From positions 15,088 through 79,087 of the forward strand of contig JAGOQI010000002.1 of NCBI GenBank assembly GCA_017991515.1: a stretch of 64,000 bases of DNA, in the 5' to 3' direction. Positions 1 to 64,000 of the stretch are shown here, piece after piece. The stretch comes from Minisyncoccota bacterium. Its GTDB lineage: Bacteria > Patescibacteriota > Minisyncoccia > Phycocordibacterales > UBA9973. The stretch's first letter is position 1; each line of letters opens with the position of its first letter. The notes beneath the pieces are model-generated. The model worked only from the letters and a program-made list of their open reading frames with translations. It had not been told where the DNA came from and did not search any database. Position numbers and translations under genes: made by a program.

Positions 1-2
1 CT

Positions 3-242
3 AAGAAAGCAAAAGCAAGAATAGCTAAGATATCTATCCAGCGATATAAAGGTCTCGGAGAAATGAACGCCGATGAGCTTTGGGAAACAACTATGAATCC
101 TGCTAGTCGTATTTTGAAGCAAGTTCGTGTAGAAGACGCCGAAGAAGCAAATAAAGTTTTTGATACTTTAATGGGATCAGAAGTTGCTCCACGAAAAGCT
201 TTCATCCAGTCCAATGCCAAAATGGCAAATCTAGATATTTAA
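3..242 (+). CDS. gyrB: DNA gyrase subunit B, C-terminal fragment (5' part lies outside the window)
   Basis: Frame-3 translation ...[21 protein letters not shown]...KMANLDI* matches the conserved GyrB C-terminal tail; stop TAA at 240-242. Confidence 0.85.
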
Positions 243-281
243 AAAATTCCCGAAAGGGAATTTTTAATTTAAGACTTTTTA

Positions 282-476
282 TTATAAATGTTTTTTGATA
301 AGAGCTTTGATTTCGTTTATATGAGACTCTTTATCTTCCGCTAGTTTTTGCCAAAATACTTTTTCTTCTTCAGAGAGTGATTCGTTTAAATAATTGTTCT
401 GTATACGCCAAAGACTCTTTGATTCTTGGGTTAATTGGTGCATCAAGTTGTATGTATTATTTTGTTCCATATCCAA
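282..476 (-). CDS. hypothetical small protein (64 aa)
   Basis: ORF from the six-frame track, fits the gap between gyrB and the next gene; no recognisable motif. Confidence 0.3.
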   Translation of the reverse strand: MDMEQNNTYNLMHQLTQESKSLWRIQNNYLNESLSEEEKVFWQKLAEDKESHINEIKALIKKHL

Positions 477-533
477 ATTATATCATATTGACTTTAGGTA
501 TCATTAAGGTAGGATTTATATAAAAGTAAAGCC

Positions 534-878
534 ATGAAAATTCTAATTATTCACGGAGGACAATTAGATGAAAACCTAAAATCTGGTTTGATAAATAAAC
601 TTAATAACGGAGAAGGTTTAAGAATAAGAACATCAAAAATAGATTTTTTAAAAGAATTTTTTGAAGATTTTCCTAAAAATAGTGAAAAAATAAAACTTGT
701 TATTTTTGATTCAATTTCAGATACAAAGATAAAAGAAGTTTTAGAAATCTTTAAAAAAAATGAAGCCCCTTATTTATTAAGAGTAGGTCTTCCGCCAGAA
801 GACAGTTCTATTGTTGATGAAAATATTTTGTGCATCAACAGTTGGAACCCAGAAAAGTTTTTTATTCATCTAATTTAA
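534..878 (+). CDS. hypothetical protein (114 aa)
   Basis: Intact ORF in an otherwise empty interval; N-terminus MKILIIHGG is weakly reminiscent of a receiver or flavodoxin-like fold; no firm motif. Confidence 0.4.
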   Translation: MKILIIHGGQLDENLKSGLINKLNNGEGLRIRTSKIDFLKEFFEDFPKNSEKIKLVIFDSISDTKIKEVLEIFKKNEAPYLLRVGLPPEDSSIVDENILCINSWNPEKFFIHLI

Positions 879-910
879 AAAGATGAGCCTAATAGCTCAT
901 CTTTTGTCTT

Positions 911-2665
911 CTACAAATCTTTTCTATTTTTTATTTCTTCAAGAATTCTATTTTTGAAATCTTCTATATTTATTTGCTCAAGCTTCAAATCATTTCGCCC
1001 TTCTACTGTAACAGTCTTCGCGTCTCGCTCTTTATCTCCAATGACTATTTGGTAGGGGACTTTCTCCACTTTTGCTTTTCTGATTCTTTTGCCTAGTCCA
1101 TCTTGATTCCAAAGCTCTACGCGAACCCCTGCGTCTTTTAATACTTTTGTTATCTCTCCTGCGTACTCTTCATGCATTTCTCCAACAGGTAGAACTGCGA
1201 CTTGAAGAGGTGATAGCCAAATAGGAAAGGCGCCAGCATAGTGTTCTATAAGAAATGCCATTACTCTCTCTATTGCTCCTATAGAAGATCGGTGTACAAC
1301 AATAGGTTGTTTTTTTGTGCCGTCAGCGGCAGTATATTCTAGTTTAAATCTTTCAGGCATACAGAAGTCATATTGAACAGTGAAAGCAGTCTCTTCTTTC
1401 CCTCGAACATTTTTCATTTGAACATCAATTTTAGGTCCATAAAAAGCAGCTTCGTTTGGAGCCTCAACAAATTTACATTTTCTTTTTTCTAAAACTTCTC
1501 GCAAGAGTGCTTCTCCTTCGTCCCAAGCAGCATCATTTTTATAGTACTTTTCTGAATCAGTTCTGTCTCCAAGGGATAACCTATACGAATATTCAGATCC
1601 ACTTTTAAGACCAAATACATTTGCAACATACTCTATTAGGTCGAGTGCTTTAGAAACTTCATCTTGAGCTTGTTTTGCATCAGCGCATATTATATGAGCG
1701 TCAGCTAAACAAAAACCTCGGACTCTCATAAGACCAGAGAGCTCTCCAGAAGCTTCATATCGATAAAGTTTTGCTAGCTCAGCAATTCGGTATGGCAAAT
1801 CTCGGTAGCTTTTTGGGCTATCAGAAAAAAGCTCAAAGTGGTGAGGACAAGTCATCGGGCGGAGCATAAACTCTTCATCGTCTATAACTATAGGGGCATA
1901 CATACTTTCTTTATAGTACGGATAATGACCACTTTTTCTATAAAGATCTAGCTTAGCAATATCAGGAGTGTTTACATGTAAATAACCCCAATCAAGCTCT
2001 GTATCGACAATAAATCGCTCAAGTTCACGGCGAATAGTTGCTCCTTTTGGGAGCCAAATAGGAAGTCCTTGTCCAACAGTTTGTGAAAATGTAAAAAGAC
2101 CTAATTCTTTACCAAGTTTTCTATGATCTCTTTTATCGGCTTCTTCGCGCATATGAAGATAGTCTTCTAAATCTTTTTTAGACTCAAAGGCGAGTCCATA
2201 AATACGAGTGAGCATCGGATTCTTCTCACCTCCTCGCCAGTATGCTCCAGCAATACGGTCAAGCTTGAAACTCTCAGGATCTATAATACTGAGGTCATCA
2301 GTATGTCCACCGCGACACAGGTCGACGAAGTCGCCCATAGTATAGAGAGTTATTTTTTCACCTCGTTCTGAGATTTCATTTATCAATTCTTCTTTAAAAA
2401 TATTTCCCTTGTAGTATTCCAAAGCTTCTTCTTTTGAAAGTTCTTTATGTGTGACAGTTTTCCAAGAAGGAAGTATAGACTTCATTTTCTTTTCTATTTT
2501 TGGTAAGTCGTCACTACTTAAAGCAGAGGCAAATTTAACATCGTAATAAAAACCGTCATCAATAGCAGGTCCTAGGGTAAGTTGTGCATCTGGATAAAGC
2601 TCCATAACCGCAGCGCCTAGTAAATGGGCAAGGGAATGTCTTGTGTGTTCGAGATTCATATCCAA
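911..2665 (-). CDS. thrS: threonyl-tRNA synthetase
   Basis: 584 aa; HRKLGKELGLF motif and class II aaRS core typical of ThrRS; shorter than E. coli ThrS, so the N-terminal domain is reduced. Confidence 0.9.
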   Translation of the reverse strand: MDMNLEHTRHSLAHLLGAAVMELYPDAQLTLGPAIDDGFYYDVKFASALSSDDLPKIEKKMKSILPSWKTVTHKELSKEEALEYYKGNIFKEELINEISERGEKITLYTMGDFVDLCRGGHTDDLSIIDPESFKLDRIAGAYWRGGEKNPMLTRIYGLAFESKKDLEDYLHMREEADKRDHRKLGKELGLFTFSQTVGQGLPIWLPKGATIRRELERFIVDTELDWGYLHVNTPDIAKLDLYRKSGHYPYYKESMYAPIVIDDEEFMLRPMTCPHHFELFSDSPKSYRDLPYRIAELAKLYRYEASGELSGLMRVRGFCLADAHIICADAKQAQDEVSKALDLIEYVANVFGLKSGSEYSYRLSLGDRTDSEKYYKNDAAWDEGEALLREVLEKRKCKFVEAPNEAAFYGPKIDVQMKNVRGKEETAFTVQYDFCMPERFKLEYTAADGTKKQPIVVHRSSIGAIERVMAFLIEHYAGAFPIWLSPLQVAVLPVGEMHEEYAGEITKVLKDAGVRVELWNQDGLGKRIRKAKVEKVPYQIVIGDKERDAKTVTVEGRNDLKLEQINIEDFKNRILEEIKNRKDL

Positions 2666-2746
2666 AACTATACCACTGTTTTGAGCCTTATAAAAGCTGG
2701 TATTTTATTTGTCATTTCCAAGGTTATATAGTATGATGTTTCGCAT

Positions 2747-3010
2747 ATGGTAGTACGAATGAGACACACACGCAGTCACACTGCAAACCGAAGAAGTCAC
2801 CACGCCCTAAAGAGCCCAGCTCTTTCAAAGGACGCGAGTGGAACTCTGCATATCCGACACCGAGCGACCTTAGATGGTATGTACAAGGGTCGAAGTGTTA
2901 CTGGAGATCCTGTAAAGAAGGTTATGAAGAAGCAAGGTATTAAGACTACTAAAAAAGTAGCAAAGAAAGCTCCAGCTAAAAAGAAAGTAGTCAAAAAAGC
3001 TAAAAAATAA
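2747..3010 (+). CDS. rpmF: 50S ribosomal protein bL32 with a lysine-rich C-terminal extension
   Basis: RRSHHALKSPALSKDASGTLHIRHRATLDGMYKGRSV matches the L32 core; the true start may be the internal Met at 2759. Confidence 0.7.
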   Translation: MVVRMRHTRSHTANRRSHHALKSPALSKDASGTLHIRHRATLDGMYKGRSVTGDPVKKVMKKQGIKTTKKVAKKAPAKKKVVKKAKK

Positions 3011-3015
3011 AAACT

Positions 3016-3936
3016 ATGGCAAACCGCCACTTATCAAGATCTATTGTTCTTCAATCATTGTTCGAATGGGACTTCTCAAATAAAAAAGAAGATCTGAAAA
3101 GTGTTATAGATAAAAATACAGAAGAATTTGCACCAGGTCACTCTGATGGTCCTTTTATGTACGAGCTTGCTCAAACCGTGGAACGCAAACAACAAGTCAT
3201 AGACGATATTATTGTTAAGGCGGCACCAGATTGGCCACTTGAGAAGATTTCAAATGTGGATCGAAGCGTTCTTCGTATGGGCCTTGCTGAACTTCTCTTC
3301 GGAGATAGAGATCAAGTGCCACCAAAAGTAGCTATCAATGAAGCTATTGAACTAGCCAAAACATTTGGAGGAGAAAATAGTGGTAAGTTTGTAAATGGTG
3401 TTTTAGGTGCTGTTTACAAAGAAATAGGTGAACCAGGAAAAGATCAAGTTACAAAATCTAAATCTCCAAATAGTAAAAAACCAGAAAATTTTAATGAAGA
3501 AGATTTAACCAAACTTCCAATTAGTCGCAAGGCTGGTGCAGTTGTATATGCTATTAAAGATGAGAAAATACATGTTGCCTTAGTTCATGACGTTTTCGGC
3601 TACTGGACCCTTTCTAAGGGGAGTGTTGAAGAAGGAGAGAGTCTTGAACAGGGTGCTGCTCGTGAAATTAAAGAAGAAATAGGTTTAGATATCGAAGTTC
3701 AAGATAAATTAGGCGAAATAGAATATATAGCATATCACCCAACAGAAGGTAAAATTAGAAAACAGGTAACATTTTTCTTGGGTAAGTCTGAGTATAAAGA
3801 GCTTGAGCTTGAAAAGGGTACAGGCGGTCTCGATAGAGCTTCATGGTTCAAACCAGAAGAAGTTCTTGACTTAACAGTATATGATGATATATTGCCGTTA
3901 CTTGCGAAAGCGATTGAAATTATAAATAGTAAGTAG
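3016..3936 (+). CDS. nusB: transcription antitermination factor NusB fused to a C-terminal Nudix hydrolase domain
   Basis: N-terminal ~140 aa NusB fold (LAELLFGD...FVNGVLGAVYKE); C-terminal region carries a perfect Nudix box GSVEEGESLEQGAAREIKEEIGL (GX5EX7REUXEEXGU); one continuous 306-aa ORF. Confidence 0.8.
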   Translation: MANRHLSRSIVLQSLFEWDFSNKKEDLKSVIDKNTEEFAPGHSDGPFMYELAQTVERKQQVIDDIIVKAAPDWPLEKISNVDRSVLRMGLAELLFGDRDQVPPKVAINEAIELAKTFGGENSGKFVNGVLGAVYKEIGEPGKDQVTKSKSPNSKKPENFNEEDLTKLPISRKAGAVVYAIKDEKIHVALVHDVFGYWTLSKGSVEEGESLEQGAAREIKEEIGLDIEVQDKLGEIEYIAYHPTEGKIRKQVTFFLGKSEYKELELEKGTGGLDRASWFKPEEVLDLTVYDDILPLLAKAIEIINSK

Positions 3937-3999
3937 AGTCTAAAGTAGAGCGTCAGCATAGATATGCTACCTTCCACTTTATACTTTCAATATAAAAAT

Positions 4000-4689
4000 A
4001 TGAAAGATTTTAGTGAATTTGAGAAAAAAATAGGAATTACTTTTAAAGATCAAAATGTACTCCAACAAGCTTTTACGCACCGCTCATATATAAATGAAAA
4101 TCCAAAAAGCGGACTCTCTCACAATGAGCGCTTAGAGTTTTTGGGTGACGCAGTTTTAGAATTGGTTGTTACTGATTATTTATTTAATACTTATAAAGAT
4201 CATGCAGAAGGGGATTTGACTGCTTATAGAAGTGCTCTTGTGAATGCTGTTGTTGCAGCAGAAGTAGCGCAATCTTTAGATATGAATGAATATTTACTTC
4301 TTTCAAAAGGAGAAAGTAAAGATACAGGAAGAGCAAGACAAACAATATTAGCGAACGCTTATGAATCTTTCATTGGCGCTCTTTATCTTGATCAAGGCTA
4401 TGAAGTTTGTAATGTTTTTATCAAAAAAACATTAATACCAAAACTGACAGATATAATAAGTAAAAAATCTTGGCGTGATGCAAAAAGTCATATTCAAGAA
4501 GAAGCCCAAGAGCGTTTGGGTATAACTCCGAGTTATGAAGTAGTAGGACAACTCGGTCCAGACCATGATAAGTTTTTCACTGTAGGAATATATTTTGGAG
4601 AAAAGAAAATAGCTGAAGGGAAAGGTAGAAGTAAGCAAGAAGCTCAACAAGCCGCAGCTCAATCCGCACTTGAGAAAAAAGGTTGGTAG
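4000..4689 (+). CDS. rnc: ribonuclease III
   Basis: RNase III signature ERLEFLGDAVLELVV plus a C-terminal dsRBD; start moved to the internal Met (MKDFSEF), which is more plausible than the track start at 3964. Confidence 0.9.
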   Translation: MKDFSEFEKKIGITFKDQNVLQQAFTHRSYINENPKSGLSHNERLEFLGDAVLELVVTDYLFNTYKDHAEGDLTAYRSALVNAVVAAEVAQSLDMNEYLLLSKGESKDTGRARQTILANAYESFIGALYLDQGYEVCNVFIKKTLIPKLTDIISKKSWRDAKSHIQEEAQERLGITPSYEVVGQLGPDHDKFFTVGIYFGEKKIAEGKGRSKQEAQQAAAQSALEKKGW

Positions 4690-4760
4690 TACTTGACTTT
4701 TTCATATTTATGTAGTATAATTTACTAGAAATACATTAATTCAAAAATAAAATTTTTATT

Positions 4761-5258
4761 ATGAAAAAGTTCTTTTATATCTTATTTATTGTTGTTTTAT
4801 CTGTTACTTTTGCAAACGCTCAAACTGTTGAGCAGAAAAGCTTTATTGCCCAAATATTTCCGTCTTATATGCCGGAATATATTTTTCAAAATTCGGAAAT
4901 TATCCCAGTTGATGAAGCTTATGCCAAAGAGCATAAGAAAGATATTTACTGGCACAATGACCTTAAAGGATCCCTTTATCAGGGAAAGGTCAGAGTAGGA
5001 GATACTTTATTTGTTTTTAATGGGCAACCTTTTTTCTCAAAAGGACAAAATGTTTTTATGAATCCAGTTGAAAAAGAAAAAACAGTAAAGACAAAAAAGG
5101 TAAAAGCTCCTAAGGCCCCAAAGCAACCTAAAAGCCAAGAGCAAAAACAACAAGAAAAAGAGGTCTTGGTAAAGATTATCCAGACTGGAACTAATATCCT
5201 TACCACCAGAAAACAAATAGGTGGTTATAGCGGATCCAACTATAGGCTTGGATACTAA
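4761..5258 (+). CDS. secreted hypothetical protein with a lysine-rich C-terminal half
   Basis: N-terminal signal peptide MKKFFYILFIVVLSVTFANAQT; KxPK repeats. Confidence 0.5.
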   Translation: MKKFFYILFIVVLSVTFANAQTVEQKSFIAQIFPSYMPEYIFQNSEIIPVDEAYAKEHKKDIYWHNDLKGSLYQGKVRVGDTLFVFNGQPFFSKGQNVFMNPVEKEKTVKTKKVKAPKAPKQPKSQEQKQQEKEVLVKIIQTGTNILTTRKQIGGYSGSNYRLGY

Positions 5259-5376
5259 TTACTTTAAAGTGTTCTATGAAAATAGAACGCTTTTTTTATT
5301 TTACTTTTAGGTTTATAATTAGATAAGGAGGATATTCCTCCGATTGTATTATTAGCCTCATTTTAAAGACAGTATT

Positions 5377-5526
5377 ATGAAAAACAAAGGTAGTAGTTCA
5401 ACATCTATTTTAGTTATCATATTGTTGGTTATTACCGGATTTGTAGTTTGGTATATTACAAAAGAAGATGCTAAAGAAAAGTCGGACTCAGCCATAGAGA
5501 TGAATCTTGGCTCACAAGAAAACTAA
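5377..5526 (+). CDS. small membrane protein (49 aa)
   Basis: ORF MKNKGSSSTSILVIILLVITGFVVWYITKED... with one transmembrane helix; below the 60-aa cutoff of the track. Confidence 0.3.
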   Translation: MKNKGSSSTSILVIILLVITGFVVWYITKEDAKEKSDSAIEMNLGSQEN

Positions 5527-5553
5527 GTTTATAAGATTTAATAAATATAATTT

Positions 5554-5706
5554 ATGTTGTATACAATTGCCGTATTTTTAATTGTTTTATGGCTCTTGGG
5601 TGTAGTAGGAGTATTTGCGATAGGTAAGTTTATACATATATTACTTGTTATTGCTGTCATAATGTTTCTAGTTAGGCTTATCAAAGGACAAAATCCTATT
5701 AAGTAA
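5554..5706 (+). CDS. lmo0937-family small membrane protein (50 aa)
   Basis: MLYTIAVFLIVLWLLGVVGVFAIGKFIHILLVIAVIMFLVRLIKGQ is the characteristic sequence pattern of the lmo0937 / DUF5670 two-helix peptides; followed by an intrinsic terminator. Confidence 0.5.
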   Translation: MLYTIAVFLIVLWLLGVVGVFAIGKFIHILLVIAVIMFLVRLIKGQNPIK

Positions 5707-5712
5707 AATATC

Positions 5713-5742
5713 AAAAAATCCTCAAGCAATTGAGGATTTTTT
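5713..5742 (+). terminator. rho-independent terminator
   Basis: AAAAAATCCTCAAGCAATTGAGGATTTTTT: perfect hairpin followed by a T-run. Confidence 0.7.
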
Positions 5743-5757
5743 GATATACTTAACAAG

Positions 5758-8043
5758 ATGCGTTTGCAGAATATAGAAATATCTGGATTCAAGTCGTTTG
5801 CCAAAAAAGCAAACCTTTCTTTTAGCGCACCAGTAACTGCTGTTGTTGGGCCAAATGGTTCAGGTAAGAGTAATGTTGTTGAGGCATTTCGTTTTGTTCT
5901 AGGCGAACAATCTATGAAGAGCATGAGAGGAAAGAGTGGTTCTGATCTTATCTTTAAAGGAGGTGCTAATTCACCAAAACTCTCGAGAGCATCTGTCACT
6001 ATTACATTTGATAACTCTGACAAAGTCTTTGCCTTCCTGTCTGCGCAGGCAGGTCAAACTGGAGAAATAGCTTCTCCTGTACTTTTTGACACTGTGACAT
6101 TTTCTCGTGAACTTTTTGCCGATGGTACTAGCAAGTACTCTATGAATGGCACTGAAATAAAACTCAAACAAATGGTCGAGTTACTTTCTTCTGTAAATAT
6201 TGGTACCTCTAGTCACCATATCATTTCTCAGGGTGAAGCAGATGGGATATTGCGAGCTAATGCTAAAGATCGCCGGGGCATACTTGAAGATGCTTTGGGT
6301 CTTAAAATTTATCACCATCGTATTAGAGAAAGTGAATCAAAGCTGACTAAAACACTTGAGACTCTTAAAGAAGTTTCTTTGCTGAGGAGAGAGCTTGCTC
6401 CACATTTAAACTTTCTTAAAAAACAAGTTGAAAAGATAGAGAAGGGTAGAGTTATTAGAGACGAGCTAAAATCTGCGTTAGTCAGATTCCTTTCTACAGA
6501 AAAAGACCATCTTTCAAAAGAGGAAAATCGTATCAAAGAAGCAATGTCTTTGATACAAAATCAAAAATCTTCTTTAGAAAAACAATTATCAGATTTACCA
6601 GAGAAAAATGCAGACTCAGGATATGAAATCATTAAAGAAATAGAGAAACAAAAAAGCTTACTTATTTCTCTACAAGAAAAAAGAAGATCATTAGAGCAAA
6701 AAGTAGGTAGGTTTGAGGGTGCTATAGAAGCACACAGAAGTATTTCTCAGAGACAAAATAATAATGTCGCTCAAGGACCAAGCATCTCTTTTGCACCAAC
6801 AGAATACAATCAAATACTCTCTGACATTGAATTTTTTGTTTCTTCTATAAAAAATGCAAAAAGCCTTGAGTCTGTAAATGAAGCAATAATAAAACTTACT
6901 CCACTTATAGAAAGACTAAAAGCTCGAGCACCAGAAGATAAAAAGATAGACCAAATAAATACAGATATCCCAGATATTAGAGAAACGGTTTTGGAGCTGG
7001 AAGCCTTACAAAAAGAGCTTATACCTCTTATAAAACAAGAACAAGAAGCTTCTTTAAATATTGTTTCTCTAGAAAAACAAAGAGAACAAGCATTGTTGAC
7101 AAGTGCATCTTCTACAGAGTCTCGCTATAAACTCGGTAGCGATATTAAACAATGTGAAGCAGAACTTCAAATACTAGCTGTTACAAAAAGCGCTTTTATC
7201 CAAAGAAAAGAAAACTTTGATCAAGACATAAAAGAAGCTGCATTTTTATTTGGCCCAAGCTTTTTGCACGAATTACATACTTCTAATGCGGAAAATGATT
7301 TAGACACACACGATTTAAAAAGGTCTATAGATAGGCTTAAAATCAGATTAGAAGAACACAGTGGTATAGGTAATGATGTTGTGACTGAATACGAAAGTAC
7401 AAAAGAGCGTGATGCATTCTTAACTCGTGAACTTATCGACATAGAAACTAGTGTTAAAACATTAAGCTCTCTAATAGTCGATTTGAAAAAGGTTCTTGAT
7501 GAAAAATTTACAAAAGGTGTCGAAACTATTAATACTCGTTTTGGAGAATTTTTCAAAACTATGTTTGGAGGAGGAAGTGCTTTCTTATCTATCACTATTG
7601 AAAAAGGTAGAAAGAAAAAAACTGATGAAGACGATATAGGTAACTTTAATGAGGAAGACCTGCCTGCGCAGGCAGGAGAAGGTTTTGAAAGAGGGATAGA
7701 AGTACACGTGAATCTTCCAGAGAAAAAAGTCAAAGAACTCAACATGCTCTCAGGTGGAGAGCGATCTCTTGTTTCCATTGCGCTTCTCTTTGCTATTTCT
7801 CAAGTAAATCCGCCTCCATTTCTAGTACTCGACGAGACAGACGCTGCGCTAGACGAAGCAAACTCTCGGCGCTATGGAGATATGGTAGAGCGGCTCTCAG
7901 AGTACTCTCAGCTCATTGTGGTCACTCACAACCGCGAAACTATGTCCCGCGCCTCTGTGCTCTATGGTGTCACCCTCGGTTCAGACAGTGGTTCCAAACT
8001 CCTTTCTATCAAGTTTGACGAAGCAGTTAAAGTTGCGAAGTAA
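5758..8043 (+). CDS. smc: short SMC-like chromosome segregation ATPase (761 aa)
   Basis: N-terminal Walker A VVGPNGSGKSNV; C-terminal ABC signature LSGGERSLVSIALLFAI and Walker B LVLDETDAALD; long coiled-coil between them. Confidence 0.8.
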   Translation: MRLQNIEISGFKSFAKKANLSFSAPVTAVVGPNGSGKSNVVEAFRFVLGEQSMKSMRGKSGSDLIFKGGANSPKLSRASVTITFDNSDKVFAFLSAQAGQTGEIASPVLFDTVTFSRELFADGTSKYSMNGTEIKLKQMVELLSSVNIGTSSHHIISQGEADGILRANAKDRRGILEDALGLKIYHHRIRESESKLTKTLETLKEVSLLRRELAPHLNFLKKQVEKIEKGRVIRDELKSALVRFLSTEKDHLSKEENRIKEAMSLIQNQKSSLEKQLSDLPEKNADSGYEIIKEIEKQKSLLISLQEKRRSLEQKVGRFEGAIEAHRSISQRQNNNVAQGPSISFAPTEYNQILSDIEFFVSSIKNAKSLESVNEAIIKLTPLIERLKARAPEDKKIDQINTDIPDIRETVLELEALQKELIPLIKQEQEASLNIVSLEKQREQALLTSASSTESRYKLGSDIKQCEAELQILAVTKSAFIQRKENFDQDIKEAAFLFGPSFLHELHTSNAENDLDTHDLKRSIDRLKIRLEEHSGIGNDVVTEYESTKERDAFLTRELIDIETSVKTLSSLIVDLKKVLDEKFTKGVETINTRFGEFFKTMFGGGSAFLSITIEKGRKKKTDEDDIGNFNEEDLPAQAGEGFERGIEVHVNLPEKKVKELNMLSGGERSLVSIALLFAISQVNPPPFLVLDETDAALDEANSRRYGDMVERLSEYSQLIVVTHNRETMSRASVLYGVTLGSDSGSKLLSIKFDEAVKVAK
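6036..6055 (-). repeat. GC-rich palindromic element GACCTGCCTGCGCAGACAGG, copy inside smc
   Basis: Near-perfect 18-bp palindrome with core CTGCGCAG in AT-rich coding DNA; encodes FLSAQAGQ in-frame. Confidence 0.8.
7657..7676 (+). repeat. GC-rich palindromic element GACCTGCCTGCGCAGGCAGG, second copy inside smc
   Basis: Perfect 18-bp palindrome CCTGCCTGCGCAGGCAGG; encodes DLPAQAGE in-frame. Confidence 0.8.
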
Positions 8044-8085
8044 ATCAAAATTAGTTATAAATAAAGAAAAAGGAGGTTAATTTTT

Positions 8086-8280
8086 ATGAGTAATTTAAAT
8101 ACAAAGGAACCTCTTCAAGTAAAAGAGGTCTCCAGGTTGCCAGAGTGTAATTTTTGCAAAGAAGAAGCAAATATTCAAACTGCTGATGGTGGTATGGAGA
8201 TTAATTTATGTGGTTTAGATAATCACCCTGAATACGAAGACATACCAATGGTTAGTCTTGTTCTTGTAAAAGCTGAATAA
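8086..8280 (+). CDS. hypothetical small protein (64 aa)
   Basis: One of the few ORFs in the window with a strong SD-like AAGGAGG 8 nt upstream; bounded by a terminator downstream. Confidence 0.5.
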   Translation: MSNLNTKEPLQVKEVSRLPECNFCKEEANIQTADGGMEINLCGLDNHPEYEDIPMVSLVLVKAE

Positions 8281-8288
8281 AATAATTT

Positions 8289-8320
8289 ATCCCTTCGCTT
8301 TTTTACGAAGGGATTTTTTC
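8289..8320. terminator. bidirectional intrinsic terminator
   Basis: CCCTTCG...CGAAGGG hairpin flanked by an A-run on the left and a T-run on the right; sits between convergent genes. Confidence 0.6.
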
Positions 8321-9640
8321 TTTTATTAATTCCTCGAGCTTCATACCTCTTGAAGCTTTTACAAATATTGTTTTATTTTTTATATCTAATTTGTCGAAGT
8401 AATCTTTTGCGTCAGTGGTATTCTTATAAAACATAAAAGGGAAGTTGTCTTTTGATTGATAAAATCTTGGTCCAACAACTATTACAACATCTTTTTCCTC
8501 GCGTAATTTTTCTAGTAGATCTAATATTTCTTTGTGAACCATTTGTTCTTCTTCGCCCATCTCGAACATGTCTCCAGTTATAATAATCCTCTCGCCATTT
8601 TTAGTTTGCCTAAAGAAATCTTTCAAAGCAAGTTCCATACTAGAAGGATTTGCATTATAACAATCAAGTATTATTTTATAGTTTCCACCATTTATTATTT
8701 GAGACCTCTTTAGTGTTGGTTCATAAGAGGCTACAGCTTCTTGAATATCTTTAACATTTACATCAAAGTATTCTCCTACAGCAATAGCAGCTAGTATGTT
8801 TGGTTCATTATAAGAGCCGAAGAGGGAAGAAGAGAAATCTTGACCATCATAAGTAACACCCGCATAAAGTGAAGACTTACTATTAAAATCTTTTGATGGG
8901 TATATAACAGTTTCGTTATCTTTACTATCTTCGATAAGGTCAGAAATGTTTTTATTCACAAAAGTTTTTGCATTATTTTCTTGAGCCCAGTCATATATTT
9001 CTTTGTTTGCTTTTCTTACACCAGCGAGAGATCCAAAACCTTCTAAATGGTCAGCCCCATTGTTTGTAACCAAGACATAGGTCGGGGAGAATATGTTTAA
9101 TAATTTCGTATGTTCTTCTAAATGATTTGCCCCTATTTCTATAACAGCAATTTCGGTATCTAAAGGCATTGCAAGTATTGTTAAAGGTAAACCTATATCA
9201 TTATTAAAATTTCCTTTTGTTGTGTGAACTTTATATTTCTTTTGAAGGACAGCAGAGATTAATTCCTTTGTTGTTGTTTTCCCATTTGATCCACCGATAG
9301 CTATTATAGGAATAGAAAATTGCGAACGATGTATTTTTGCTAGTTCTTCCAAAGTTTCTCTGGTATTTTCTACAAAAAGAGATTTATTGATGTTTTTATT
9401 TTCTTCTAAATCAGTTATAGCGTAAAGAGCTCCTTTTTCTAAGGCTTGGCTAACAAACATATTTCCGTCGAAGTTTTCGCCTTTTATACCTATATAGATA
9501 TCGCCAGGAGACAGAGCTCTAGTATCTGTAGATATATTAAAAGATTTTTCAGATATTAGTTTATAGATTTCCTCTGGGTTCATTGTTACATTATGGTGTT
9601 TATTGTACTTTTTCGCAAAATTTTTCTTTATTATTGCCAA
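8303..9640 (-). CDS. murF: UDP-N-acetylmuramoyl-tripeptide--D-alanyl-D-alanine ligase
   Basis: Mur ligase P-loop GSNGKTTTKELI; N-terminal MurF-type motif IYIGIKGENFDGNMFVSQALEKGA; 445 aa. Confidence 0.75.
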   Translation of the reverse strand: MAIIKKNFAKKYNKHHNVTMNPEEIYKLISEKSFNISTDTRALSPGDIYIGIKGENFDGNMFVSQALEKGALYAITDLEENKNINKSLFVENTRETLEELAKIHRSQFSIPIIAIGGSNGKTTTKELISAVLQKKYKVHTTKGNFNNDIGLPLTILAMPLDTEIAVIEIGANHLEEHTKLLNIFSPTYVLVTNNGADHLEGFGSLAGVRKANKEIYDWAQENNAKTFVNKNISDLIEDSKDNETVIYPSKDFNSKSSLYAGVTYDGQDFSSSLFGSYNEPNILAAIAVGEYFDVNVKDIQEAVASYEPTLKRSQIINGGNYKIILDCYNANPSSMELALKDFFRQTKNGERIIITGDMFEMGEEEQMVHKEILDLLEKLREEKDVVIVVGPRFYQSKDNFPFMFYKNTTDAKDYFDKLDIKNKTIFVKASRGMKLEELIKEKIPS

Positions 9641-9682
9641 ATATCAAGAGTTGTTGTAGTATCACAAAAAAATTCTTTTATT

Positions 9683-10201
9683 ATGCTAAATCAAACTCCA
9701 ACTTCTCGTTTCGAAGAAACGAGCACCTCAGCGCTTGCTGTCGCCATTTTAATTTTTTGTGAAAATGTTAAGAAAAGGACAAAAAATGTTCACTTAACCA
9801 GTATTTTAAAAAAGACAGAAATTAGAGATGAAGAAAAAAACACGATTTTTGCTAATCGTGATAAGTCTCTGGTTAAAAAACTCTTTAGTTTTTGTAAAGA
9901 CTCTCTTTCTTTAGAAAGAGGGGAATCCACAAAAATCATTGTTAAGGAAATACCTAACAAAATTCCCTTAAAAGATGATCAGAGATTTCTTTTAAGATTT
10001 TTATTAAAAAATATTGAAAAAAGAAATCCGAGACCATGGACACTTGGTTCAAAGCAAGACAGGATTATAGATGCTAAAGGCAAGCCATTTTCTTATCTTT
10101 CAGGGCCTGAATACGGCTTAAGTTTCCCAGATTTGGAAAATTTAATAAGAGTAAAACAAAAGATTAAAGAACCTGAGGCTGTAGGTCAAATGGTTTATTA
10201 A
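9683..10201 (+). CDS. hypothetical protein
   Basis: ORF trimmed to the internal Met (MLNQTPTS...) to avoid overlapping the murF start; ends at a terminator. Confidence 0.4.
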   Translation: MLNQTPTSRFEETSTSALAVAILIFCENVKKRTKNVHLTSILKKTEIRDEEKNTIFANRDKSLVKKLFSFCKDSLSLERGESTKIIVKEIPNKIPLKDDQRFLLRFLLKNIEKRNPRPWTLGSKQDRIIDAKGKPFSYLSGPEYGLSFPDLENLIRVKQKIKEPEAVGQMVY

Positions 10202-10213
10202 ACTAACTCGCTA

Positions 10214-10240
10214 AAAGCCCCTATTTTAGGGGCTTTTTTT
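10214..10240 (+). terminator. rho-independent terminator
   Basis: AAAAGCCCCTATTTTAGGGGCTTTTTTT. Confidence 0.75.
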
Positions 10241-10278
10241 ATTAAAATAGCTTTATTTTAAAAGCTTAGAATAAAAGG

Positions 10279-10306
10279 TTGACTTTAAATCTCAGTTGTA
10301 TATAAT
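10279..10306 (+). promoter_or_regulatory. sigma70-type promoter upstream of 16S rRNA
   Basis: TTGACT, 16-nt spacer, TATAAT, about 160 nt upstream of the 16S 5' end. Confidence 0.6.
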
Positions 10307-10469
10307 AGCCGTTACCTCCCAAATAGGGAGTCGTTTTTTGAAAATTGTATAGAGAACGCGAGTTCTCAAAGTCTATTTTATGTAATTTGAGTATTTTCAA
10401 ACTTGGGCAAAAGTTTTTCTTTTGCCTCATTCTAGTCGGCATTTTATTTATAAAAGCCAACTTATATTA

Positions 10470-12008
<1,539 letters not shown>

Positions 12009-12189
12009 TTGAGATTGTTCTGATTGTACCTCAGGTACACAGGATTGATACGGTTGATCATTGTTCTGCAAAGAATAATGGTGTTGTGGTAAGCGACGTA
12101 ATGCTTACTCCTTGCGCCAAGGTTATGGCGCAAAAATCCCTGGTGTGTATTCTATAGAGCACATCATGGTAGAATGAGGCAATAGAAAG

Positions 12190-12714
12190 ATGATTGCTGA
12201 AAATATTCAAAACAATAAACAAGACAAGAAAACTCGCGTTCTCAATACAATTTATATTCTTGCAGGAGGAGCACTTTTATTAGTGCTCTTTTTGCTTTTA
12301 AATAAACAATTAAATACAAGAAATATGAGTGTTAATAGTATTTATGATACCACTATCAGTATTAGCGGAGTTAAAATACCAGTAACAATAGCTGATACTG
12401 ATGAACAGAGAGAACAAGGCCTTTCTAATACTCAATATTTAGAACCTAATACTGGGAAACTCTTTGTTTTCAACAATCCTGGGGATTATGGATTTTGGAT
12501 GAAGGATATGAATTATCCTATTGATATTATATGGATAGATAAAAATACCAAGATTATTGGCATTTCCAAAGATTTGAGACCAGAGACTTATCCAGAAATT
12601 TTTTACCCTCCAAGTGAAGTAGTTTATGTTTTGGAAGTTAATGCAGGTTTTTCCACAGCTAATGATATCTTTGAAAATCAATTCATTCTCTTTAACCAAG
12701 AACTGGTTTTTTAG
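12190..12714 (+). CDS. DUF192-family protein with an N-terminal transmembrane segment
   Basis: VTIADTDEQREQGLSN...GFWMKDMNYPIDIIWIDKN...YVLEVNAGF matches the DUF192 / COG1430 pattern. Confidence 0.6.
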   Translation: MIAENIQNNKQDKKTRVLNTIYILAGGALLLVLFLLLNKQLNTRNMSVNSIYDTTISISGVKIPVTIADTDEQREQGLSNTQYLEPNTGKLFVFNNPGDYGFWMKDMNYPIDIIWIDKNTKIIGISKDLRPETYPEIFYPPSEVVYVLEVNAGFSTANDIFENQFILFNQELVF

Positions 12715-12813
12715 CAACAAAAAATCTTTTTATAGTAGCCTCTACTGACAATGCACTTTACATTATCTTTTTTTATTTTAAGAACCAGGAAACTTGCTGA
12801 TTAATTTTTAGAT

Positions 12814-12830
12814 ACACTCTCGTATTGTGT
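12814..12830. promoter_or_regulatory. NrdR-box-like palindrome upstream of nrdB
   Basis: ACACTCTCGTATTGTGT (ACAC...GTGT ends) overlaps the putative nrdB promoter. Confidence 0.3.
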
Positions 12831-12878
12831 ATAATAGATAAACAAGTTTTTATCAGAGTTCATAAAGAGATTTAATTC

Positions 12879-14150
12879 ATGGCGATACTCTTAGTACAAA
12901 AGAGAAATGGGACTGTTGTTGATTTTGACCGATCTCGTATAGAGAGCGCAATTTCTCGTGCGTACCAAGCATCAAAAGTGCTTATTGATATTGTCTCTCT
13001 TTCTGATCTCGTTGATGAAATAGTACAAGCACTTGAAAAGGTTTACCCAGAGGGTAATGTTCCTGATGTTGAGGAAATACAGAATTTTGTTGAAAAAGCT
13101 ATTGCTGATAAGGGTGATTTTGAGGTTGCTAGAAACTATATTTTATATAGAGAAGAACGAAACAAAGAGCGAAAACGAGATATTTTCAAAAAAAGGGTTC
13201 ATTTAAAGCCTTATGAATATCCTGAGCTCTATGAATATGTAAGTGCTATAAGGCATTCTTATTGGATCCACACAGAATTCAATTTTGTTGGGGACGTTCA
13301 GAACTTCAAGGTGAATGTTGATGAAAAAGAGCAAAATGCTATTAAAAACGCAATGCTTGCTATCGCTCAAATAGAAGTAGCGGTTAAAACATTTTGGGGA
13401 GATATATACAAGAAGATGCCTAAGCCAGAAATAGGAGCAGTAGGGGCGACATTTGCAGAAAGTGAAGTTAGACATACTGACGCATACTCACACTTACTTG
13501 AGATATTGGGACTAAACGAAGTATTTCAAAATATTGGTGAAGTACCAGCGCTCATGAAGCGTGTTAATTATCTAGAGAAATCATTAGCGAAAGCTCGAAG
13601 TGAAGATAATAAAGACTATAGTCAGTCAGTTCTATTATTTTCTCTATTTATTGAGCATGTTTCTTTATTTTCTCAATTTTTAGTTATAATGTCATTCAAT
13701 AAGTACAAAAACTTGTTTAAAGGTATTTCAAACGCTGTTGAGGCAACATCCAAAGAAGAGCAAATTCACGGATTATTTGGGATAGACCTGATAAATACCA
13801 TAAAAGAAGAACATCCTGAATGGTTTGATCAGATTTTTGAAGAAGAGGTGATAGGTTTGTGCGAAGAGGCATTTGAATCAGAGAAGGATGTCGTAGATTG
13901 GATTTTTGAAAAAGGTGAGATAGATTTTCTCCCAAAAGCAGTTGTTATAGAGTTTATAAAGCAAAGATTTAATAATTCACTTCAAAGTATCGGTATACGC
14001 AAAATATTTGATACGGACGAGGAACTCTTAAAAGAATCTGAATGGTTTAATGATGAGGTTATCGGAACAAAACATGGAGATTTCTTCAATAAAAAATCAA
14101 TTAACTACAATAAGAAGGGTAAAAGTATAACGAGCGACGATCTTTTTTAA
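12879..14150 (+). CDS. nrdB: ribonucleotide reductase class I beta subunit (R2) with an N-terminal ATP-cone
   Basis: N-terminal VQKRNGTVVDFDRSRIESAISRA is an ATP-cone; the ferritin-like R2 core has FAESEVRHTDAYSHLLE and the FS.F radical-site region. Confidence 0.85.
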   Translation: MAILLVQKRNGTVVDFDRSRIESAISRAYQASKVLIDIVSLSDLVDEIVQALEKVYPEGNVPDVEEIQNFVEKAIADKGDFEVARNYILYREERNKERKRDIFKKRVHLKPYEYPELYEYVSAIRHSYWIHTEFNFVGDVQNFKVNVDEKEQNAIKNAMLAIAQIEVAVKTFWGDIYKKMPKPEIGAVGATFAESEVRHTDAYSHLLEILGLNEVFQNIGEVPALMKRVNYLEKSLAKARSEDNKDYSQSVLLFSLFIEHVSLFSQFLVIMSFNKYKNLFKGISNAVEATSKEEQIHGLFGIDLINTIKEEHPEWFDQIFEEEVIGLCEEAFESEKDVVDWIFEKGEIDFLPKAVVIEFIKQRFNNSLQSIGIRKIFDTDEELLKESEWFNDEVIGTKHGDFFNKKSINYNKKGKSITSDDLF

Positions 14151-14182
14151 AAAATTATTAGTATTAAAATCAGAGACAAAAT

Positions 14183-15907
14183 ATGTATTGGTTAAACGAA
14201 AACAGTAAAAAATTTTTAGCAAAAGGATATCTCTTAAATGGTGAGAGTGCGCAAGACCGTATCCGAGAAATTGCCACTATCGCAGAGAGGCATTTGAATA
14301 AACCTGGATTTGCTGATAAGTTTTATGATTACATGTCTAAAGGATACTATTCTTTGGCAACTCCTATTTGGGCAAACTATGGCCGTACTCGAGGTCTTCC
14401 TATTAGTTGCTTTGGAAGCTATGTCGCTGATGATATGAGTCGCATACTATATACACATGGAGAAGTTGGAATGATGACCAAATATGGTGGTGGAACATCT
14501 GCTTACTTTGGCGGACTTCGACCGCGTGGATCTGAGATAAAAGATAATGGACATTCTTCTGGATCAGTTCATTTTATGGAGCTTTTTGATAGTCTTATAA
14601 ATATTGTTAGTCAGGGTACTGTACGAAGAGGTCATTGCGCACCATATCTTCCAGTAGAACATGATGATATTGAAGAGTTTTTAAATATCGGGAAAGAAGG
14701 TCACCCTATCCAAGAGTCTACATATGGGGTAACCGTTACAGATGCGTGGTTGAAGGCTATGGTAGAAGGAGACCAGGAGAAAAGAAAGATTTGGGCAAAA
14801 ATAATTCAGCGAAGAACTGAAATTGGTTATCCATATATTTTATTTAGTGACACAGTCAACAACAATACAGTTGATGTGTACAAAGATAAAAATATGAAAA
14901 TCTATGGAAGTAATCTTTGTTCTGAAATTTGTCTTCCTACAAACGATGAACTTTCGTTTGTCTGTTGTTTATCATCAATTAACCTTCGACACTACAATGA
15001 GTGGAAAGATACTGATGCTGTTGAAACTCTGGCAATGTTTTTGGACACTGTTATAGGAGAATTTGTTGAGAGACTTGAGAGTCTTAGAGACAGTGAAGAT
15101 TCTAAAAAACAATCAGCTTTTTATTTTATGCAAAGAGCACACAAGTTTGCCAAAGAGCATCGTGCACTAGGATTGGGAGTACTTGGTTGGCACACATTTT
15201 TACAAGAGAGTAATATTCCTTTTGAGAGTGTGGAAGCAAGTAGACTAAATGAAGAAATTTTTTCTTTGATTAAAGAGAAGGCTTATAAAGCGTCTAGCGA
15301 TATGGCTAAAGACTATGGTGAGCCAGAAGTTTTGAAAGGTTATGGTCGTCGTAACACCACTTTGCTAGCTATTGCCCCAACTACTTCTTCTGCTTTTATT
15401 TTAGGACAAGTCTCTCAAGGTATTGAACCTTTTATGTCAAATATCTTTGTTAAAGATGTCGATAAGATGAAAGTGACAATCAAAAACCCAACTCTTATTG
15501 CTCTTCTTGAAGAAAAAGGAGTTAACACTGCTGAAACTTGGAATAGTATTCGCGATAATGATGGTTCTGTTCAACATCTAGACTTTCTTACTGAGCACGA
15601 AAAGAAAGTTTTCAGAACATTTAGTGAAATAGATCAAAAGGCAATTCTTGACCAAGCAGGAGATAGGCAAAAATATATTGATCAAGCGCAGTCACTCAAT
15701 GTTATGATTGATCCGTCTATTTCAGCCAAAGATTTGAATTCACTTTATCTTCAAGCATGGGAGAAGGGTGTTAAGACACTTTACTATCAACACAGTATGA
15801 ATGCTGCCCAACAATTTGGCAGAAAGAAACTACAAGAAAATGAAGCTAAGAAACCTAAAGTTATAATCGCTAGTCAAGACAATATTTGTGTTGGATGTGA
15901 GGGGTAG
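14183..15907 (+). CDS. nrdA: ribonucleotide reductase class I alpha subunit lacking an ATP-cone
   Basis: 574 aa; catalytic core motifs (ISCFG, GGGTSAYFGGLRPRGSEI, SGSVHFMELFD, VRRGHCAPYLPVEHDDIEEF); C-terminal CVGCEG redox cysteine pair. Confidence 0.85.
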   Translation: MYWLNENSKKFLAKGYLLNGESAQDRIREIATIAERHLNKPGFADKFYDYMSKGYYSLATPIWANYGRTRGLPISCFGSYVADDMSRILYTHGEVGMMTKYGGGTSAYFGGLRPRGSEIKDNGHSSGSVHFMELFDSLINIVSQGTVRRGHCAPYLPVEHDDIEEFLNIGKEGHPIQESTYGVTVTDAWLKAMVEGDQEKRKIWAKIIQRRTEIGYPYILFSDTVNNNTVDVYKDKNMKIYGSNLCSEICLPTNDELSFVCCLSSINLRHYNEWKDTDAVETLAMFLDTVIGEFVERLESLRDSEDSKKQSAFYFMQRAHKFAKEHRALGLGVLGWHTFLQESNIPFESVEASRLNEEIFSLIKEKAYKASSDMAKDYGEPEVLKGYGRRNTTLLAIAPTTSSAFILGQVSQGIEPFMSNIFVKDVDKMKVTIKNPTLIALLEEKGVNTAETWNSIRDNDGSVQHLDFLTEHEKKVFRTFSEIDQKAILDQAGDRQKYIDQAQSLNVMIDPSISAKDLNSLYLQAWEKGVKTLYYQHSMNAAQQFGRKKLQENEAKKPKVIIASQDNICVGCEG

Positions 15908-15954
15908 AGTTATTTTAATAATTAATATATAGTGTTTTTGTTGTACCGAATGAT

Positions 15955-16210
15955 CGCGCTTACTCATAAGAGTATGTGAGGAAAGTCCGAACACATAACG
16001 ATTTAATTCGTACAGGTAGTGGGTAATACCCATCGTGGGCAACCATAGGGCTGCGAACAGTGACGAATCCCTTTAGTGGGAGTGAAACGGCTAAATGCCT
16101 ATCCGTGTGCAAGACCGTGCTGAGAAATCAGAGTGTCGCTTGAGGATGACAGTAATATCATTCCCAGATAAATGATCACTAGAACAGAACTCGGCTTATG
16201 AGTACAACAA
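15955..16210 (+). ncRNA. rnpB: RNase P RNA (compact bacterial type)
   Basis: P4 5' strand GAGGAAAGTCCG near the start and P4 3' strand ACAGAACTCGGCTTA near the end; P1 pairing TACTCATAAG/CTTATGAGTA; CCATAGGGCTGCGAACAG and GTGAAACGG motifs; terminator directly downstream. Confidence 0.7.
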
Positions 16211-16213
16211 ATA

Positions 16214-16243
16214 TCAAAAAAATCCGCACAACGCGGATTTTTT
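16214..16243 (+). terminator. rho-independent terminator after rnpB
   Basis: AAAAAAATCCGCACAACGCGGATTTTTTT. Confidence 0.75.
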
Positions 16244-16246
16244 TGA

Positions 16247-16491
16247 TGTATAATATTTTTATGGAATCATTAATTAAATCAGATATATTTTTCTTTGTCG
16301 CAACCATTGCTGTTATTGTTGTAAGTATCTTAACTTCGGTTTTGATTATTTATTTTATAAAAACCGTTCGTATAATTAAAAATACAGTAAAAAAAGGAAG
16401 TGATTATATTGAGAGTGCAAAGAAAAATTTGGATAAACAGGGTGTGATTTATACTCTACTTAAAAAATTGATTCCTAGTAACAAAAAGTAA
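16247..16491 (+). CDS. small membrane protein
   Basis: ORF trimmed so it starts after the rnpB terminator (MYNIFMESLIK...); one hydrophobic helix. Confidence 0.4.
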
Positions 16492-16555
16492 TATTTTTGT
16501 TACTTAATCGTCTTATTTATAGAGAGATATTATTTATAAATTTAAATTAAAAAAC

Positions 16556-16936
16556 ATGGTAGCAAAAAAAACAACAAAAAAAAGTAGTAATGTAGGTAAG
16601 GTGGTAGCTATAGGTGCGGGTGTTGCTGCGCTTTCTGTTGCAGCTTATATGTTATTTGGCCCAAACGGTAAAAAGAATCAAAAATCTTTGAAGGGGTGGG
16701 CTATAAAGATGAAAGGCGAAATTATTGAAAAACTCGAAACAGTAAAAGATGTTACTGCGCCAGTATATGAAAAAATAGTTTCAGAAGTTGCAGCAAAATA
16801 TGCCAAACTAAAACATATTGATGCCGCTGATTTGGAAGCAGAAGTAGCAACACTAAAAAAACACTGGAAAGCTTTAATAAAAAATACTTCAAAGAAAACA
16901 GTAAAGAAAGTATCAAAAAAAGTTTCTAAAAAATAA
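16556..16936 (+). CDS. hypothetical protein with an N-terminal transmembrane segment and lysine-rich termini
   Basis: ORF with a downstream terminator; no recognisable family. Confidence 0.5.
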   Translation: MVAKKTTKKSSNVGKVVAIGAGVAALSVAAYMLFGPNGKKNQKSLKGWAIKMKGEIIEKLETVKDVTAPVYEKIVSEVAAKYAKLKHIDAADLEAEVATLKKHWKALIKNTSKKTVKKVSKKVSKK

Positions 16937-16954
16937 AATAATTTTATAAATAAT

Positions 16955-16991
16955 AAAAAGTTTTTGAAAAATATTTTTCAAAAACTTTTTT
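16955..16991 (+). terminator. rho-independent terminator
   Basis: AAAAGTTTTTGAAAAATATTTTTCAAAAACTTTTTT. Confidence 0.7.
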
Positions 16992-17130
16992 AGTTATCCA
17001 CAGTTTTAACAAAAAAAATATTGCATGCAAGTTATATAAAAGAGATAATTGTTATATGTGGTGATAACGCGTAATCACAATTCACTGGTCGGTCATCACA
17101 ATTAAAAGAATAATTTCAAATTACATTTTT

Positions 17131-17226
17131 ATGGCAGCAAAGAAAAAAGCAGCAAAAAAGAAAGTAGCTAAGAAAGCAGCAAAGAAAAAGGTTGCTAAAA
17201 AGGCTTCAAAGAAAAAGAAGAAATAA
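17131..17226 (+). CDS. tiny lysine/alanine-rich basic protein (31 aa, histone-H1-like KAAKKK repeats)
   Basis: MAAKKKAAKKKVAKKAAKKKVAKKASKKKKK; own terminator directly downstream; not in the track because it is under 60 aa. Confidence 0.45.
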   Translation: MAAKKKAAKKKVAKKAAKKKVAKKASKKKKK

Positions 17227-17255
17227 TTCTCTTTCTTAACTCTCTTTCCACTTAC

Positions 17256-17284
17256 AAAAAGACCCGGTTTTCCGGGTCTTTTTG
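17256..17284 (+). terminator. rho-independent terminator
   Basis: AAAAAGACCCGGTTTTCCGGGTCTTTTT. Confidence 0.8.
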
Positions 17285-17338
17285 CTTACGATGGCACCTG
17301 GAAAAAAAAGACCTTTTGTGGTAAAATCATTTTCTTAT

Positions 17339-19633
17339 ATGGCATTCCCATTACTACAATCCTTTTTCGACAAAGGACAAATAAACAAGTATAAAAGTCG
17401 CGTAGCTCAGGTTAACGCTTTTGAAGATGAGGTCTCCAAGCTTAAAGATACTGATTTTCATACCGAAACAGCTAAGTTAAAAGAAAGAGCTTCAAAAGGT
17501 GAAAGTTTAGATTCTTTACTTCCGTATGCTTTTGCACTAGTACGAGAAGCTTCAAAGAGAACTAGTGGTAAAAGACATTACGATGTTCAGCTTGTTGGTG
17601 CAATGGTGCTACATGAAGGGAAGATAGCAGAAATGAGAACTGGTGAAGGAAAAACTTTGGTTGCAACACTGGCTGTTTATTTAAATGCGTTAGCGGGCAA
17701 AGGAGTTCATGTTGTAACTGTTAATGATTATTTGGCGCGTCGTGATGCAGCTTGGATGGGTCAGATATATGATTTCCTTGGTCTTTCTGTAAGTGTTATA
17801 AATGGACAAGAGACTTCTTTTATTTATGATCCGACACATGAAGAGATGGATCAAGAGCGAGATGAAGAAGGATCTTTCAAAGTAGTTAGAGAATTTTTGC
17901 GTAGATGCTCTAGAAGAGAAGCTTATGAAGCTGATATTACTTATGGGACAAATAGTGAATTCGGTTTTGATTATTTGAGAGACAATCTTGTCCAACAAAA
18001 AGAACAACTCTCCCAAAGAGGACAGTTCTTTGCAGTTATTGATGAAGTAGACTCTATTTTAATAGACGAATCTCGAACACCACTTATTATTTCTTCAGCT
18101 GTTGCTGACTCTGAATCTTTATATAAAACAGTAACTGATGTTGCCAAGGCGCTTGTATTAGATACTGACTATACTGTTGATGAAAAACAAAGAGCTATAA
18201 GTTTGACAGACGATGGTATTACAAAAGTAGAGAAACTTTTAGGTATCAAAGATATGTATACACAAGAAAGTGTAAAGTATGTTCACTATGTTGAAACCGC
18301 TGTAAGAGCAAGAGCACTTTTTGTTAAAGATAAAGATTATGTAATCAAAGATGGTGAAGTGATTATCGTGGACCCATTTACTGGTCGTATGCAACCAGGA
18401 AGACGCTGGAGTGAAGGTCTTCACCAAGCTATCGAAGCAAAAGAGGGTGTAAAAATAGAACAAGAAACTCGTTCTGTAGCTTCTATTACTTATCAAAACT
18501 ATTTTAAGTTTTACAAAAAACTCTCTGGTATGACAGGAACAGCCAAAACTTCTGAAGAGGAATTTATGAAAGTTTATGCTTTGCCGGTAATAATGATACC
18601 AACAAACAAACCTTCAAAGAGAAAAGATAATAATGATCTTATTTTTACAACAGAAGAAGGAAAGTTTGAAGCTATTGCTAGAGATATAAAAGAACTTAAT
18701 AAAAAAGGCCAACCGGTATTAATAGGTACTGTTTCTGTAGAAAAAAATGAGCTTTTGGCTGCTTACTTAAAGCGCTCTGGTATACCACACCAAGTATTGA
18801 ATGCAAAAAATCACGAACAGGAAGGGTCAATAACTGCTCAAGCAGGTAGAAAAGGTTCTGTAGTTATCGCGACAAACATGGCAGGAAGAGGGGTAGACAT
18901 TATTTTAGGAGGAAACCCTTCAACCCCAGAAGAACAAGAAGAAGTTAAGAGTTTAGGAGGACTTTTTGTTATAGGTACAGAGCGACACGAAGCTCGTCGT
19001 ATAGACAACCAGCTCCGAGGTCGAGCCGGTAGACAAGGAGATCCAGGGGAGACTCAATTTTATGTATCGCTTGAAGATGAACTTATGAGAGTTTTCGGAT
19101 CTGACAGAATAAAAAATATGATGAAGAGACTGGGAGTACCAGCTGATCAACCTATTACACATCGCCTTGTTTCTAATGCTCTGGAGTCTGCCCAAAAGAA
19201 AATAGAAGGATTTCATTTTGATGCTCGTAAATCAACTCTTGAATACGATACTGTTTTATCTCACCAAAGAGGAATAGTTTATGGACGAAGAAGAGATATG
19301 GTAGAAGGGGATATAGAGCATGTGAAAGCGGTGTTCTATAGTCTTGGAGAAAAAGATAAACTAGATGTATTAGTAGAGGAAAAGCAAAAGATTCTTGGAG
19401 CTGTTTCTCTTTGGGATGCTATAAGACGAACTATACTCTACACAACAGACACTCTTTGGGTTGAACACATTGATACACTTGAACACATGCGTCAGTCAGT
19501 AGGTTTACGAGCTTATGGTCAAAGAGAACCTATTGTTGAATACAAAAAAGAGGCAACTCACTTGTTCAAAGAGATGGAAGAGCGACTAAAAGAACAAGTA
19601 ATTACAATGGTTTCTGCTATTTCTGCGCAATAA
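17339..19633 (+). CDS. secA: preprotein translocase ATPase SecA
   Basis: DEAD-like motor domains, MTGTAKT and GTERHEARRIDNQLRGRAGRQGDPG motifs; start moved to the Met after the upstream terminator. Confidence 0.9.
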   Translation: MAFPLLQSFFDKGQINKYKSRVAQVNAFEDEVSKLKDTDFHTETAKLKERASKGESLDSLLPYAFALVREASKRTSGKRHYDVQLVGAMVLHEGKIAEMRTGEGKTLVATLAVYLNALAGKGVHVVTVNDYLARRDAAWMGQIYDFLGLSVSVINGQETSFIYDPTHEEMDQERDEEGSFKVVREFLRRCSRREAYEADITYGTNSEFGFDYLRDNLVQQKEQLSQRGQFFAVIDEVDSILIDESRTPLIISSAVADSESLYKTVTDVAKALVLDTDYTVDEKQRAISLTDDGITKVEKLLGIKDMYTQESVKYVHYVETAVRARALFVKDKDYVIKDGEVIIVDPFTGRMQPGRRWSEGLHQAIEAKEGVKIEQETRSVASITYQNYFKFYKKLSGMTGTAKTSEEEFMKVYALPVIMIPTNKPSKRKDNNDLIFTTEEGKFEAIARDIKELNKKGQPVLIGTVSVEKNELLAAYLKRSGIPHQVLNAKNHEQEGSITAQAGRKGSVVIATNMAGRGVDIILGGNPSTPEEQEEVKSLGGLFVIGTERHEARRIDNQLRGRAGRQGDPGETQFYVSLEDELMRVFGSDRIKNMMKRLGVPADQPITHRLVSNALESAQKKIEGFHFDARKSTLEYDTVLSHQRGIVYGRRRDMVEGDIEHVKAVFYSLGEKDKLDVLVEEKQKILGAVSLWDAIRRTILYTTDTLWVEHIDTLEHMRQSVGLRAYGQREPIVEYKKEATHLFKEMEERLKEQVITMVSAISAQ

Positions 19634-19712
19634 TTTAGTATTTTTCAATAAATCCATAAAATATAGGTTTATAAGACAATTTTTTAGATATTTTGTCAAA
19701 TAGTATGGTGTA

Positions 19713-19740
19713 AAAAATCCTTATTTTGTAAGGGTTTTTT
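19713..19740 (+). terminator. rho-independent terminator after secA
   Basis: AAAAAATCCTTATTTTGTAAGGGTTTTTT. Confidence 0.7.
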
Positions 19741-19774
19741 ATGTTTGACACTACTTTTTTTTATTGTATAACCA

Positions 19775-19803
19775 TTGACATAAATACCTCTCTGTGCTAC
19801 TAT
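19775..19803 (+). promoter_or_regulatory. sigma70 promoter with extended -10
   Basis: TTGACA, 17-nt spacer, TGcTACTAT; followed by a structured leader of about 110 nt. Confidence 0.55.
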
Positions 19804-19921
19804 ATAGAAGTTAATCCGTTGACTTTAAGTTAGCGGATTTTCGCTTCTATAGAGATCATTAAAGATTTACTAAAGGAAGAAAATACTGACTAGAAGTTCC
19901 TCCGGAGCTAAACCGGAACAT

Positions 19922-20491
19922 ATGAGTTCAATAAAAACAAATTCAATACTTCGTTCGTTCATCGTTATCCCTATGATCGCTACTAGTTTATCTTTATCTG
20001 CCTTTACAGCAAGTATAGATCAATTCGTAGTTACTCAATCGGATGACCAAGCTCAACAAACACAAAAAAGCGCTATCCAATTGGAAAGAGAGGAAAATGC
20101 TGCTAAGATCGATACCTATTTTGCAAATGGTAATATGCCGCTTGAAGGATATGGTATGAAAATGGTGCTTGAGGCTGAAAAGAATGAACTTGATTGGCGG
20201 CTTATACCAGCAATTGCGGTCCGCGAATCAACTGGAGGAAAATACGCTTGTAAAAAAGCATCCTTCAGTGCCTTCGGGTGGGGTTCATGTAAAATCAGTT
20301 TTAAGAGCTATGATCATGCTATTGAGTCTCTTGCAAGTCATTTAAGTGGTAATAACACTAAGACTGCAAGATACTATGCCAATAAAGATGTTAAAGAGAT
20401 TCTTGAAACCTATAATCCGCCGAGTGTAGTTCCAACTTATGCTCGAGAGGTTATGGCTGTTATGGACAAAATTGAAGAAGTAAAATTATAA
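19922..20491 (+). CDS. secreted hypothetical protein, possibly a peptidoglycan-hydrolase-like domain
   Basis: N-terminal signal/transmembrane segment; AIAVRESTGG block weakly resembles glycoside-hydrolase or lytic-transglycosylase motifs; two terminators downstream. Confidence 0.5.
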   Translation: MSSIKTNSILRSFIVIPMIATSLSLSAFTASIDQFVVTQSDDQAQQTQKSAIQLEREENAAKIDTYFANGNMPLEGYGMKMVLEAEKNELDWRLIPAIAVRESTGGKYACKKASFSAFGWGSCKISFKSYDHAIESLASHLSGNNTKTARYYANKDVKEILETYNPPSVVPTYAREVMAVMDKIEEVKL

Positions 20492-20516
20492 AAATAGTTG
20501 GATTTATTTATAAAGC

Positions 20517-20548
20517 AAAAATACCGTCTCAAAAGGACGGTATTTTTG
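20517..20548 (+). terminator. rho-independent terminator
   Basis: AAAATACCGTCTCAAAAGGACGGTATTTTTG. Confidence 0.75.
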
Positions 20549-20560
20549 TGTTTAGCGGAT

Positions 20561-20591
20561 AAAAAAGTCCATTTAATTTAAATGGACTTTT
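20561..20591. terminator. intrinsic terminator hairpin (probably serves the convergent minus-strand gene)
   Basis: AAAAAAGTCCATTTAATTTAAATGGACTTTT. Confidence 0.55.
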
Positions 20592-20597
20592 AATAAA

Positions 20598-20954
20598 CTA
20601 TTTATTTACCCCTATATAAATTTCGTGGTTAGCTTTTCTAGTAGCATCAAATATTACTTCTTTTGGAATAAAATTTCCTTGTTTTCCTTTTGTACAAACT
20701 TTAGCCATATAAGAAGTATTAACGAGTACTCTAAAGTTTTCTTCACTAGAAAAATCAGAAGACGTTTCTTTTAAAGAGCTGAACTCACTTTTTATAAGTC
20801 CAGCAATATCAGATTTTTCATTTATTTTTTTATCAACTAATTTTTTAACTGATAAATAAACCAATGTAGTTAAGCTAGATTCTAAGGGTGGGGCTTTATC
20901 GTATTCAAAATAGGACAAAACCTCTTTGAAGACTTTATTTTCTAGGTTTGTCAT
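20598..20954 (-). CDS. hypothetical protein (118 aa)
   Basis: ORF with a terminator downstream; no family assigned. Confidence 0.45.
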   Translation of the reverse strand: MTNLENKVFKEVLSYFEYDKAPPLESSLTTLVYLSVKKLVDKKINEKSDIAGLIKSEFSSLKETSSDFSSEENFRVLVNTSYMAKVCTKGKQGNFIPKEVIFDATRKANHEIYIGVNK

Positions 20955-21008
20955 AGTACTATTTTTAGTTTATTAATGTTAACAATATAAAAATATAAAG
21001 TCAATAGT

Positions 21009-24000
21009 TTATAAAACCTTTATATTATCAATCAAAACAGATACTTTACCATCTCTATTTGTAGCTGAGCATTCCATAGCCGATACTATACCAGCAGATA
21101 TAAGAGAGCCAATTTTAGCGAAAGTTTCAGGGAAGACAACTGCTTCTATTTGTCCCGTCTTGTCCTGTATTGTTAAAAAGGCCATTTTTTTGCCACTAGA
21201 CTTTGTCATTATTATTTTTACTGTGTCTATATGAGCGACAAGTATTTCTTTTTTCTTTTGATCTCTACCAAATTTTGTAAAAGGTTTTTCTGTCTGAGCT
21301 CCTGAAATAAGCTTCTTTATAGTTGTTCCAGATCTTTTGAGTTGATCGTCGTGTACATCAAGTGGGTGACCTGAAATATACATACCCAATAGCTCTTTCT
21401 CCCAAGATAACTTTTGAGTTAGTGTTGCAGGTGTAGTTTCTTTGAGATTCAAAATACTCATAGGTTTACTGTCCAGATTATCAAAAAGAGATACGCTTTG
21501 ACTATTATTTGAAGAGATAATATTTTTATGAAATGTTAAAAGCTCTTCGATATTGCTTGCTAAAACATTTCTATCTCCAAACGAATCCATTGCTCCACAC
21601 ATAACAAGAGCCTCTAGAGATTTTTTGTTTAGATTTTTATGAGTAACCCTCTCCAAGAAGTCTTCTATGTTTTTATATTTACCTCCCGTTTTTCGCTCTG
21701 CTATTATTGCTTTTCCTATTTCTACTCCAAAGTTTTTAATATTGTTTAATCCGAAGCGGATTTTGTTGCTAACTTCTCCATCTTCAACCACCACAGTAAA
21801 ATCAGAAAAAGATTCATTAATATCTGGAGGAAGTATAGTGAAGCCCATTTTTTTGGCTTCTTCTATATATTCGCTACATGTTTCTATATCGCCACTTTCT
21901 GCAGTCATACAGGCACTCATGTATTCAGCAGGGTAGTTAGCTTTCAAATAAGCTGTTTTGTAAGCCACCATTCCATAACTTGCAGCATGGGCTTTGTTAA
22001 ATCCATAAGCTTGAAAAGGTTCAAATAGTTTCCATAACATTTCTGCAAATTCTTTGGTTTGACCATTTTCAACAATACCTTTCTGCAATTTTTCTTTTTG
22101 AGCTGCCATTTCTGCCGGGATTTTTTTACCAACTGCTTTACGAAACTTATCAGCCTCAAGCCAGTCATAACCTGCGAGTTCTATAGCACTAAAGAGAAGG
22201 TCGTCTTGATAAACAATAAGTCCATAAGACGCTTGTAAATAACTTTCCATTCTAGGATCAAGAAATGTTACCAATCTAGGATTATTTTTTCTTTTGATAT
22301 ATTCAGGGATAACATCCATCGGCCCAGGTCGATAGAGAGCCACCATGGCCATTAAGTCTTCTACTTTCGAAGGTTTTAGATCTTTGATATAAGCAGTCAT
22401 ACCGTCTCCAGCCATTTGGAAAACACCAACAGTTTCTCCACGAGATAGCATTTCAAAGACTTTTGGATCGTCCAGTGGAATGTTATCCATATCTATTTTT
22501 ATGCCACGGATTTTTTCTATTCGCTCTATTGCTCCAGAGATAAACTGTAAATTTCTTATACCAAGCATATCGAACTTTGGTAGATTTACTACACCATCTC
22601 TACCACCTGAGAACATATCGTACCCCGTAATTATTTTATTTTCACCTTTTGGATCATATTGGATAGGTGTGAATTCTGTAATGTCAGGAGTAGGGGAAAT
22701 AACAACACCAGCAGCATGGATAGATATATGTCTAACATTTCCTTCTATCTTTTTTGCTAAGTCTATAACTTCTTTTGTAGGTCGATCTTCTTCGTATAAC
22801 TTTTTTAGATCAGGTTCTATCTCAAGAGCGTGCTCTATGGTCATAGGAAAGCCCTGGCTGCCCATAGGGATAAGTTTGGCCGCAATGTCTCCAACTGAGT
22901 AAGGATATCCTAATGCTCTGGCTACATCTCTCACAGAGCCACGAGCAGCCATAGTTCCAAAAGTACAAATTTGGGCCACAGCCTTTTCTCCGTATTTTTG
23001 TTTGGCATAATTTATCAAATCATCTCGTCTATCATCAGCAATATCCAAATCAATATCAGGAATACCAGGACGAAGTGGGTTTAAAAATCTTTCAAAAGGA
23101 AGTTTGTATTTGAGAGGGTCAACAGTTGTAATACCACACAGGTATGAGACTAGAGAGCCAGCAGCCGATCCTCGAGTATTTGTATAAATACCCATTTCTC
23201 GAGCAGCTCGCACCAAATCAGCCACAACCAAAAAGTATGAAGGAAAACCTTTATTTTTTATAATTTCAAGTTCAAATTCTATTCGCTCTAGAGCTTCAGA
23301 TGTTTTTTCATAAGACATTTTTTTAATTCCATCTTCTACAGCCTTGCGTAGCTCATCATCATAATTTGCTCCTTCTGGTATAGGGTAAGTAGGGAACTTC
23401 CATGGTTCAAGTTCTATATCTATATCCACAAGTTCAGCAACCTTCAATGTGTTTTCAATCGCTTCTGGTATATTGGCAAAAATTTCTCTAGCTTTGTCGC
23501 CATCTATAAAAGAATAATTTCCTCCAAACTTAAAGTTTTGATTGTTAGTGTTGATAGCCAGTAATGTGTTATGAGCTTCTTTATCATCTTCATTTAAATA
23601 ATGAGAATCCCAAGTTCCGACTATTGGCAAATCTACTTCTTTGGCAATCTCTATAATAGTAGGGATGAGCGGTATATACCAATCAACTTCTTCATGCACC
23701 ATTATTTCTACAAAGACATACTCCTTACCAAACATTTTTATATATCTTTGTAACAATGCTTTTGCCTCATCTTTATTTCCATTTTTTAGATGATTTATAA
23801 ATTGGCTCCCTGGACAACCTGATAAGCATATAAGACCATCAGAGTGCTCTGTTATCAGATCAAGGTCCATTCGAGGTTTATAATAAAATCCTTCAAGATT
23901 ACTTTTACTAACCAGTTTCATTAAGTTTTTGTAGCCGGCATTGTTGCGAGCTAAAAGAGTGAGGTGATATCTTTTATTATCGAGTCCTGCTTCCTTGTCA

Positions 24001-24224
24001 TGCATACTTCTTTGGGCGATATAAGCCTCAACTCCAATGATAGGTTTGATGTCATTTTTCTTGCACTCATTATAAAACTCAATAGCACCATAAAGTACGC
24101 CGTGGTCAGTCAATGCCAATGCAGGCATGCCCAGCTCTTTGGCTCTTTTTACCAAATCTTTAACCTTGGACATGCCATCTAGTAGGGAATAATGGCTATG
24201 TGTGTGGAGGTGGACGAAACTCAT
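21009..24224 (-). CDS. dnaE: DNA polymerase III alpha subunit
   Basis: N-terminal PHP domain VHLHTHSHYSLLDG, polymerase core, C-terminal OB fold; start trimmed to MSFVHLHTHS. Confidence 0.9.
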   Translation of the reverse strand: MSFVHLHTHSHYSLLDGMSKVKDLVKRAKELGMPALALTDHGVLYGAIEFYNECKKNDIKPIIGVEAYIAQRSMHDKEAGLDNKRYHLTLLARNNAGYKNLMKLVSKSNLEGFYYKPRMDLDLITEHSDGLICLSGCPGSQFINHLKNGNKDEAKALLQRYIKMFGKEYVFVEIMVHEEVDWYIPLIPTIIEIAKEVDLPIVGTWDSHYLNEDDKEAHNTLLAINTNNQNFKFGGNYSFIDGDKAREIFANIPEAIENTLKVAELVDIDIELEPWKFPTYPIPEGANYDDELRKAVEDGIKKMSYEKTSEALERIEFELEIIKNKGFPSYFLVVADLVRAAREMGIYTNTRGSAAGSLVSYLCGITTVDPLKYKLPFERFLNPLRPGIPDIDLDIADDRRDDLINYAKQKYGEKAVAQICTFGTMAARGSVRDVARALGYPYSVGDIAAKLIPMGSQGFPMTIEHALEIEPDLKKLYEEDRPTKEVIDLAKKIEGNVRHISIHAAGVVISPTPDITEFTPIQYDPKGENKIITGYDMFSGGRDGVVNLPKFDMLGIRNLQFISGAIERIEKIRGIKIDMDNIPLDDPKVFEMLSRGETVGVFQMAGDGMTAYIKDLKPSKVEDLMAMVALYRPGPMDVIPEYIKRKNNPRLVTFLDPRMESYLQASYGLIVYQDDLLFSAIELAGYDWLEADKFRKAVGKKIPAEMAAQKEKLQKGIVENGQTKEFAEMLWKLFEPFQAYGFNKAHAASYGMVAYKTAYLKANYPAEYMSACMTAESGDIETCSEYIEEAKKMGFTILPPDINESFSDFTVVVEDGEVSNKIRFGLNNIKNFGVEIGKAIIAERKTGGKYKNIEDFLERVTHKNLNKKSLEALVMCGAMDSFGDRNVLASNIEELLTFHKNIISSNNSQSVSLFDNLDSKPMSILNLKETTPATLTQKLSWEKELLGMYISGHPLDVHDDQLKRSGTTIKKLISGAQTEKPFTKFGRDQKKKEILVAHIDTVKIIMTKSSGKKMAFLTIQDKTGQIEAVVFPETFAKIGSLISAGIVSAMECSATNRDGKVSVLIDNIKVL

Positions 24225-24568
24225 AAAGAGGATTATACCAAGGTATAAAAATAACTGACACTTGACAGGAAATCTCAAAGGAGTAGGATTATTATAAATA
24301 TTTCAGAAGAAGAAAAAAAGGGTTGGAACATCTTAACTCCTCCAAAAATCTCTTAAGTGTCGGCTGTTGAAAAATATCCTAAAAACACAAAAGAGTCATT
24401 GGATTAAGCTTTTAGACAGACTCTGACAATCTCTTCTTTTTGAGAGGGTTTTAATTTGATGACCAGATATCTTTAACCAAACTACTCTATAGGAGTACAT
24501 AAACTGAAGATAGTGGTCTTAGTCCTGAAAACGACCAAAAAAACAATTGTGAAGCAAGATTTTGAGCA

Positions 24569-24603
24569 GACCCCGTTAGTACATCTAGCGGGGTTTATTT
24601 TGT
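24569..24603 (+). terminator. intrinsic terminator at the end of a 330-nt non-coding interval
   Basis: GACCCCGTTAGTACATCTAGCGGGGTTTATTTT. Confidence 0.5.
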
Positions 24604-24615
24604 TATGATACCTTT

Positions 24616-25200
24616 ATGAAATACATCATCGGTATAGACGAAGTCGGACGAGGTCCTATTGCTGGGCCAGTGGCGGTTTGTGTTTGTGCTATACCAAAAA
24701 CTTTTTATAAAAAACAAGATTGGCGAGGTTTGACTGATTCAAAGAAAATGACCGCCAAGTCTAGGGAACTTTGGTATCAGAAAGCAAGAGATTTAAAGAA
24801 AAAAGGCTTGATAAATTATTCTGTAATTTACAGAAGTAATATTTTTATAGATAAAAAGGGTATAAGCATTGCTATCAAAGAGTGTATAAATGAAGGTTTA
24901 GAAAAATTAAATTTAAATCCCAAAGATTGTGAAGTTCTTCTTGATGGGTCATTAAAAGCTCCACTAGAATATAAAAATCAAAAGACTTTTATAAAAGGGG
25001 ACCAGAGCCAGAAGATTATTTCTTTAGCTTCAGTTGTTGCCAAAGTCTCTAGAGATAAAAAAATGGAGCTTTTACACAAAAAATATCCTAAATATAACTG
25101 GGTTCAAAATAAGGGCTATGGAACAAAAGATCATTATAAAGCCATAAAAAAATACAAAATAACGAATTTACATAGAAAAACCTTCTTGACCTCCTACTAA
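24616..25200 (+). CDS. rnhB: ribonuclease HII
   Basis: GIDEVGRGPIAGPVAVCVCAI matches the RNase HII active-site region. Confidence 0.85.
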   Translation: MKYIIGIDEVGRGPIAGPVAVCVCAIPKTFYKKQDWRGLTDSKKMTAKSRELWYQKARDLKKKGLINYSVIYRSNIFIDKKGISIAIKECINEGLEKLNLNPKDCEVLLDGSLKAPLEYKNQKTFIKGDQSQKIISLASVVAKVSRDKKMELLHKKYPKYNWVQNKGYGTKDHYKAIKKYKITNLHRKTFLTSY

Positions 25201-25266
25201 ATGAGTGGGGAGGCTTGACAAATATATAAATATTTGTAGTATCATAGACAAACAAAACAATTTAAA

Positions 25267-25707
25267 ATGAAAAAGATATTAATTTTGATGTGTGTTATTA
25301 TTTTTACCTTATCAGCTCAATCCCAAGTCTTTGGTTCTAAGACAAGACAAAAGGTTTCGGCTGTAACAGGTTTACTAACCCTGCACCCTGATTCCGTCAC
25401 AATAAAAGGAAGTGACGGAAAGTTGTATTACTTCTTTTTAGATGTTAAGAATGAGTGTTTGTTAATAACAAATAACTCTGACATCTATAAATCATTTTCT
25501 GAGTTTCTACCAAAGCAAGAAATTTCGGGTAGACAAATAGAAATTGAAGCAACTCCAATTTCTCCATTTACTCTTTTTTCGAAATCTCAACTAAAAGCCG
25601 AAGGAAGGAAACTTGGTTTGAAATTAAATAAATATAAATTATGTAAAATATTTAATTATTCTCTTAAAAATGGTTCTATCATACAGTACAAACCATCAGG
25701 TTATTGA
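25267..25707 (+). CDS. secreted hypothetical protein
   Basis: Signal peptide MKKILILMCVIIFTLSAQS; terminator downstream. Confidence 0.5.
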   Translation: MKKILILMCVIIFTLSAQSQVFGSKTRQKVSAVTGLLTLHPDSVTIKGSDGKLYYFFLDVKNECLLITNNSDIYKSFSEFLPKQEISGRQIEIEATPISPFTLFSKSQLKAEGRKLGLKLNKYKLCKIFNYSLKNGSIIQYKPSGY

Positions 25708-25745
25708 TTTTCTGTGTTCATTGTTTTGATTGTTACCCTCCGTTT

Positions 25746-25771
25746 CTATGGAGGGTTTTTATATTCTAAAA
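25746..25771 (+). terminator. rho-independent terminator
   Basis: ACCCTCCGTTTCTATGGAGGGTTTTT. Confidence 0.7.
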
Positions 25772-25787
25772 ATTAAGACATTAACAA

Positions 25788-26477
25788 CTAATCCCATAAA
25801 AGCTTGTATGCACAGACTATAGAAGCAGTCTCAGCTCGCAGCACTGTTTCGCCTAGGCTATAGCTAGCTATTTCGTACTCTTTGAAGAGGTTTATATCAT
25901 TTTCACTCCAGCCACCTTCAGGTCCAATATAAAAAGCCAAATCATTTTCACTCTGTTTTTCAAATTTTGGACTTTCCATGTTAAAGTAAACACTTTTTAA
26001 CCCTTTTGTTCTCTCTAGGGCTTCTTTTAAAGAAATAGGTTCTTCTATATATACAATATTTGAACCTCCACTTTGCTCCAGCGCTTCATCGCTTATTTTC
26101 TGCAAGCGGTCCGTTTTTAGAGACTGTTTTATAGTCCTGTCTGATATTATCGGCAAGATAGTTTTGACTCCCAACTCTGTTAACTTTTGTACTACCAGTT
26201 CAAAAGTGTCTCTTTTTGTAATACTTATACAAGCAGTTATATTTTTCAGTATTTCTTTTTTAGGAATTATAGATTCAACTTTTAAGCTTATTTTGTCTTT
26301 AGATATTTCTTTTATAGTAGAAAGATGATCATCTCCTTTGTCATTAAATAAAATACACTGTTCTTCTTTGTTTAGTTTAAGAACATTTTTTATCAGATGA
26401 ATCAAATCTTTGTCTTCAATAAAAATATCTGTACCAGAGATAGGAGTTTTTACTAAAAATCGGTGGACTTTTTTCAT
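25788..26477 (-). CDS. rsmE: 16S rRNA (uracil-N3)-methyltransferase RsmE family
   Basis: HRFLV N-terminus, IGPEGGWSENDI and LGETVLRAETASIV motifs; start trimmed to the internal Met. Confidence 0.75.
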   Translation of the reverse strand: MKKVHRFLVKTPISGTDIFIEDKDLIHLIKNVLKLNKEEQCILFNDKGDDHLSTIKEISKDKISLKVESIIPKKEILKNITACISITKRDTFELVVQKLTELGVKTILPIISDRTIKQSLKTDRLQKISDEALEQSGGSNIVYIEEPISLKEALERTKGLKSVYFNMESPKFEKQSENDLAFYIGPEGGWSENDINLFKEYEIASYSLGETVLRAETASIVCAYKLLWD

Positions 26478-26605
26478 ATTATTGGCTTCATTATGCCACA
26501 CAAAACCAGCGGACAAAAACATTGACATACTCTGTCAGAAGTTTATAGTTAAAGTATCTCTTGTTAGAGGGAGTAGAGTTATTAGTCTTAAACAGTATAT
26601 ATATT

Positions 26606-29600
26606 ATGAATATTCTTATTTCAACAAATAAGTCTCAAAAGGCGTTAAAAGCGTTCTTTTCAGGCTTTCTAATTTTTAGTTTCATTTTTGCACAAGTAGC
26701 AATGCCACTTTCTGTAGCATACGCTCAGTCAGCAGACGATACTCCTGCAGTTGAAAAAACTGAAGCAGTAATTCCTGCAAGTCCTGAACCTGAAGTTCAG
26801 AAAGTAGTAGAAGATGAAGGATCTGAAGATGAACAAGCAAAAGCGCCGCAACAAGTTTCTCTTATTCAATCGACGGCTACTGTAATTGCTACAAAAGTAG
26901 TTTGTGCTAGTGAAGCCGATCTTCCAAACTGGGGAGCAGGCGGAGCAAACATTACAAGTACTACTGCTTCAGATTATGTGTTAGAACACCCGTCTTGTCA
27001 TACCACTGATTGGACATTTGAATGGGCTTCGTCTTCTACTCCTAATCCAGGAGACAACCAAACACTAGGTGGCGCCGGTTGGACACCTTTTCTAAACAGT
27101 ACTCCTGTACCTGTACCAACAAATCCCTCTTATGTCTGGGTTCGTGAACAACTACCAGATACTTATATACCATTCTCAGGTGACATAACAGATCCTCGCG
27201 ATCAAAATGTTTCTGCTGAATTATATTGTAATACTGATGTTTTAAACTACGACAACTATGACCGAGTAGACAATATGGCTACTGATGGGATTTATCATTG
27301 TGTAGGTTTTAACGTACAAAAAGAAAAGCCCCTTCAATGTAATCCAGAAGTAAATTTGATACAAAACGGTGATTTTGAAGCACCAGTTCTATCCAGTGGT
27401 ACATGGAGTATTATTCCAAGTTCAAACTCTCTATTAAAATGGATGGTTGACTGGATTCTCCCAATACCACTCTCTGGTATTTTAGGTCTAGAAATTCAAA
27501 ACAATGTAGCAGGTGCCCCAGCAGGAGGTAACCAACATGCAGAACTAGATGGAGACCATCCTGTAACTATCTGGCAAGATATACCTACTATCGCTGGCAA
27601 ACAATACTCTCTAACATTTAAATATTCTCCTCGACCAGGACGAGATGCAGCTGACAATTCTATTCAACCAAAAATAGATGGAGTTGTTCTAGGTGCCGCT
27701 ATCAGTGTTGATGGAACCGCAAATACAAATACTGCGTGGCAGACCATAACTCGTACATTCATGGGTACTGGCTCACCTGTAAAAGTAGAACTTGCAGATG
27801 CAGGTACCGATACTAGTTATGGTGGTTATCTTGACGATGTAGCAGTAAATTGTAATCCAGAACCGATTTTGCAATGTGACGCTAATGCTTCAAGTACTAT
27901 TGTTAGTGACTCTTCTACTCAAGTGGACAGTCATGGCGCATTAGCACTTTCATATATCCATCCAGGATGGACAGCAAATATTCCTGGTGCTACTTGGATT
28001 TGGGCAACCGATCCAGTTGAATCTCCGACAAACGATGCAGACCTTACAAAAGTTTTCACAAAGACATTTTCTATTGTTGGAACTCCAACATCTGGCAATC
28101 TAGAAGTAGCTGCTGATAATAGTTATACAGTTAAAGTTAATGGTACATCTGTACCTGTAGTGTTCGCAGAAAATAACTTTCAAACAGGAACTCAGGATTC
28201 TTATGATGTAAGCTCTTTACTTATAAGCGGTATTAACACTCTTGAAATATCAGTTACAAACTGGGAAATAAATCAAGACGCAAATCCAGCAGTAAATCCT
28301 GCAGGACTACTTTACAAACTTTCTATTTCAAATGATGAATGTATTACTCCGCCTCCAACACCAAGTACTTCAACTGTAACAATGTGTAAGACAGATGACG
28401 CACAACCAGCAAAACCTCTTTCTGGATGGCAACTTATGCTCTCTGGAGCAAGTGTTGGATCTGTTGATGTTTTACCAAATGGAAGTGACTTCAAGATCTT
28501 GGGAGTACCAGCAGGAAACTATCTTCTAAAGGCTACTGGTCAATACACATATAGAGGTACAGCCGGAGCTGAATACTCTGATGCTGCTTATTCAAAACGA
28601 GATGCAGGAGATGCTGTATACCAAAGTGCTGCTCTTGACCCAATACAATCTCCATTCTTGCCATGGGTAAGAGAAAATAATTTCCCAAATCCAAACACTG
28701 GATGGCTTGGTGTGAAATACAACAATGCTTTTACTGATTGGGGTTCAATGTTTAATCCAACTCATAAATATGCCCTAGGAACAACAACTGCATCTTTAGG
28801 AGATATGTCATTTAAAATCTTAGATGACATATATGGAGATAACTCAGGACATATCACTATCAATGCCAATAAGGGTTACTCTGGTATCACAGAACAAAAT
28901 GGATGTGTTACTTTCACTGATGTTCCTTATGGTGCATATAATGTTGAGGAAATGTTACAAGACGGCTGGACTAATGTTTCAGGTCTTATGTCAGTAATGG
29001 TTGATGAACCTACTGAAACATTTACTGTAGTAAATCATGATGATTCTGTACAAGTAGAACCTACTGGCTCTATCGAAATCACAAAATACACTTGTCCTGC
29101 AAACTTTGTTCCAAATAGAACAAACAATGGTGTAGGTAGCACTGCGCCAGACGGATGTGTTCTTACATCAGATGTAGAATTTGGATATGTTCACGGTGTT
29201 CAGACAGATGCAAACAGTCCTTATCCAGAGCTTGATGCAACACTTACTTCAGGTGGAGTAACAGGTGTTGATGGCAAACTAACTATTGGTCCAGTATCTT
29301 CTGATGGAAGATATTTGATAAAAGAAACTGATCCAACAAACTTGGCTGGTCTTTATTGTGAAGGAGATGGTGACACAAATCCAAACAACAACGATAACCA
29401 AGAATTAACATTTGTTACTGCAGGAGTAACTACTCACTGTGTTGCTTATAACAAAACAACAGGCGGTGGCGGTGGAGATGAAGAAACAAATACTTCACAT
29501 ACAACTGTTGTTAAAGCAGGGGATCTTGATACAGAAACAAATAGATTTGTTGCAGCTGTTAATAATTCTGGAAAATGGTTCTTCTACAATGATGAGAATG

Positions 29601-30691
29601 ATACTATAAATAATACTCTTGGTTCATTTGTGGCAGGTCCAGATACTGCTCCAGAAGGAAACGGTAGTGCTCAAATGTCAGTTAGTGGAACAGAGAGAAA
29701 GAATATTGCGACTTATCAATTCAAAGATGTAAAACTCTCTGATATCAAATCTCTTTCTTTCTCAACATATTCTCAATTAGCAGGAGATGGTCAAAATGGT
29801 CTTTCAGAAAGAGCTCCTTACTTGCACTTCAATGTTGATTTCTTAAATAATGACACATGGCAAAGAAGATTAGTTTATGTTCCAGGTGTTAATGGTGTAG
29901 TTACACCAGACTCTTGGCAGTCATGGGATGCTATAGATAGCGGAAATGCTTTATGGCTTTATTCAGGTGCTACATGGCCTACAACAGTAACTCCTGGAAC
30001 AACTCCAAAGACATGGAATCAAATCCTAGCTCTTTATCCAAATGCAGAAACTCGTTCAACAGATTCATGGTTTGGATTTAGAGTTGGAGAGCCTTACGCA
30101 AATGGATTTACTGGTAATGTAGATAAGTTTGTTATTGGTATCAAAACAGGTCTTAACACTCACACAGAAACTTATGACTTCGAACCAACAGCACAAACAC
30201 CTTTAGTGTGTGATGCAGGTTTTCATGTAGAAGGAGAAAACTGTGTTCCTGATCCTACTATCAACTCTGGAGGTGGAGGTGGTGGTGGTGGAGGAGGTGG
30301 CTCAGCTCCACTAGCCAAGAGCATATCAGCTCCTTCAGGCGGACAAGTTCTCGGAGCTTCTACTTCTTGTGGAATCTATCTAAATGATTATCTAAAGTTT
30401 GGACAAAAGAATAATGCAGAAGAGGTTATGAAACTTCAAACATTCTTAAATGACTATTTAGCTCTTAATCCAAAACTAAAAGTAGACGGCAAGTTCGGAT
30501 TGAATACTTTCAGAGCAGTAATAAAGTTTCAACAAATGGAATCTCTATTTGTTCTACAACCTTGGGTTGGAATAACTCTCAAGAATGATGACAAGGGGAC
30601 TGGTTGGGTATACAAAACTACACGTACTCGGATAAACAATATTATGTGTCCTGAGTTAAATCTAAGTATTCCGCCTCTAGTAATAAACTAA
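26606..30691 (+). CDS. giant secreted cell-surface protein with Cna-B/prealbumin-like repeats, poly-Gly linkers and a C-terminal peptidoglycan-binding domain
   Basis: Signal peptide from the internal Met; repeated segments of the type GCVTFTDVPYGAYNVEEMLQDGWT; G5 and G12 linkers; C-terminal VMKLQTFLNDYL...VDGKFGLNTFRAVIKFQ resembles the PG_binding_1 domain. Confidence 0.75.
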   Translation: MNILISTNKSQKALKAFFSGFLIFSFIFAQVAMPLSVAYAQSADDTPAVEKTEAVIPASPEPEVQKVVEDEGSEDEQAKAPQQVSLIQSTATVIATKVVCASEADLPNWGAGGANITSTTASDYVLEHPSCHTTDWTFEWASSSTPNPGDNQTLGGAGWTPFLNSTPVPVPTNPSYVWVREQLPDTYIPFSGDITDPRDQNVSAELYCNTDVLNYDNYDRVDNMATDGIYHCVGFNVQKEKPLQCNPEVNLIQNGDFEAPVLSSGTWSIIPSSNSLLKWMVDWILPIPLSGILGLEIQNNVAGAPAGGNQHAELDGDHPVTIWQDIPTIAGKQYSLTFKYSPRPGRDAADNSIQPKIDGVVLGAAISVDGTANTNTAWQTITRTFMGTGSPVKVELADAGTDTSYGGYLDDVAVNCNPEPILQCDANASSTIVSDSSTQVDSHGALALSYIHPGWTANIPGATWIWATDPVESPTNDADLTKVFTKTFSIVGTPTSGNLEVAADNSYTVKVNGTSVPVVFAENNFQTGTQDSYDVSSLLISGINTLEISVTNWEINQDANPAVNPAGLLYKLSISNDECITPPPTPSTSTVTMCKTDDAQPAKPLSGWQLMLSGASVGSVDVLPNGSDFKILGVPAGNYLLKATGQYTYRGTAGAEYSDAAYSKRDAGDAVYQSAALDPIQSPFLPWVRENNFPNPNTGWLGVKYNNAFTDWGSMFNPTHKYALGTTTASLGDMSFKILDDIYGDNSGHITINANKGYSGITEQNGCVTFTDVPYGAYNVEEMLQDGWTNVSGLMSVMVDEPTETFTVVNHDDSVQVEPTGSIEITKYTCPANFVPNRTNNGVGSTAPDGCVLTSDVEFGYVHGVQTDANSPYPELDATLTSGGVTGVDGKLTIGPVSSDGRYLIKETDPTNLAGLYCEGDGDTNPNNNDNQELTFVTAGVTTHCVAYNKTTGGGGGDEETNTSHTTVVKAGDLDTETNRFVAAVNNSGKWFFYNDENDTINNTLGSFVAGPDTAPEGNGSAQMSVSGTERKNIATYQFKDVKLSDIKSLSFSTYSQLAGDGQNGLSERAPYLHFNVDFLNNDTWQRRLVYVPGVNGVVTPDSWQSWDAIDSGNALWLYSGATWPTTVTPGTTPKTWNQILALYPNAETRSTDSWFGFRVGEPYANGFTGNVDKFVIGIKTGLNTHTETYDFEPTAQTPLVCDAGFHVEGENCVPDPTINSGGGGGGGGGGGSAPLAKSISAPSGGQVLGASTSCGIYLNDYLKFGQKNNAEEVMKLQTFLNDYLALNPKLKVDGKFGLNTFRAVIKFQQMESLFVLQPWVGITLKNDDKGTGWVYKTTRTRINNIMCPELNLSIPPLVIN

Positions 30692-30757
30692 ATTTAAAAT
30701 TAACAATGCCTCACGAAAGTGGGGTATTGTTTTGTTTGAGATATTCTGTTAAACTTT

Positions 30758-31789
30758 ATGCAACATATGATTAAGCATGTCAAAAAGTACTTAATAGCCC
30801 ACGAAGGCAACAGTTATAAACCTCATTTGCTTCGAGAGAAGAGCCTGACTGCTATAGCGGTCCTGATATTTGTGCTTTTTTGTACATCTTTAGGGAGCTC
30901 ATATTTGATAAATAAGACAGATTTTGGGGCAGCGGTTTTACCTGCTGTTTTGGTTGATTTGACCAACGAACATCGTCTTGCCAACAATGGTAAGGCTTTG
31001 GCTATTAATACAACTCTTGAAAAAGCAGCTTCGATGAAAGCCAAAGACATGGCAGAGAATCAATACTTTGCTCACACTAGTCCGACAGGAGTAACACCAT
31101 GGTATTGGTTTTCAAAAGCAGGGTATAAATTTGTTTATGCAGGGGAGAACCTAGCTATCAACTTCACAGAATCTCTTGATGTTGAGAGAGCTTGGATTGC
31201 TTCACCGACCCATCAAGCGAACTTAATAAGTGAGAAATTTGATGAAACTGGTATTGCTACCTATCAAGGAACATACCAAGGAAAACCGACTATTTTCGTT
31301 GTTCAGCTCTTTGGAAAGAGCGCTAAACCTCGTCCTGTGACTACTGTCACCAAAGAGGTCCAAAGTCCCGTCTCAGAGCCCGAGAAGCTCGCACAGGAGG
31401 ATACAAAAGCCCCAGAGGTTAAAGGTGAAAGTGTGGCTATTGTCGAGCAAGCTTCGGTAGATCCTGAAGAACCAGCTCCTGTACTACTGGTACAAGAACC
31501 TACATTTTCTGTAGCTCAAAATTTGAACGAAACAGAACCAGAACAAGAGGCTAGTTTTACTGCTCCAAAATATTCTACTTTAGCTGAAAGACTTTTAGTT
31601 AATCAAGCAAAATATGTTCAATATGTTTACTTAGGACTTATCATTCTTATTTACTTTGTTCTTATCGGAATGATAGTTACAGAATTTAAAATTCAACACG
31701 TAAAAAATATATCTTTAGCTGTTTTACTTTTATGTTTGCTTGGAGCTTTGGCCTATATAAATAGCAGTTTCGTTTTGTCATTTGTATAA
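30758..31789 (+). CDS. membrane-anchored CAP / SCP (YkwD-like) domain protein
   Basis: LTNEHRLANNGKAL...FAHTSPTG...AGENLAINF...WIASPTHQANLIS is the CAP-domain motif set; C-terminal transmembrane helix. Confidence 0.7.
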   Translation: MQHMIKHVKKYLIAHEGNSYKPHLLREKSLTAIAVLIFVLFCTSLGSSYLINKTDFGAAVLPAVLVDLTNEHRLANNGKALAINTTLEKAASMKAKDMAENQYFAHTSPTGVTPWYWFSKAGYKFVYAGENLAINFTESLDVERAWIASPTHQANLISEKFDETGIATYQGTYQGKPTIFVVQLFGKSAKPRPVTTVTKEVQSPVSEPEKLAQEDTKAPEVKGESVAIVEQASVDPEEPAPVLLVQEPTFSVAQNLNETEPEQEASFTAPKYSTLAERLLVNQAKYVQYVYLGLIILIYFVLIGMIVTEFKIQHVKNISLAVLLLCLLGALAYINSSFVLSFV

Positions 31790-31802
31790 AAAGAGCGCAC
31801 AC

Positions 31803-31833
31803 AAAAACACCACGGCATGCCGTGGTGTTTTTG
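31803..31833. terminator. bidirectional intrinsic terminator
   Basis: AAAAACACCACGGCATGCCGTGGTGTTTTTG between convergent genes. Confidence 0.8.
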
Positions 31834-31847
31834 TATCTTTTAAAAGA

Positions 31848-32045
31848 TTATGCGCGCTGTACGTTTACAGCGTTCATTCCTTTTTGAGATTCTTCCATTT
31901 CAAAAGAAACAGAGTCTCCCTCGCGAAGCTCATCAAATGAAACTCCTACAAGAGCGTTGCTGTGAAAGAATAGATCTTTCTGTAGCCCTTCTGCTGTAAT
32001 GAAACCGAAACCTTTGTCAGTCATCTTTTTGATTGTACCTGTCAT
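31848..32045 (-). CDS. cspA: cold-shock protein
   Basis: GTIKKMTDKGFGFI...DLFFHSNAL...GDSVSFEMEESQKGMNAVNV matches the CspA-family cold-shock domain. Confidence 0.85.
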   Translation of the reverse strand: MTGTIKKMTDKGFGFITAEGLQKDLFFHSNALVGVSFDELREGDSVSFEMEESQKGMNAVNVQRA

Positions 32046-32154
32046 AGAATTAGTTATTTAACGAATAATTTACAAAATAAAACCCTAAGAATCGACGTGT
32101 TTCGAGAAGCTCTTTTTGTAGCCTTATAATAAGATAGATATGATAAAAAGTCAA

Positions 32155-32763
32155 CTAATTCTTTTTAAAGATCAATTTGTAAACAAATCTTATTATTGAG
32201 TAAACTATAACCAGTCCAACTACCATTAGTATTATATTTTTAACAACATTAACATTGTCGATAACCAAAGATAGCCTGTTGTGAAAATACCACCCCATAC
32301 CAATGAAAACTGGTACATAAACTATCAAGGCTAACAAGTCATAAGCTATAAATTTCTTTAACGGTATCTTTCGAGTCCCTGCCAAAAAGGGTCCTATGAA
32401 GCGCAGTTGGACTAAAAATCTAGAAAAGAAAATAATACTTCCAATATTCATTTCAAGCCATTTGTCGCCTTTCTTTTCTAACCTCTTTTCAAAGAAAGTT
32501 TTGTACAAGTAGTTGGTAATACGACTACCTTTTTTAGATAGTTTGTATAAAATGATGTCGTTAACAAGAAGAGCTGATATTACAAGAGGGATAACTAAAA
32601 AACCATTTATAACTTTTGTCCCAGATAAATATCCGAGAGCCAATAGTATTAATTCTTCAGGAACAGGTATCACTATGTTGGAAAAAAAAGCCACCACCCA
32701 AATACCACCGTAGGAAAGAGCTCCTAACTGATTTATTATTGCTTCTGCTCCTGATGCTTCCAT
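32155..32763 (-). CDS. DedA / SNARE-associated family membrane protein
   Basis: VVAFFSNIVIPVPEELILLALGYLSG and multiple transmembrane helices. Confidence 0.65.
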   Translation of the reverse strand: MEASGAEAIINQLGALSYGGIWVVAFFSNIVIPVPEELILLALGYLSGTKVINGFLVIPLVISALLVNDIILYKLSKKGSRITNYLYKTFFEKRLEKKGDKWLEMNIGSIIFFSRFLVQLRFIGPFLAGTRKIPLKKFIAYDLLALIVYVPVFIGMGWYFHNRLSLVIDNVNVVKNIILMVVGLVIVYSIIRFVYKLIFKKN

Positions 32764-32765
32764 AA

Positions 32766-33005
32766 CTATCTCTCTTGTCCTAAAGCCAGCATTATTTGAT
32801 CAACTAGTTCTTGTGGACTAGTCTCTGTGGTATATGTGACGTCGTGTTGGTCAGCAATAGTCATAAGAACTTCCAGTGCTCTAGGGTTGCCGTCTTGCAC
32901 TAAAGAGTTTAAATACTCAAAGTCAGGTAGGCCATGCTTATCGAGCCATTCTTCTTTGCCATGCATAAGCTCGGAACTTTCTTTTTTGAAGTCTTCATCG
33001 TTCAT
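32766..33005 (-). CDS. hypothetical acidic protein (79 aa)
   Basis: ORF only. Confidence 0.4.
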   Translation of the reverse strand: MNDEDFKKESSELMHGKEEWLDKHGLPDFEYLNSLVQDGNPRALEVLMTIADQHDVTYTTETSPQELVDQIMLALGQER

Positions 33006-33064
33006 ATACTTATTATACCAAATTAAAAAAGCGACACTAGGTCGCTTTTTTAATTTATTTTGAA

Positions 33065-33187
33065 TTATTCAGCAGGAGTTTCTGCAGGAGCGTCAGTTAC
33101 AGAAGTTTCTGTTTTCACTGCACATTCTTCACAAGTTTCTCCTTTAGCTTCACAAGCTTCACACTTCTTTGTTTCTTCTGTATCCAT
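33065..33187 (-). CDS. small acidic CxxC-x6-CxxC peptide (40 aa), possible zinc-ribbon
   Basis: MDTEETKKCEACEAKGETCEECAVKTETSVTDAPAETPAE; palindromic terminator AAAAAAGCGACACTAGGTCGCTTTTTT directly downstream on the minus strand. Confidence 0.35.
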   Translation of the reverse strand: MDTEETKKCEACEAKGETCEECAVKTETSVTDAPAETPAE

Positions 33188-33282
33188 ATTAATTATTTTA
33201 ATTAAGGTTAATAATACCGTATTACCTTACCTGATATAAATCTTTTTGTAAAGAAGATTTAAGATATTTTGTTTATATATTT

Positions 33283-34200
33283 TTATTTAAAGAAAACTGA
33301 ACCACTATCAAACTTCAAAAGAAGAACCAATTCGCCTTTTGAAGTAAACATGTAGCTTTGTGTCTCGTTTAACATTTTTTTAAAATCAGATTCCTGTGAA
33401 TCTTCGCAGTACATTAATGTTGATATCATATTACTAAAAGTTACCTCATTACCTTTTGTTTTGTATTCACCTCCTCCACCATTGCAGTCAGTAGTCGCAG
33501 AAAAAGTATTATTTTTATTTAAAGTCAGAGTAAATTTATCTTTGGCTATCGGTTTAACTTCTTTACCATCACTATATTGTGTGTAAACCCAGTTCCATTT
33601 CTTCATAGTCAAAGTCATTTTAGCTGGATCAGCTTCTCCTTCAAAGCCTTGAATCACTTCTCCCCATTGTAGTGTTTTCGGATCTAACTTTAGGTATATA
33701 GATTTTCCAATTGATGGTTTTACATCGAAGCTCTCATTATTTTTTCTTTCTAGATAGTTCACAACCAAGATATCAACATCTTTTATTTCTGTAGTCTGTG
33801 GTGCTATTCTATCTCCTAGAAAAACAGCATCAGTGCCTACTTTACCATCTACTTTATTAAGTAATGCTGTGGCATAAAAAAATGTTCCACTACCACCAGT
33901 CTCTTGAGTTATTAAGAATGCAGTATCTTCTCTGCCGTCTTTGTCAAAATCACCAGAAACTTCATTTCCAAAATATTTGGTAACTATTTTAGAGGCAGAT
34001 CCAGGTGCTACTTCAACTTCTGATAGGCCATTCTTTAAGGTTATTTTTTGACCATCCACTATATATACACCATCATGTAAACTTGTTAGATTTTCATCTT
34101 TAACAATGTTTTTATTAGAATTTGAACTATAAACAACAAAACCAATAATTAACAAAATTATTATACTTACAAATATATTTTTTTTATTCATATATATCAT
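33283..34200 (-). CDS. secreted protein with a C-terminal META / HslJ-like (DUF306) domain
   Basis: N-terminal signal anchor; C-terminal ...ATTDCNGGGGEYKTKGNEVTFSNMISTLMYC... pattern typical of META-domain lipoproteins. Confidence 0.45.
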   Translation of the reverse strand: MIYMNKKNIFVSIIILLIIGFVVYSSNSNKNIVKDENLTSLHDGVYIVDGQKITLKNGLSEVEVAPGSASKIVTKYFGNEVSGDFDKDGREDTAFLITQETGGSGTFFYATALLNKVDGKVGTDAVFLGDRIAPQTTEIKDVDILVVNYLERKNNESFDVKPSIGKSIYLKLDPKTLQWGEVIQGFEGEADPAKMTLTMKKWNWVYTQYSDGKEVKPIAKDKFTLTLNKNNTFSATTDCNGGGGEYKTKGNEVTFSNMISTLMYCEDSQESDFKKMLNETQSYMFTSKGELVLLLKFDSGSVFFK

Positions 34201-34271
34201 TATACCATCAAATAATTATTAAGGATTTTTATTAAATAGTTATAAATTTAAGATTTTGTTAATATATAAAT

Positions 34272-34454
34272 ATGGATAAAAAAATGCTTTTAAGTGGCAC
34301 AGTGCATAAGTTGCCCGAAGACCTACAAAAAGCCATTGAGGCATCTTCAAAAAGCAATCTTCTGTGGCAAGACATAACACCACTGGCGCGTAACGAATGG
34401 ATCTGTTGGGTTATCTCTGGCAAAAAGGCGGAGACTAGAGATATTCGTATCTGA
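34272..34454 (+). CDS. YdeI/OmpD-associated family protein (short)
   Basis: LPEDLQKAIEASSKSNLLWQDITPLARNEWICWVISGKKAETRDIRI matches the YdeI/OmpD-associated family pattern. Confidence 0.5.
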   Translation: MDKKMLLSGTVHKLPEDLQKAIEASSKSNLLWQDITPLARNEWICWVISGKKAETRDIRI

Positions 34455-34525
34455 AAAGCTATATCAAAAATGAACACAGGTATGCGACGACCTTGTTGTT
34501 GGGCAGGGTGTGTTCATAGATAATA

Positions 34526-34876
34526 TTATTTGTTTTCTTTCACTCTAAATTTTACTATTTTTTCAATCAGAGAGTAAGGTATAGGTTTTTCATATTTAAA
34601 TCTTATACAGCCTTTTGAAGTGCTAAAAGATAAGAGATCTTTCTGAAAATTTTTTATAGCAGAAGGAGCTGGATAGAAACCTAGATGCCCCTTCATTGCT
34701 GCAAAGTGTACAAGGTTGCCATTGAGTTCAAATGTTGGCATTCCGTACTTGATAGATTCTATTGCTTTTGGGGCAGACTTACTAATAACCTCTCGAACTT
34801 TCTGTAAGATTACTTGTTTGTCTTTCGGGAAATCTTTTATGTAGGCATCTATTGTTTTATAAATCTTTTTGTTCAT
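34526..34876 (-). CDS. DUF1801 domain protein
   Basis: IDAYIKDFPKD...YGMPTFELNGNLVHFAAMKGHLGFY fits DUF1801. Confidence 0.55.
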   Translation of the reverse strand: MNKKIYKTIDAYIKDFPKDKQVILQKVREVISKSAPKAIESIKYGMPTFELNGNLVHFAAMKGHLGFYPAPSAIKNFQKDLLSFSTSKGCIRFKYEKPIPYSLIEKIVKFRVKENK

Positions 34877-34927
34877 AAATAAATTATATCAGCTATATGA
34901 CTGATTATCTTTTAAACTAAAATTTTA

Positions 34928-35161
34928 TTAATCTTTATTTTTCTTTGTTTTCGGGCACGCTGTATAGGCTGAATAAAGGATGAGCCAGATAGAAAATATA
35001 TATAACCAAAGATCTTCTTTTTCAGAACCATTTATAACCCAGACACTGACAAGTATCGCAGTTCCAACAATAGCTATGATTATAGAAGTTCCATATTTTT
35101 TAAATATTGATTTCATATTTATATTATTCCAAGAAATCTTATAAAGCGCTAGTGATTTCAA
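34928..35161 (-). CDS. small membrane protein
   Basis: Two hydrophobic helices; ORF only. Confidence 0.4.
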   Translation of the reverse strand: MKSLALYKISWNNINMKSIFKKYGTSIIIAIVGTAILVSVWVINGSEKEDLWLYIFSIWLILYSAYTACPKTKKNKD

Positions 35162-35227
35162 ACTTTAAACGATGTTCGAATAAGTTTGACAAAGTAGGGT
35201 AGTAGAGTAAAGTAAAGAAAAAAGTTC

Positions 35228-35488
35228 ATGAACCAAGTACGAATTACTGTATTTCAAATTAGCCCAGAGGCAAAGGCTTTAATTAATCAATATAAAAATA
35301 GACTGAAAGAAAGACTTGATAATATAAAATTCAAACCAGTTTGGAATTCAATAGAAGAGATTCTCGCAAAGAAGTATGGTATTACTAATATTGATAAAAA
35401 ATATCAAGATTTATTATTAAGAGATATCAACCGTACCAGAGAAAACCGTCAGTCCATTCTTAGTTTGTTTGATGAAGATTTGCCTTAA
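35228..35488 (+). CDS. hypothetical protein (86 aa)
   Basis: ORF followed by the terminator AAAGCCACCCTCAAAAGGTGGCTTTTTT. Confidence 0.45.
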   Translation: MNQVRITVFQISPEAKALINQYKNRLKERLDNIKFKPVWNSIEEILAKKYGITNIDKKYQDLLLRDINRTRENRQSILSLFDEDLP

Positions 35489-35601
35489 GTGCATCAAAGC
35501 CACCCTCAAAAGGTGGCTTTTTTATAACAAATTTGACTTTTTTCCTTAAAAAGCTAATCTAAACTAGAAATACTATACATTCATATTAAAACTATAAGCC
35601 T

Positions 35602-35799
35602 ATGTGTATGGAAGCAGAAAAATTAGCAAATACATCTGATGAAGAGTTATTAAAGTTCTACAAAAGAGGGGTTGAGCTTCAGGGGGGTAAAAGCCCTCAT
35701 GATATAGATCAGCTTGAAACAGAGATTCTGAGAAGAATGAAGAAGGTGACCAGTTATCCTAAAATAGAAGTAGGGGATGAGCATGATCAGTTTTCTTAA
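35602..35799 (+). CDS. hypothetical protein (65 aa)
   Basis: ORF followed by the terminator CAAGCACCAATAGGTGCTTTTTTC. Confidence 0.4.
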   Translation: MCMEAEKLANTSDEELLKFYKRGVELQGGKSPHDIDQLETEILRRMKKVTSYPKIEVGDEHDQFS

Positions 35800-35857
35800 A
35801 ACAAAGTCAAGATTTTCACAAGCACCAATAGGTGCTTTTTTCTTTTGTATTACACTG

Positions 35858-35929
35858 CTCCCCGGGTAGGATTCGAACCTACGGTCCATCGCTTAACAGG
35901 CGATTGCTTTACCGCTAAGCTACCAGGGA
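35858..35929 (-). tRNA. tRNA-Asn (anticodon GTT)
   Basis: Reverse complement TCCCTGGTAGCTTAGCGGTAAAGCAATCGCCTGTTAAGCGATGGACCGTAGGTTCGAATCCTACCCGGGGAG folds as a cloverleaf; anticodon loop CTGTTAA. Confidence 0.85.
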
Positions 35930-35988
35930 ATATAACGGTCATATACTTATATCACAATTTTGGGCCTTAGAAAAGGGTTTTTAGACCT

Positions 35989-36222
35989 TTAAAGACTGTC
36001 GAAAACACTGGCAGTTGTTCGTCCACTATCAGCTGGCTTTCTAGGGTCAAAGTTGAACCATCCATAGCCATCTGTCGCTACTTGAGGATTATAGTCATAT
36101 ACATCGTCACCCCACCAATCTGTAGGGTACATAGTAGGAGACACCCAAATACCCTTGGCCATTATCGGTAATGCATACCAAGCGAATACTGCTAGAAAAA
36201 TTATTGCTATAATCTTACCCAT
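35989..36222 (-). CDS. small secreted/membrane protein rich in aromatic residues
   Basis: N-terminal hydrophobic helix; ORF only. Confidence 0.45.
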   Translation of the reverse strand: MGKIIAIIFLAVFAWYALPIMAKGIWVSPTMYPTDWWGDDVYDYNPQVATDGYGWFNFDPRKPADSGRTTASVFDSL

Positions 36223-36270
36223 AATGCTATCCTATAGTTTCATTTAATAAATCACAAGAACTTACACTTT

Positions 36271-37686
36271 ATGCATCATTTTTCAAAAAAGACAAAGATT
36301 ATCGCAACCATTGGGCCGGGGTCAGAAAATAAACAAACACTAACTACTTTGTTTTCAAAAGGCGTTGATATTTGTCGTACAAATATGAGTCATGATGATC
36401 AAGGCATTCATGAAAAAAGAATTAAACTTATCAGATCTGTTGCAAAAAAAGAGGGGAGGCCAATAGCTATATTACAAGACTTATCTGGTCCGAAAATTCG
36501 TATTGGGGATTTTGAAAGTGCACCGGTAGAACTTATTGTTGGTAAAAAATTTATTTTAAGTGGCAATAAAGATGTTGTCGGAGATGTGAATCGAGTTTAT
36601 TTCAACTATCCTCATATAGAAAAAGATATTAAAAAAGGGATGATAATAATGCTCGATGATGGTAAGAAAAAACTCGTAGTAGAGAAAGTTATCGGCGTGG
36701 AAGTTCACACAAAAGTTTTAGTCGGTGGAACTACCAAGAGTCGCAGAGGAGTAAATATTCCTGGTGCGTATTTATCTATCGATGCTATGACTACAAAAGA
36801 TAAGTCTGATCTGTCTTTCGGTATAAAGATGGGAGTAGACTTCGTAGCATTATCTTTCGTTCGAACTGCAAAGGATATAGAGAATTTAAGAACTTTGATA
36901 AAAAAGGCAAAAGGTACACAAGCTATCATTGCTAAAATAGAAACACAAGAAGCAGTAGACAATATAGATGAAATTATAGCTAGTTCTGATACAGTAATGG
37001 TAGCTAGAGGAGACTTGGCAGTAGAGATAGGTCCAGAAAAAGTTCCAACTGTGCAAAAGATGATTATCAGAAAATGCAACGAACTAGGTAAACCTGTAGT
37101 TGTAGCAACTCAAATGTTAGAAAGTATGATAAATGCTCCAGTACCAACTCGTGCTGAAGTTTCTGATGTTGCTAATGCTATTTTTGATGGAGCAGATGCT
37201 GTGATGCTCTCTGAAGAAACAGCTCTTGGTAAATATCCAGTTGAGGCAGTAGATATGATGAATCATGTTGCCTTACAAGTAGAAAAAGAAATAGGGACAC
37301 ACAGAAGACTCAAAGTTCATTCAAATGACATTGTTGACTCAGTGTCTTCTTCTGTAGTTCATAACGCCGAAGATGTTGGAGCAAAACTAATAGTAGCCTT
37401 AACTGAAACTGGTTCAACACCGAGAATGATAGCCCGCTACAAACCACAACAGCCAGTGGTAGTACTGACCCCTCATGAAAGTGTTGTTCGTCAATCACAA
37501 ATAATTTTTGGTTGTTATCCTTTGCTTATGAAAAGTTTTACAGGTAGTACTCAGCTTATCAAAACCATAGGTCCAAAACTTATTGAACTAGGTTTAGTTA
37601 AAAAAGGAGATAGTGTTGTAGTTAGTGCTGGAGTACCTTTTGGAACACCTGGAACGACTAATATGCTCATGATTTTGAAGGTTTAG
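36271..37686 (+). CDS. pyk: pyruvate kinase
   Basis: KTKIIATIGPGS..., MVARGDLAVEIG and the C-terminal domain; 471 aa. Confidence 0.9.
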   Translation: MHHFSKKTKIIATIGPGSENKQTLTTLFSKGVDICRTNMSHDDQGIHEKRIKLIRSVAKKEGRPIAILQDLSGPKIRIGDFESAPVELIVGKKFILSGNKDVVGDVNRVYFNYPHIEKDIKKGMIIMLDDGKKKLVVEKVIGVEVHTKVLVGGTTKSRRGVNIPGAYLSIDAMTTKDKSDLSFGIKMGVDFVALSFVRTAKDIENLRTLIKKAKGTQAIIAKIETQEAVDNIDEIIASSDTVMVARGDLAVEIGPEKVPTVQKMIIRKCNELGKPVVVATQMLESMINAPVPTRAEVSDVANAIFDGADAVMLSEETALGKYPVEAVDMMNHVALQVEKEIGTHRRLKVHSNDIVDSVSSSVVHNAEDVGAKLIVALTETGSTPRMIARYKPQQPVVVLTPHESVVRQSQIIFGCYPLLMKSFTGSTQLIKTIGPKLIELGLVKKGDSVVVSAGVPFGTPGTTNMLMILKV

Positions 37687-37716
37687 ACTCTTGCCCAGAA
37701 ATGCTATAATAAGGAT

Positions 37717-38079
37717 ATGAATATTTCAATCAAAACAACAAATATTGAATTAACACCAGCGCTTAAAGATTATACAGAAAAGCGTATCTCAGGGATAAAT
37801 AAGTTTACAGGCGAAGAGGTAACAGCTGCTGTCGAAATAGGTAAGACAAGTAATCATCATAAAAATGGTGAAGATCTTTTTAGAGCAGAGGTAAATGTCA
37901 CAACTTCTTTAGGTAAACAACTTCGAGCAGTATCAGAGAAATCAGATTTGTATGAAGCTATAGATGATGTGCGAGAGCAAATGGTGAGAGAACTTAAATC
38001 TGCAAAAGGTAAAGAAGATGCTCTGTGGAAAAAAGGTGCGAGAAAAATAAAATCTATGATGAGAGGTTTTCGTAGCTAA
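37717..38079 (+). CDS. hpf: ribosome hibernation promoting factor (RaiA/HPF family)
   Basis: MNISIKTTNIELTPALKDYTEKRI matches the HPF N-terminus. Confidence 0.8.
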   Translation: MNISIKTTNIELTPALKDYTEKRISGINKFTGEEVTAAVEIGKTSNHHKNGEDLFRAEVNVTTSLGKQLRAVSEKSDLYEAIDDVREQMVRELKSAKGKEDALWKKGARKIKSMMRGFRS

Positions 38080-38890
38080 CCTTCTTTCCATTTTCTGGGA
38101 TAACTTCTTCTATTACAAACTGCCCTGCCTGCGCAGACAGGTCCCATTCTAGGTGGGCTTTTGTTATTTTTATTCGTCTATCGTTTTGGAAAAAATAAGT
38201 ACCGATAGAGCCAAAATAAGCACGATACTTTCTATCATTTGTTGTCGCTTCCTCGTTTAGATTTATTTCGCCCTCTTCTTTGGATATTTTCTTGCAATGT
38301 GAAGCTTCTCCTGCCTGCTCTTGCGCTTTTATTGTTTCATCAAAAATACTTTTTATAACAGAAGGTAATAGTTTTATAGCAACTGAGTTTAGTTTTTCTC
38401 GAAGTGTTGGAGTTGTGTCTGTAGGGTCTATGCTAACTTCTTCTGAAACAAATATAGGACCGCTGTCGAGTTCGTAACGCATTTGTTGTATGGCTATACC
38501 TGTTTTTTTATCACCGTTTAAAATAGCACTCTCTACAGGAGTAGCTCCGCGATACTTCGGTAGTAGGGAATAGTGAACATTTATAGTCCCATATTTGGGT
38601 AAGTTGATCACTCTCTCAGGGATTATTTTGCCATAAGCAATAACGACAAATAAATCCCAAGATTCTTTTGATAATTCTTCAAAGAATTCATCATTTAGTT
38701 TCTCTGGTTGTAAAACTTTTATATCATTTTCTTGACCCCAAACTTTTGGTCCTGGGGCTTTTAGAGTCATACCGCGACCTGATGGCCTATCAGGGTTTGT
38801 GACTACTAGAGAAGGGGATAAAACATGCTCTTTAAGAGTTTCCAAGAAAGAAACAGTAAAATCCGGCGTCCCAAAAAATGCAATTTTCAT
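38054..38890 (-). CDS. fmt: methionyl-tRNA formyltransferase
   Basis: MKIAFFGTPDFTV, VVTNPDRPSGRG and INVHYSLLPKYRGATP motifs; its 3' end overlaps the hpf 3' end by 26 nt (convergent). Confidence 0.85.
   Translation of the reverse strand: MKIAFFGTPDFTVSFLETLKEHVLSPSLVVTNPDRPSGRGMTLKAPGPKVWGQENDIKVLQPEKLNDEFFEELSKESWDLFVVIAYGKIIPERVINLPKYGTINVHYSLLPKYRGATPVESAILNGDKKTGIAIQQMRYELDSGPIFVSEEVSIDPTDTTPTLREKLNSVAIKLLPSVIKSIFDETIKAQEQAGEASHCKKISKEEGEINLNEEATTNDRKYRAYFGSIGTYFFQNDRRIKITKAHLEWDLSAQAGQFVIEEVIPENGKKVSYENLSS
38124..38143 (-). repeat. GC-rich palindromic element GACCTGTCTGCGCAGGCAGG inside fmt
   Basis: Near-perfect 18-bp palindrome with core CTGCGCAG; encodes DLSAQAGQ in-frame; a degenerate relative (CCTGCCTGCTCTTGCGC, encoding AQEQAGEA) lies about 180 nt away at 38308-38326. 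Confidence 0.8.
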
Positions 38891-38943
38891 AAGGCTATAT
38901 TAACATAAAAGTAGATATTCGCCTGTAAGAAATATAGTTTATT

Positions 38944-38975
38944 CTCTGCGGATGCCTGCGCAGAGTCCTCGATTC
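38944..38975. repeat. intergenic GC-rich palindromic element CTCTGCGGATGCCTGCGCAGAGTCCTCGATTC
   Basis: Inverted near-identical copy (31 of 32 positions) of the element at 47851-47883; contains the CTGCGCAG core. Confidence 0.75.
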
Positions 38976-39020
38976 ATAAAATATATTTCTGACGGGCTCA
39001 AAGTAATTAGGCAAAATATG

Positions 39021-39524
39021 TTATTTTGTCGGAGCCTCCTTGTTTGGTGGTAAGTCTTCAACATCCACAGCTTTGTCGATGAAAAGTACGCCGTTTAGAT
39101 GATCTGTCTCGTGTTGGAAGATTTGAGCAAGTAAGCCTTTGCCACTCATGACAAATTCATTTCCTTCCATATTTGTAGCTCGCACTGTTGCGGTGAGAGA
39201 TCTTTTGACCATGCCGTACTTCCATCTAACACTTAGGCAACCTTCAGAGACCATTTCTTTTTTCTTGCCAAGTTTTGTAATAACAGGATTAATAAAAACC
39301 ATATCCTCAAGAGCTTTCGGTAATGCTCTTTTTGAAACTACAAATATTCGCAGTGGTACATCTATCTGAGGAGCAGCAATAGCCACGCCGTCATCTTCAC
39401 CGTGTAAAAGTTCTTTCATTTTTTCAACTACATCTTTTATTTCTTTAGATTTTATTTCAGAGGCAGAAACTTCTTTTGCAATACTTCGAAGTGTAGCGTG
39501 GGGGGATTGGATGATACCAGGCAT
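39021..39524 (-). CDS. def: peptide deformylase
   Basis: GVAIAAPQIDV, EGCLSV and HETDHLNGVLF motifs. Confidence 0.9.
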   Translation of the reverse strand: MPGIIQSPHATLRSIAKEVSASEIKSKEIKDVVEKMKELLHGEDDGVAIAAPQIDVPLRIFVVSKRALPKALEDMVFINPVITKLGKKKEMVSEGCLSVRWKYGMVKRSLTATVRATNMEGNEFVMSGKGLLAQIFQHETDHLNGVLFIDKAVDVEDLPPNKEAPTK

Positions 39525-39529
39525 AAAAA

Positions 39530-40831
39530 TTATTTTAAATGTTTAATATACTGACTAAGCTCTGACTGCATAACTGTTTCTTGTTCTCTTGTTTCCATAT
39601 TTCGAACTATAACACTTTGTTCAACAGCTTCTTTTTGTCCGAAGATTATCACATAGGGAGCTTCACTTTTCTCTGCCACAGCGAGTTGTGCACCGAGAGA
39701 GTCTTTTGATAGACATTGAGCTACAGGCACATGGGCTTTACGAAGTATTTCAATAACAGACAGACTTTTTAACTTCGCTTCAAAACCAACTTGTATAAAA
39801 TAAATCTTTGGCTTCTTCATTATTCTTGGAGCCAAGTTTCTAAACCATGGTCGCTCTATGACGCGGTCCATACCGATAGATCCTCCCATAGCAGGAATAT
39901 CCTTTTTTGATCCAAGTGCTTTAGCTAAGTAATCATAACGACCTCCGCCAGCAATAGTCATAGAAGTACCGTCTTCTAATGTTTCTATGATTTCAAAAAC
40001 AGTGTGAGTGTAGTAAGAGAGTCCACGGACCAATGTCTTGTCTATTTGATAAGCGATACCCATCTCATCCAAATATTCTAAAACTTCTTTGAAATGCTTT
40101 TTGCCACTAGCTGATAGGAAACTTGTCGAATCTGGCGCTCCGGCATTTATTTCTATTGTTTTAGGATCTTTTGAATCCAAAATTCTCATAGGATTACTCT
40201 TGAGTCGCTCTTGGTCTATGGTTGGCAAATCTTTCAAGTGTTTCTTGTAATAATTTGTTAGTTCTCGTAAATAAGCAGGGCGAGAGTCTTTGTCACCGAT
40301 AGAATTGATAGTTACCATCAAATCTTTTCCACCAGCTTCTTCAAGTATCGTATAAATAGTTTTGATAACGAGTGCATCAACAACACTTTTTTCACTACCT
40401 AAGGCATCAACATCAAATTGATAAAACTGTCTGTAGCGACCTTTTTGAGGTTTGTCATGACGAAATACAGGACCACTGTGATACATCATCACAGGCTGAG
40501 GCTGTGACTGCATTCCTTGTTCTATATAAGCACGCATAAGACCTGCTGTTTGTTCTGGGCGCATAGCTAGATGGTCACCACCTTTGGTTTTCAAGGTGTA
40601 CATTTCTTTGTCGACAATATCAGTCCCTACACCAACAGCAGAAGTAAAAGTTTCTTCATGCTCTAGTATCGGAGTTTCAATAGGAGTAAAACCATAATAA
40701 ACAGCTACCTCTTGAGCCTTCTCGAAAAAACCTTGAAATTTGTAATAGTCGGCGCCAAATATATCTCTCATGCCTTTTGGGCTACTAATACTTTGCTGCG
40801 TCTTCTTTTTTTCAGTTGGTTTTTTATTCAT
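39530..40831 (-). CDS. hisS: histidyl-tRNA synthetase
   Basis: Class II aaRS; PKGMRDIFG... N-terminus typical of HisRS; anticodon-binding C-terminal domain. Confidence 0.9.
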   Translation of the reverse strand: MNKKPTEKKKTQQSISSPKGMRDIFGADYYKFQGFFEKAQEVAVYYGFTPIETPILEHEETFTSAVGVGTDIVDKEMYTLKTKGGDHLAMRPEQTAGLMRAYIEQGMQSQPQPVMMYHSGPVFRHDKPQKGRYRQFYQFDVDALGSEKSVVDALVIKTIYTILEEAGGKDLMVTINSIGDKDSRPAYLRELTNYYKKHLKDLPTIDQERLKSNPMRILDSKDPKTIEINAGAPDSTSFLSASGKKHFKEVLEYLDEMGIAYQIDKTLVRGLSYYTHTVFEIIETLEDGTSMTIAGGGRYDYLAKALGSKKDIPAMGGSIGMDRVIERPWFRNLAPRIMKKPKIYFIQVGFEAKLKSLSVIEILRKAHVPVAQCLSKDSLGAQLAVAEKSEAPYVIIFGQKEAVEQSVIVRNMETREQETVMQSELSQYIKHLK

Positions 40832-41405
40832 AGTTCACTTTTCCTGGGAGATAATCTATTTGTTTTAATGGCAACAATCGAAGTAGTGCTCGGCCTCGAA
40901 GATTTGCTTTCGGTAATGTACCCCAAGAGCGAGAGTCAAAGCTTCCTGCTCTGTTGTCTCCCATAACAAAGTATTGGTCTTCTAGTACTTTTACTACCAT
41001 GTTGTCTAATGATTTATGAGTAATGAAAGATTCAGACAAAGTAAAACCTTCAGGATTTTCAGCGTTTGTAATAGTCACGATTTGTCCGTTTATAGAAACA
41101 GTGTCACCTGGAAGACCAATAATTCTTTTTATAAAATATTTATCAGGTTCTGGAGGAGCTTTGAAAACTACAACGTCCCCACGCTCTGGTTCTGAAAACT
41201 TATAAGTAACTTCATCTATCAAAAGATAGTTGCCAGTTTCAAGGGTAGGACTCATAGAGCTTCCGTTTACCACGAAAGGTCTGATGATGAATTGTTGTAC
41301 AAGCATAGCCAAAGCCACTGCTGTAACTATGTATAAAACATTTTCTAGAAAAACTCTAAACTTAGACTTGCTCTGCATTGCTACTGTTGAAGTGTTTTGT
41401 TCCAT
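40824..41405 (-). CDS. lepB: signal peptidase I
   Basis: GSSMSPTL and KRIIGLPGD motifs. Confidence 0.85.
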   Translation of the reverse strand: MEQNTSTVAMQSKSKFRVFLENVLYIVTAVALAMLVQQFIIRPFVVNGSSMSPTLETGNYLLIDEVTYKFSEPERGDVVVFKAPPEPDKYFIKRIIGLPGDTVSINGQIVTITNAENPEGFTLSESFITHKSLDNMVVKVLEDQYFVMGDNRAGSFDSRSWGTLPKANLRGRALLRLLPLKQIDYLPGKVNYE

Positions 41406-41476
41406 AATTGTCCCTATTATAGTTTAAAAAAGGACACGCGACAAGAAAGCATTTTTGTAGTTTAATTAAGGAATAT

Positions 41477-42040
41477 ATGGCAATAATCATAGGTCTTGGA
41501 AATCCTACAAAAGAACATGCTTTAGATCGGCACAATGTCGGTTTTATGGTTTTGGATTTTTTAGCAGAAAAACATGAGTTCTCTTTTGAAGAGAAAAATA
41601 CTTTTAATGCACAAGTAGCGAGTTATGATTCTTTGCTTCTAGTAAAACCACAAACATATATGAATGATTCTGGGCTCTCTGCCAAGAAACTTTTCAAACA
41701 ATACAAAGAGCTCCCAATAGTCATTTATGATGATATCGATATAAATCTCGGCGAAATAAAATGTTCACTCTCTCGTGGAGCAGGCGGGCATAATGGCGTA
41801 CAAAGTATTATTGATCACTTAGGCACCAAAGACTTTTTCCGTATCCGTGTAGGTGTGCGACCAGTGCACGAAGAACTCAAAGACAAGATACTTCCACCGA
41901 CAGGTTTTCAAGATTTTCTTCTAACAAACTTTGCTCCGTTTGAAAAAGAACTCAAAGAGCAGGGGATAGCCAAAGCCGTTGCTATCATCGAAGCCCTAAA
42001 AACCAAAACTTTTGAAACTGTAATGAATGATTTTAATTAA
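41477..42040 (+). CDS. pth: peptidyl-tRNA hydrolase
   Basis: GLGNPTKEHALDRHNVGF N-terminal motif. Confidence 0.9.
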   Translation: MAIIIGLGNPTKEHALDRHNVGFMVLDFLAEKHEFSFEEKNTFNAQVASYDSLLLVKPQTYMNDSGLSAKKLFKQYKELPIVIYDDIDINLGEIKCSLSRGAGGHNGVQSIIDHLGTKDFFRIRVGVRPVHEELKDKILPPTGFQDFLLTNFAPFEKELKEQGIAKAVAIIEALKTKTFETVMNDFN

Positions 42041-42109
42041 AGAAAGAAATAAATATTTATCTGAAAATATAGAAAATATTACAGAAAAATTATTAAATTA
42101 AAAATCCGC

Positions 42110-42748
42110 TCAGATGGCGGATTTTTTGATAGGGAAAAATAGTTTTTCTCCTGTAACATGGAAGTCTTGGGTTGTGTAATAATCTTGGAAATAATGCCAC
42201 GGAATAATTCCTACACCCAAGTCACTCCTTTTTTGGATCACTGATTGTTTGTTGGACTTCTCACCTACTCTGTAAGTAAAGATATTGTGACCTAGAGGAG
42301 ATAGGTTCTGAGATTGGTTGGCGATTAGGTCAACCATAGCATAGACCATCAGGTGCTCGTTAATTGAATGATCGAATAGAGGGTTATGTATTAGTGTTTC
42401 TTGAGAACACAAAAAGTTTCCTATTTGTGCTGAACAGATCTGTCCTTGTATAGACAAACATCCAAGATCAAAAGGGTTTACTTTATGATTTTCAGGCTCT
42501 ATTTCCATTGCTATTTCGGCACCTAGTACTAAGCCTCGAAATTCTTTTGTAAACTTAAATTTGTTTTTCCCTCGCCAATCGGTAAAGAATTCCTTTAAGT
42601 TCTCTGGTGGAGTTATCGGCACAATCTTCAAGTCTTTTAAACTTCCGTGTATTTTTCCAAGCTCAAATTTTTGTAGAACAGTCATATGTTTATTTTTCCT
42701 TATACTATAGCTTGTGGCTTCTTTGTCAAATCTAAAAATACCTCTCAA
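42110..42748 (-). CDS. hypothetical protein
   Basis: ORF only; the true start may be the internal Met (MTVLQKF). Confidence 0.4.
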   Translation of the reverse strand: MRGIFRFDKEATSYSIRKNKHMTVLQKFELGKIHGSLKDLKIVPITPPENLKEFFTDWRGKNKFKFTKEFRGLVLGAEIAMEIEPENHKVNPFDLGCLSIQGQICSAQIGNFLCSQETLIHNPLFDHSINEHLMVYAMVDLIANQSQNLSPLGHNIFTYRVGEKSNKQSVIQKRSDLGVGIIPWHYFQDYYTTQDFHVTGEKLFFPIKKSAI

Positions 42749-42797
42749 AATGAGAGGTATTTTTTATTATTAGCTAGAACAGTTCTAGCTAATCTAT

Positions 42798-43943
42798 TTA
42801 TTCAGCTTTTGTTCCTGTCTGCGCAGGTAGGTCTGTATGAGCAGATTCTGTAGGCAGGTCTTCTAGCTTTTGTTCACCGAAGACAAGTGTCATCTTTTGT
42901 TCTTTTGGTTCAAAAAGATTCACTGTGAAAGGATAGTTTTTACCGAGTTGCAATGCTTCTTTTAATTTCTCTTCTCCTCCAAATGTAGAGTTGTGCACTA
43001 GGCCCGCAACACCTTCTTGGATAGATACGAGGGCACCGTGTTTGTTGTATTTGATAACAACACCTTTAATAACATCTCCTCGCTTTAGAGTTTTTTCGAA
43101 AGCTTTCCAAGGATTGTCTTTCAGAGCTTTGATAGAAAGAGAGATTTTACCTTCTTTGATATCTATTATTTTTGCTTTAACCATATCTTTAACCTTGAAC
43201 ATACTTCGAGGATCTTCTACAAGTCCCCAGTCTAGTTCACTGATGTGTACCAAACCTTCAAGACCATCTTCTAGTTTCAAGAATACTCCAAAGTCAACAA
43301 CGCCAGTGATCTCGCATGATAGTTCGTCACCAACAGCGTATTTACTGATAACTTCTTGTCGCTCTTCAGGATTACTTTCTTTTTCAGAGAAAATAAGTTT
43401 GCCATCTTTTGGGTTTGCAGAAATCATAGTTACTGCGATTTTTGTTCCAACAAGCTTCTTAAGTTCTTTCAAAATCTTGTCTTTGTCTGAGTCTTCTACA
43501 CGAGGGTAGTGATCAGGCTTTAGTTGTGAAGCTGGTAAGAAACCAGAAACACCTTGCCAGTCAATGATAAGACCACCTTTGTTAGCATCTTTGATAGTTA
43601 AATCAAAAATAACTTTGTCTTTGATAGCTAGGTCTGCTTCACTCCATATCAAAGCTTGTTTTGCTTCTTTTAGAGAAAGTTCTATATAACCATCTTCGTT
43701 TTCAATATCAACAACTTTCGCTTTCACTCCGTCGCCAACATTCGCCTTTTTTAATAAATCACGAACAGCCATGAACTCTCGTCCATAAATAATACCTGTA
43801 CCGTACGGTGTTAGGTCTATATAAACTGCTGCTTTGTCTACTGCAATAATAGGTCCTTCAACCAACTCTTCAAGAGAGGGTCGAACTTTCACTACTTCTT
43901 CTGTAGATGAATCTTCTTTAATTGTCTCTGTGTCTGTTTTCAT
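42798..43943 (-). CDS. rpsA: 30S ribosomal protein S1 (short form with several S1 domains)
   Basis: Repeated S1 domains (GVVDFGVFLKLEDGLEGLVHISEL); start trimmed to MKTDTE. Confidence 0.8.
   Translation of the reverse strand: MKTDTETIKEDSSTEEVVKVRPSLEELVEGPIIAVDKAAVYIDLTPYGTGIIYGREFMAVRDLLKKANVGDGVKAKVVDIENEDGYIELSLKEAKQALIWSEADLAIKDKVIFDLTIKDANKGGLIIDWQGVSGFLPASQLKPDHYPRVEDSDKDKILKELKKLVGTKIAVTMISANPKDGKLIFSEKESNPEERQEVISKYAVGDELSCEITGVVDFGVFLKLEDGLEGLVHISELDWGLVEDPRSMFKVKDMVKAKIIDIKEGKISLSIKALKDNPWKAFEKTLKRGDVIKGVVIKYNKHGALVSIQEGVAGLVHNSTFGGEEKLKEALQLGKNYPFTVNLFEPKEQKMTLVFGEQKLEDLPTESAHTDLPAQTGTKAE
42814..42833 (-). repeat. GC-rich palindromic element GACCTACCTGCGCAGACAGG at the 3' end of rpsA
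   Basis: 18-bp near-palindrome with core CTGCGCAG; encodes DLPAQTGT in-frame, just before the stop. Confidence 0.75.
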
Positions 43944-44102
43944 AAAAATAAAAAATTGCCACGCAAAAGGTGGCAAGGCCACCTTTTGGAGTTCATTTTC
44001 AGCCTATAGGTCACAAAAATGAGGTTAATCCAAAAGGGTTGATTGTTAATATTTACTCGGTAAAGAGTGCCTAGATACTAGCATTTATAGCAGAAAACAT
44101 CC

Positions 44103-44131
44103 ACTTGACTTTTTACTCAAAATATGCTATT
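44103..44131 (+). promoter_or_regulatory. sigma70 promoter
   Basis: TTGACT, 17-nt spacer, TATTAT, upstream of the ORF at 44178. Confidence 0.5.
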
Positions 44132-44177
44132 ATATGGATAGTAAATAAATTATTTTAATCAATAAATTGTTCTTTTT

Positions 44178-44384
44178 ATGGATAAGAAAAATATAAATAT
44201 ATCGAAAAAAATTTTTCAATTATTTTTTATTATTTTGATAATATCATTCTTGCTCCTATGTTATGTCCTGTTCGACCAACCATTTGGTAAGTTGTTTTTG
44301 GATCAAGAGTTGGGGTTTAACCAAACAGGTTTTGTTACAATTTGTTCATTTGTTATTGTTATGATAATGGCTTGTTTTACATAA
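44178..44384 (+). CDS. small membrane protein
   Basis: Two hydrophobic helices; the terminator AGGAGCCCAGGCTCCTTTTTTTG follows. Confidence 0.4.
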   Translation: MDKKNINISKKIFQLFFIILIISFLLLCYVLFDQPFGKLFLDQELGFNQTGFVTICSFVIVMIMACFT

Positions 44385-44478
44385 TTGTGATAAAAAAATA
44401 GAGGAGTAATTAGTTATATTAAAAACTTAGGAGCCCAGGCTCCTTTTTTTGTTTTTGCATTTTTGCTATGATATCCCC

Positions 44479-45114
44479 ATGGTTATCACATATTACGGCA
44501 AACAATACTGCAAACTGACTTTAGGAGATCTGACTATCGCTATTAATCCGCCAGCAAAAACTTCAAAAGCTATGCCGAAGCCTCCACGATTTGGAGCTGA
44601 CATTGTTCTTATTACAACAAATCACCCAGACTACAACGGTGTTGAAACTGTCACAATGGGGGACAAAGAACCTTTTGTTATAGATGGCCCAGGTTCTTAC
44701 GAAGTTAAAGAATGTTTTATTACTGGAGCAAAGAGCACTGTTGTTTTAGAAGGCAAAGAATATATAAATACTGTTTATGGTTTTGAACTAGATGGTATAA
44801 AAGTAGTTGTTTTAGGTGCACTCTCTGATGTTGCGACTCTTTCAACAGAAGCCAAAGAGATAGCAGGAGCATCAGATTTGTTATTTATCCCTATTGATGG
44901 AGGAGATGTTTTTGATACTGTAAAAGCTTACAAAGCAGCTACATCTTTTAGTCCAAGTATTCTTATCCCTATGGCCTCTGACGAATCTCTAATAACACGA
45001 CTTTTGAAAGAAGCAGGGCAGGACAAGACTGAAATGGCTGACAAAGCAACACTTAAGAGAAAAGATTTAGAAGGAAAAGAAAGTTTTATAGTAGCCTTAA
45101 CACCTCAAGCATAA
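44479..45114 (+). CDS. metallo-beta-lactamase-fold-like protein with a degenerate metal-binding motif
   Basis: Start trimmed to MVITYYGKQYCKL; the overall pattern (ITYYGK...INPP...ADIVLITTNHPDYNG) parallels UPF0173 MBL-fold hydrolases, but HxHxDH is replaced by TNHPDY. Confidence 0.4.
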   Translation: MVITYYGKQYCKLTLGDLTIAINPPAKTSKAMPKPPRFGADIVLITTNHPDYNGVETVTMGDKEPFVIDGPGSYEVKECFITGAKSTVVLEGKEYINTVYGFELDGIKVVVLGALSDVATLSTEAKEIAGASDLLFIPIDGGDVFDTVKAYKAATSFSPSILIPMASDESLITRLLKEAGQDKTEMADKATLKRKDLEGKESFIVALTPQA

Positions 45115-45117
45115 AAT

Positions 45118-45339
45118 ATGGTTTTAGAAGATAAGCCAATTCATGTTCGCAGAAAGATAGCTCTTAGGATTACTATTATTGTCGGAGCAATACTTTTGGC
45201 TATTTTGGCTATCATATATCTCTCAGGTTCAAATAAAGATAATATAGAAAAAGACTCAGCATTTTTGCATTTTTACGCAACAATTTTAGATAATGCGCAA
45301 TCATTTTTTAGTCCAGACCGTGCTATAATAGAGAAATAA
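45118..45339 (+). CDS. hypothetical membrane protein (73 aa)
   Basis: ORF with one transmembrane helix, immediately upstream of gyrA. Confidence 0.35.
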
Positions 45340-45340
45340 T

Positions 45341-47824
45341 ATGGCTAAAAAGTCAGAAAAAAATTCGCCTGAGAGCGAGCCAATAACTCCAATCGTTCAC
45401 GACAAAATCGTGTCTGTTGATATTGTGGGTGAAATGCAACGCTCATATATAGACTACGCGATGAGTGTTATTACTGATCGAGCTCTTCCTGATGTCAGGG
45501 ATGGTCTTAAGCCGGTACATCGTCGTATTTTGTATTCTATGTATGAAAACGGTGTTGTTTCAACTGCAAAATTTCGTAAAAGTGCTTATATTGTCGGAGA
45601 TGTACTAGGTAAATATCACCCGCATGGAGATACTTCTGTTTATTATGCGATGGTGAACTTGGCACAAGACTTTACTACAAGGTACCAACTCATTCAAGGG
45701 CAAGGAAACTTTGGTTCTATAGATGGAGACTCTCCTGCTGCGATGCGTTATACCGAAGCTCGAATGTCAAAAATAGCTAGTGATCTTTTAAGAGATATAG
45801 AAAAAAATACAGTTGAGTTTCGCCCGAACTATGATGCTACTCGAAAAGAACCCTTAGTGTTCCCAACAGCTGTTCCAACACTTTTATTAAATGGAACTCT
45901 GGGTATTGCTGTTGGAATGGCAAGTAATATTCCGCCGCACAATTTAAATGAAATAGTAGATGCAACACTTCATCTGATAGAGCATGATGATGCAAGCAGT
46001 GATGACTTGGCAGAGATAGTAAAAGGACCTGATTTTCCAACTGGTGGATTGGCTTTTAATAAAAAAGATATTGTACACGCTTTATCTACTGGACGAGGAG
46101 GAGTTGTTTGTCGTGGTGAAGCAGAAATAGTAGAACAAAAAAATGGCTCATATCAAATAACAGTAACATCACTTCCATATCGAGTAGTAAGAAGTAACTT
46201 CGTAGAATCTATAGCAACACTGGTTCAAGAAAAAAAGCTCGATGGTATTAAAGGTCTTGAAGATCACTCAGCCAAAGATATGCGAGTTGTTATAACACTT
46301 AAAAATGGTATCAATCCACAAAAAGTTTTAAATCATCTATATAAACATACTCAACTTCAACAAACATTTCACTACAACATGGTAGCTTTGGTTGACGGAG
46401 TTCCAGAAACTCTTTCTCTAAAATCAGTATTAAATGCTTTTATTGCTCACCGAGAGGTTATTGTTCGAAGACGAACAGAGTTTGATTTACAAAAAGCAAA
46501 AGACAGAGAGCATATTTTGCTTGGTCTTAAGAAAGCACTTGATCATATAGATAAAATCATCACTCTTATCCGTGCTTCAAAGGACGCAGCTGTTGCGAAG
46601 CTAAACTTGATGAAAGAATTTAAATTCTCAGACCTTCAAGCAACTGCTATTTTGGAAATGCGTTTGCAAAAGCTCGCTGGGCTTGAGAGAAAAGCTGTAG
46701 AGCTTGAACTGAAAGAGAAACAAGAACTGATTGCAGAACTTGAAGCACTACTTAAAAGTGCAAAAAAAATATTTGCAGTTATTGCTTCTGAGCTTGCAGA
46801 ATTAAAAGAAAAATATGGAGATGAAAGAAAGACAAAGATCATGAATGGTGGAACAAATATGATTTCTGATGAGGATTTAATACCTGAGAAAGAAACAGTT
46901 TTAGTATTTACTTCTGGAGGATATGTAAAACGAACAGATCCTAGTGAATACAAAATGCAGCGCCGTGGAGGAGTAGGAGTTATTGATCTTGAAACAAAAG
47001 AGGAAGATTTTGTTACCCAACTTCTAACCACAGATACTCATAGTGATTTACTTTTCTTTACCAACAAAGGTAAGGCTTATCAAATAAAGATGTATGAACT
47101 TCCAGAAGGAAAGCGGGCTACAAAAGGTAAGTCTATTATGAATTATCTGTCACTAGCAGGCGATGAAAATGTTACTTCTATACTTGCTGTTCCAAAGAAA
47201 GCAAAGTCAGAAAAAGCGTCTTTGATGTTAGTTACCAAAAAAGGAGTTGCTAAGAAAATCTCTTACGAAAGTTTCAAAGATGTTAGAAGAAGTGGAATTA
47301 TTGCTATCAGGCTTGATGCCGGGGATGAGCTTGAAGCAGTACTACGAGTTCAAAAAGGACAAAGTATTATACTTGCAACATCAGAAGGTCAAAGTATTCG
47401 TTTTGATGAATCAGATGTTCGAGAAATGGGAAGAACTGCAGGTGGAGTACGAGCTATTAAGCTTAGTAAACATGACAAACTTATTTGTGCGGATGTCATA
47501 GAAAATAATCAGACTGCTGAAGATAAAACATATATGTTGATAATAGGAGAAAATGGCTTAGGAAAGAAAACTGCTATTTCAGAATATAAAGTACAAAAGC
47601 GCGGAGGGTCAGGAATAAAAACTGCCAAGATAACTGCAAAGACAGGGAAGTTGATGGTAGGGAAAATAGTAGTAGATGATATGGAGCTTGTGGCTATGAG
47701 TAAAAAAGGTCAAGTTATCAGAGTTGATCTTAATACTATCCCATCGAGCGGAAGACAAACTCAAGGTGTGACTATTATGAAACTTAAAGCAGGGGATACA
47801 TTGGCTTCGGTTACGTGCCTTTAA
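45341..47824 (+). CDS. gyrA: DNA gyrase subunit A
   Basis: [29 protein letters not shown] active-site region; GyrA-box-like QRRGGVG in the C-terminal domain. Confidence 0.9.
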
Positions 47825-47830
47825 TCGCTC

Positions 47831-47903
47831 GGGAGCAATATATTATTTGCGAATCGAGGACTCTGCGTAGGCATCCGCAGAAAGCAAATAATATATTGCT
47901 CCC
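47831..47903. repeat. 73-bp nested hairpin at the gyrA 3' end that carries a copy of the GC-rich palindromic element
   Basis: Perfect 20-bp inverted repeat GGGAGCAATATATTATTTGC / GCAAATAATATATTGCTCCC enclosing GAATCGAGGACTCTGCGTAGGCATCCGCAGAAA, which is the inverted copy of 38944-38975. Confidence 0.8.
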
Positions 47904-47949
47904 TCGCTTAGGAAAAAATTTGTAATATATTTTTATTTTTAAATACCCT

Positions 47950-47977
47950 TTCAACTTCACTATCTTACCGGTATAAT
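47950..47977 (+). promoter_or_regulatory. sigma70 promoter of the methyltransferase / solute-binding / pilin-like operon
   Basis: TTCAAC, 16-nt spacer, TATAAT, immediately upstream of 47984. Confidence 0.5.
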
Positions 47978-47983
47978 ATAAAC

Positions 47984-48508
47984 ATGTTCATGGACCCGGT
48001 CCTGTTGTTGCAATCATGTCATTTGAAACCTACTGATTCAGTAGCAGACTTTGGTGCCGGCTCTGGTTTTATGGCCAAGACTATTGCAAACATTGTAACT
48101 TCAGGCAATGTTTTTGCTGTTGAAATAAATAGAGATCTAGTAGCTCGTATTATTCATGAAGTAGAGGATAACCATATAAAAAACATTCATCCACTTTGGG
48201 GTGATGTTGAAATAATAGGTGGATCAAAGCTAGGAGAGAAAAGTGTTGATGTAGCAGTATTTTCTAATATTTTATTTCAGCTTGATGATAAAAAAAATGC
48301 CCTAAAAGAAGCATTTCGTATTTTGAAAGATGGAGGACATTTGATAGTTGTTGATTGGCAGGAGTCATTTGGTGGACTTGGTCCAAAACCAGAGAGAGTT
48401 TTGACAAAAGAAATGGCAGAAGAACTTATTTCTTCTGTTGGTTTTACAAAACTCTCCGATATTTCTCCAGCTGGAGAGCATCATTATGCTATACTTTTTA
48501 AGAAATAA
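47984..48508 (+). CDS. class I SAM-dependent methyltransferase (small-molecule or RNA type)
   Basis: Motif I DFGAGSGFMAK; motif post-I and II spacing typical of UbiE/SmtA-like methyltransferases; not a DNA methyltransferase. Confidence 0.65.
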   Translation: MFMDPVLLLQSCHLKPTDSVADFGAGSGFMAKTIANIVTSGNVFAVEINRDLVARIIHEVEDNHIKNIHPLWGDVEIIGGSKLGEKSVDVAVFSNILFQLDDKKNALKEAFRILKDGGHLIVVDWQESFGGLGPKPERVLTKEMAEELISSVGFTKLSDISPAGEHHYAILFKK

Positions 48509-48511
48509 AAT

Positions 48512-49825
48512 ATGAAATCTACATTTCAAACTATTTTAATAGCCGTATTTATCGCAGCTTTCATTGGGGCTATTCTTATTTTTGCTGGAGTTATAAATAT
48601 TGGCAAATCTTCTTCTAATAATACAGTTACAGGTTCTGTAGTTGTTTGGGGTATTTATCCTTCAGAGGTAATGCAGCCATTTATAGAGAAAATAAATACA
48701 AAAAATAAAACTATCAACACTTCTTATTTACAGGTAACTCCCGAAAATTTTAGAAATAATTTAATAGAAGCTTTAGCTAGTGGAACTGCACCAGATATAG
48801 TGATAGCAGATTCTGGTCAAATTTTCTCTTTCAGAGACAAGCTCTACACCATACCTTTTGCTACCTATAACGAAAGGCTTTACCGAGATACTTTTATAGA
48901 CGGAGCTTCAATATTTTTAAATAAAGAAGGAGTACTCGCTGTACCTCTTTTGGTTGACCCGCTTGTTACTTATTACAACAAAGATCTTTTGGCAGGGCAG
49001 AGATTTGTAGTTCCTCCAACATCTTGGTCTTCCTTAGTGCAGTCATTGCCTTTATTTGTTAAAAAAGATGCAAAAGGAGTTATAACTCAAACAGCTATAG
49101 GTCTTGGAGAATGGTCAAATGTAAATCATTTCAAAGACATTCTCTCAGCTCTTTTCTTGCAAACAGGTAATCCTATAGTTTCTCTAGACTCTTATACAGG
49201 TCTTTATGTACAGAGATTGAATACTTCTACTGTTCAAAATAATGACACAGAGCTTCCTACAGTTTCAGCATTAAATTTCTTTACTAGTTTTGCAAATCAG
49301 GCGAGCTCAATGTTCTCTTGGTCCAGAAATCTTCCAAGTACTTTAGATATGTTTCTCTCTGGTAAAAGTGCATTTTACATAGGAAGGGCTAGCGAGCTCT
49401 TTACTATTCAAGCGCGTAATCCAAACTTGAACTTTGATGTTTCTACACTATTTCAAGCTGATGGAGCTATTAGACCTGTGACACACGGACTTTTTAGTGG
49501 CCTTGCTATGATCAAATCAAGTCCAAATTTCTCGGCTGCTTATATTGTTGCAGGGGATTTAACAAGTGCGGAGTTTACAGAATACCTCTCAGGTGCGACT
49601 TCACTTCCTTCTGTAAGACGAGATTTATTACTTACTCAGCAAACAAATCCTTATGTGCAAGTTTATTTCCAAGCCGCTCTTTCTGCATTTGGTTGGCCGG
49701 ATGTAGATAACATAGCTACTGAAAATGTTTTCCGTGATATGATAAGAAATATTAATAGTGGTGCAACTAATCCAAATCAAGCAATATATGAAGCGTCTCG
49801 CGATTTACAGTCTATTGTTCGTTAG
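48512..49825 (+). CDS. extracellular solute-binding protein (family 1-like), membrane-anchored, orphan
   Basis: N-terminal transmembrane anchor, then a periplasmic-binding-protein-like sequence (VVVWGIYPSEV...APDIVIADSGQ...VPLLVDPLVTYYNKDLL); no permease or ATPase genes nearby. Confidence 0.55.
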   Translation: MKSTFQTILIAVFIAAFIGAILIFAGVINIGKSSSNNTVTGSVVVWGIYPSEVMQPFIEKINTKNKTINTSYLQVTPENFRNNLIEALASGTAPDIVIADSGQIFSFRDKLYTIPFATYNERLYRDTFIDGASIFLNKEGVLAVPLLVDPLVTYYNKDLLAGQRFVVPPTSWSSLVQSLPLFVKKDAKGVITQTAIGLGEWSNVNHFKDILSALFLQTGNPIVSLDSYTGLYVQRLNTSTVQNNDTELPTVSALNFFTSFANQASSMFSWSRNLPSTLDMFLSGKSAFYIGRASELFTIQARNPNLNFDVSTLFQADGAIRPVTHGLFSGLAMIKSSPNFSAAYIVAGDLTSAEFTEYLSGATSLPSVRRDLLLTQQTNPYVQVYFQAALSAFGWPDVDNIATENVFRDMIRNINSGATNPNQAIYEASRDLQSIVR

Positions 49826-50357
49826 TCTTTGCTTCTTATCGCAAAGTATAATTTTGTCGCCCACTTATTTTATTCATGCTCAAGAAGAAAAATCAAAAGG
49901 CGATGGCACTTGCAATGATGGGGTTGATAACAGTGATCCGGCAGATGGAAAGGCTGACTACTATGGTGTAGATACAAATGGTGATGGAAAGTTAGACTTG
50001 GAGCCAGACCCATCATGTATTGCACCAGAAGGGACAGAAGGTTCTGATATTTCAAACAGCAATCTTATATCTTGCTATAACTACTGTACATTCTCTGATG
50101 TACTGCGGACTATCAACAATTTCATAACTTTTCTCATCACAACTTTATTTATACCTACATTAGTCCTACTGTTTATGTATGCTGGCTTTAAATACATCAC
50201 AGCCCAAGGCAATCCTTCAAAGGTTGCCAATCTCAAGAAGATGCTTATGAATATAGTCATTGGTATGCTTTTGATTTTGTGTGCTTGGTTGATAGTTAAA
50301 GTAATACTTACCACTTTGGTTAAAAATGAAGATAGTGCTCTGCAATTTTTAGAATAG
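49788..50357 (+). CDS. secreted pilin-like protein, paralog 1 (Cys/Asp-rich region plus C-terminal two-transmembrane TrbC/VirB2-like module)
   Basis: Signal peptide MKRLAIYSLLFVSLCFLSQS; CNDGVDNSDPADGKAD and DTNGDGKLD calcium-binding-like motifs; C-terminal FIPTLVLLFMYAGFKYITAQGNPSKVANLKKMLMNIVIGMLLILCAWLIVKVIL; start overlaps the preceding gene by 38 nt. Confidence 0.55.
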   Translation: MKRLAIYSLLFVSLCFLSQSIILSPTYFIHAQEEKSKGDGTCNDGVDNSDPADGKADYYGVDTNGDGKLDLEPDPSCIAPEGTEGSDISNSNLISCYNYCTFSDVLRTINNFITFLITTLFIPTLVLLFMYAGFKYITAQGNPSKVANLKKMLMNIVIGMLLILCAWLIVKVILTTLVKNEDSALQFLE

Positions 50358-50372
50358 TGATATAATAATATT

Positions 50373-50927
50373 ATGAAAATCCGCCACCTTCTTTTAGTCT
50401 TACTCCTTGTTCTTGGGATTTTTAGTACTACTTTTGCTCAAGCACCAGTTAGATCTCCACAAAATCCTCCTGTACAGTCTCCAAATCAATGTAATGATGG
50501 GAAAGATAATGGTGATGGCGACAATCTGGCTGATGACAAAGATCCAGATTGTAAAACTGGAGTAAAATGTGAAGATGGTACAACAAAATGTATAACTCAA
50601 GCAGGTACAGGAACTAGTGGCACAACTTCAGGCTCTGATGCCACTGATTTTGACCTAAAGGTTCGCATAAATAATCCTTTGAAAGTTGGAACTATATCTG
50701 AAGCTATAAGTTTGTTCATGAACGCCGTGCTTCGTATTGCTATACCATTTATCATCATCTTCTTTATTTGGAGTGGTTTAAGCTTTATATTGGCTCGGGG
50801 TAACCCTGAAAAAATAAAAACTGCCAAAAATATGTTTTGGTATACTGTTATCGGTACACTTCTGATACTTGGAGCTTGGACTATTACAAACGCTATTATT
50901 GGTACAGTTAATTCGATAACAGGATAA
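50373..50927 (+). CDS. secreted pilin-like protein, paralog 2
   Basis: Signal peptide; QCNDGKDNGDGDNLADDKDPDC; C-terminal IPFIIIFFIWSGLSFILARGNPEKIKTAKNMFWYTVIGTLLILGAWTITNAIIG. Confidence 0.6.
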   Translation: MKIRHLLLVLLLVLGIFSTTFAQAPVRSPQNPPVQSPNQCNDGKDNGDGDNLADDKDPDCKTGVKCEDGTTKCITQAGTGTSGTTSGSDATDFDLKVRINNPLKVGTISEAISLFMNAVLRIAIPFIIIFFIWSGLSFILARGNPEKIKTAKNMFWYTVIGTLLILGAWTITNAIIGTVNSITG

Positions 50928-50929
50928 TT

Positions 50930-51583
50930 ATGTTTAAAAAACTCATCACAATTTCTACTTTAGTTTTATCTCTATCTTTTCTATTTAGTTTAAATGTAAA
51001 TGCACAACAAATACCAACTTGTGACTTAAATACTCCTGTCACAAGCCAAAACTTCCCACTATGTTGTCCGTCACAGATTCCAGGGCAAATACAAAAATGT
51101 GCACTTTTTTGTATTAATAACCCAACAGAGATAGCTTGTAACCCAAACATTCGAGGGGGTGGACCGACAACACCTGGGACTAATCCTACAAATACAGGCA
51201 CAACACCAGGAACTATAGCAAATACTCCACAACCCAAGTCTTCAGAATTATCTTCTTGCAATGTTATCGCTTTTGATTCTCTTTTAGATATTTTGATCTG
51301 GCTTAAATGTATTATAGGAAGTGCTATTATTCCTCTTATATTCACCTTAGCTTTCTTGTACTTCCTTTGGGGGATGGTTCAATACATCCGTAATGCCAAT
51401 AACGAGAAGAAGAGGGAAGAGAGTAAAAAATTTATTTATGTAGGTATTATTGCTCTGACTGTTATGGTCTCTGTTTGGGGGATTGTTAGGATAGTTACTA
51501 GTACATTTGGTTTAGGTAATACTGTTCCGCAGCTTCAAACAGATTGTTTGACCAATACCAAGGAAAACCCTTGTAAAAAATAG
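50930..51583 (+). CDS. secreted pilin-like protein, paralog 3
   Basis: Signal peptide; Cys-rich region and a T/P/G-rich linker; C-terminal IPLIFTLAFLYFLWGMVQYIRNANNEKKREESKKFIYVGIIALTVMVSVWGIVRIVTSTFGLGN. Confidence 0.6.
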   Translation: MFKKLITISTLVLSLSFLFSLNVNAQQIPTCDLNTPVTSQNFPLCCPSQIPGQIQKCALFCINNPTEIACNPNIRGGGPTTPGTNPTNTGTTPGTIANTPQPKSSELSSCNVIAFDSLLDILIWLKCIIGSAIIPLIFTLAFLYFLWGMVQYIRNANNEKKREESKKFIYVGIIALTVMVSVWGIVRIVTSTFGLGNTVPQLQTDCLTNTKENPCKK

Positions 51584-51647
51584 GGTTGTGGTATACTTAT
51601 AGGGTATCGTATTTATAAAATATTAATATTAAAAACCGTAAATTTAT

Positions 51648-52055
51648 ATGAAAAAAATAGTTGTTTCGTTATTTGTCCTTGCTCTTCTTGTTTTACCAGC
51701 CGCAGTGTCTGCTCAGTTAGGTGGCCCTCGACCAAACTTTACCTACGCTAACACTGCAGTTGAACAGATTATAAGATGGTCACAAATGGCAGTTACATTT
51801 TTGATGATTATTGCTACTTTGTGGTTTATCTGGACTGTTATTGGTTATATCCGAGTCAAGGATGCTACTAAAGCAGAAGATGCTAAAAAGGCGATGATCA
51901 GAGGTATTATAGGACTTTTTGTTATCGTAACTATCTGGGGTATAGTTCGTATTTTAGCAAGTACACTAGGAGTAACAGGTGGATCATTAAATACTGAAGA
52001 TACTCCTTGTCCTCCAGGTATGACATATAGTACTCTTGATAGAGTTTGTCGATAA
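51648..52055 (+). CDS. secreted pilin-like protein, paralog 4
   Basis: Signal peptide MKKIVVSLFVLALLVLPAAVSA; VTFLMIIATLWFIWTVIGYIRVKDATKAEDAKKAMIRGIIGLFVIVTIWGIVRILASTLGV; C-terminal CPPG...VCR. Confidence 0.6.
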   Translation: MKKIVVSLFVLALLVLPAAVSAQLGGPRPNFTYANTAVEQIIRWSQMAVTFLMIIATLWFIWTVIGYIRVKDATKAEDAKKAMIRGIIGLFVIVTIWGIVRILASTLGVTGGSLNTEDTPCPPGMTYSTLDRVCR

Positions 52056-52063
52056 TCTAAACT

Positions 52064-52402
52064 ATGTTCGAGTACATCGCCTATGCCAAAAGCTTTGACG
52101 CTATTGTCTTTGATATAAACAGGACGATATTAAACCCACTTATCCAGTTTGCTTTCATTGTCGCTTTCGTTATCTTTATTTGGGGTGTAGCAGAATACAT
52201 ACGAAATGCTAACAATCCAGAAGCTCGCAAAAAAGGACAAGACCATATGCTTTGGGGTATTATCGGACTAGTTATCATGGTAGGCGTGTATGGAATTATT
52301 AATATATTAGTAAATACTTTCGGACTAGGAACTCCTCGCATAAATAATGAAGAACAAATATTTACTCCTCCTAAGATAAAAGAAGTAAATATACCGAAAT
52401 AA
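52064..52402 (+). CDS. pilin-like protein, paralog 5 (shortest, no obvious cleavable signal)
   Basis: FAFIVAFVIFIWGVAEYIRNANNPEARKKGQDHMLWGIIGLVIMVGVYGIINILVNTFGLGT. Confidence 0.55.
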   Translation: MFEYIAYAKSFDAIVFDINRTILNPLIQFAFIVAFVIFIWGVAEYIRNANNPEARKKGQDHMLWGIIGLVIMVGVYGIINILVNTFGLGTPRINNEEQIFTPPKIKEVNIPK

Positions 52403-52437
52403 AAAAATCCCCGCGCCTTGCGGGGATTTTGCTTTGT
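52403..52437. terminator. bidirectional intrinsic terminator closing the pilin-like operon
   Basis: AAAAAAATCCCCGCGCCTTGCGGGGATTTTG. Confidence 0.8.
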
Positions 52438-52459
52438 ACGAAGAACTATTTCTTTAAAA

Positions 52460-52972
52460 CTATAACAATAGTGGAACTTTACTAGTCCAAAGAATCTTGC
52501 AAGGCTTATCTACTGTTAGGGTATGAGAACCTGCAACGGGTCTACTTTGACCAATTATTTCTTCATAACCAACCCTTCCATTATGAAGCCATATTTTATA
52601 GCTCCACTTACCACTCGGACCATCAAAGTTTAGTGTGATGGTGTCCTTTGTGGATATAGGGACGGGGTAGTAGTCATCACCAAAGTTTTTAAGTTGGAAG
52701 CTCTTAGTTTCGTTTTTTGAAAAAGAATTTTCTTTTTCAGGGATGATTGGGTTGGTTGTCACAGCAGGAGAAACATTCTCTGTTGAGATAACAACCTCTT
52801 TTTCTGAAGACTTCTTTTTCTTAAAATCAATTTGAGTAATTGATACTAAGATTAAAATTATGACTGTTGGTATTATAAAATTCCAAGCCCAACCATAATA
52901 ATCTTTGTATTTTTTAACCTTTACAACTTTTTTGTTTTTTGATTTAACTTTATTTTTTTTAAACATTACCAC
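52460..52972 (-). CDS. hypothetical single-pass membrane protein with a lysine-rich cytoplasmic N-terminus
   Basis: KKNKVKSKNKKVVKVKK, then a transmembrane helix, then an extracytoplasmic domain. Confidence 0.5.
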   Translation of the reverse strand: MVMFKKNKVKSKNKKVVKVKKYKDYYGWAWNFIIPTVIILILVSITQIDFKKKKSSEKEVVISTENVSPAVTTNPIIPEKENSFSKNETKSFQLKNFGDDYYPVPISTKDTITLNFDGPSGKWSYKIWLHNGRVGYEEIIGQSRPVAGSHTLTVDKPCKILWTSKVPLLL

Positions 52973-54020
52973 CTCCTTGATTTGGGTTTAATAGTAGGCT
53001 TGTTTTGGTGTCTCCAAGTACTAAGGTTTTTGCCTTAAAACCTTTGTTTATTTTTTTGTGAGCATCAGCTTGTGCTTGTAGTAATGGGACGGTTACATCT
53101 TCAAGTTTCTTTTTCCCAAGTTCTATAATTTGTAACTCGTCAGCTTTTTCTTTTTCCCTTTCTTTGTCCCTGGTTTTATTTTTCTTCTCTTGTAATCCTA
53201 CTTTTTCTGTTTCTACTGTTTTTTCATTTCTAATTTTAAGGATACTTTCTATTTTGTCGTCATATCCTACATCTAAAGAAAAGTCAGGGATGTAGCCTCC
53301 ATATTGTTGAATAACTTTATTCATGTATTTCCGAAGATTGATTTCTCCTTTCCCGAAATTAAGCATGATTGAATTGTCATCATCAATATTAAGACCTATC
53401 ATTTCATCAATTATCAAGTTCTGTAGTTCTTCCTTGGTTATAGAAGGATTAGTAGCTATATTTATAGATGCTAATGTTTTCTCCCACTTAACAGCCCAAG
53501 GGTATATGGCATCATTTAATTGATTACCAACAAAAATTAAAAAGTCATCCATATCATTTGTTTTCATAGGATTTAGTATCTCTACTTTTACAGTAAATAC
53601 TAAATAAAATGTACCACCTGCTTTTGGAAGTATTACTTCTATTGCATAAGGATGTGTTTCAGTTTTACGAAGCCTAGTAACTTCCTCTGTTATGGTTATT
53701 ATAGGTTTTTTAGTACCTAGAATTTGTTGAACAGTACCATAACGTATGGTTTTCCCGTCTTTACTCTTTTTTGGGAGATCTTCAATCTTTAAATTTTCAA
53801 CAAATTTATTGTAAGTTAGTGATTTAAAGACCTTATTAAAAGGCCAAGGCATTGATTTTGTTAAGAAACTTTTCTTATCTCCATCAATATATCCCCAAAT
53901 TTGGTCAAACGGACCCCATGCATGCCAGCGGTTATTTTTAGGCTTTATGGCTCGCCCTGGTAAAAAACCAGATAGCCAATACAAAATTATGGCTGCTGAA
54001 ATGATTAGTGTAGTTATCAT
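52959..54020 (-). CDS. membrane protein, possibly SPFH / band-7-like
   Basis: N-terminal transmembrane helix; central beta-rich region; C-terminal charged coiled-coil (ETEKVGLQEKKNKTRDKEREKEKADE...LLQAQADAHKK). Family assignment is weak. Confidence 0.4.
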   Translation of the reverse strand: MITTLIISAAIILYWLSGFLPGRAIKPKNNRWHAWGPFDQIWGYIDGDKKSFLTKSMPWPFNKVFKSLTYNKFVENLKIEDLPKKSKDGKTIRYGTVQQILGTKKPIITITEEVTRLRKTETHPYAIEVILPKAGGTFYLVFTVKVEILNPMKTNDMDDFLIFVGNQLNDAIYPWAVKWEKTLASINIATNPSITKEELQNLIIDEMIGLNIDDDNSIMLNFGKGEINLRKYMNKVIQQYGGYIPDFSLDVGYDDKIESILKIRNEKTVETEKVGLQEKKNKTRDKEREKEKADELQIIELGKKKLEDVTVPLLQAQADAHKKINKGFKAKTLVLGDTKTSLLLNPNQGGGNV

Positions 54021-54104
54021 TGTTATATGTTTTTATGTTAAAGAAATTGTTTATTTATTTTAATATATTATACATAAAAGTAAGATTTTGTCAATATAAA
54101 TACA

Positions 54105-54135
54105 AATAAAAAATCCCCGGCGAAAGCAGGGGATT
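54105..54135 (-). terminator. rho-independent terminator for the gene at 54155-54556
   Basis: Read on the minus strand: CAAATCCCCTGCTTTCGCCGGGGATTTTTT. Confidence 0.7.
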
Positions 54136-54154
54136 TGAATGTTTTTTTGACGAA

Positions 54155-54556
54155 TTAAAGACCTATGAAGGTTACTCTTTGTTGAGTTCCTCCTTCAGTA
54201 AAATCTATTCTGAATTTCACTGGTTTTGGAGCATTGTACATAAGAGTTTTTTCATTATAATTCCTGAAAAATGTATCTGGCCAATGACTTGGCAAGGGGT
54301 ACATTTCTCCAGCAATGGTTAGCTTCAGTAAGCTTTTACCATCTGCTGATGGCATATAATAATACGCCGTCAGCATTTTTGAGAAACCTACTGGAACTTC
54401 TTCCAGATAAGCAGTTCCGTAGGCTGTTGCCTCACCTTGCTGGTTCAATGCAACAGGACTAAATACTTCAGGAACAAAAGTAATTTTATGCTCCTGAGCT
54501 TTTACTGATGTGAAAGTTCCTAAGACTATTACAAAAATCAAAAATATCTTTTTCAT
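54155..54556 (-). CDS. secreted hypothetical protein
   Basis: Signal peptide MKKIFLIFVIVLGTFTSVKA. Confidence 0.5.
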   Translation of the reverse strand: MKKIFLIFVIVLGTFTSVKAQEHKITFVPEVFSPVALNQQGEATAYGTAYLEEVPVGFSKMLTAYYYMPSADGKSLLKLTIAGEMYPLPSHWPDTFFRNYNEKTLMYNAPKPVKFRIDFTEGGTQQRVTFIGL

Positions 54557-54655
54557 TTTTTATATATTAAAGGTTAAACAACAATTTATTTCTAGTATAT
54601 TATAGCAGATTTGGAGCTATTTGTCAATAAGCAATAAGGAGCTTTAATTTTAGGG

Positions 54656-54684
54656 TTGAAAATAGGGAATTAGTATTGTAGAAT
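54656..54684 (+). promoter_or_regulatory. sigma70 promoter of the tRNA-Leu / tRNA-Lys cluster
   Basis: TTGAAA, 17-nt spacer, TAGAAT, about 20 nt upstream of tRNA-Leu. Confidence 0.55.
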
Positions 54685-54705
54685 AAGGGGCATTCTACAT
54701 AGCGT

Positions 54706-54787
54706 GCCCGGGTGGCGAAATTGGTAGACGCGTCAGTCTTAGGAACTGATATCGCAAGATGTGAAGGTTCAAGTCCTTTCCCGGGCA
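54706..54787 (+). tRNA. tRNA-Leu (anticodon TAG)
   Basis: GCCCGGG acceptor, anticodon arm TCAGT-CTTAGGA-ACTGA, long variable arm, T arm GGTTCAAGTCC. Confidence 0.85.
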
Positions 54788-54804
54788 CACTGTGTGGAAT
54801 CCAG

Positions 54805-54877
54805 GCGCTTATAGCTCAGCTGGTAGAGCAGCTCCCTCTTAAGGAGACGGTCGCAGGTTCAAATCCTGCTAAGCGCA
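54805..54877 (+). tRNA. tRNA-Lys (anticodon CTT)
   Basis: GCGCTTATAGCTCAGCTGGTAGAGCAGCTCCCTCTTAAGGAGACGGTCGCAGGTTCAAATCCTGCTAAGCGCA folds as a cloverleaf. Confidence 0.85.
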
Positions 54878-54895
54878 CAACACAAAGTGTTGTCG

Positions 54896-55090
54896 CGCTT
54901 AGAGCAAGACAACTGCTTGTCTTGCGTCAGGATTTGAAAGGCACAGCCATGTCGCTTGCGACAGGCGAGCCGGGGTCGCGAGTACTTATGAATGAAATGA
55001 ATTAGTAACTCGTGACCGAATCCTGATTTTTTTGACTGAAAAAGTTTTAGGTGAAGGAAAATCCTGATATTCATGCGGTCACAAATCACT
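54896..55090 (+). repeat. structured non-coding element, copy 1 (paralog of 61930-62115), immediately 3' of tRNA-Lys
   Basis: Shares blocks with copy 2: GAGCAA..CAACTGCTT..TTGCGTCAGGATTTGAA, GGAAAATCCTG and ACTTAGTAACTCGTGACCGAATCCTG; the hairpin GCAAGACA-ACTGCT-TGTCTTGC covaries with copy 2. Confidence 0.6.
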
Positions 55091-55177
55091 AAGTATTTTA
55101 TTTCGTAAAACTCATAAAATACAAAGTGTTCGCGACCCCGTCTCGTCTGTTTCGCTTCGCTCAACATGACTGTGACT

Positions 55178-55229
55178 GGCACCACACATAAAAAACCAGG
55201 AGCAGTCCTGGTTTTTTATGTGTGGTGCC
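55178..55229. terminator. 23-bp perfect hairpin between convergent tRNA transcription units
   Basis: GGCACCACACATAAAAAACCAGG-AGCAGT-CCTGGTTTTTTATGTGTGGTGCC; the right arm overlaps the 3' end of tRNA-Leu(TAA). Confidence 0.55.
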
Positions 55230-55309
55230 CGGAGCGAGACTCGAACTCGCACGCCTATAACGGCTGAGGATTTTAAGTCCTCTATGTCTACCATTCCATC
55301 ATCCGGGCA
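55224..55309 (-). tRNA. tRNA-Leu (anticodon TAA), CCA encoded
   Basis: Reverse complement GCCCGGATGATGGAATGGTAGACATAGAGGACTTAAAATCCTCAGCCGTTATAGGCGTGCGAGTTCGAGTCTCGCTCCGGGCACCA. Confidence 0.85.
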
Positions 55310-55332
55310 TATTTATTTTTCAACTTACCTAG

Positions 55333-55404
55333 AGACCTGGGCGAGAATCGAACTCGCGTATAGTTCTTTTGCAGAGAACCGCCTTACCACTTGGCCACCA
55401 GGTC
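55333..55404 (-). tRNA. tRNA-Cys (anticodon GCA)
   Basis: Reverse complement GACCTGGTGGCCAAGTGGTAAGGCGGTTCTCTGCAAAAGAACTATACGCGAGTTCGATTCTCGCCCAGGTCT. Confidence 0.85.
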
Positions 55405-55406
55405 TT

Positions 55407-55739
55407 TTATTTTTCTCCTTCGTAAAGGAGTGCGTCTATATTTTGACGGGCTTTCTCTCCTTTGTCAATTTGAACATCAACAAAAGGGATATTTATCATA
55501 TTTACACCTTTTTTGATAACAGTTCGCAAATCATTTCTTTTTCTTTTCAAAAAGTTTATAGCTGAGTCTTCACCGCTTTCAGGGAGAACAGATATAAAGA
55601 TAGTAGCATTGCGGCCTCTTTCTGTAACCTCAACTCTAGTAACAGAAATAAGAGCAGTTTTATTGCTTTCTCTTTCTATAAATTGCGCTGCGATTTGTGC
55701 AATCTGTACTTCTATTTTTTCTTGTTTTCCTTTATCCAT
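55407..55739 (-). CDS. rbfA: ribosome-binding factor A
   Basis: KH-like RbfA pattern (RVEVTERGRNATIFISV...); lies immediately downstream of infB, as in the conserved infB-rbfA order. Confidence 0.7.
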   Translation of the reverse strand: MDKGKQEKIEVQIAQIAAQFIERESNKTALISVTRVEVTERGRNATIFISVLPESGEDSAINFLKRKRNDLRTVIKKGVNMINIPFVDVQIDKGEKARQNIDALLYEGEK

Positions 55740-55740
55740 A

Positions 55741-57228
55741 TTATTTTGTGACCATTATAAATGCTTCCAAAATATCTCCAACTGCGATCTCTTTTTTACA
55801 TTCGATCATCAGTCCACATTCTCCCTCAGAAACTTCTTTTTGTTTTTGTCTAGCCTGTTGAAGTTCTACAACCTTTCCTTCAGCTAATGGAAATTCTCGT
55901 CTTATAACAGAAACTTTTGCTCCATGGGTAATTGTGCCACTTTCAACTCTAGCTCCCAATACTTGGCGCTCTCTGGTATGAGAGAAAGTTTTTAATACCT
56001 TGGCAGTACCTATAACCTCACGAGTCTCTATGCGGGGTCGTCTCTTCTCTAGTTCTTCTTCTAAATATTCTGTCAGTTTGTAGATAATATCGAAGCTTTG
56101 GATATTTGCTTCTACTTTTTCATTTATGTCTTTTGCTGATTTATCTAAAACAGAGTTAAATCCAAGTATGATTGTATTTTTATCAGATTGAGCAAGTTTG
56201 ATATCTGCTTCTCCAATAGAACCAATACCGCGACCAATGATTTTAATATGAAGACCTTCTATAGAAATCTTATTTATCTCTTTTTCTATAGCCTCAAGCG
56301 TTCCCTGAACATCAGTTTTAATAATAAGAGGTACGACTCTACATCCATCAGCAACTGCAACTGCGTCTTTGCCACCATTTTTCTTTGTAGAAAATTCTGC
56401 TATATGTTTTTCAGCATCTTTCTTTTTATCAAAGACCACTATTTCAGCACCTACTTCAGGGAGTTTATCAAAACCGATAAGGTGAACTGATGTCCCAGCC
56501 GGCACACTTTCTATAGTTTTACCTAAGAAGTTCTCCATGATTCTTGTAGTGGTAAAAGAGTCTCCGGCAACTACAAATTGACTTCTCTTTAGTGTTCCAT
56601 TTTTTATTATCAAAGTTGCAGCAATACCTCTTTTTGGTTCTAAATGGCTTTCGATAACAACACCTTCAGCCATAGCACCAGCATCAGAAGAGAGTTCAGC
56701 AAGATCAGCGACAAGTATAATAGTTTCGAGTAAGTCCGGGATACCAGTACCTTTTGTAGCTGAAATAGGAACCCAAGGAATATCGCCACCAAAACCTTCA
56801 ACAAGTATCTCGCTCTCTGCAAGAGAAAGTTTCGTTTTTTCAATATTGGATTCTGGTAGATCAATTTTATTTATAGCAACTATAAAAGGTATTTTAGCTT
56901 CTCGGATAGTTTTCAAGGCTTCTATTGTTTGAGCTTTCACACCATCTTCTGCAGAAACAACTAAAATAGCAATATCGGCAGCGCTGGCACCTCGTTCTCT
57001 CATACCAGTAAATGCAGCGTGACCTGGAGTATCCAAAAAAGTAATAACACGAGTTTCCTTTTGGTAGGGAACAGAAATTTCATAAGCACTTAAGTGTTGA
57101 GTGATACCACCTGCTTCTCCTCCTACTACATTTGTTTTACGAATGTAGTCTAGTAGTGTACTTTTACCATGGTCTATATGTCCCATGATAGCTACTACTG
57201 GTGGTCTTTGTGTTGAAGGTGTTTTCAT
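55741..57228 (-). CDS. infB: translation initiation factor IF-2 (short form lacking N-terminal domains)
   Basis: G domain VVAIMGHIDHGKSTLLD, DTPGHAAF and NKID motifs, C-terminal beta-barrels; 495 aa. Confidence 0.9.
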   Translation of the reverse strand: MKTPSTQRPPVVAIMGHIDHGKSTLLDYIRKTNVVGGEAGGITQHLSAYEISVPYQKETRVITFLDTPGHAAFTGMRERGASAADIAILVVSAEDGVKAQTIEALKTIREAKIPFIVAINKIDLPESNIEKTKLSLAESEILVEGFGGDIPWVPISATKGTGIPDLLETIILVADLAELSSDAGAMAEGVVIESHLEPKRGIAATLIIKNGTLKRSQFVVAGDSFTTTRIMENFLGKTIESVPAGTSVHLIGFDKLPEVGAEIVVFDKKKDAEKHIAEFSTKKNGGKDAVAVADGCRVVPLIIKTDVQGTLEAIEKEINKISIEGLHIKIIGRGIGSIGEADIKLAQSDKNTIILGFNSVLDKSAKDINEKVEANIQSFDIIYKLTEYLEEELEKRRPRIETREVIGTAKVLKTFSHTRERQVLGARVESGTITHGAKVSVIRREFPLAEGKVVELQQARQKQKEVSEGECGLMIECKKEIAVGDILEAFIMVTK

Positions 57229-57230
57229 AT

Positions 57231-57701
57231 TTATAAACTCTTTTTTGATGTTTCTAATGCGAGAGATTCTTCTGGAGTGAGTGTTGGTAGAGGAGTGCCT
57301 CGACTAACTGGTTTGGCATAAACCCCAACATGATTGCGGTTTGTGATAACAGATAAAATAAATCCGTCACCTGATTCGTCTATTAAGGCAGAAGCGAAGC
57401 TTTGGTTACCGCCGTTGTCTTCATAAGCATCGTAACGAACAAGAGAATAACCCCTAATACTTTTTTTGATACGACTGTCTATGATTTCGAGAGCTTCTTT
57501 GTGAGCATTTAAAGTTTGGTCTACTTCAAAATTTTTCTTTGTGAGCCACTCAATATGTGCTTCTAGGGAAGCGCCATCTTTGCCGGCAGTAAACGAACGA
57601 AGCTTTTTATGGAGTATTACAAGTGCGACTGTTAGTATAATAATAAAGAGCGACATAGTCGCTAAAGTAATTAGAAGCCACAGTGGTATACTTTGTACCA
57701 T
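57231..57701 (-). CDS. hypothetical single-pass membrane protein
   Basis: N-terminal transmembrane helix then a soluble domain; stop directly abuts the infB start. Confidence 0.5.
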   Translation of the reverse strand: MVQSIPLWLLITLATMSLFIIILTVALVILHKKLRSFTAGKDGASLEAHIEWLTKKNFEVDQTLNAHKEALEIIDSRIKKSIRGYSLVRYDAYEDNGGNQSFASALIDESGDGFILSVITNRNHVGVYAKPVSRGTPLPTLTPEESLALETSKKSL

Positions 57702-57726
57702 AGTAGCGTATTATACTGATTTTATC

Positions 57727-58926
57727 ATGTTTTTCAAGCCTTTTAAGAATCTATACAGAAATAACAGAATATATCTTGACTATGCTTCAAGTACTCCAGA
57801 AGACGCTAAAATGCTCGCTTCTTTTTCGCGTCTCGATAAAAGAGTGTTGAAAGCTAATCCTAGTGCCTTACACAAAGAAGGTGTAGCTTTAAAAAAGATT
57901 CTTTCAGACACAAGATCACTTGTCGCCAAAACTTTGACAGTCCAAAATAATGAAATAATTTTTACTAGCAATGCGACAGAAAGTGATAACTTGGCAATAT
58001 TAGGATTTATCAGAAATAAAATAGATGTTGGTATAAATCCAAAAGAAATAGCTCTTTATATTAGTCCTTTTGAACATTCAGCAATTGAGTCTTTGATAAA
58101 TAATATTGATAAAGGTATAAGAGTTTGCAAACTGGTTCAAGAAGATGGATATGTTTTGCCAAATAGTATAAATATCCCCGAAGAAACAAAAGTGGTTTTG
58201 ATATCTGTTATGTTTGTTCAAAATGAAATAGGAACAACTCAAAATATAAAAGAAATATCCAAGAGAATCAGAAAGCTTCGCAAGGAATATCCAGAAAAAA
58301 CTATAGTCTTTCATACCGATGCAACCCAAGCGCCACTTTATTATGATTTAAATGTTGCTAGACTCGGAGTAGATATGATGACCCTCGGTGCTACAAAACT
58401 CTATACACCAAAAGGTGTAGGAATGCTTTATAAAAAAAGATCTATAAATCTCTCTCCAATATTTTATGGTGGAGGACAAGAAGGAGGACTACGACCAGGG
58501 ACTGAGCCAGTAGAACTTATTCATAAATTTGCCAACGCACTTTCATATGCTCAATATAGGTATGAAGATGCTTATAATAAGACCAAGGTTTTACAAAATT
58601 ATTTTGAAAATAAAATCAAAAAAGAACTTCCCCAAATCACTATCACAGGAGGTGGTGATAGATCTCCACATATAACACACTTAACAATACCTGATATAGA
58701 CAGTGAACTTTTAGTGATAGAGCTCGATGCGCGAGGTATAGCCGTGTCCTCCAAGAGTGCTTGTAAGAACGAAGATACTGATGAATCTGGAATTATGGAA
58801 CTTTTATATCCAAATCAAAATCTAGGAGCTATTCGTATTTCTTATGGAAGGAAGACTACCAAGAGGGAATTAATCAAGACAATAAAAGCTATAAAAAATG
58901 TTTTAGAAAAATACAAAAATATTTAA
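57727..58926 (+). CDS. cysteine desulfurase / class V aminotransferase (IscS/NifS-like)
   Basis: IYLDYASSTP N-terminal motif and a PLP-fold; start trimmed to MFFKPFK. Confidence 0.8.
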   Translation: MFFKPFKNLYRNNRIYLDYASSTPEDAKMLASFSRLDKRVLKANPSALHKEGVALKKILSDTRSLVAKTLTVQNNEIIFTSNATESDNLAILGFIRNKIDVGINPKEIALYISPFEHSAIESLINNIDKGIRVCKLVQEDGYVLPNSINIPEETKVVLISVMFVQNEIGTTQNIKEISKRIRKLRKEYPEKTIVFHTDATQAPLYYDLNVARLGVDMMTLGATKLYTPKGVGMLYKKRSINLSPIFYGGGQEGGLRPGTEPVELIHKFANALSYAQYRYEDAYNKTKVLQNYFENKIKKELPQITITGGGDRSPHITHLTIPDIDSELLVIELDARGIAVSSKSACKNEDTDESGIMELLYPNQNLGAIRISYGRKTTKRELIKTIKAIKNVLEKYKNI

Positions 58927-59050
58927 TTTTAAAAACTAGAAAAAAAGGTGGTTTTATTGTATAGTAGCTCTATACCGAGAGACTTTTGACTGTTTTTGCC
59001 GCACTTCTGAAATCCTTTTAATTTACGAGCTTTTTAATATATTACTCACT

Positions 59051-61762
59051 ATGAATCCTCCACTAAACCAATTCACAACCAAAGCCAAAGAGGTTATCAA
59101 GCGAGCACATGAACTAGCTATAGAGCGAGGTCAAAACAATGTAAGCACAATACATCTTTTGGCGGCTTTGTTAGTTCAAGAAGAATCAAATGTTATAACA
59201 CTCTTAGATAGAATGGATATCGATAGTATTCATTTGACTGATTCTGTGCTCGAAGCGATAGAAGGTGTCGAAAATCAAAGTACTGTTGCTCCGTCATATC
59301 AAATGTTTTTAACTGCTGATTTGGCTCAGACTATAGAACAGTCTTTGAAAGTAGCAACAGAAATAAAAGATACATTTGTTTCAACAGAACATCTTTTTGT
59401 GGCGCTTTTAGATACTAGTAACGACACTTCAGAAATTTTAGCAAAATTTAAAATAAATAGAGCTTCATTACTTGAGGCTATTTCAGAATTTCGAAATAAT
59501 AAAAATCCTGACACATCTAATAGTAAAAAGTTTCGTTTAATTACAAAATTTACTCGCAATCTAACAAAGCTTGCTCGTGAAGATAAACTTGACCCAGTAA
59601 TAGGTAGAGATGTTGAGATTATGCGTATCATGCAGATACTTTCTCGTCGAACAAAAAATAATCCAGTACTTCTCGGCGAACCAGGAACAGGCAAAACTGC
59701 TGTCGTTGAAGGCTTGGCTATACGCATAGTAAAAGGTGATGTTTCTGAAAGTTTGAAAGATAAGGAATTGGTTTCGCTTGATATTGGGAGCTTGTTAGCT
59801 GGTACAAAATATAGAGGAGAATTTGAGGAGAGATTAAAAGGGATACTTAAAGAGGTAGAAAAAGCAGAAGGTAAAATAATTCTTTTTATAGATGAGATAC
59901 ACACTATAGTAGGAGCTGGAAGTGCAGAAGGTTCTATGGATATGTCCAATATGCTAAAACCTGCTCTTTCAAGAGGAGAAATAAAGGCTATTGGTGCGAC
60001 AACGCTGAAAGAATATCAAAAGTATATAGAAAAAGATCCAGCTTTAGCTCGAAGATTTCAACCTGTTTCTATTGATGAACCTTCTGTACAAGATACAGTT
60101 GCGATACTTCGAGGGTTGAAAGAAAAATATGAAATCTATCACAGTGTACATATTACAGATGACGCTATACTTGCAGCTGTAGAACTTTCTGCGCGTTATA
60201 TTACAAACAGACAACTTCCTGATAAAGCAGTAGATCTTCTTGATGAAGCTTGTTCAGCACTTCGTATGGAACTTGAAAATAAGCCTGCCACTTTAGATGA
60301 AGCACATCGCAAAATAATGCGACTTGAAATAGAACTTGAAGCTATCAAGAAAGACATTGATAAAGACTTTGAAAAAAAGCATGGCCTTAAAACTGCTAAA
60401 ACTAGAATAAAAGATATTGAAGAAGAAATAGCGAATATTCAAGAGAAGACTAAGGAACTTGAAATGAAATGGAAAAATGAAAAAGAACTTCTTCAAGAGA
60501 TTGCAAAAATTCGTAAAGATCAAGAAACACTTCGTCTTGAAGCCGAAGGTGCAGAGCAAAGAGCGGACCTCGGTAGGGCGGCAGAAATTCGTTATGGCCA
60601 TTTACCATTACTCCAAAAAGATTTGACTAGTAAAATGCTTAAACTTAAAAAACTTCAAAAAACTCGTCGGGTTTTGAAAGAAGAAATTACTGAAGAAGAT
60701 ATTGCCTCAGTGGTTGCTCGTTGGACAGGAGTACCAGTAAATAAAATGCTTGAAGAGGAGAGAGAGAAGCTTTCAAATATGGAGGCAGAACTCAACAAGA
60801 GAGTAGTAGGACAAGATTCAGCCATAGAGAGAGTGGCACATGTTTTGCGTCGAGCTCGTGCAGGTATTAGTGATCCAAATCGTCCAATAGGTTCATTTAT
60901 TTTCTTAGGTCCTACAGGTGTGGGTAAAACAGAGCTAACAAAAACTTTAGCGAAATTTATGTTCAATGATGATAAAGCTCTTATTCGTGTGGATATGAGT
61001 GAATATATGGAGAGACATGCAACTTCTAAACTTATAGGTTCACCACCAGGATATGTTGGGCATGATGAAGCAGGACAATTGACTGAAGCAGTGAGACACC
61101 GTCCATACAGTGTTGTACTTTTTGATGAAATAGAAAAAGCTCATCCAGAAGTATTTAATATACTCCTCCAAGTTTTAGATGACGGTGTTTTGACAGATGG
61201 AAAGGGTAGAAAGGTTAACTTCAAAAATACTATTATCATCATGACAAGTAATATTGGAAGTCAGTTTATCCAAAAAATGGAATCAATAGGTTTTCACAAC
61301 AATACAGAAACAGTTCAATATTCTCAAATGAAAGAAAAAGTAGAAGGAGCACTAAAAGACCATTTTAAACCAGAATTTCTCAACCGTATTGACGAAGTCG
61401 TAGTATTTGATATTCTGTCTGAGCCTTCTATAGCCGAGATAGTAAATATTAGAACAAAAAATATTTTGGCTAGACTACAAGAAAAAGGAATAACTGTTGC
61501 TTTAGAAGAGTCAGTGCTTTCATATCTTGCGAAGGTCGGCTATAATCCTCAGTATGGGGCTCGACCCCTAAATCGTTTGATTCAAACAAAAGTTTTGAAT
61601 CCGATTGCTGAGAGGATCATCAGTCAGAAAATTACTACTGGTGACTTTGTTACTGTTTCTCTTATTAATGATGAAATTGTCATTAATTTAAAAAATAAAA
61701 ATAAGAAACAGATTAGTTCTTTAAAGGGCCGAGCGACTCGCGGAGTAAAATCTTCGCAGTAA
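59051..61762 (+). CDS. clpB: ATP-dependent chaperone ClpB
   Basis: Clp N domain; two AAA+ modules (GEPGTGKTA and [11 protein letters not shown]); long middle coiled-coil typical of ClpB. Confidence 0.9.
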
Positions 61763-61800
61763 TAGGCCAAAAAAATGCAGCGCTGCGTTTGCAGCGGCAA

Positions 61801-61883
61801 GCGTCGGTGGTAGAGTGGTCAATTACATCAGACTGTAAATCTGACGCCTTCGGGCTACGCAGGTTCAAATCCTGCCCGGCGCA
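61801..61883 (+). tRNA. tRNA-Tyr (anticodon GTA) with a long variable arm
   Basis: GCGTCGG acceptor, anticodon arm TCAGA-CTGTAAA-TCTGA, variable arm CGCCTTCGGGCTAC, T arm GCAGGTTCAAATCCTGC. Confidence 0.85.
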
Positions 61884-61929
61884 CAAAAACAAAAACACTT
61901 CACTTCATTGTGAGGTGTTTTTGTTTTAT

Positions 61930-62115
61930 GTCTCGCCGAGGAGCAAACCAACTGCTTGGTTTGCGTCAGGATTTGAACGACGGAGCTATGTTTCTTTATC
62001 AAAAGAAACAAGCGAGTCGGTGCCCAGACAAAACTGTTGCAACAGTTTTAGTCGAGGGAAAATCCTGCCAAATAAAATACTTAGTAATTCGTGACCAAAT
62101 CCTGCATGTGAGCAA
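61930..62115 (+). repeat. structured non-coding element, copy 2 (paralog of 54896-55090), 3' of tRNA-Tyr
   Basis: Hairpin GCAAACCA-ACTGCT-TGGTTTGC (two compensatory pairs relative to copy 1), then GCGTCAGGATTTGAA, GGAAAATCCTG and ACTTAGTAATTCGTGACCAAATCCTG. Confidence 0.6.
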
Positions 62116-62179
62116 CTGATAACCTTTTGGTTGAAGTAAAATCCTTCTTATAAAAAATCTAAATGCTATACTTACTACA

Positions 62180-63127
62180 ATGAAACGCGTTGGTATTCTC
62201 CGAGGAGGTATTAGTCCACAATATGATATTTCACTTAAGACAGGTGGAAATGTGCAAAAGGCTTTGGCTGATGCAGGTTTTGAAGCTATTGATATGCTTT
62301 TAGATAAAGAAGGTGTATTACATATCAAAGGCGTGCCTGCTGACATGGAAAAGGCTCAATCCTCAGTAGACTATATCTGGAACGCCCTACACGGAGAGTT
62401 TGGAGAGGATGGTAAGGTTCAAGGATTGCTAGATCAATACGGTATAGATTATAGTGGTTCAGGTGTTTTGGCTTCAGCTCAAGCATTTAATAAAAAAATT
62501 ACTAAAGAACATGCAACTAATCTAGGGATCAAAACACCAACTTCAATGTTGATAATGCCAGAGGAAGAACAATCAGTCTCAGAGACTGCAGCTCGTATTT
62601 ATAGAACTATGGCGCCTCCCTGGGTGATAAAACCTTTAACAGGCGGATCTTCAGTGAATACTTTTTTTGCTTTTACTCCACTTGAGCTTGCAAATATTAT
62701 TGAAGAGATAATATTCCAGAACCAGTCATTTTTAGTAGAACAGTATATAGAAGGTACTGAGGTTGCAGTTGGTGTTATAGATAACTTTAGGAATAAAGAA
62801 GATTATATTTTACCAGTTGTAGATATTAAATCTCCAACTAGAGGAATATTGAGTTTTAGTGATAGGCAAGGAGAGCATACTAACGATAAAACAAAACTTA
62901 GACCAGACGAGAGAGAGCAATTAGGGCAGTTGGCTTTAAAGCTCCATAAAAGCCTCGGAGCAAAAGATTATTCTCAAAGTGAATTTGTGGTAGATAGATT
63001 TGGAAAAATTTGGTTTTTAGAAACTGATACACATCCAGCTCTTCATGAGCATGCACCTTTTTATAAAGCCCTTGAAGCAGTAGGAGCGACACTGACAGAA
63101 TTTGTGAAAAGCGTATTAAATAAATAA
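62180..63127 (+). CDS. ddl: D-alanine--D-alanine ligase
   Basis: MKRVGILRGGISPQYDISLKTG N-terminus and an ATP-grasp C-terminal half. Confidence 0.7.
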   Translation: MKRVGILRGGISPQYDISLKTGGNVQKALADAGFEAIDMLLDKEGVLHIKGVPADMEKAQSSVDYIWNALHGEFGEDGKVQGLLDQYGIDYSGSGVLASAQAFNKKITKEHATNLGIKTPTSMLIMPEEEQSVSETAARIYRTMAPPWVIKPLTGGSSVNTFFAFTPLELANIIEEIIFQNQSFLVEQYIEGTEVAVGVIDNFRNKEDYILPVVDIKSPTRGILSFSDRQGEHTNDKTKLRPDEREQLGQLALKLHKSLGAKDYSQSEFVVDRFGKIWFLETDTHPALHEHAPFYKALEAVGATLTEFVKSVLNK

Positions 63128-63146
63128 ATGTTATAATAAAAATCTT

Positions 63147-63536
63147 ATGAATCACTTTGGTGAACATGTTACACTTGATGGATACAATGGGGAATTTGAG
63201 CTTTTGAACGATAAAGATGTCGTACAAAATGCGTTGCAGGATTTACCAGAATATTTAGGTATGACTATATTAGGAGGTCCTGTAGTTTATTTTGCAGAGG
63301 GTAATGATATTAAAGACCCTGGTGGATGGAGCGGGTTTGTTGTTATTGAAGAAAGTCATATAAGTATACATACTTTTCCTGCCAGAGGTTTTGTATCGGC
63401 AGATGTTTATACTTGTCAAAATGGATTAGACCAAGAAAAGATAATAGGCTTCTTCCGTGATAAGTTTAAGATTAAAAGCGAAGAAGTAAACTTTATAAAA
63501 AGAGGGACTCGTTATCCTTCTGAAAACTTACAATAA
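63147..63536 (+). CDS. speH: S-adenosylmethionine decarboxylase proenzyme (small class 1 type)
   Basis: ESHISIHTFP processing and active-site motif; about 129 aa. Confidence 0.75.
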   Translation: MNHFGEHVTLDGYNGEFELLNDKDVVQNALQDLPEYLGMTILGGPVVYFAEGNDIKDPGGWSGFVVIEESHISIHTFPARGFVSADVYTCQNGLDQEKIIGFFRDKFKIKSEEVNFIKRGTRYPSENLQ

Positions 63537-63540
63537 ACAT

Positions 63541-63666
63541 ATGAGCAATAAAGTTAAAAATAATAAATATTTTTTTGCAATATTGGTTATAGTAGTACTT
63601 TTTTCAGTTTATCTTTTTTATGAAAGAGTTTTTATAAGAGAAGATTTTATAATTCAAGAAGAGTAA
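63541..63666 (+). CDS. small membrane peptide (41 aa)
   Basis: MSNKVKNNKYFFAILVIVVLFSVYLFYERVF...; ORF only. Confidence 0.25.
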   Translation: MSNKVKNNKYFFAILVIVVLFSVYLFYERVFIREDFIIQEE

Positions 63667-63670
63667 AAAT

Positions 63671-64000
63671 ATGAAACAAGATCAAATGCCATTATTAAAT
63701 TTTATAATCAAAAGTTACCACCACTTTAATGCTTCTGCTACAAAGCAAGCAACGATAGATTATTTTAATCACATAGACAAAGGAGGAAAGATGTATTGGG
63801 CTGTTGCGGGGGCTATGTCTAGTGCAAGACTCGGTATCTATATGGCTCCAGCTATTAGAGCAGGTTTGATACATGGACTTTCTGTTACTGGTGCAAACTT
63901 AGAAGAATCACTTTTTAGACTTATTGCCCATACTCATTATCAAAATTTTCCAGACTATCGGTATTTTAGAAAGGAAGACGATGAAAAGATACTAAACGAC
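63671..64000 (+). CDS. deoxyhypusine synthase-like / homospermidine synthase-like protein, N-terminal fragment (runs off the window)
   Basis: WAVAGAMSSARLGIYMAPAIRAGLIHGLSVTGANLEESLFRLIA aligns with the DHS core (...SNMISSGVRE...VTTAGGVEEDLIKCLA). Confidence 0.6.
   Translation, partial: MKQDQMPLLNFIIKSYHHFNASATKQATIDYFNHIDKGGKMYWAVAGAMSSARLGIYMAPAIRAGLIHGLSVTGANLEESLFRLIAHTHYQNFPDYRYFRKEDDEKILND

Follow-up and report, generated by a model that had tools for sequence, protein, structure and literature searches.

A conserved patescibacterial array of five T4SS-pilin-type (PF18895) genes linked to methyltransferase and solute-binding protein genes

Five tandem + strand genes (49788–52402) in the 64-kb stretch of DNA that was analysed, referred to below as the window, encode proteins with a common two-helix membrane module of ~80 residues. 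They belong to an ultra-small patescibacterium with a Candidatus Nomurabacteria-type (class Paceibacteria) chromosome. The best explanation, which we consider reasonably probable, is that they encode non-redundant, anciently diverged patescibacterial VirB2-like (PF18895) subunits that a type IV secretion system (T4SS) encoded elsewhere builds into a pilus-like or wall-spanning structure. The data establish that the proteins belong to this family and are predicted hairpins, that the genes are orthologous and syntenic among relatives, that a promoter element is conserved, and which fold a neighboring solute-binding protein (SBP) has.

Results

Organization of the locus

The original prediction of five tandem genes separated by 2–64 nt was confirmed, with open reading frames (ORFs) spaced by 15, 2, 64 and 8 nt from gene 1 to gene 5 (Table 1). 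Upstream of them lie a methyltransferase gene and then a gene for a membrane-anchored MalE-like SBP, whose end overlaps the start of pilin-like gene 1 by 38 nt. The bidirectional terminator proposed for the operon end is borne out by the strong fold of the hairpin there, at −18.6 kcal/mol for the + strand and −17.8 kcal/mol for the − strand (z = −4.0 and −4.2; 0 of 200 shuffles as stable).

Table 1 Features of the array and its upstream genes.
Feature	Position	Strand	Description
TATAAT −10 hexamer	47971–47976	+	7 nt 5' of methyltransferase ATG; leaderless-type promoter, putative activity
Methyltransferase gene	47984–48508	+	ORF, 174 aa
Extended −10 TGCTATACT	48487–48495	+	Within methyltransferase 3' end, 16 nt 5' of SBP ATG; putative promoter
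SBP gene	48512–49825	+	ORF, 437 aa
Pilin-like gene 1 (orthogroup 1)	49788–50357	+	ORF, 189 aa counted from ATG; module 50085–50324
Extended −10 TGATATAAT	50358–50366	+	6 nt 5' of gene 2 ATG
Pilin-like gene 2 (orthogroup 2)	50373–50927	+	ORF; module 50682–50918
Pilin-like gene 3 (orthogroup 3)	50930–51583	+	ORF; module 51278–51526
Internal extended −10 TGGTATACT	51589–51597	+	Candidate promoter of genes 4–5, then 50-nt 5' UTR
Pilin-like gene 4 (orthogroup 4)	51648–52055	+	ORF; module 51756–51983
Pilin-like gene 5 (orthogroup 5)	52064–52402	+	ORF; module 52088–52333
Terminator hairpin	52404–52430	both	GC-rich stem between A run and T run

Pfam and structural matches confirmed the identities originally given to the two upstream genes. 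The methyltransferase matches Methyltransf_31, Methyltransf_11 and Methyltransf_25 with E values of 1e-10 to 1e-12, its nearest solved structures are generic SAM methyltransferases and it has no transmembrane segment; it is predicted to be a small cytoplasmic class I SAM-dependent enzyme. Its gene always immediately precedes that of the SBP, at a median distance of 3 nt (n = 74). The SBP matches Pfam SBP_bac_8 and SBP_bac_1 and has one N-terminal transmembrane segment (residues 10–28). A Foldseek search with its AF2 model (pLDDT 86.9) gave sucrose/maltotriose, maltodextrin and manno-oligosaccharide SBPs as the best PDB matches (E about 1e-22), and the model is that of a membrane-anchored protein with a MalE-like, oligosaccharide-type fold. 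No permease or ATPase gene was found adjoining the SBP gene.

The shared module

Alignments bear out the predicted common C-terminal two-helix module in all five proteins, with pairwise identities of 18–36%. The profile HMM search suggested for T4SS-pilin models was positive: all five match Pfam PF18895 (T4SS_pilin), with 41.5, 38.0, 25.4, 31.1 and 32.7 bits for genes 1–5, four exceeding the curated cut-off of 26.6 bits and gene 3 falling just below it. All 115 orthologous modules, those of the gene 3 position included, match the same family. A profile built from the five modules found 374 ORFs in related loci, always at the corresponding place. Because all five match one Pfam family and their profile finds these ORFs, the shared module is far beyond chance. 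The AF2 model of the gene 5 protein (pLDDT 78.6) has helices at residues 11–47 and 52–85, forming a two-helix hairpin, which is a non-discriminating fold. Each of the five proteins has two or three hydrophobic segments, and the helices are joined by a basic loop with a net charge of +2 to +4.

The earlier description of the module as a TrbC/VirB2-like pilin held in part. The profile matches support a T4SS-pilin-type hairpin, whereas TrbC/VirB2 proper (PF04956, cut-off 27.9 bits) stays sub-threshold at 19.5 bits for gene 1 and 17.8 for gene 2. Matches to TrbC/VirB2 also occur in 35 of the 115 orthologous modules (best E 1.2e-6). The hhalign comparison with Ti-plasmid VirB2 was non-significant (E 0.039), as was that with PrgF of the Enterococcus plasmid pCF10 (E 0.023), and neither sequence-profile nor fold searches found a pilin in the PDB. 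Any direct link to genuine TrbC/VirB2 remains weak, and these results count against the VirB2-like explanation.

The best NCBIfam match of all five is NF045849 (Mbov_0395 pilin-like conjugal transfer protein), with scores of 25–37 bits (37 for gene 5) where the cut-off is 40, and KKP64832.1, the position-4 orthologue of a relative, was labelled FATA_PrgF by a CONJScan profile (Table S3, PMC12102498). PrgF and Mbov_0395 of mycoplasma ICEs are likewise two-transmembrane hairpins, of 75–110 residues with an (E/Y)IR...N(D/P)...KG loop (pCF10 PrgF has 75), and the patescibacterial T4SS is MPF-FATA-like (PMC12102498). The five proteins might thus be inner-membrane channel subunits of the PrgF/Maff2/Mbov_0395 type of Gram-positive and mycoplasma conjugation, part of the translocon with no extracellular pilus polymer. 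This is unlikely, given that every NCBIfam score is below cut-off and hhalign to PrgF so modest, that signal peptides, disulfide-type Cys pairs and large extracellular domains suggest outside exposure, and that five different subunits exceed what known monoderm systems use. PrgF itself is encoded by a single gene in a T4SS operon and has neither a signal peptide nor an extracellular domain.

Features of the individual proteins

As predicted, the products of genes 1–4 carry N-terminal hydrophobic, signal-like segments and that of gene 5, which is almost pure hairpin module, does not; a separate segment of this kind is absent from 58 of 61 gene 5 orthologues. The gene 1 protein has three hydrophobic segments and a Cys/Asp-rich CNDGVDNSD...PDPSC segment, and the gene 2 protein, of a subfamily common to both, has a putative signal peptide and a CNDGKDNGD...DPDC segment. 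These two segments had been called calcium-binding-like; the acidic CxDGxDN...PDPxC motif is indeed present, but it has no significant match in Pfam or NCBIfam. The gene 3 protein combines a putative signal peptide, a Cys-rich segment, a Thr/Pro/Gly linker and a C-terminal Cys pair. The gene 4 protein has a putative signal peptide (VSA|Q), a short mature form and a C-terminal Cys pair. N-terminal extensions of position-1 orthologues range from 35 to 648 residues and contain lineage-variable extracellular domains: Fn3, TIG, CHB_HEX_C_1 or Pur_ac_phosph_N. The fusion of Ig-like extracellular domains to these orthologues favors the VirB2-like explanation, as does a protein in which position-4-like and position-5-like parts are joined (P0201). 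Other fusions comprise 6–17 modules; these, like the long N-terminal domains of subunits 1–3, fit poorly with a classical VirB2 filament.

Conservation and rejection of variable-array readings

The related loci are all from Patescibacteria MAGs. The order methyltransferase–SBP–pilins is kept in about 70 related species-level Nomurabacteria/Paceibacteria genomes, and in 70 loci the SBP gene is never parted from pilin-like gene 1 (median gap 2 nt). A variable copy number had been envisaged, yet comparative genomics shows five pilin copies in 61 of 70 loci. The best cross-genome match lies at the corresponding position in 303 of 305 cases (gene 2, 61/61; gene 3, 59/61; gene 4, 61/61). The modules diverge no faster than the neighboring SBP and methyltransferase, and no DNA-level repeats able to drive recombination were found in the array. 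The fixed copy number and orthologous positions speak against recent duplication, copy-number variation and antigenic switching; the five genes are anciently diverged, distinct and fixed orthogroups.

An antigenically variable family, as the original prediction also proposed and PMC12102498 suggested for Patescibacteria, would consist of interchangeable paralogues kept for diversification of surface antigens or host range. The low pairwise identity and the very variable position-1 extensions would suit it. Nonetheless, this reading is very improbable overall and already largely refuted for the modules by their fixed number, position-specific matches, unexceptional divergence rate and lack of such repeats, to which the absence of a signal peptide from gene 5 across the clade is added.

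The suggestion of holin-like, bacteriocin-like or toxin membrane peptides fares worse still and can practically be dismissed. The proteins are small with two transmembrane segments, and gene 3 weakly matches the Saf_2TM effector domain (E 0.077), but a PHROG search of the genes gave no match, no phage or immunity genes lie nearby, the module belongs to PF18895, and in about 70 species the array keeps its place beside gyrA, within a housekeeping region.

Promoters

The operon had been placed under one promoter, a claim contradicted by a conserved, predicted internal promoter between genes 3 and 4; further promoter-like extended −10 elements lie 5' of the SBP gene and of gene 2. TGnTAnAnT is found in 58 of the 60 orthologous spacers between genes 3 and 4, compared with a background frequency of 0.6 per kb, and the median length of this spacer in related loci is 106 nt versus 7–18 nt at the other junctions. 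It probably drives genes 4 and 5. Of 61 related loci, 32 have an extended −10 element at −20 to −11 relative to the methyltransferase gene, and 36 have one in the 80 nt preceding the SBP gene. Only 11 of the 61 keep the gene 2 element, so its support as a promoter is weak.

T4SS context

No VirB4, VirB6 or VirD4 genes were found in the window, as originally noted, or in the 10 kb beyond its right end; this lack of T4SS genes nearby speaks against the VirB2-like explanation. In favor of it, relatives with an identical array (KKP64829–64833) have a VirB6-VirB3-TrsD-VirB4-x-VirB2 cluster about 100 genes away (Table S3, PMC12102498). That cluster has its own adjacent PF18895 gene, so the array might serve another purpose. 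In a Nomurabacteria relative with such a distant cluster, the published census called one of the five, position 1, as VirB2 (PMC12102498). Because only position 1 was called VirB2 and position 4 PrgF, the array went uncounted there.

A T4SS-independent envelope complex could also account for this arrangement, with the five hairpins remaining in the cytoplasmic membrane beside the anchored SBP and the PF18895 module acting as a membrane anchor or channel element, rather than as a pilin, in the binding of glycans, in uptake or in display at the surface. The SBP gene, not a T4SS gene, is the tightest conserved partner and lacks a nearby permease or ATPase; the distant T4SS cluster of the relatives has a pilin gene of its own, the position-1 proteins look like surface-display proteins anchored at their C-terminus, and the multi-module fusions are polytopic membrane proteins. 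We nevertheless regard such a complex as improbable: members of the module family adjoin virB4 in 1135 assemblies (PMC12102498), the operon has no energy-coupling component, and we know of no precedent for an SBP that cooperates with hairpins of two transmembrane segments.

Discussion

Comparison with known systems

The locus was originally taken as a candidate for an undescribed cell-surface system, but VirB2-like arrays of Patescibacteria were reported in 2023–2025 and are essential in Southlakia epibionticum (PMC10633639, PMC12857230). The census of Quinonero-Coronel et al. 2025 lists 441 tandem arrays of 2–11 genes in 383 Patescibacteria assemblies (PMC12102498). Those arrays resemble ours in PF18895 membership, tandem arrangement, about 25% identity between neighbors, chromosomal rather than plasmid location and patescibacterial host, and many of the census pilin genes likewise lie away from virB4. 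However, they occur mainly in Microgenomatia and Saccharimonadia, and five fixed orthogroups, SBP/methyltransferase linkage and an internal promoter are not mentioned. S. epibionticum ML1 has an essential pilin series, SEML1_0006–0019, within its T4SS cluster (Wang et al. 2023, PMC10633639), and its Tn-seq essentiality is the sole functional evidence for such arrays. Both cases involve several divergent, structurally alike VirB2-like subunits, a monoderm epibiont and an MPF-FATA-like T4SS without relaxase. S. epibionticum belongs to the Saccharimonadia, not the Paceibacteria, and its six genes are inside the T4SS cluster, whereas the five here accompany an SBP and, in relatives, are far from a cluster with one more PF18895 gene beside virB4.

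Agrobacterium VirB2 and RP4 TrbC (PF04956) share with these predicted subunits a leader with an A|Q cleavage site, a pair of hydrophobic helices connected by a short basic loop, and the size of the mature core, besides the sub-threshold matches above. They have one major pilin, in contrast to five different predicted subunits here, three of which have extra extracellular segments, in a monoderm host and with no adjacent virB operon. Bartonella and Anaplasma also have several divergent, adjacent virB2 paralogues, which have been proposed as a means of varying antigens or host range. The present array has a fixed number and order of genes, with an old orthogroup at every position. PrgZ/TraC of pCF10 is an SBP carried with conjugation/T4SS genes and without its own permease, but it is regulatory and peptide-binding (traC is annotated as a peptide pheromone-binding protein), and the SBP here combines a MalE-like oligosaccharide fold with a transmembrane anchor, its gene being part of the same transcription unit as the pilins.

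Proposed mechanism

For the VirB2-like reading we infer processing, topology, T4SS dependence, pilus formation, a division of labor among subunits and a role of the SBP. The products of genes 1–4 would be exported by Sec and cleaved after an xxA|Q site, and that of gene 5 inserted into the membrane without a leader. Each subunit would become a hairpin in the membrane, its two ends outside and its Lys/Arg-rich loop inside. A predicted monoderm-type T4SS of the genome (VirB4, TrsD, VirB3/PrgI, VirB6), encoded elsewhere, would take up the subunits, which may form a pilus-like or wall-spanning structure where the host cell is contacted. We know of no patescibacterial T4SS for which a pilus has so far been seen. 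The best candidates for the bulk subunits are 4 and 5, which are short and have a conserved predicted promoter to themselves. Subunits 1–3 have N-terminal segments that would lie outside the cell, Cys/Asp-rich in this array and with Fn3/TIG/CHB_HEX_C domains in relatives; they are candidate minor, displayed or adhesive subunits. The co-transcribed, anchored oligosaccharide-type SBP probably recognizes or captures glycans at the same surface.

The new points, small ones, are the conserved unit of methyltransferase, SBP and five pilins with its fixed copy number, position-by-position orthology, fixed five-gene order and tight SBP gene link, the finding that the census recognized just one of the five as VirB2 in a relative, the conservation of the internal promoter, and the lineage-variable extracellular domains at position 1.

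The array and its common module

The methyltransferase gene, the gene of a membrane-anchored MalE-like solute-binding protein (SBP) and five pilin-like genes follow one another on one strand, and the ORF list reproduced exactly the gene coordinates of the original prediction. Genes 1–5 are separated by 15, 2, 64 and 8 nt, and the start of gene 1 overlaps the end of the SBP gene by 38 nt. All five products end in an 80-residue module in which an amphipathic stretch leads into hydrophobic helix 1, a Lys/Arg-rich loop with a net charge of +2 to +4, and hydrophobic helix 2. A common C-terminal two-helix module had been predicted, and alignment, hydropathy and matches to Pfam PF18895 (T4SS_pilin) agree on it. 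The locus is thus a tandem array of five PF18895 genes with gaps of 2–64 nt, whose modules share 18–36% pairwise identity. The genes are old paralogues, because no DNA match among them exceeds 27 nt at 78%.

Features of the array locus and its flanks
Feature	Position	Strand	Evidence or remarks
Methyltransferase gene, 174 aa	47984-48508	+	ORF list
Extended -10 before SBP gene	48487-48495	+	Precedes SBP gene in 36/61 loci
SBP gene, 437 aa	48512-49825	+	ORF list
Pilin-like gene 1	49788-50357	+	ORF list; PF18895 41.5 bits
Extended -10 before gene 2	50358-50366	+	Precedes gene 2 in 11/61 loci
Pilin-like gene 2	50373-50927	+	ORF list; PF18895 38.0 bits
Pilin-like gene 3	50930-51583	+	ORF list; PF18895 25.4 bits
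Extended -10 TGGTATACT for genes 4-5	51589-51597	+	50 nt 5' of gene 4 ATG
Pilin-like gene 4	51648-52055	+	ORF list; PF18895 31.1 bits
Pilin-like gene 5	52064-52402	+	ORF list; PF18895 32.7 bits
GC-rich hairpin between A and T runs	52404-52430	both	~-18 kcal/mol either way, z ~-4
Three genes convergent with the array	52460-54556	-	170, 353, 133 aa

Relative to the PF18895 gathering cut-off of 26.6 bits, genes 1, 2, 4 and 5 score above and gene 3 marginally below. All 115 of 115 sampled orthologous modules, those of position 3 included, match the family at E ≤ 0.01, and precomputed PF18895 matches are concordant with the profile search. The AlphaFold2 model of the gene 5 product, based on an alignment of 35 sequences, consists of two long helices (residues 11–47 and 52–85) with a mean pLDDT of 78.6 and values > 90 in the core. 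Together with the hydropathy of all five products, it displays the two long hydrophobic helices and short intervening basic loop of PF18895. Membership of genes 1–5 in this family is established.

The earlier reading of the genes as TrbC/VirB2-like pilins was right in that they belong to the T4SS (type IV secretion system) pilin family PF18895, but did not hold for PF04956 (TrbC/VirB2; cut-off 27.9 bits), against which genes 1 and 2 score 19.5 and 17.8 bits and genes 3–5 give no match. Among the 115 orthologous modules, 35 match PF04956 at E < 0.01 (best 1.2e-6), and these scores point to distant relatedness rather than membership. Alignment of the 115-module profile with a single Ti-plasmid VirB2 sequence (99% identical to the annotated virB2) using hhalign was in register, with a non-significant E value of 0.039. 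Kinship to the classical VirB2/TrbC proteins is likely, though distant. A comparison of the profile with all PDB sequences returned no pilin and nothing below E 0.1. A Foldseek search of the PDB with the gene 5 model returned generic helical hairpins only (best E 0.44), a result that is uninformative for such a fold; the A. pernix conjugation pilus ranked 43rd, with E 6.

In NCBIfam each of the five genes matches NF045849 best (Mbov_0395 pilin-like conjugal transfer protein, from mycoplasma ICEs), with scores of 25–37 bits that fall below its cut-off of 40 bits. The prgF gene of pCF10 (L093:19545-19772) encodes a 75-aa two-transmembrane hairpin, the loop of which, EIRSGMSNDDPRTLDKG, resembles the patescibacterial module loop YIRNANNPEARKKG. 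The 115-module profile aligns in register with the single pCF10 PrgF sequence at an E value of 0.023, which is not significant, and the sole positive evidence for PrgF is a CONJScan FATA_prgF call on an orthologue of gene 4 (PMC12102498). Given the similar hairpin and loop and this published label, the patescibacterial 'pilins' may have a distant relative in Gram-positive T4SSs. That the five products are PrgF-like subunits of an inner-membrane channel and never form a pilus, one of two main rival readings, is unlikely.

A profile of the five modules retrieved 39,086 cluster representatives at E ≤ 0.001 among 1.84 billion proteins; the pilin-module family is therefore very large. Single polypeptides with 2, 6 or 17 tandem modules also occur (P0201, L091:1748-2314; P0185, L090:76-1743; P0242, L092:10001-15328). 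Three ordinary pilin genes come after the gene of the 6-module protein, and the 17-module protein is encoded on the same contig as the gene of ribosomal protein L39e, which we take to be an archaeal marker. P0201, with 2 modules, is a fusion of a position-4-like and a position-5-like module.

The surrounding window is a housekeeping stretch (gyrA, secA, dnaE, ribonucleotide reductase, infB, clpB and others) with genes for 16S rRNA, RNase P RNA and six tRNAs. Holin- or bacteriocin-like peptides, one of the roles first considered for the hairpins, are largely excluded by these surroundings and by a PHROG search, in which neither the five array genes nor the three downstream genes gave a match at E ≤ 0.01. 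The first two of those downstream genes each encode one N-terminal transmembrane segment. None of the three has a match in Pfam, NCBIfam or PHROGs, and their homologues are detectable in only a minority of the related loci, chiefly the ones nearest by gyrA. As genes without a family match that are confined to near relatives and converge with the array, they were rejected as part of the unit.

The 16S rRNA gene (10463-12009) stands alone, with no adjoining 23S gene, and the RNase P RNA match (15938-16214) covers only 277 nt of the 367 positions in its model, two features in keeping with a reduced patescibacterial genome. Positions 26561-31789 encode a 1376-aa protein with a DUF642 domain and, after it, one of 343 aa with a CAP (cysteine-rich secretory protein) domain; both are candidates for further surface proteins of this small genome.

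Five orthologous positions in related genomes

The 80 nearest gyrA loci in a species-representative genome set (67–90% gyrA identity) are all from Patescibacteria MAGs, entitled Ca. Nomurabacteria, Paceibacteria, Paceibacterota or Minisyncoccia, and in many cases 'uncultured Candidatus Saccharibacteria'; they place the host organism among the Patescibacteria. The gene 5 protein is on deposit as a hypothetical protein of Candidatus Pacebacteria bacterium, and the array locus is also present in metagenome assemblies.

Every ORF of the 80 loci was scanned with the five-module profile. Wherever the contig extends far enough, the order gyrA, methyltransferase, SBP and pilin-module genes is kept. 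Five module genes were found in 61 loci, six in 5, four in 2 and fewer on two truncated contigs. Among the 61 loci with five genes, 303 of the 305 modules find their best match in another genome at the same position, and the positions split into two subfamilies, {1,2} and {3,4,5}. Identity to the window drops no faster for the modules than for the SBP or the methyltransferase; at 90% gyrA identity it is 69–87% for the modules, 68% for the methyltransferase and 65% for the SBP. The fixed copy number, position-specific matches and divergence no faster than that of the neighbors therefore describe ancient, non-redundant orthogroups under purifying selection.

Judged by these comparisons, the array is not a copy-number-variable or recently amplified family, and the suggestion that its copy number varies among relatives is not upheld. 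Antigenic variation, raised in the original prediction and proposed, alongside host-range variation, for arrays of this kind in the census of Quinonero-Coronel et al. (PMC12102498), is likewise largely excluded by the position-specific orthology and by modules that diverge at the pace of their neighbors or more slowly. The fixed order of five subunits favors a defined hetero-oligomeric structure over antigenic variation.

It is outside the module that the genes vary. Hydropathy indicates an additional N-terminal hydrophobic segment in each of genes 1–4 and none in gene 5, and position 5 is without a signal peptide in 58 of the 61 genomes. Likely cleavage sites in genes 1–4, read by eye, are IHA|Q, TFA|Q, VNA|Q and VSA|Q. 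Among orthologues at positions 1–4, A|Q follows the signal-like segment in 33–51%, compared with ~ 6% expected; Agrobacterium VirB2 is likewise cleaved at A|Q. The N-terminal extension of position 1 varies from 35 to 648 aa, and the long extensions bear Fn3, Pur_ac_phosph_N, IPT/TIG, CHB_HEX_C_1 and Fn3_assoc domains. All of these are typical extracellular β-sandwich modules. Position-4 proteins usually close with a Cys pair. The acidic CxDGxDN...PDPxC segment of genes 1 and 2 is restricted to the nearest clade and found nothing significant in family searches (EF-hand_5, E 0.087; acidic double-disulfide repeat, E 0.02), so calcium binding by this segment stays a guess.

Transcription units

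The methyltransferase–SBP and SBP–gene 1 junctions are tight (median 3 and 2 nt, with no locus above 150 nt), whereas gyrA and the methyltransferase gene lie more than 300 nt apart in 14 of 76 loci; the conserved unit therefore begins at the methyltransferase gene. A 67-nt hairpin directly after gyrA (47834-47900; 17-bp perfect outer stem, −28.5 kcal/mol, z −4.9, no T run) may serve to terminate transcription between gyrA and the methyltransferase gene or to insulate the two.

A single promoter had been assumed for the whole operon. The gene 3–gene 4 spacer, however, is the sole long junction (median 106 nt, compared with 7–18 nt elsewhere), and 58 of 60 loci have an extended −10 element (TGnTAnAnT) in it, a pattern with a background frequency of 0.6 per kb; further such elements precede the SBP gene and gene 2. 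A sigma-70 scan of the region gave 11 sites, fewer than the 17 in shuffled sequences, and the extended −10 pattern is not enriched over the whole window (62 vs 65), so that these elements carry weight only by their conservation across loci. On this basis the assumption of one promoter is wrong, and genes 4 and 5 have their own conserved, presumably active promoter.

At many genes of the window an extended −10 ends 6–12 nt 5' of the ATG (45321-45329, 5742-5750, 37702-37710, 62164-62172, 63129-63137, 50358-50366). No Shine-Dalgarno sequences were found, which together suggests that the mRNAs of the host organism are mostly leaderless. Gene 4 departs from this pattern with its 50-nt leader. A GGTCG motif is present in 26 of 60 position-4 5' UTR spacers, a tenfold enrichment (for example L028:7843-7872, L030:13269-13298 and L046:15627-15656). 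Single-sequence folds place it in a hairpin loop in 15 of 35 cases, compared with 18% in a shuffled-flank control, with stem sequences that differ between genomes; RNAalifold gave no consensus for these hairpins because the stems lie in different registers. This hairpin may be a regulatory RNA element. The window's own copy (51598-51650) has neither GGTCG nor a stable fold.

The solute-binding protein and the methyltransferase

The SBP carries a single N-terminal transmembrane segment and matches SBP_bac_1/8 with 52.6 and 45.0 bits. Its AlphaFold2 model is confident (pLDDT 86.9), and Foldseek aligned it with PDB entries at E ~ 1e-22 and TM-scores of 0.63–0.74 by query length and 0.66–0.83 by target length. 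Pfam, AlphaFold2 and Foldseek agree on a two-lobe class II SBP fold. The best PDB matches are all oligosaccharide binders, namely Atu4361 (sucrose or maltotriose), MalE proteins and MnBP1 (manno-oligosaccharide). Cognate permease and ATPase genes are absent beside the SBP gene in all ~ 70 loci, where methyltransferase and pilin genes adjoin it, and a scan of window ORFs turned up no permease either. The methyltransferase belongs to the generic small class I enzymes, has no membrane segments, and is linked to the pilins by nothing but constant adjacency.

Secretion machinery and published arrays

As predicted, no VirB4, VirB6 or VirD4 gene is present in the 64-kb window, nor in the 10 kb that follow on the right, and virB3, virB4 and virB6, taken as neighbors of TrbC/VirB2-family genes, do not lie beside the array. 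GCA_000990415.1 and GCA_000991415.1, relatives with an identical array, have an MPF-FATA-like T4SS with VirB4, TrsD, VirB3 and VirB6 (PMC12102498, Tables S1 and S3), and the distance from array to T4SS cluster in relatives is ~ 100 genes. In Ca. Nomurabacteria GW2011_GWF2_35_12 the cluster (VirB6, VirB3, TrsD, VirB4 and one PF18895 gene) comprises genes 334–340 and the array genes 440–444 (PMC12102498). A membrane complex of SBP and hairpins that operates independently of a T4SS, the other main rival reading, has a low probability.

The array was at first taken as a candidate for an undescribed cell-surface system, which fails because patescibacterial arrays of VirB2-like pilins have already been described (PMC10633639, PMC12102498, PMC12857230). 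Tn-seq showed that pilin subunits of Southlakia epibionticum are essential (Wang et al. 2023, PMC10633639), and a 2025 review considers a possible pilus through which the cell would take up material from its host (PMC12857230). The census, from 2025, screened 3,035 genomes using the PF18895, PF04956 and CONJScan profiles and reported 441 arrays of 2–11 pilin genes in 383 assemblies, with ~ 25% identity (PMC12102498). The present array is an instance of this system, and what is new is comparative detail.

The array proteins of one related locus (L078) are identical to KKP64829–KKP64833 of GW2011_GWF2_35_12. In Table S3 of the census, KKP64829 (position 1) alone is entered as VirB2 and KKP64832 (position 4) as FATA_PrgF, both flagged 'not near VirB4', and positions 2, 3 and 5 are missing (PMC12102498). 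With only positions 1 and 4 in that table, this array was left uncounted. Published array counts are underestimates, because standard profile thresholds miss most such genes in Paceibacteria. The census text is silent on gyrA and on any SBP or methyltransferase (PMC12102498).

Proposed function of the array

The five hairpins are probably used by a T4SS encoded elsewhere to build a structure, pilus-like or spanning the wall, where the cell touches its host, with the SBP alongside. The products of genes 1–5 would be hairpins in the membrane, with the basic loop on the inner side and the two termini on the outer side, and that T4SS would assemble them. Observation supports the family membership, the orthology, the synteny, the conservation of the promoter and the folds, and from these the processing, topology, T4SS dependence and polymerization of the hairpins and the role of the SBP are inferred. 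Subunits 4 and 5, which are short, have their own promoter and are fused in P0201, are likely to be the bulk subunits, and subunits 1–3 the minor or displayed ones. The SBP would work at the same surface in recognition or capture of glycans. Quite unlikely is a self-contained envelope apparatus of the Nomurabacteria, in which the methyltransferase–SBP–five-hairpin unit, rather than being a part split off from the T4SS, would provide a heteromeric PF18895 structure in the membrane or at the surface, working with an anchored oligosaccharide-binding SBP to take up or recognize host glycans. If true, such a system would depend on an SBP but do without an ABC permease; the milder form, if true, would be the first defined hetero-oligomeric 'pilus' with its subunit order written in conserved gene order.

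What role the T4SS and its many pilin-like genes play when ultra-small Patescibacteria live on other cells is an open question, for which current ideas include effector delivery and the uptake of host molecules. Across one large clade, the pilin-like genes encode five old subunits that are not interchangeable and whose order is fixed, and the transcriptional tie of these genes to a sugar-type binding protein offers a concrete candidate for the idea of host-glycan uptake or recognition.

Follow-up and report, generated by a model that had tools for sequence, protein, structure and literature searches.

RtT RNA (Rfam RF00391), encoded by the rttR or 178-bp repeats of the E. coli tyrT-tyrV operon and their Pasteurellaceae relatives, has for decades been seen as an enterobacterial curiosity. 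RNAs of this family are visible on Northern blots (PMC4986893) and RtT RNA is released from the tRNA transcript, its function being still unknown (PMC4986893; bioRxiv 10.1101/2024.07.17.603846). Integrative elements that target tRNA genes duplicate the tRNA 3' end, rebuild an intact tRNA and leave the displaced 3' fragment downstream; their remnants pile up, and relatives differ in whether a given site is occupied or empty. REPIN/REP sequences, which are mobilised by RAYT transposases, and MITEs are short, extragenic, hairpin-forming and ORF-less, are present several times in a genome and presumably rely on trans-acting factors. tRNA 3' external transcribed spacer RNAs such as 3'ETS-leuZ, and tRNA-like RNAs excised by tRNA-processing enzymes such as mascRNA, are stable products of sequence beside a tRNA or a tRNA-like fold and are freed through cleavage by RNase P, RNase E or RNase Z.

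The elements considered here lie in a 64,000-nt stretch of patescibacterial DNA (the window) and, judging from their sequences and predicted folds, they are members of a widespread and unclassified family of RtT-like tRNA trailers. As for RtT, the units are placed directly 3' of tRNA genes, including all three window copies, and at times in tandem. They open with a sequence complementary to the tRNA T-stem and acceptor 3' strand (in RtT, GGGGAAGGAU against AUCCUUCCCC) and, in most full-length members although not in the window copies, they finish with the last ~19 nt of the tRNA including ACCA. The ends form a closing helix with hairpins within, GgGaaGGAU pairing with AUCCuuCcC in the Rfam consensus of RtT, and the word GAGCGAAGCGA is common to RtT and several members of the new family. 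The two families differ in that the new one has a hairpin cassette, P2, in the arm and a three-way junction core with helices P4 and P5, often shows a terminator hairpin between tRNA and unit, and serves at least nine tRNA types. Moreover, the hosts of RtT are Gammaproteobacteria whereas those of the new family are Patescibacteria, Elusimicrobiota and Hydrogenedentota, with a partial copy in Simkaniaceae.

RF00391, which finds four units in E. coli at 133–137 bits, gave no hit in the window at the gathering threshold, none at E values up to 10 in both element regions and none at E values up to 1 on the six loci with the best copies, while the covariance model of the new family, R1, scored 2.4 bits on RtT. 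The resemblance could be one of convergence. A preliminary description of this DNA had recognised no known RNA family, which is true for the Rfam models, none of which matches the elements, although in architecture these correspond to the RtT repeats found in the E. coli tyrT operon. In contrast to the att-like products of integration, the inserted DNA amounts to only about 150–200 nt, without integrase or cargo, and, besides a covarying fold, it carries the target sequence in inverted form. Identity with MITEs or REPINs was rejected because the terminal inverted repeats vary with the local tRNA and the usual short flanking target-site duplication was not seen; in addition, the elements occur strictly at tRNA 3' ends and no RAYT-like partner was identified. 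3'ETS-leuZ and mascRNA differ in lacking inverted and direct copies of the tRNA tail and a conserved three-way junction, and they are neither repeated nor mobile.

Elements in the window

ARAGORN identified six true tRNAs only in the window, and at three of the four tRNA operon ends an element lies behind the last tRNA (Table 1). The preliminary description had drawn attention to two paralogous structured blocks, after tRNA-Lys and tRNA-Tyr, with two compensated stem differences. Both observations stand, the blocks being upheld on a far larger data set and the differences, G-C to A-U and A-U to C-G, being exactly compensated. A degenerate minus-strand copy 3 had been overlooked, as had the reverse complementarity between the 5' flank of each block and the 3' end of the tRNA next to it.

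Copy 1 reads GCGCTTAG-A-GCAAGACA-ACTGCT-TGTCTTGC-GT-CAGGATTTGAA at 54895-54938 and copy 2 reads ...GCAAACCA-ACTGCT-TGGTTTGC-GT-CAGGATTTGAA at 61943-61977. The 15-mer GCGTCAGGATTTGAA occurs in the window at positions 54924 and 61963 alone, with up to two mismatches allowed, and none of 100 shuffled sequences gave two matches. The tRNA-Lys 3' end, TTCAAATCCTGCTAAGCGC, is the template of the copy 1 arm, and the spacer hairpin between them is, in the predicted fold, the tip of a long palindrome formed by the two. In copies 1 and 2 all helices from P2 to P5 are preserved and the acceptor repeat has gone; what remains of the tRNA tail is AATCCTGA followed by U7 in copy 1, AAATCCTGCC in copy 2, which terminates in CC, just the first 2 nt of the acceptor repeat, and nothing in copy 3.

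Each block had been proposed to close into a domain of about 100 nt. Copy 1 does form a closed structure, but it extends over ~85 nt, with TCAGGATTT pairing with AATCCTGA, and the second motif assigned to it, GGAAAATCCTG (55057-55067), belongs instead to the remnant of another unit, which by eye resembles the P5 3' strand and P3 3' strand of copy 2 and of the elements at L012 and L103. Copy 2 likewise closes, at AAATCCTG, while the sequence ACTTAGTAATTCGTGACCAAATCCTGC is a 3' remnant of a second subtype, behind which lies a third remnant. The recurrence of the ACTGCT loop in a 23-bp hairpin is also borne out, on a minus-strand reading, where the hairpin forms the head of copy 3. Copy 3, hairpin included, shows 77% identity over 142 nt to the L104 element, which follows tRNA-Tyr, and the two share the ACUGCU-loop terminator.

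Table 1. tRNA genes, elements and associated features in the window
Feature	Positions	Strand	Evidence	Remarks
Promoter-like site	54656-54684	+	scan	tRNA-Leu(UAG)/tRNA-Lys operon
tRNA-Lys(CUU)	54805..54878	+	ARAGORN; Rfam tRNA 71.2 bits	last gene, tRNA-Leu(UAG)/tRNA-Lys operon
Spacer hairpin ACAACAC-AAA-GTGTTGT	54877..54893	+	sequence, fold	no U-run behind
Copy 1, subtype A, after tRNA-Lys	54895..55033	+	covariance model R1 (54895-55036, 120.7 bits; copy 1 itself in seed alignment), folds
Copy 1 arm, GCGCTTAG	54895-54902	+		reverse complement of tRNA-Lys N65 and acceptor 3' strand; 8/8 match
Copy 1 P2 hairpin	54904-54925	+		loop 54912-54917
Copy 1 P3	54927-54935 with 55019-55026	+
Copy 1 P4; P5	54940-54971; 54974-55017	+
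Copy 1 U7 run	55027-55033	+		end of copy, where acceptor repeat would stand
Subtype-B-like 3' remnant GACTGAAAAAGTTTTAGGTGAAGGAAAATCCTGA	55034..55067	+	aligns with 62114-62146	includes GGAAAATCCTG
Copy 3, degenerate, after tRNA-Leu(UAA)	55077..55222	-	covariance model R1 (55223-55057, 32.5 bits, E about 1e-6; outside seed)	P4 and P5 within 55176-55077; P3 absent
Copy 3 head hairpin	55178-55229	-		ACUGCU loop; ACCA end of tRNA-Leu inside 5' arm; 3' arm TGGTGCC (55184-55178) is the complementary arm
tRNA-Leu(UAA)	55223..55308	-	ARAGORN	last gene, convergent tRNA-Cys/tRNA-Leu operon
Promoter-like site	55468-55440	-	scan	tRNA-Cys/tRNA-Leu operon
tRNA-Tyr(GUA)	61801..61884	+	ARAGORN, Rfam
Terminator-like hairpin then U-run	61885..61927	+	fold; terminator scan 61901-61917	between tRNA-Tyr and copy 2
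Copy 2, subtype B, after tRNA-Tyr	61932..62069	+	covariance model R1 (61934-62078, 120 bits; copy 2 itself in seed)
Copy 2 arm, CTCGCCGAGG	61932-61941	+		imperfect complement of tRNA-Tyr 3' end; 6/8 match
Copy 2 P2	61943-61964	+		loop 61951-61956
Copy 2 P3	61966-61974 with 62060-62067	+
Copy 2 P4; P5	61979-62018; 62021-62059	+
Subtype-A 3' remnant ACTTAGTAATTCGTGACCAAATCCTGC	62079..62105	+	matches 3' ends of copy 1, L001, L002	P5 3' strand and P3 3' strand
Subtype-B-like 3' remnant	62114..62146	+	aligns with 55034-55067	34 nt upstream of ddl start codon

Family size and complementary arms

Pattern scans retrieved 23 genome loci and 75 metagenome loci, and the covariance model gave 90 hits, 77 of them distinct. 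Further homologues, the absence of which had been named earlier as a ground for refutation, clearly exist, nearly all of them directly 3' of a tRNA gene. CAGGATTTGAA, ACTGCT and GBGAG were used as search patterns and their conservation is inflated by the way in which the loci were found. The elements are about 150 nt long, and tandem units are present at L004, L013, L022, L023, L026 and L090. A tRNA or tmRNA identity was rejected, ARAGORN having found no tmRNA and the elements having yielded no tRNA-clan hit; D and anticodon arms are absent and the counterpart of the T loop is a large insert.

A same-strand tRNA lies directly upstream within the locus for 59 of the 77 elements, and nine amino-acid types are represented. 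The 5' arm of the element is the reverse complement of the last ~20 nt of the adjoining tRNA gene, a stretch that runs from within the T loop through the 3' strands of the T stem and the acceptor stem, and it is split by P2 between the partners of tRNA positions 64 and 65. Arm and neighbouring tRNA match at 8/8 positions in 18 of 56 cases and at 7/8 in a further 14, whereas for control tRNAs of different anticodon an 8/8 match occurred in 0.3% of comparisons. At L031 the arm follows the unusual T loop of tRNA-Trp, GGACTCGAA, and the downstream repeat does not. Most full-length elements close with a direct repeat of the tRNA tail, ACCA included, and direct repeats of tRNA 3' parts were found at offsets of about 130–220 nt at more than 30 loci, those in the window being partial only. 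On the modelled structure, the paired ends of full-length units (P1 and P3) would mimic the acceptor/T-arm helix and close the three-way junction.

Predicted fold and covariation

The conserved three-way junction comprises P4, in which an internal loop is conserved, and a long P5, whereas P2 is a 25-nt hairpin cassette with, usually, an ACUGCU loop. P1 and P3 constitute the closing helix and are present in the consensus, P1 often having just 4–6 bp with mismatched outer positions. RNAalifold yielded 33 pairs, of which 23 show compensatory changes, and double changes occur in 24 to 31 of the 33 pairs across alignments. In a MAFFT alignment, which was not fitted to the covariance model, 93.8% of cells are paired, compared with 72% for shuffled and 30–42% for slid controls, and its covariation score was reached by none of 500 shuffles. 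The covariance-model alignment agrees with this result, and overall ~93% of cells are paired against ~70% on shuffling. The covariation across family alignments argues for the earlier suggestion that the structure is under selection. Copy 2 and its L103 orthologue, with 79% identity, carry compensated changes in P2 and P5, and here selection is apparently acting in place.

G-U/U-G pairs exceed A-C/C-A cells (69 versus 32) and in 29 sequences one and the same P5 pair is G-U, a wobble asymmetry that points to folding on the tRNA-sense strand. G-T wobbles also form in single-stranded DNA and the strand asymmetry is no proof of RNA.

Transcription and turnover at tRNA genes

A scan found no promoter-like site between tRNAs and elements in the window. 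For about half of the family the gap between tRNA and element is 1–16 nt, without a terminator, but many elements, including copy 2, follow a strong terminator-like hairpin and U-run, such that their transcription would need read-through. Copy 1, in which P3 is followed by U7, has no other terminator and probably doubles as the operon terminator, its U7 end not being scored by a simple terminator scan. The conserved core is far bigger than an intrinsic terminator. At L022 and L023 isolated 5' modules are followed by a terminator, and in minimum-free-energy folds of precursors the arm is base-paired to the 3' strand of the tRNA.

Among orthologous ClpB-tRNA-Tyr-Ddl sites, some are empty and others carry only an inverted T-arm copy or harbour differing subtypes, and the close relatives L100 and L102 lack an element at that locus; this presence/absence polymorphism implies that the element is dispensable. 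Subtypes are independent of tRNA identity and switch tRNAs with the arm still matched, and 3' remnants and tandem arrays are piled up at tRNA 3' ends. At L028 the upstream tRNA-Leu copy lacks CCA, which the displaced repeat retains, and at L017 an island with a Fic gene lies between two tRNA-fMet 3' copies with an element behind each. The downstream genes are unrelated and occur on either strand. Among 111 ORFs lying up to 5 kb downstream, a Pfam scan showed no enrichment of integrase, recombinase, transposase or reverse-transcriptase families, and the integrases that the preliminary description had suggested looking for were not among the top families. Both search patterns gave zero matches in 2.9 million viral contigs.

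Origin and possible function

We favour, with about an even chance of being right, an explanation in which the element is a tRNA-operon trailer RNA that tRNA-processing enzymes excise and that has, in addition, the turnover of a selfish repeat. It would lack a promoter of its own and be transcribed as a tRNA 3' trailer, either directly or via read-through of the hairpin, and its RNA would fold on the tRNA-sense strand. For repeat-bearing units, RNase P would cut at the 5' side of the mimic and 3' trimming would occur at the repeated end and, by analogy with reports for rtT RNA, the product may be stable and tRNA-like, with a length of about 150 nt. As selfish repeats, units would be gained, lost, replaced and stacked at tRNA 3' ends, with the core moving among tRNA genes and the arm being re-templated from the local gene, possibly by fold-back or template-switch copying or by palindrome correction. 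Counting against an excised RNA are the often short and mismatched P1, unlike a strict substrate of RNase P or of the CCA-adding enzyme, and the window copies that are wholly without a 3' acceptor strand; the trailer reading is also weakened by the terminators ahead of many elements, by their dispensability and by the lack of cross-hits between RF00391 and R1. Among the three options offered earlier, a tRNA-associated small RNA family fits best, and a processing element and att-like remnants are each partly apt, given the tRNA 3'-end direct repeats and the turnover at orthologous sites.

Much of the turnover would also be expected of a non-autonomous mobile DNA, possibly single-stranded in the manner of REPINs or integron attC sites, with its enzyme encoded elsewhere and any RNA incidental, an alternative that we regard as possible but on balance rather unlikely. 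The folded core, together with the palindrome shared with the tRNA 3' end, would provide the recombination substrate, and integration in the T-loop region would rebuild the tRNA and push the old 3' end downstream. Such a unit would be consistent with the flanking direct repeats of the tRNA 3' end, with the terminators carried by copy 3 and the L104 element, with the varied occupancy of the ClpB-tRNA-Tyr-Ddl sites, with tandem arrays and stacked 3' remnants, with subtypes uncoupled from tRNA identity and with the arrangements at L028 and L017. However, no mobility-enzyme family is enriched in the 111 downstream ORFs, the viral contigs gave no pattern match, and a double-stranded circle as small as about 200 bp poses physical difficulties. 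Furthermore, a unit with fixed arms would break the tRNA on moving to one of another type, whereas matched arms are seen at nine amino-acid types, and the compensated differences between paralogues and orthologues suggest constraint on resident copies rather than decay. A more speculative proposal, which we rate as unlikely, is that of a protein-less self-propagating element aimed at the 3' end of any tRNA gene, which would copy the local gene or its primary transcript, by fold-back or template switching, into arms that match the target, while the three-way junction would recruit a host tRNA-processing or replication/repair enzyme; RtT would then be a distant example.

The complementarity of the arm to the upstream tRNA itself, down to the T loop of tRNA-Trp at L031, could alternatively mark the element as a cis-acting part of the tRNA unit, the arm pairing with the precursor acceptor strand and the core serving as terminator, roadblock or processing platform. 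Its role would then be to define the 3' terminus of the tRNA transcript or to shield the genes behind it, a separate RNA product being irrelevant. The precursor folds, the helix and U7 of copy 1, the placement at three of the four operon ends and the lone 5' modules of L022 and L023 accord with this idea, but sequestering the acceptor strand would oppose tRNA folding, L100 and L102 manage with none at the corresponding locus, a plain terminator is often present ahead of the element, the elaborate junction exceeds the needs of termination, and the downstream genes share neither identity nor strand; we consider it distinctly improbable. Finally, the loss of the acceptor repeat from the window copies, the fragments all round and the dispensability at orthologous sites might suggest non-functional debris of decayed tRNA 3'-end duplicates and old att sites, alike by common descent only. 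This reading was already disfavoured and is very hard to sustain, considering that 24 to 31 of 33 pairs are doubly compensated, that pairing (~93%) lies far above the shuffled and slid controls, that one fold is kept over three phyla and that copies 1 and 2 retain intact P2 to P5.

A second family that follows the logic of RtT around another core with strong covariation, and that serves many tRNA types in phyla that are deep-branching and for the most part uncultivated, suggests that tRNA-tail mimics trailing tRNA genes are a general phenomenon; were the self-propagating proposal true, they would make up a class of tRNA-tail parasites or symbionts that is general among bacteria and had so far escaped recognition. 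A mechanistic puzzle is posed by the continued match between the arm and the tRNA beside which the core has landed, and the family provides comparative data for the design of experiments, namely defined helices, conserved junction bases and natural variants that possess or lack P1, P2 or P3. It merits an Rfam entry, and it explains spurious ORFs and "att-like" repeats beside tRNA genes in the genomes of Patescibacteria and Elusimicrobiota.

Paired elements downstream of tRNA genes and their relatives

The preliminary description had reported that the tRNA-Lys and tRNA-Tyr genes are each followed by a paired block, and this is borne out: GCAAGACA-ACTGCT-TGTCTTGC-GT-CAGGATTTGAA lies at 54904-54938 after tRNA-Lys(CUU), and its counterpart, with the same layout and with GCAAACCA/TGGTTTGC as stem strands, lies at 61943-61977 after tRNA-Tyr. 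When the sequences are compared, the two stem differences between the copies are exactly compensated, as had been claimed, and the two intergenic regions share 68% identity over about 200 nt, with a second hairpin that also carries compensated changes. The 15-mer GCGTCAGGATTTGAA, common to both blocks, occurs at just two sites in the 64 kb with up to two mismatches allowed, and two matches were obtained in none of 100 shuffles. Both intergenic regions fold far better than shuffled sequence (z = -4.9 and -7.8).

ARAGORN and Rfam detected six tRNAs, one 16S rRNA and one RNase P RNA in the window and gave no match to the two blocks, for Rfam even at E-values up to 10. Rfam searches of the window and the best homologues, at gathering and at permissive E-values, yielded just tRNAs and chance microRNA-type matches, in agreement with the earlier statement that the elements match no known RNA family. 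A tmRNA, two-piece tmRNA or minus-strand tRNA was rejected, as ARAGORN finds none; the likeness of GGAUUUGAA to the tmRNA 5' region GGAUUCGAC arises because both complement a T loop.

The search for further copies beside tRNA genes, suggested at the outset, recovered many relatives. Scanning one genome per species with an exact pattern yielded 23 loci, about 16 of them true relatives (Patescibacteria 4, Elusimicrobiota 11, Hydrogenedentota 1), together with a partial copy in one Simkaniaceae genome; the remaining matches fall inside coding sequence and are due to chance. A gapped pattern applied to metagenome contigs added 75 loci, mostly true. The sequences analysed derive mostly from MAGs or metagenomes. 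Since retrieval was biased by the patterns, the search-pattern blocks are necessarily conserved among the retrieved units. The 17 units of a curated MAFFT alignment (A2) served to build a covariance model (R1), which gave 90 matches across 99 sources, 77 of them distinct, and none on the chance loci; its E-values are rough owing to a shortened model calibration. This family of structured elements, tied to tRNA genes and missing from Rfam 15, is real.

A same-strand tRNA lies just upstream within the locus for 59 of the 77 distinct units: Val (34 units), Met/fMet (7), Lys (5), Arg (4), Leu (4), Tyr (2), Ser (1), Ala (1) and Trp (1). In about half of them 1-16 nt without a terminator separate the tRNA from the unit; in the others the gap measures 23-54 nt and contains a hairpin. 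Placement at tRNA 3' ends is obligate.

Architecture and covariation

On the tRNA strand, either a short spacer or a hairpin resembling a terminator comes after the tRNA, and then an arm complementary to the tRNA 3' end. The arm is split by helix P2: its 8 nt ahead of P2 are reverse-complementary to tRNA position 65 and the acceptor 3' strand, and the remainder after P2, CAGGAUUUGAA, is the exact reverse complement of the T-loop/T-stem sequence UUCAAAUCCUG. P2 itself is a cassette about 25 nt long with the layout AGC-stem-ACUGCU-stem-GCGU. P4 consists of a GGC/GCC helix and a variable hairpin, with a conserved internal loop carrying GGAGCG and CGCGA on opposite strands, and is followed by GG and a long irregular P5 hairpin that ends in GUGACC or, in another subtype, GAGGGA. 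The 3' end of the unit, AAAUCCUG plus the acceptor 3' strand, discriminator and CCA, duplicates the tail of the tRNA itself in direct orientation. With a reverse complement at one end and a direct repeat at the other, the ends pair with each other, forming the acceptor-like P1 and also P3, which resembles the T stem and extends beyond it; the two helices close a three-way junction in the position of the T loop. Hammerhead and kink-turn readings were rejected: by eye, neither this junction nor the internal loop of P4 matches the consensus features, and no ribozyme family was matched.

The earlier claim that the structure is under selection is upheld by covariation far above shuffled controls in two alignments. 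RNAalifold proposed 33 consensus pairs for the 17 units of A2, 23 of them with compensatory changes. This alignment, made without fitting to any model, has 93.8% paired cells, against 72% when shuffled and 30-42% with slid partners; 24 pairs show double-sided changes, and the covariation score was reached by none of 500 shuffles. In the model-fitted alignment (A3) 93.2% of cells are paired, against 69%, and 31 of the 33 pairs show double-sided changes. Because G-U/U-G combinations exceed A-C/C-A among paired cells (69 versus 32) and 29 sequences have G-U at one of the P5 pairs, the fold is assigned to the tRNA-sense strand; it is conserved and strand-specific. A loop-loop pairing of ACUGCU in P2 with CAGCAG in P4 was rejected: units L017b, L025 and L074 change the P2 loop yet keep CAGCAG, as judged by eye, and the pairing is without covariation because CAGCAG is kept beside other P2 loops.

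Matching of the arm to the local tRNA

Comparison of the arm with the neighbouring tRNA in 56 cases gave 8/8 matches in 18, 7/8 in 14 and 6/8 in 14, whereas against tRNAs of other anticodon the mean best match was 4.9 and 8/8 was reached in 0.3% of comparisons. Copy 1 of the window matches at 8/8 (GCGCTTAG) and copy 2 at 6/8. At the U-G pair of the tRNA-Tyr acceptor, the arm complements the 3' strand by Watson-Crick pairing and does not reproduce the tRNA 5' strand, and one retrieved unit (L031) carries the arm GGACTCGAA beside a tRNA-Trp with the T loop TTCGAGT. In L001, L042, L028 and copy 3 the complementarity extends beyond CCA into the flank and terminator arm, so that the gene or primary transcript, and not the mature tRNA, is the template. 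A retrovirus-like primer-binding-site model, with the arm derived from mature tRNA, was rejected on the same grounds.

Elements of the window

The window carries three copies, two with an intact core but no acceptor repeat and one degenerate, and also three remnants (see table), and an element is present at three of its four tRNA operon ends, the tRNA-Asn end being without one.

Coordinates of the elements and other features of the window
Feature	Position	Strand	Remarks
16S rRNA	10463-12009	+	complete gene, Rfam at gathering
RNase P RNA class A	15938-16214	+	277 nt; 116 bits against gathering 100
Operon promoter	54656-54684	+	promoter-like site
Copy 1	54895-55033	+	3' of tRNA-Lys, 17-nt hairpin without U-run between; P2-P5 intact
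Remnant	55034-55067	+	3' remnant of another subtype, after copy 1
Copy 3	55223-55057	-	directly 3' of tRNA-Leu(UAA); positions are those of the R1 match, 32.5 bits, outside seed; degenerate
Operon promoter	55468-55440	-	promoter-like site
Copy 2	61932-62069	+	3' of tRNA-Tyr, beyond terminator-like hairpin 61885-61927; second P5 subtype
Remnant	62079-62105	+	3' remnant, subtype A, after copy 2
Remnant	62114-62146	+	second 3' remnant after copy 2

In copy 1 the 3' end is AATCCTGA followed by U7, which replaces the acceptor repeat, and in copy 2 it is AAATCCTGCC. The sequence GGAAAATCCTG, noted in the preliminary description, falls inside the remnant after copy 1. Copy 3 is a new finding and the third element of the window. 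Its head is the 23-bp hairpin with the ACUGCU loop (55178-55229) that had already been remarked upon; the arms are the ...GGCACCA end of the tRNA and its complement TGGTGCC, and P4 and P5 follow, P3 being missing. Promoter-like sites were not found between the tRNAs and elements of the window.

Mechanically called ORFs of 69-108 aa cross tRNAs and elements at 54712-55005 (+), 54859-55185 (-), 61789-62094 (+) and 61910-62119 (+). They are almost certainly spurious, and an automatic pipeline could label them hypothetical proteins.

Turnover and subtypes

Five relatives were compared at the orthologous locus ClpB-tRNA-Tyr-X-Ddl. Two (L100, L102) carry only the tRNA and terminator, L101 has just a 20-nt inverted T-arm copy, L103 has a unit of the copy-2 subtype (83 bits) and L104 one of the copy-3 subtype with remnants. 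The arms are matched to the local tRNA, and units turn over at orthologous sites. Between copy 2 and the orthologous unit of L103, both P2 and P5 have changed in a compensated manner, which argues for constraint in place. The space between tRNA-Tyr and ddl, occupied in the window by copy 2 and remnants, contains a called short hydrophobic ORF in L101 (3249-3434, 61 aa) and L102 (3267-3494, 75 aa), both of them without the element.

Subtype does not track tRNA identity. Copy 1, at tRNA-Lys, is 86-89% identical to L001, which follows tRNA-Tyr, and to L002, which carries a tRNA-Tyr-type arm on a contig that begins before the tRNA. Copy 2, at tRNA-Tyr, shows about 80% identity to units at tRNA-Tyr (L103) and tRNA-Lys(UUU) (L012), and copy 3, at tRNA-Leu, 77% identity over 142 nt to the L104 unit at tRNA-Tyr, the ACUGCU-loop terminator included.

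Tandem arrays and isolated 5' modules are seen in L004, L013, L022 and L023. Snap-back synthesis of the arrays was rejected for L022, whose second spacer is a direct copy and not inverted. L017 carries, at 2035-3900, a roughly 1.8-kb island with a Fic-family gene (HPFxDGNGR motif in the sequence), bounded on one side by an intact tRNA-fMet and on the other by a 45-nt half-copy of its 3' part; each of the two is followed by a diverged unit, and no integrase was seen. In the Simkaniaceae MAG (L005, 4875-5560) an isolated 5' module, P2 plus GTCAGGATTTGAA, follows tRNA-Leu(UAA) with an arm mismatched to that tRNA, and an apparent nucleotidyltransferase/HEPN-type gene pair, judged from translation only, comes directly after it in place of the P4/P5 core.

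Relationship to RtT RNAs

The RtT units of the Escherichia coli tyrT-tyrV region follow the same logic. Each starts with GGGGAAGGAU, the complement of tRNA-Tyr AUCCUUCCCC, and ends with AUCCUUCCCCCACCACCA, and the closing helix of the Rfam consensus is exactly this pairing of start with repeat end. RtT-family RNAs were originally described as released from tRNA operon transcripts, and they have been seen on Northern blots, beside other tRNA genes, in Pasteurellaceae (PMC4986893). The Rfam RtT model (RF00391) gave no matches on the new units and R1 scored 2.4 bits on RtT; the new family also differs in its P2 cassette, core and hosts. For these reasons we class it as RtT-like in the way it works and place it outside RF00391; it is a variant of the RtT kind. 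GAGCGAAGCGA or near variants recur in hairpin loops of both families, examples being L013b, L019, L045, L006b and window 55150-55160 (-) in the new family and L099 for RtT. GCGAAGC forms an unusually stable mini-hairpin in DNA.

Possible origin and function

Any model must explain how the arm comes to be templated by the local gene; candidate routes are palindrome correction and copying by fold-back or template switching. The reading we prefer, to which we give an even chance, joins three parts. The unit would form the 3' trailer in the transcript of the tRNA; in units that have the repeat, the two ends would make up an acceptor/T-arm mimic at which tRNA-processing enzymes might cut to give a stable tRNA-like RNA, as with rtT; and the family may persist partly as a selfish repeat.

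The main rival is an element that moves as DNA with the help of an enzyme encoded elsewhere. It would best account for the direct repeats, element-borne terminators, remnants and empty sites, but we consider it rather unlikely; it leaves the re-matching of arms unexplained and its partner enzyme was not found. Among 111 ORFs lying up to 5 kb downstream, a Pfam scan detected only unrelated housekeeping families and no recombinase, reverse transcriptase or integrase, the last having been raised in the preliminary description, and a nearby partner protein was rejected accordingly. A phage origin was likewise rejected, both search patterns being missing from 2.9 million viral contigs. A cis role in tRNA 3'-end formation seems more doubtful again; it is a live rival because, in the minimum-free-energy folds predicted for precursors, the arm pairs with the 3' strand of the tRNA itself.

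Other features

Rfam at gathering found no 23S or 5S rRNA elsewhere in the 64-kb window, and the rRNA genes appear to be unlinked, an arrangement often reported for Patescibacteria. The RNase P RNA is strongly reduced, since it covers model positions 1-367 in 277 nt. On the contig that also carries L057, locus L043 (2835-3165) contains a small ORF, GIY-YIG-type by eye (MFFTYILYSLKSGKYYIGSTNNLLRRFHEH...), directly 3' of tRNA-Asp(GUC) and followed by a partial tRNA duplicate with D-loop-like and T-arm/acceptor parts; this insertion at the 3' end of a tRNA is of another type.
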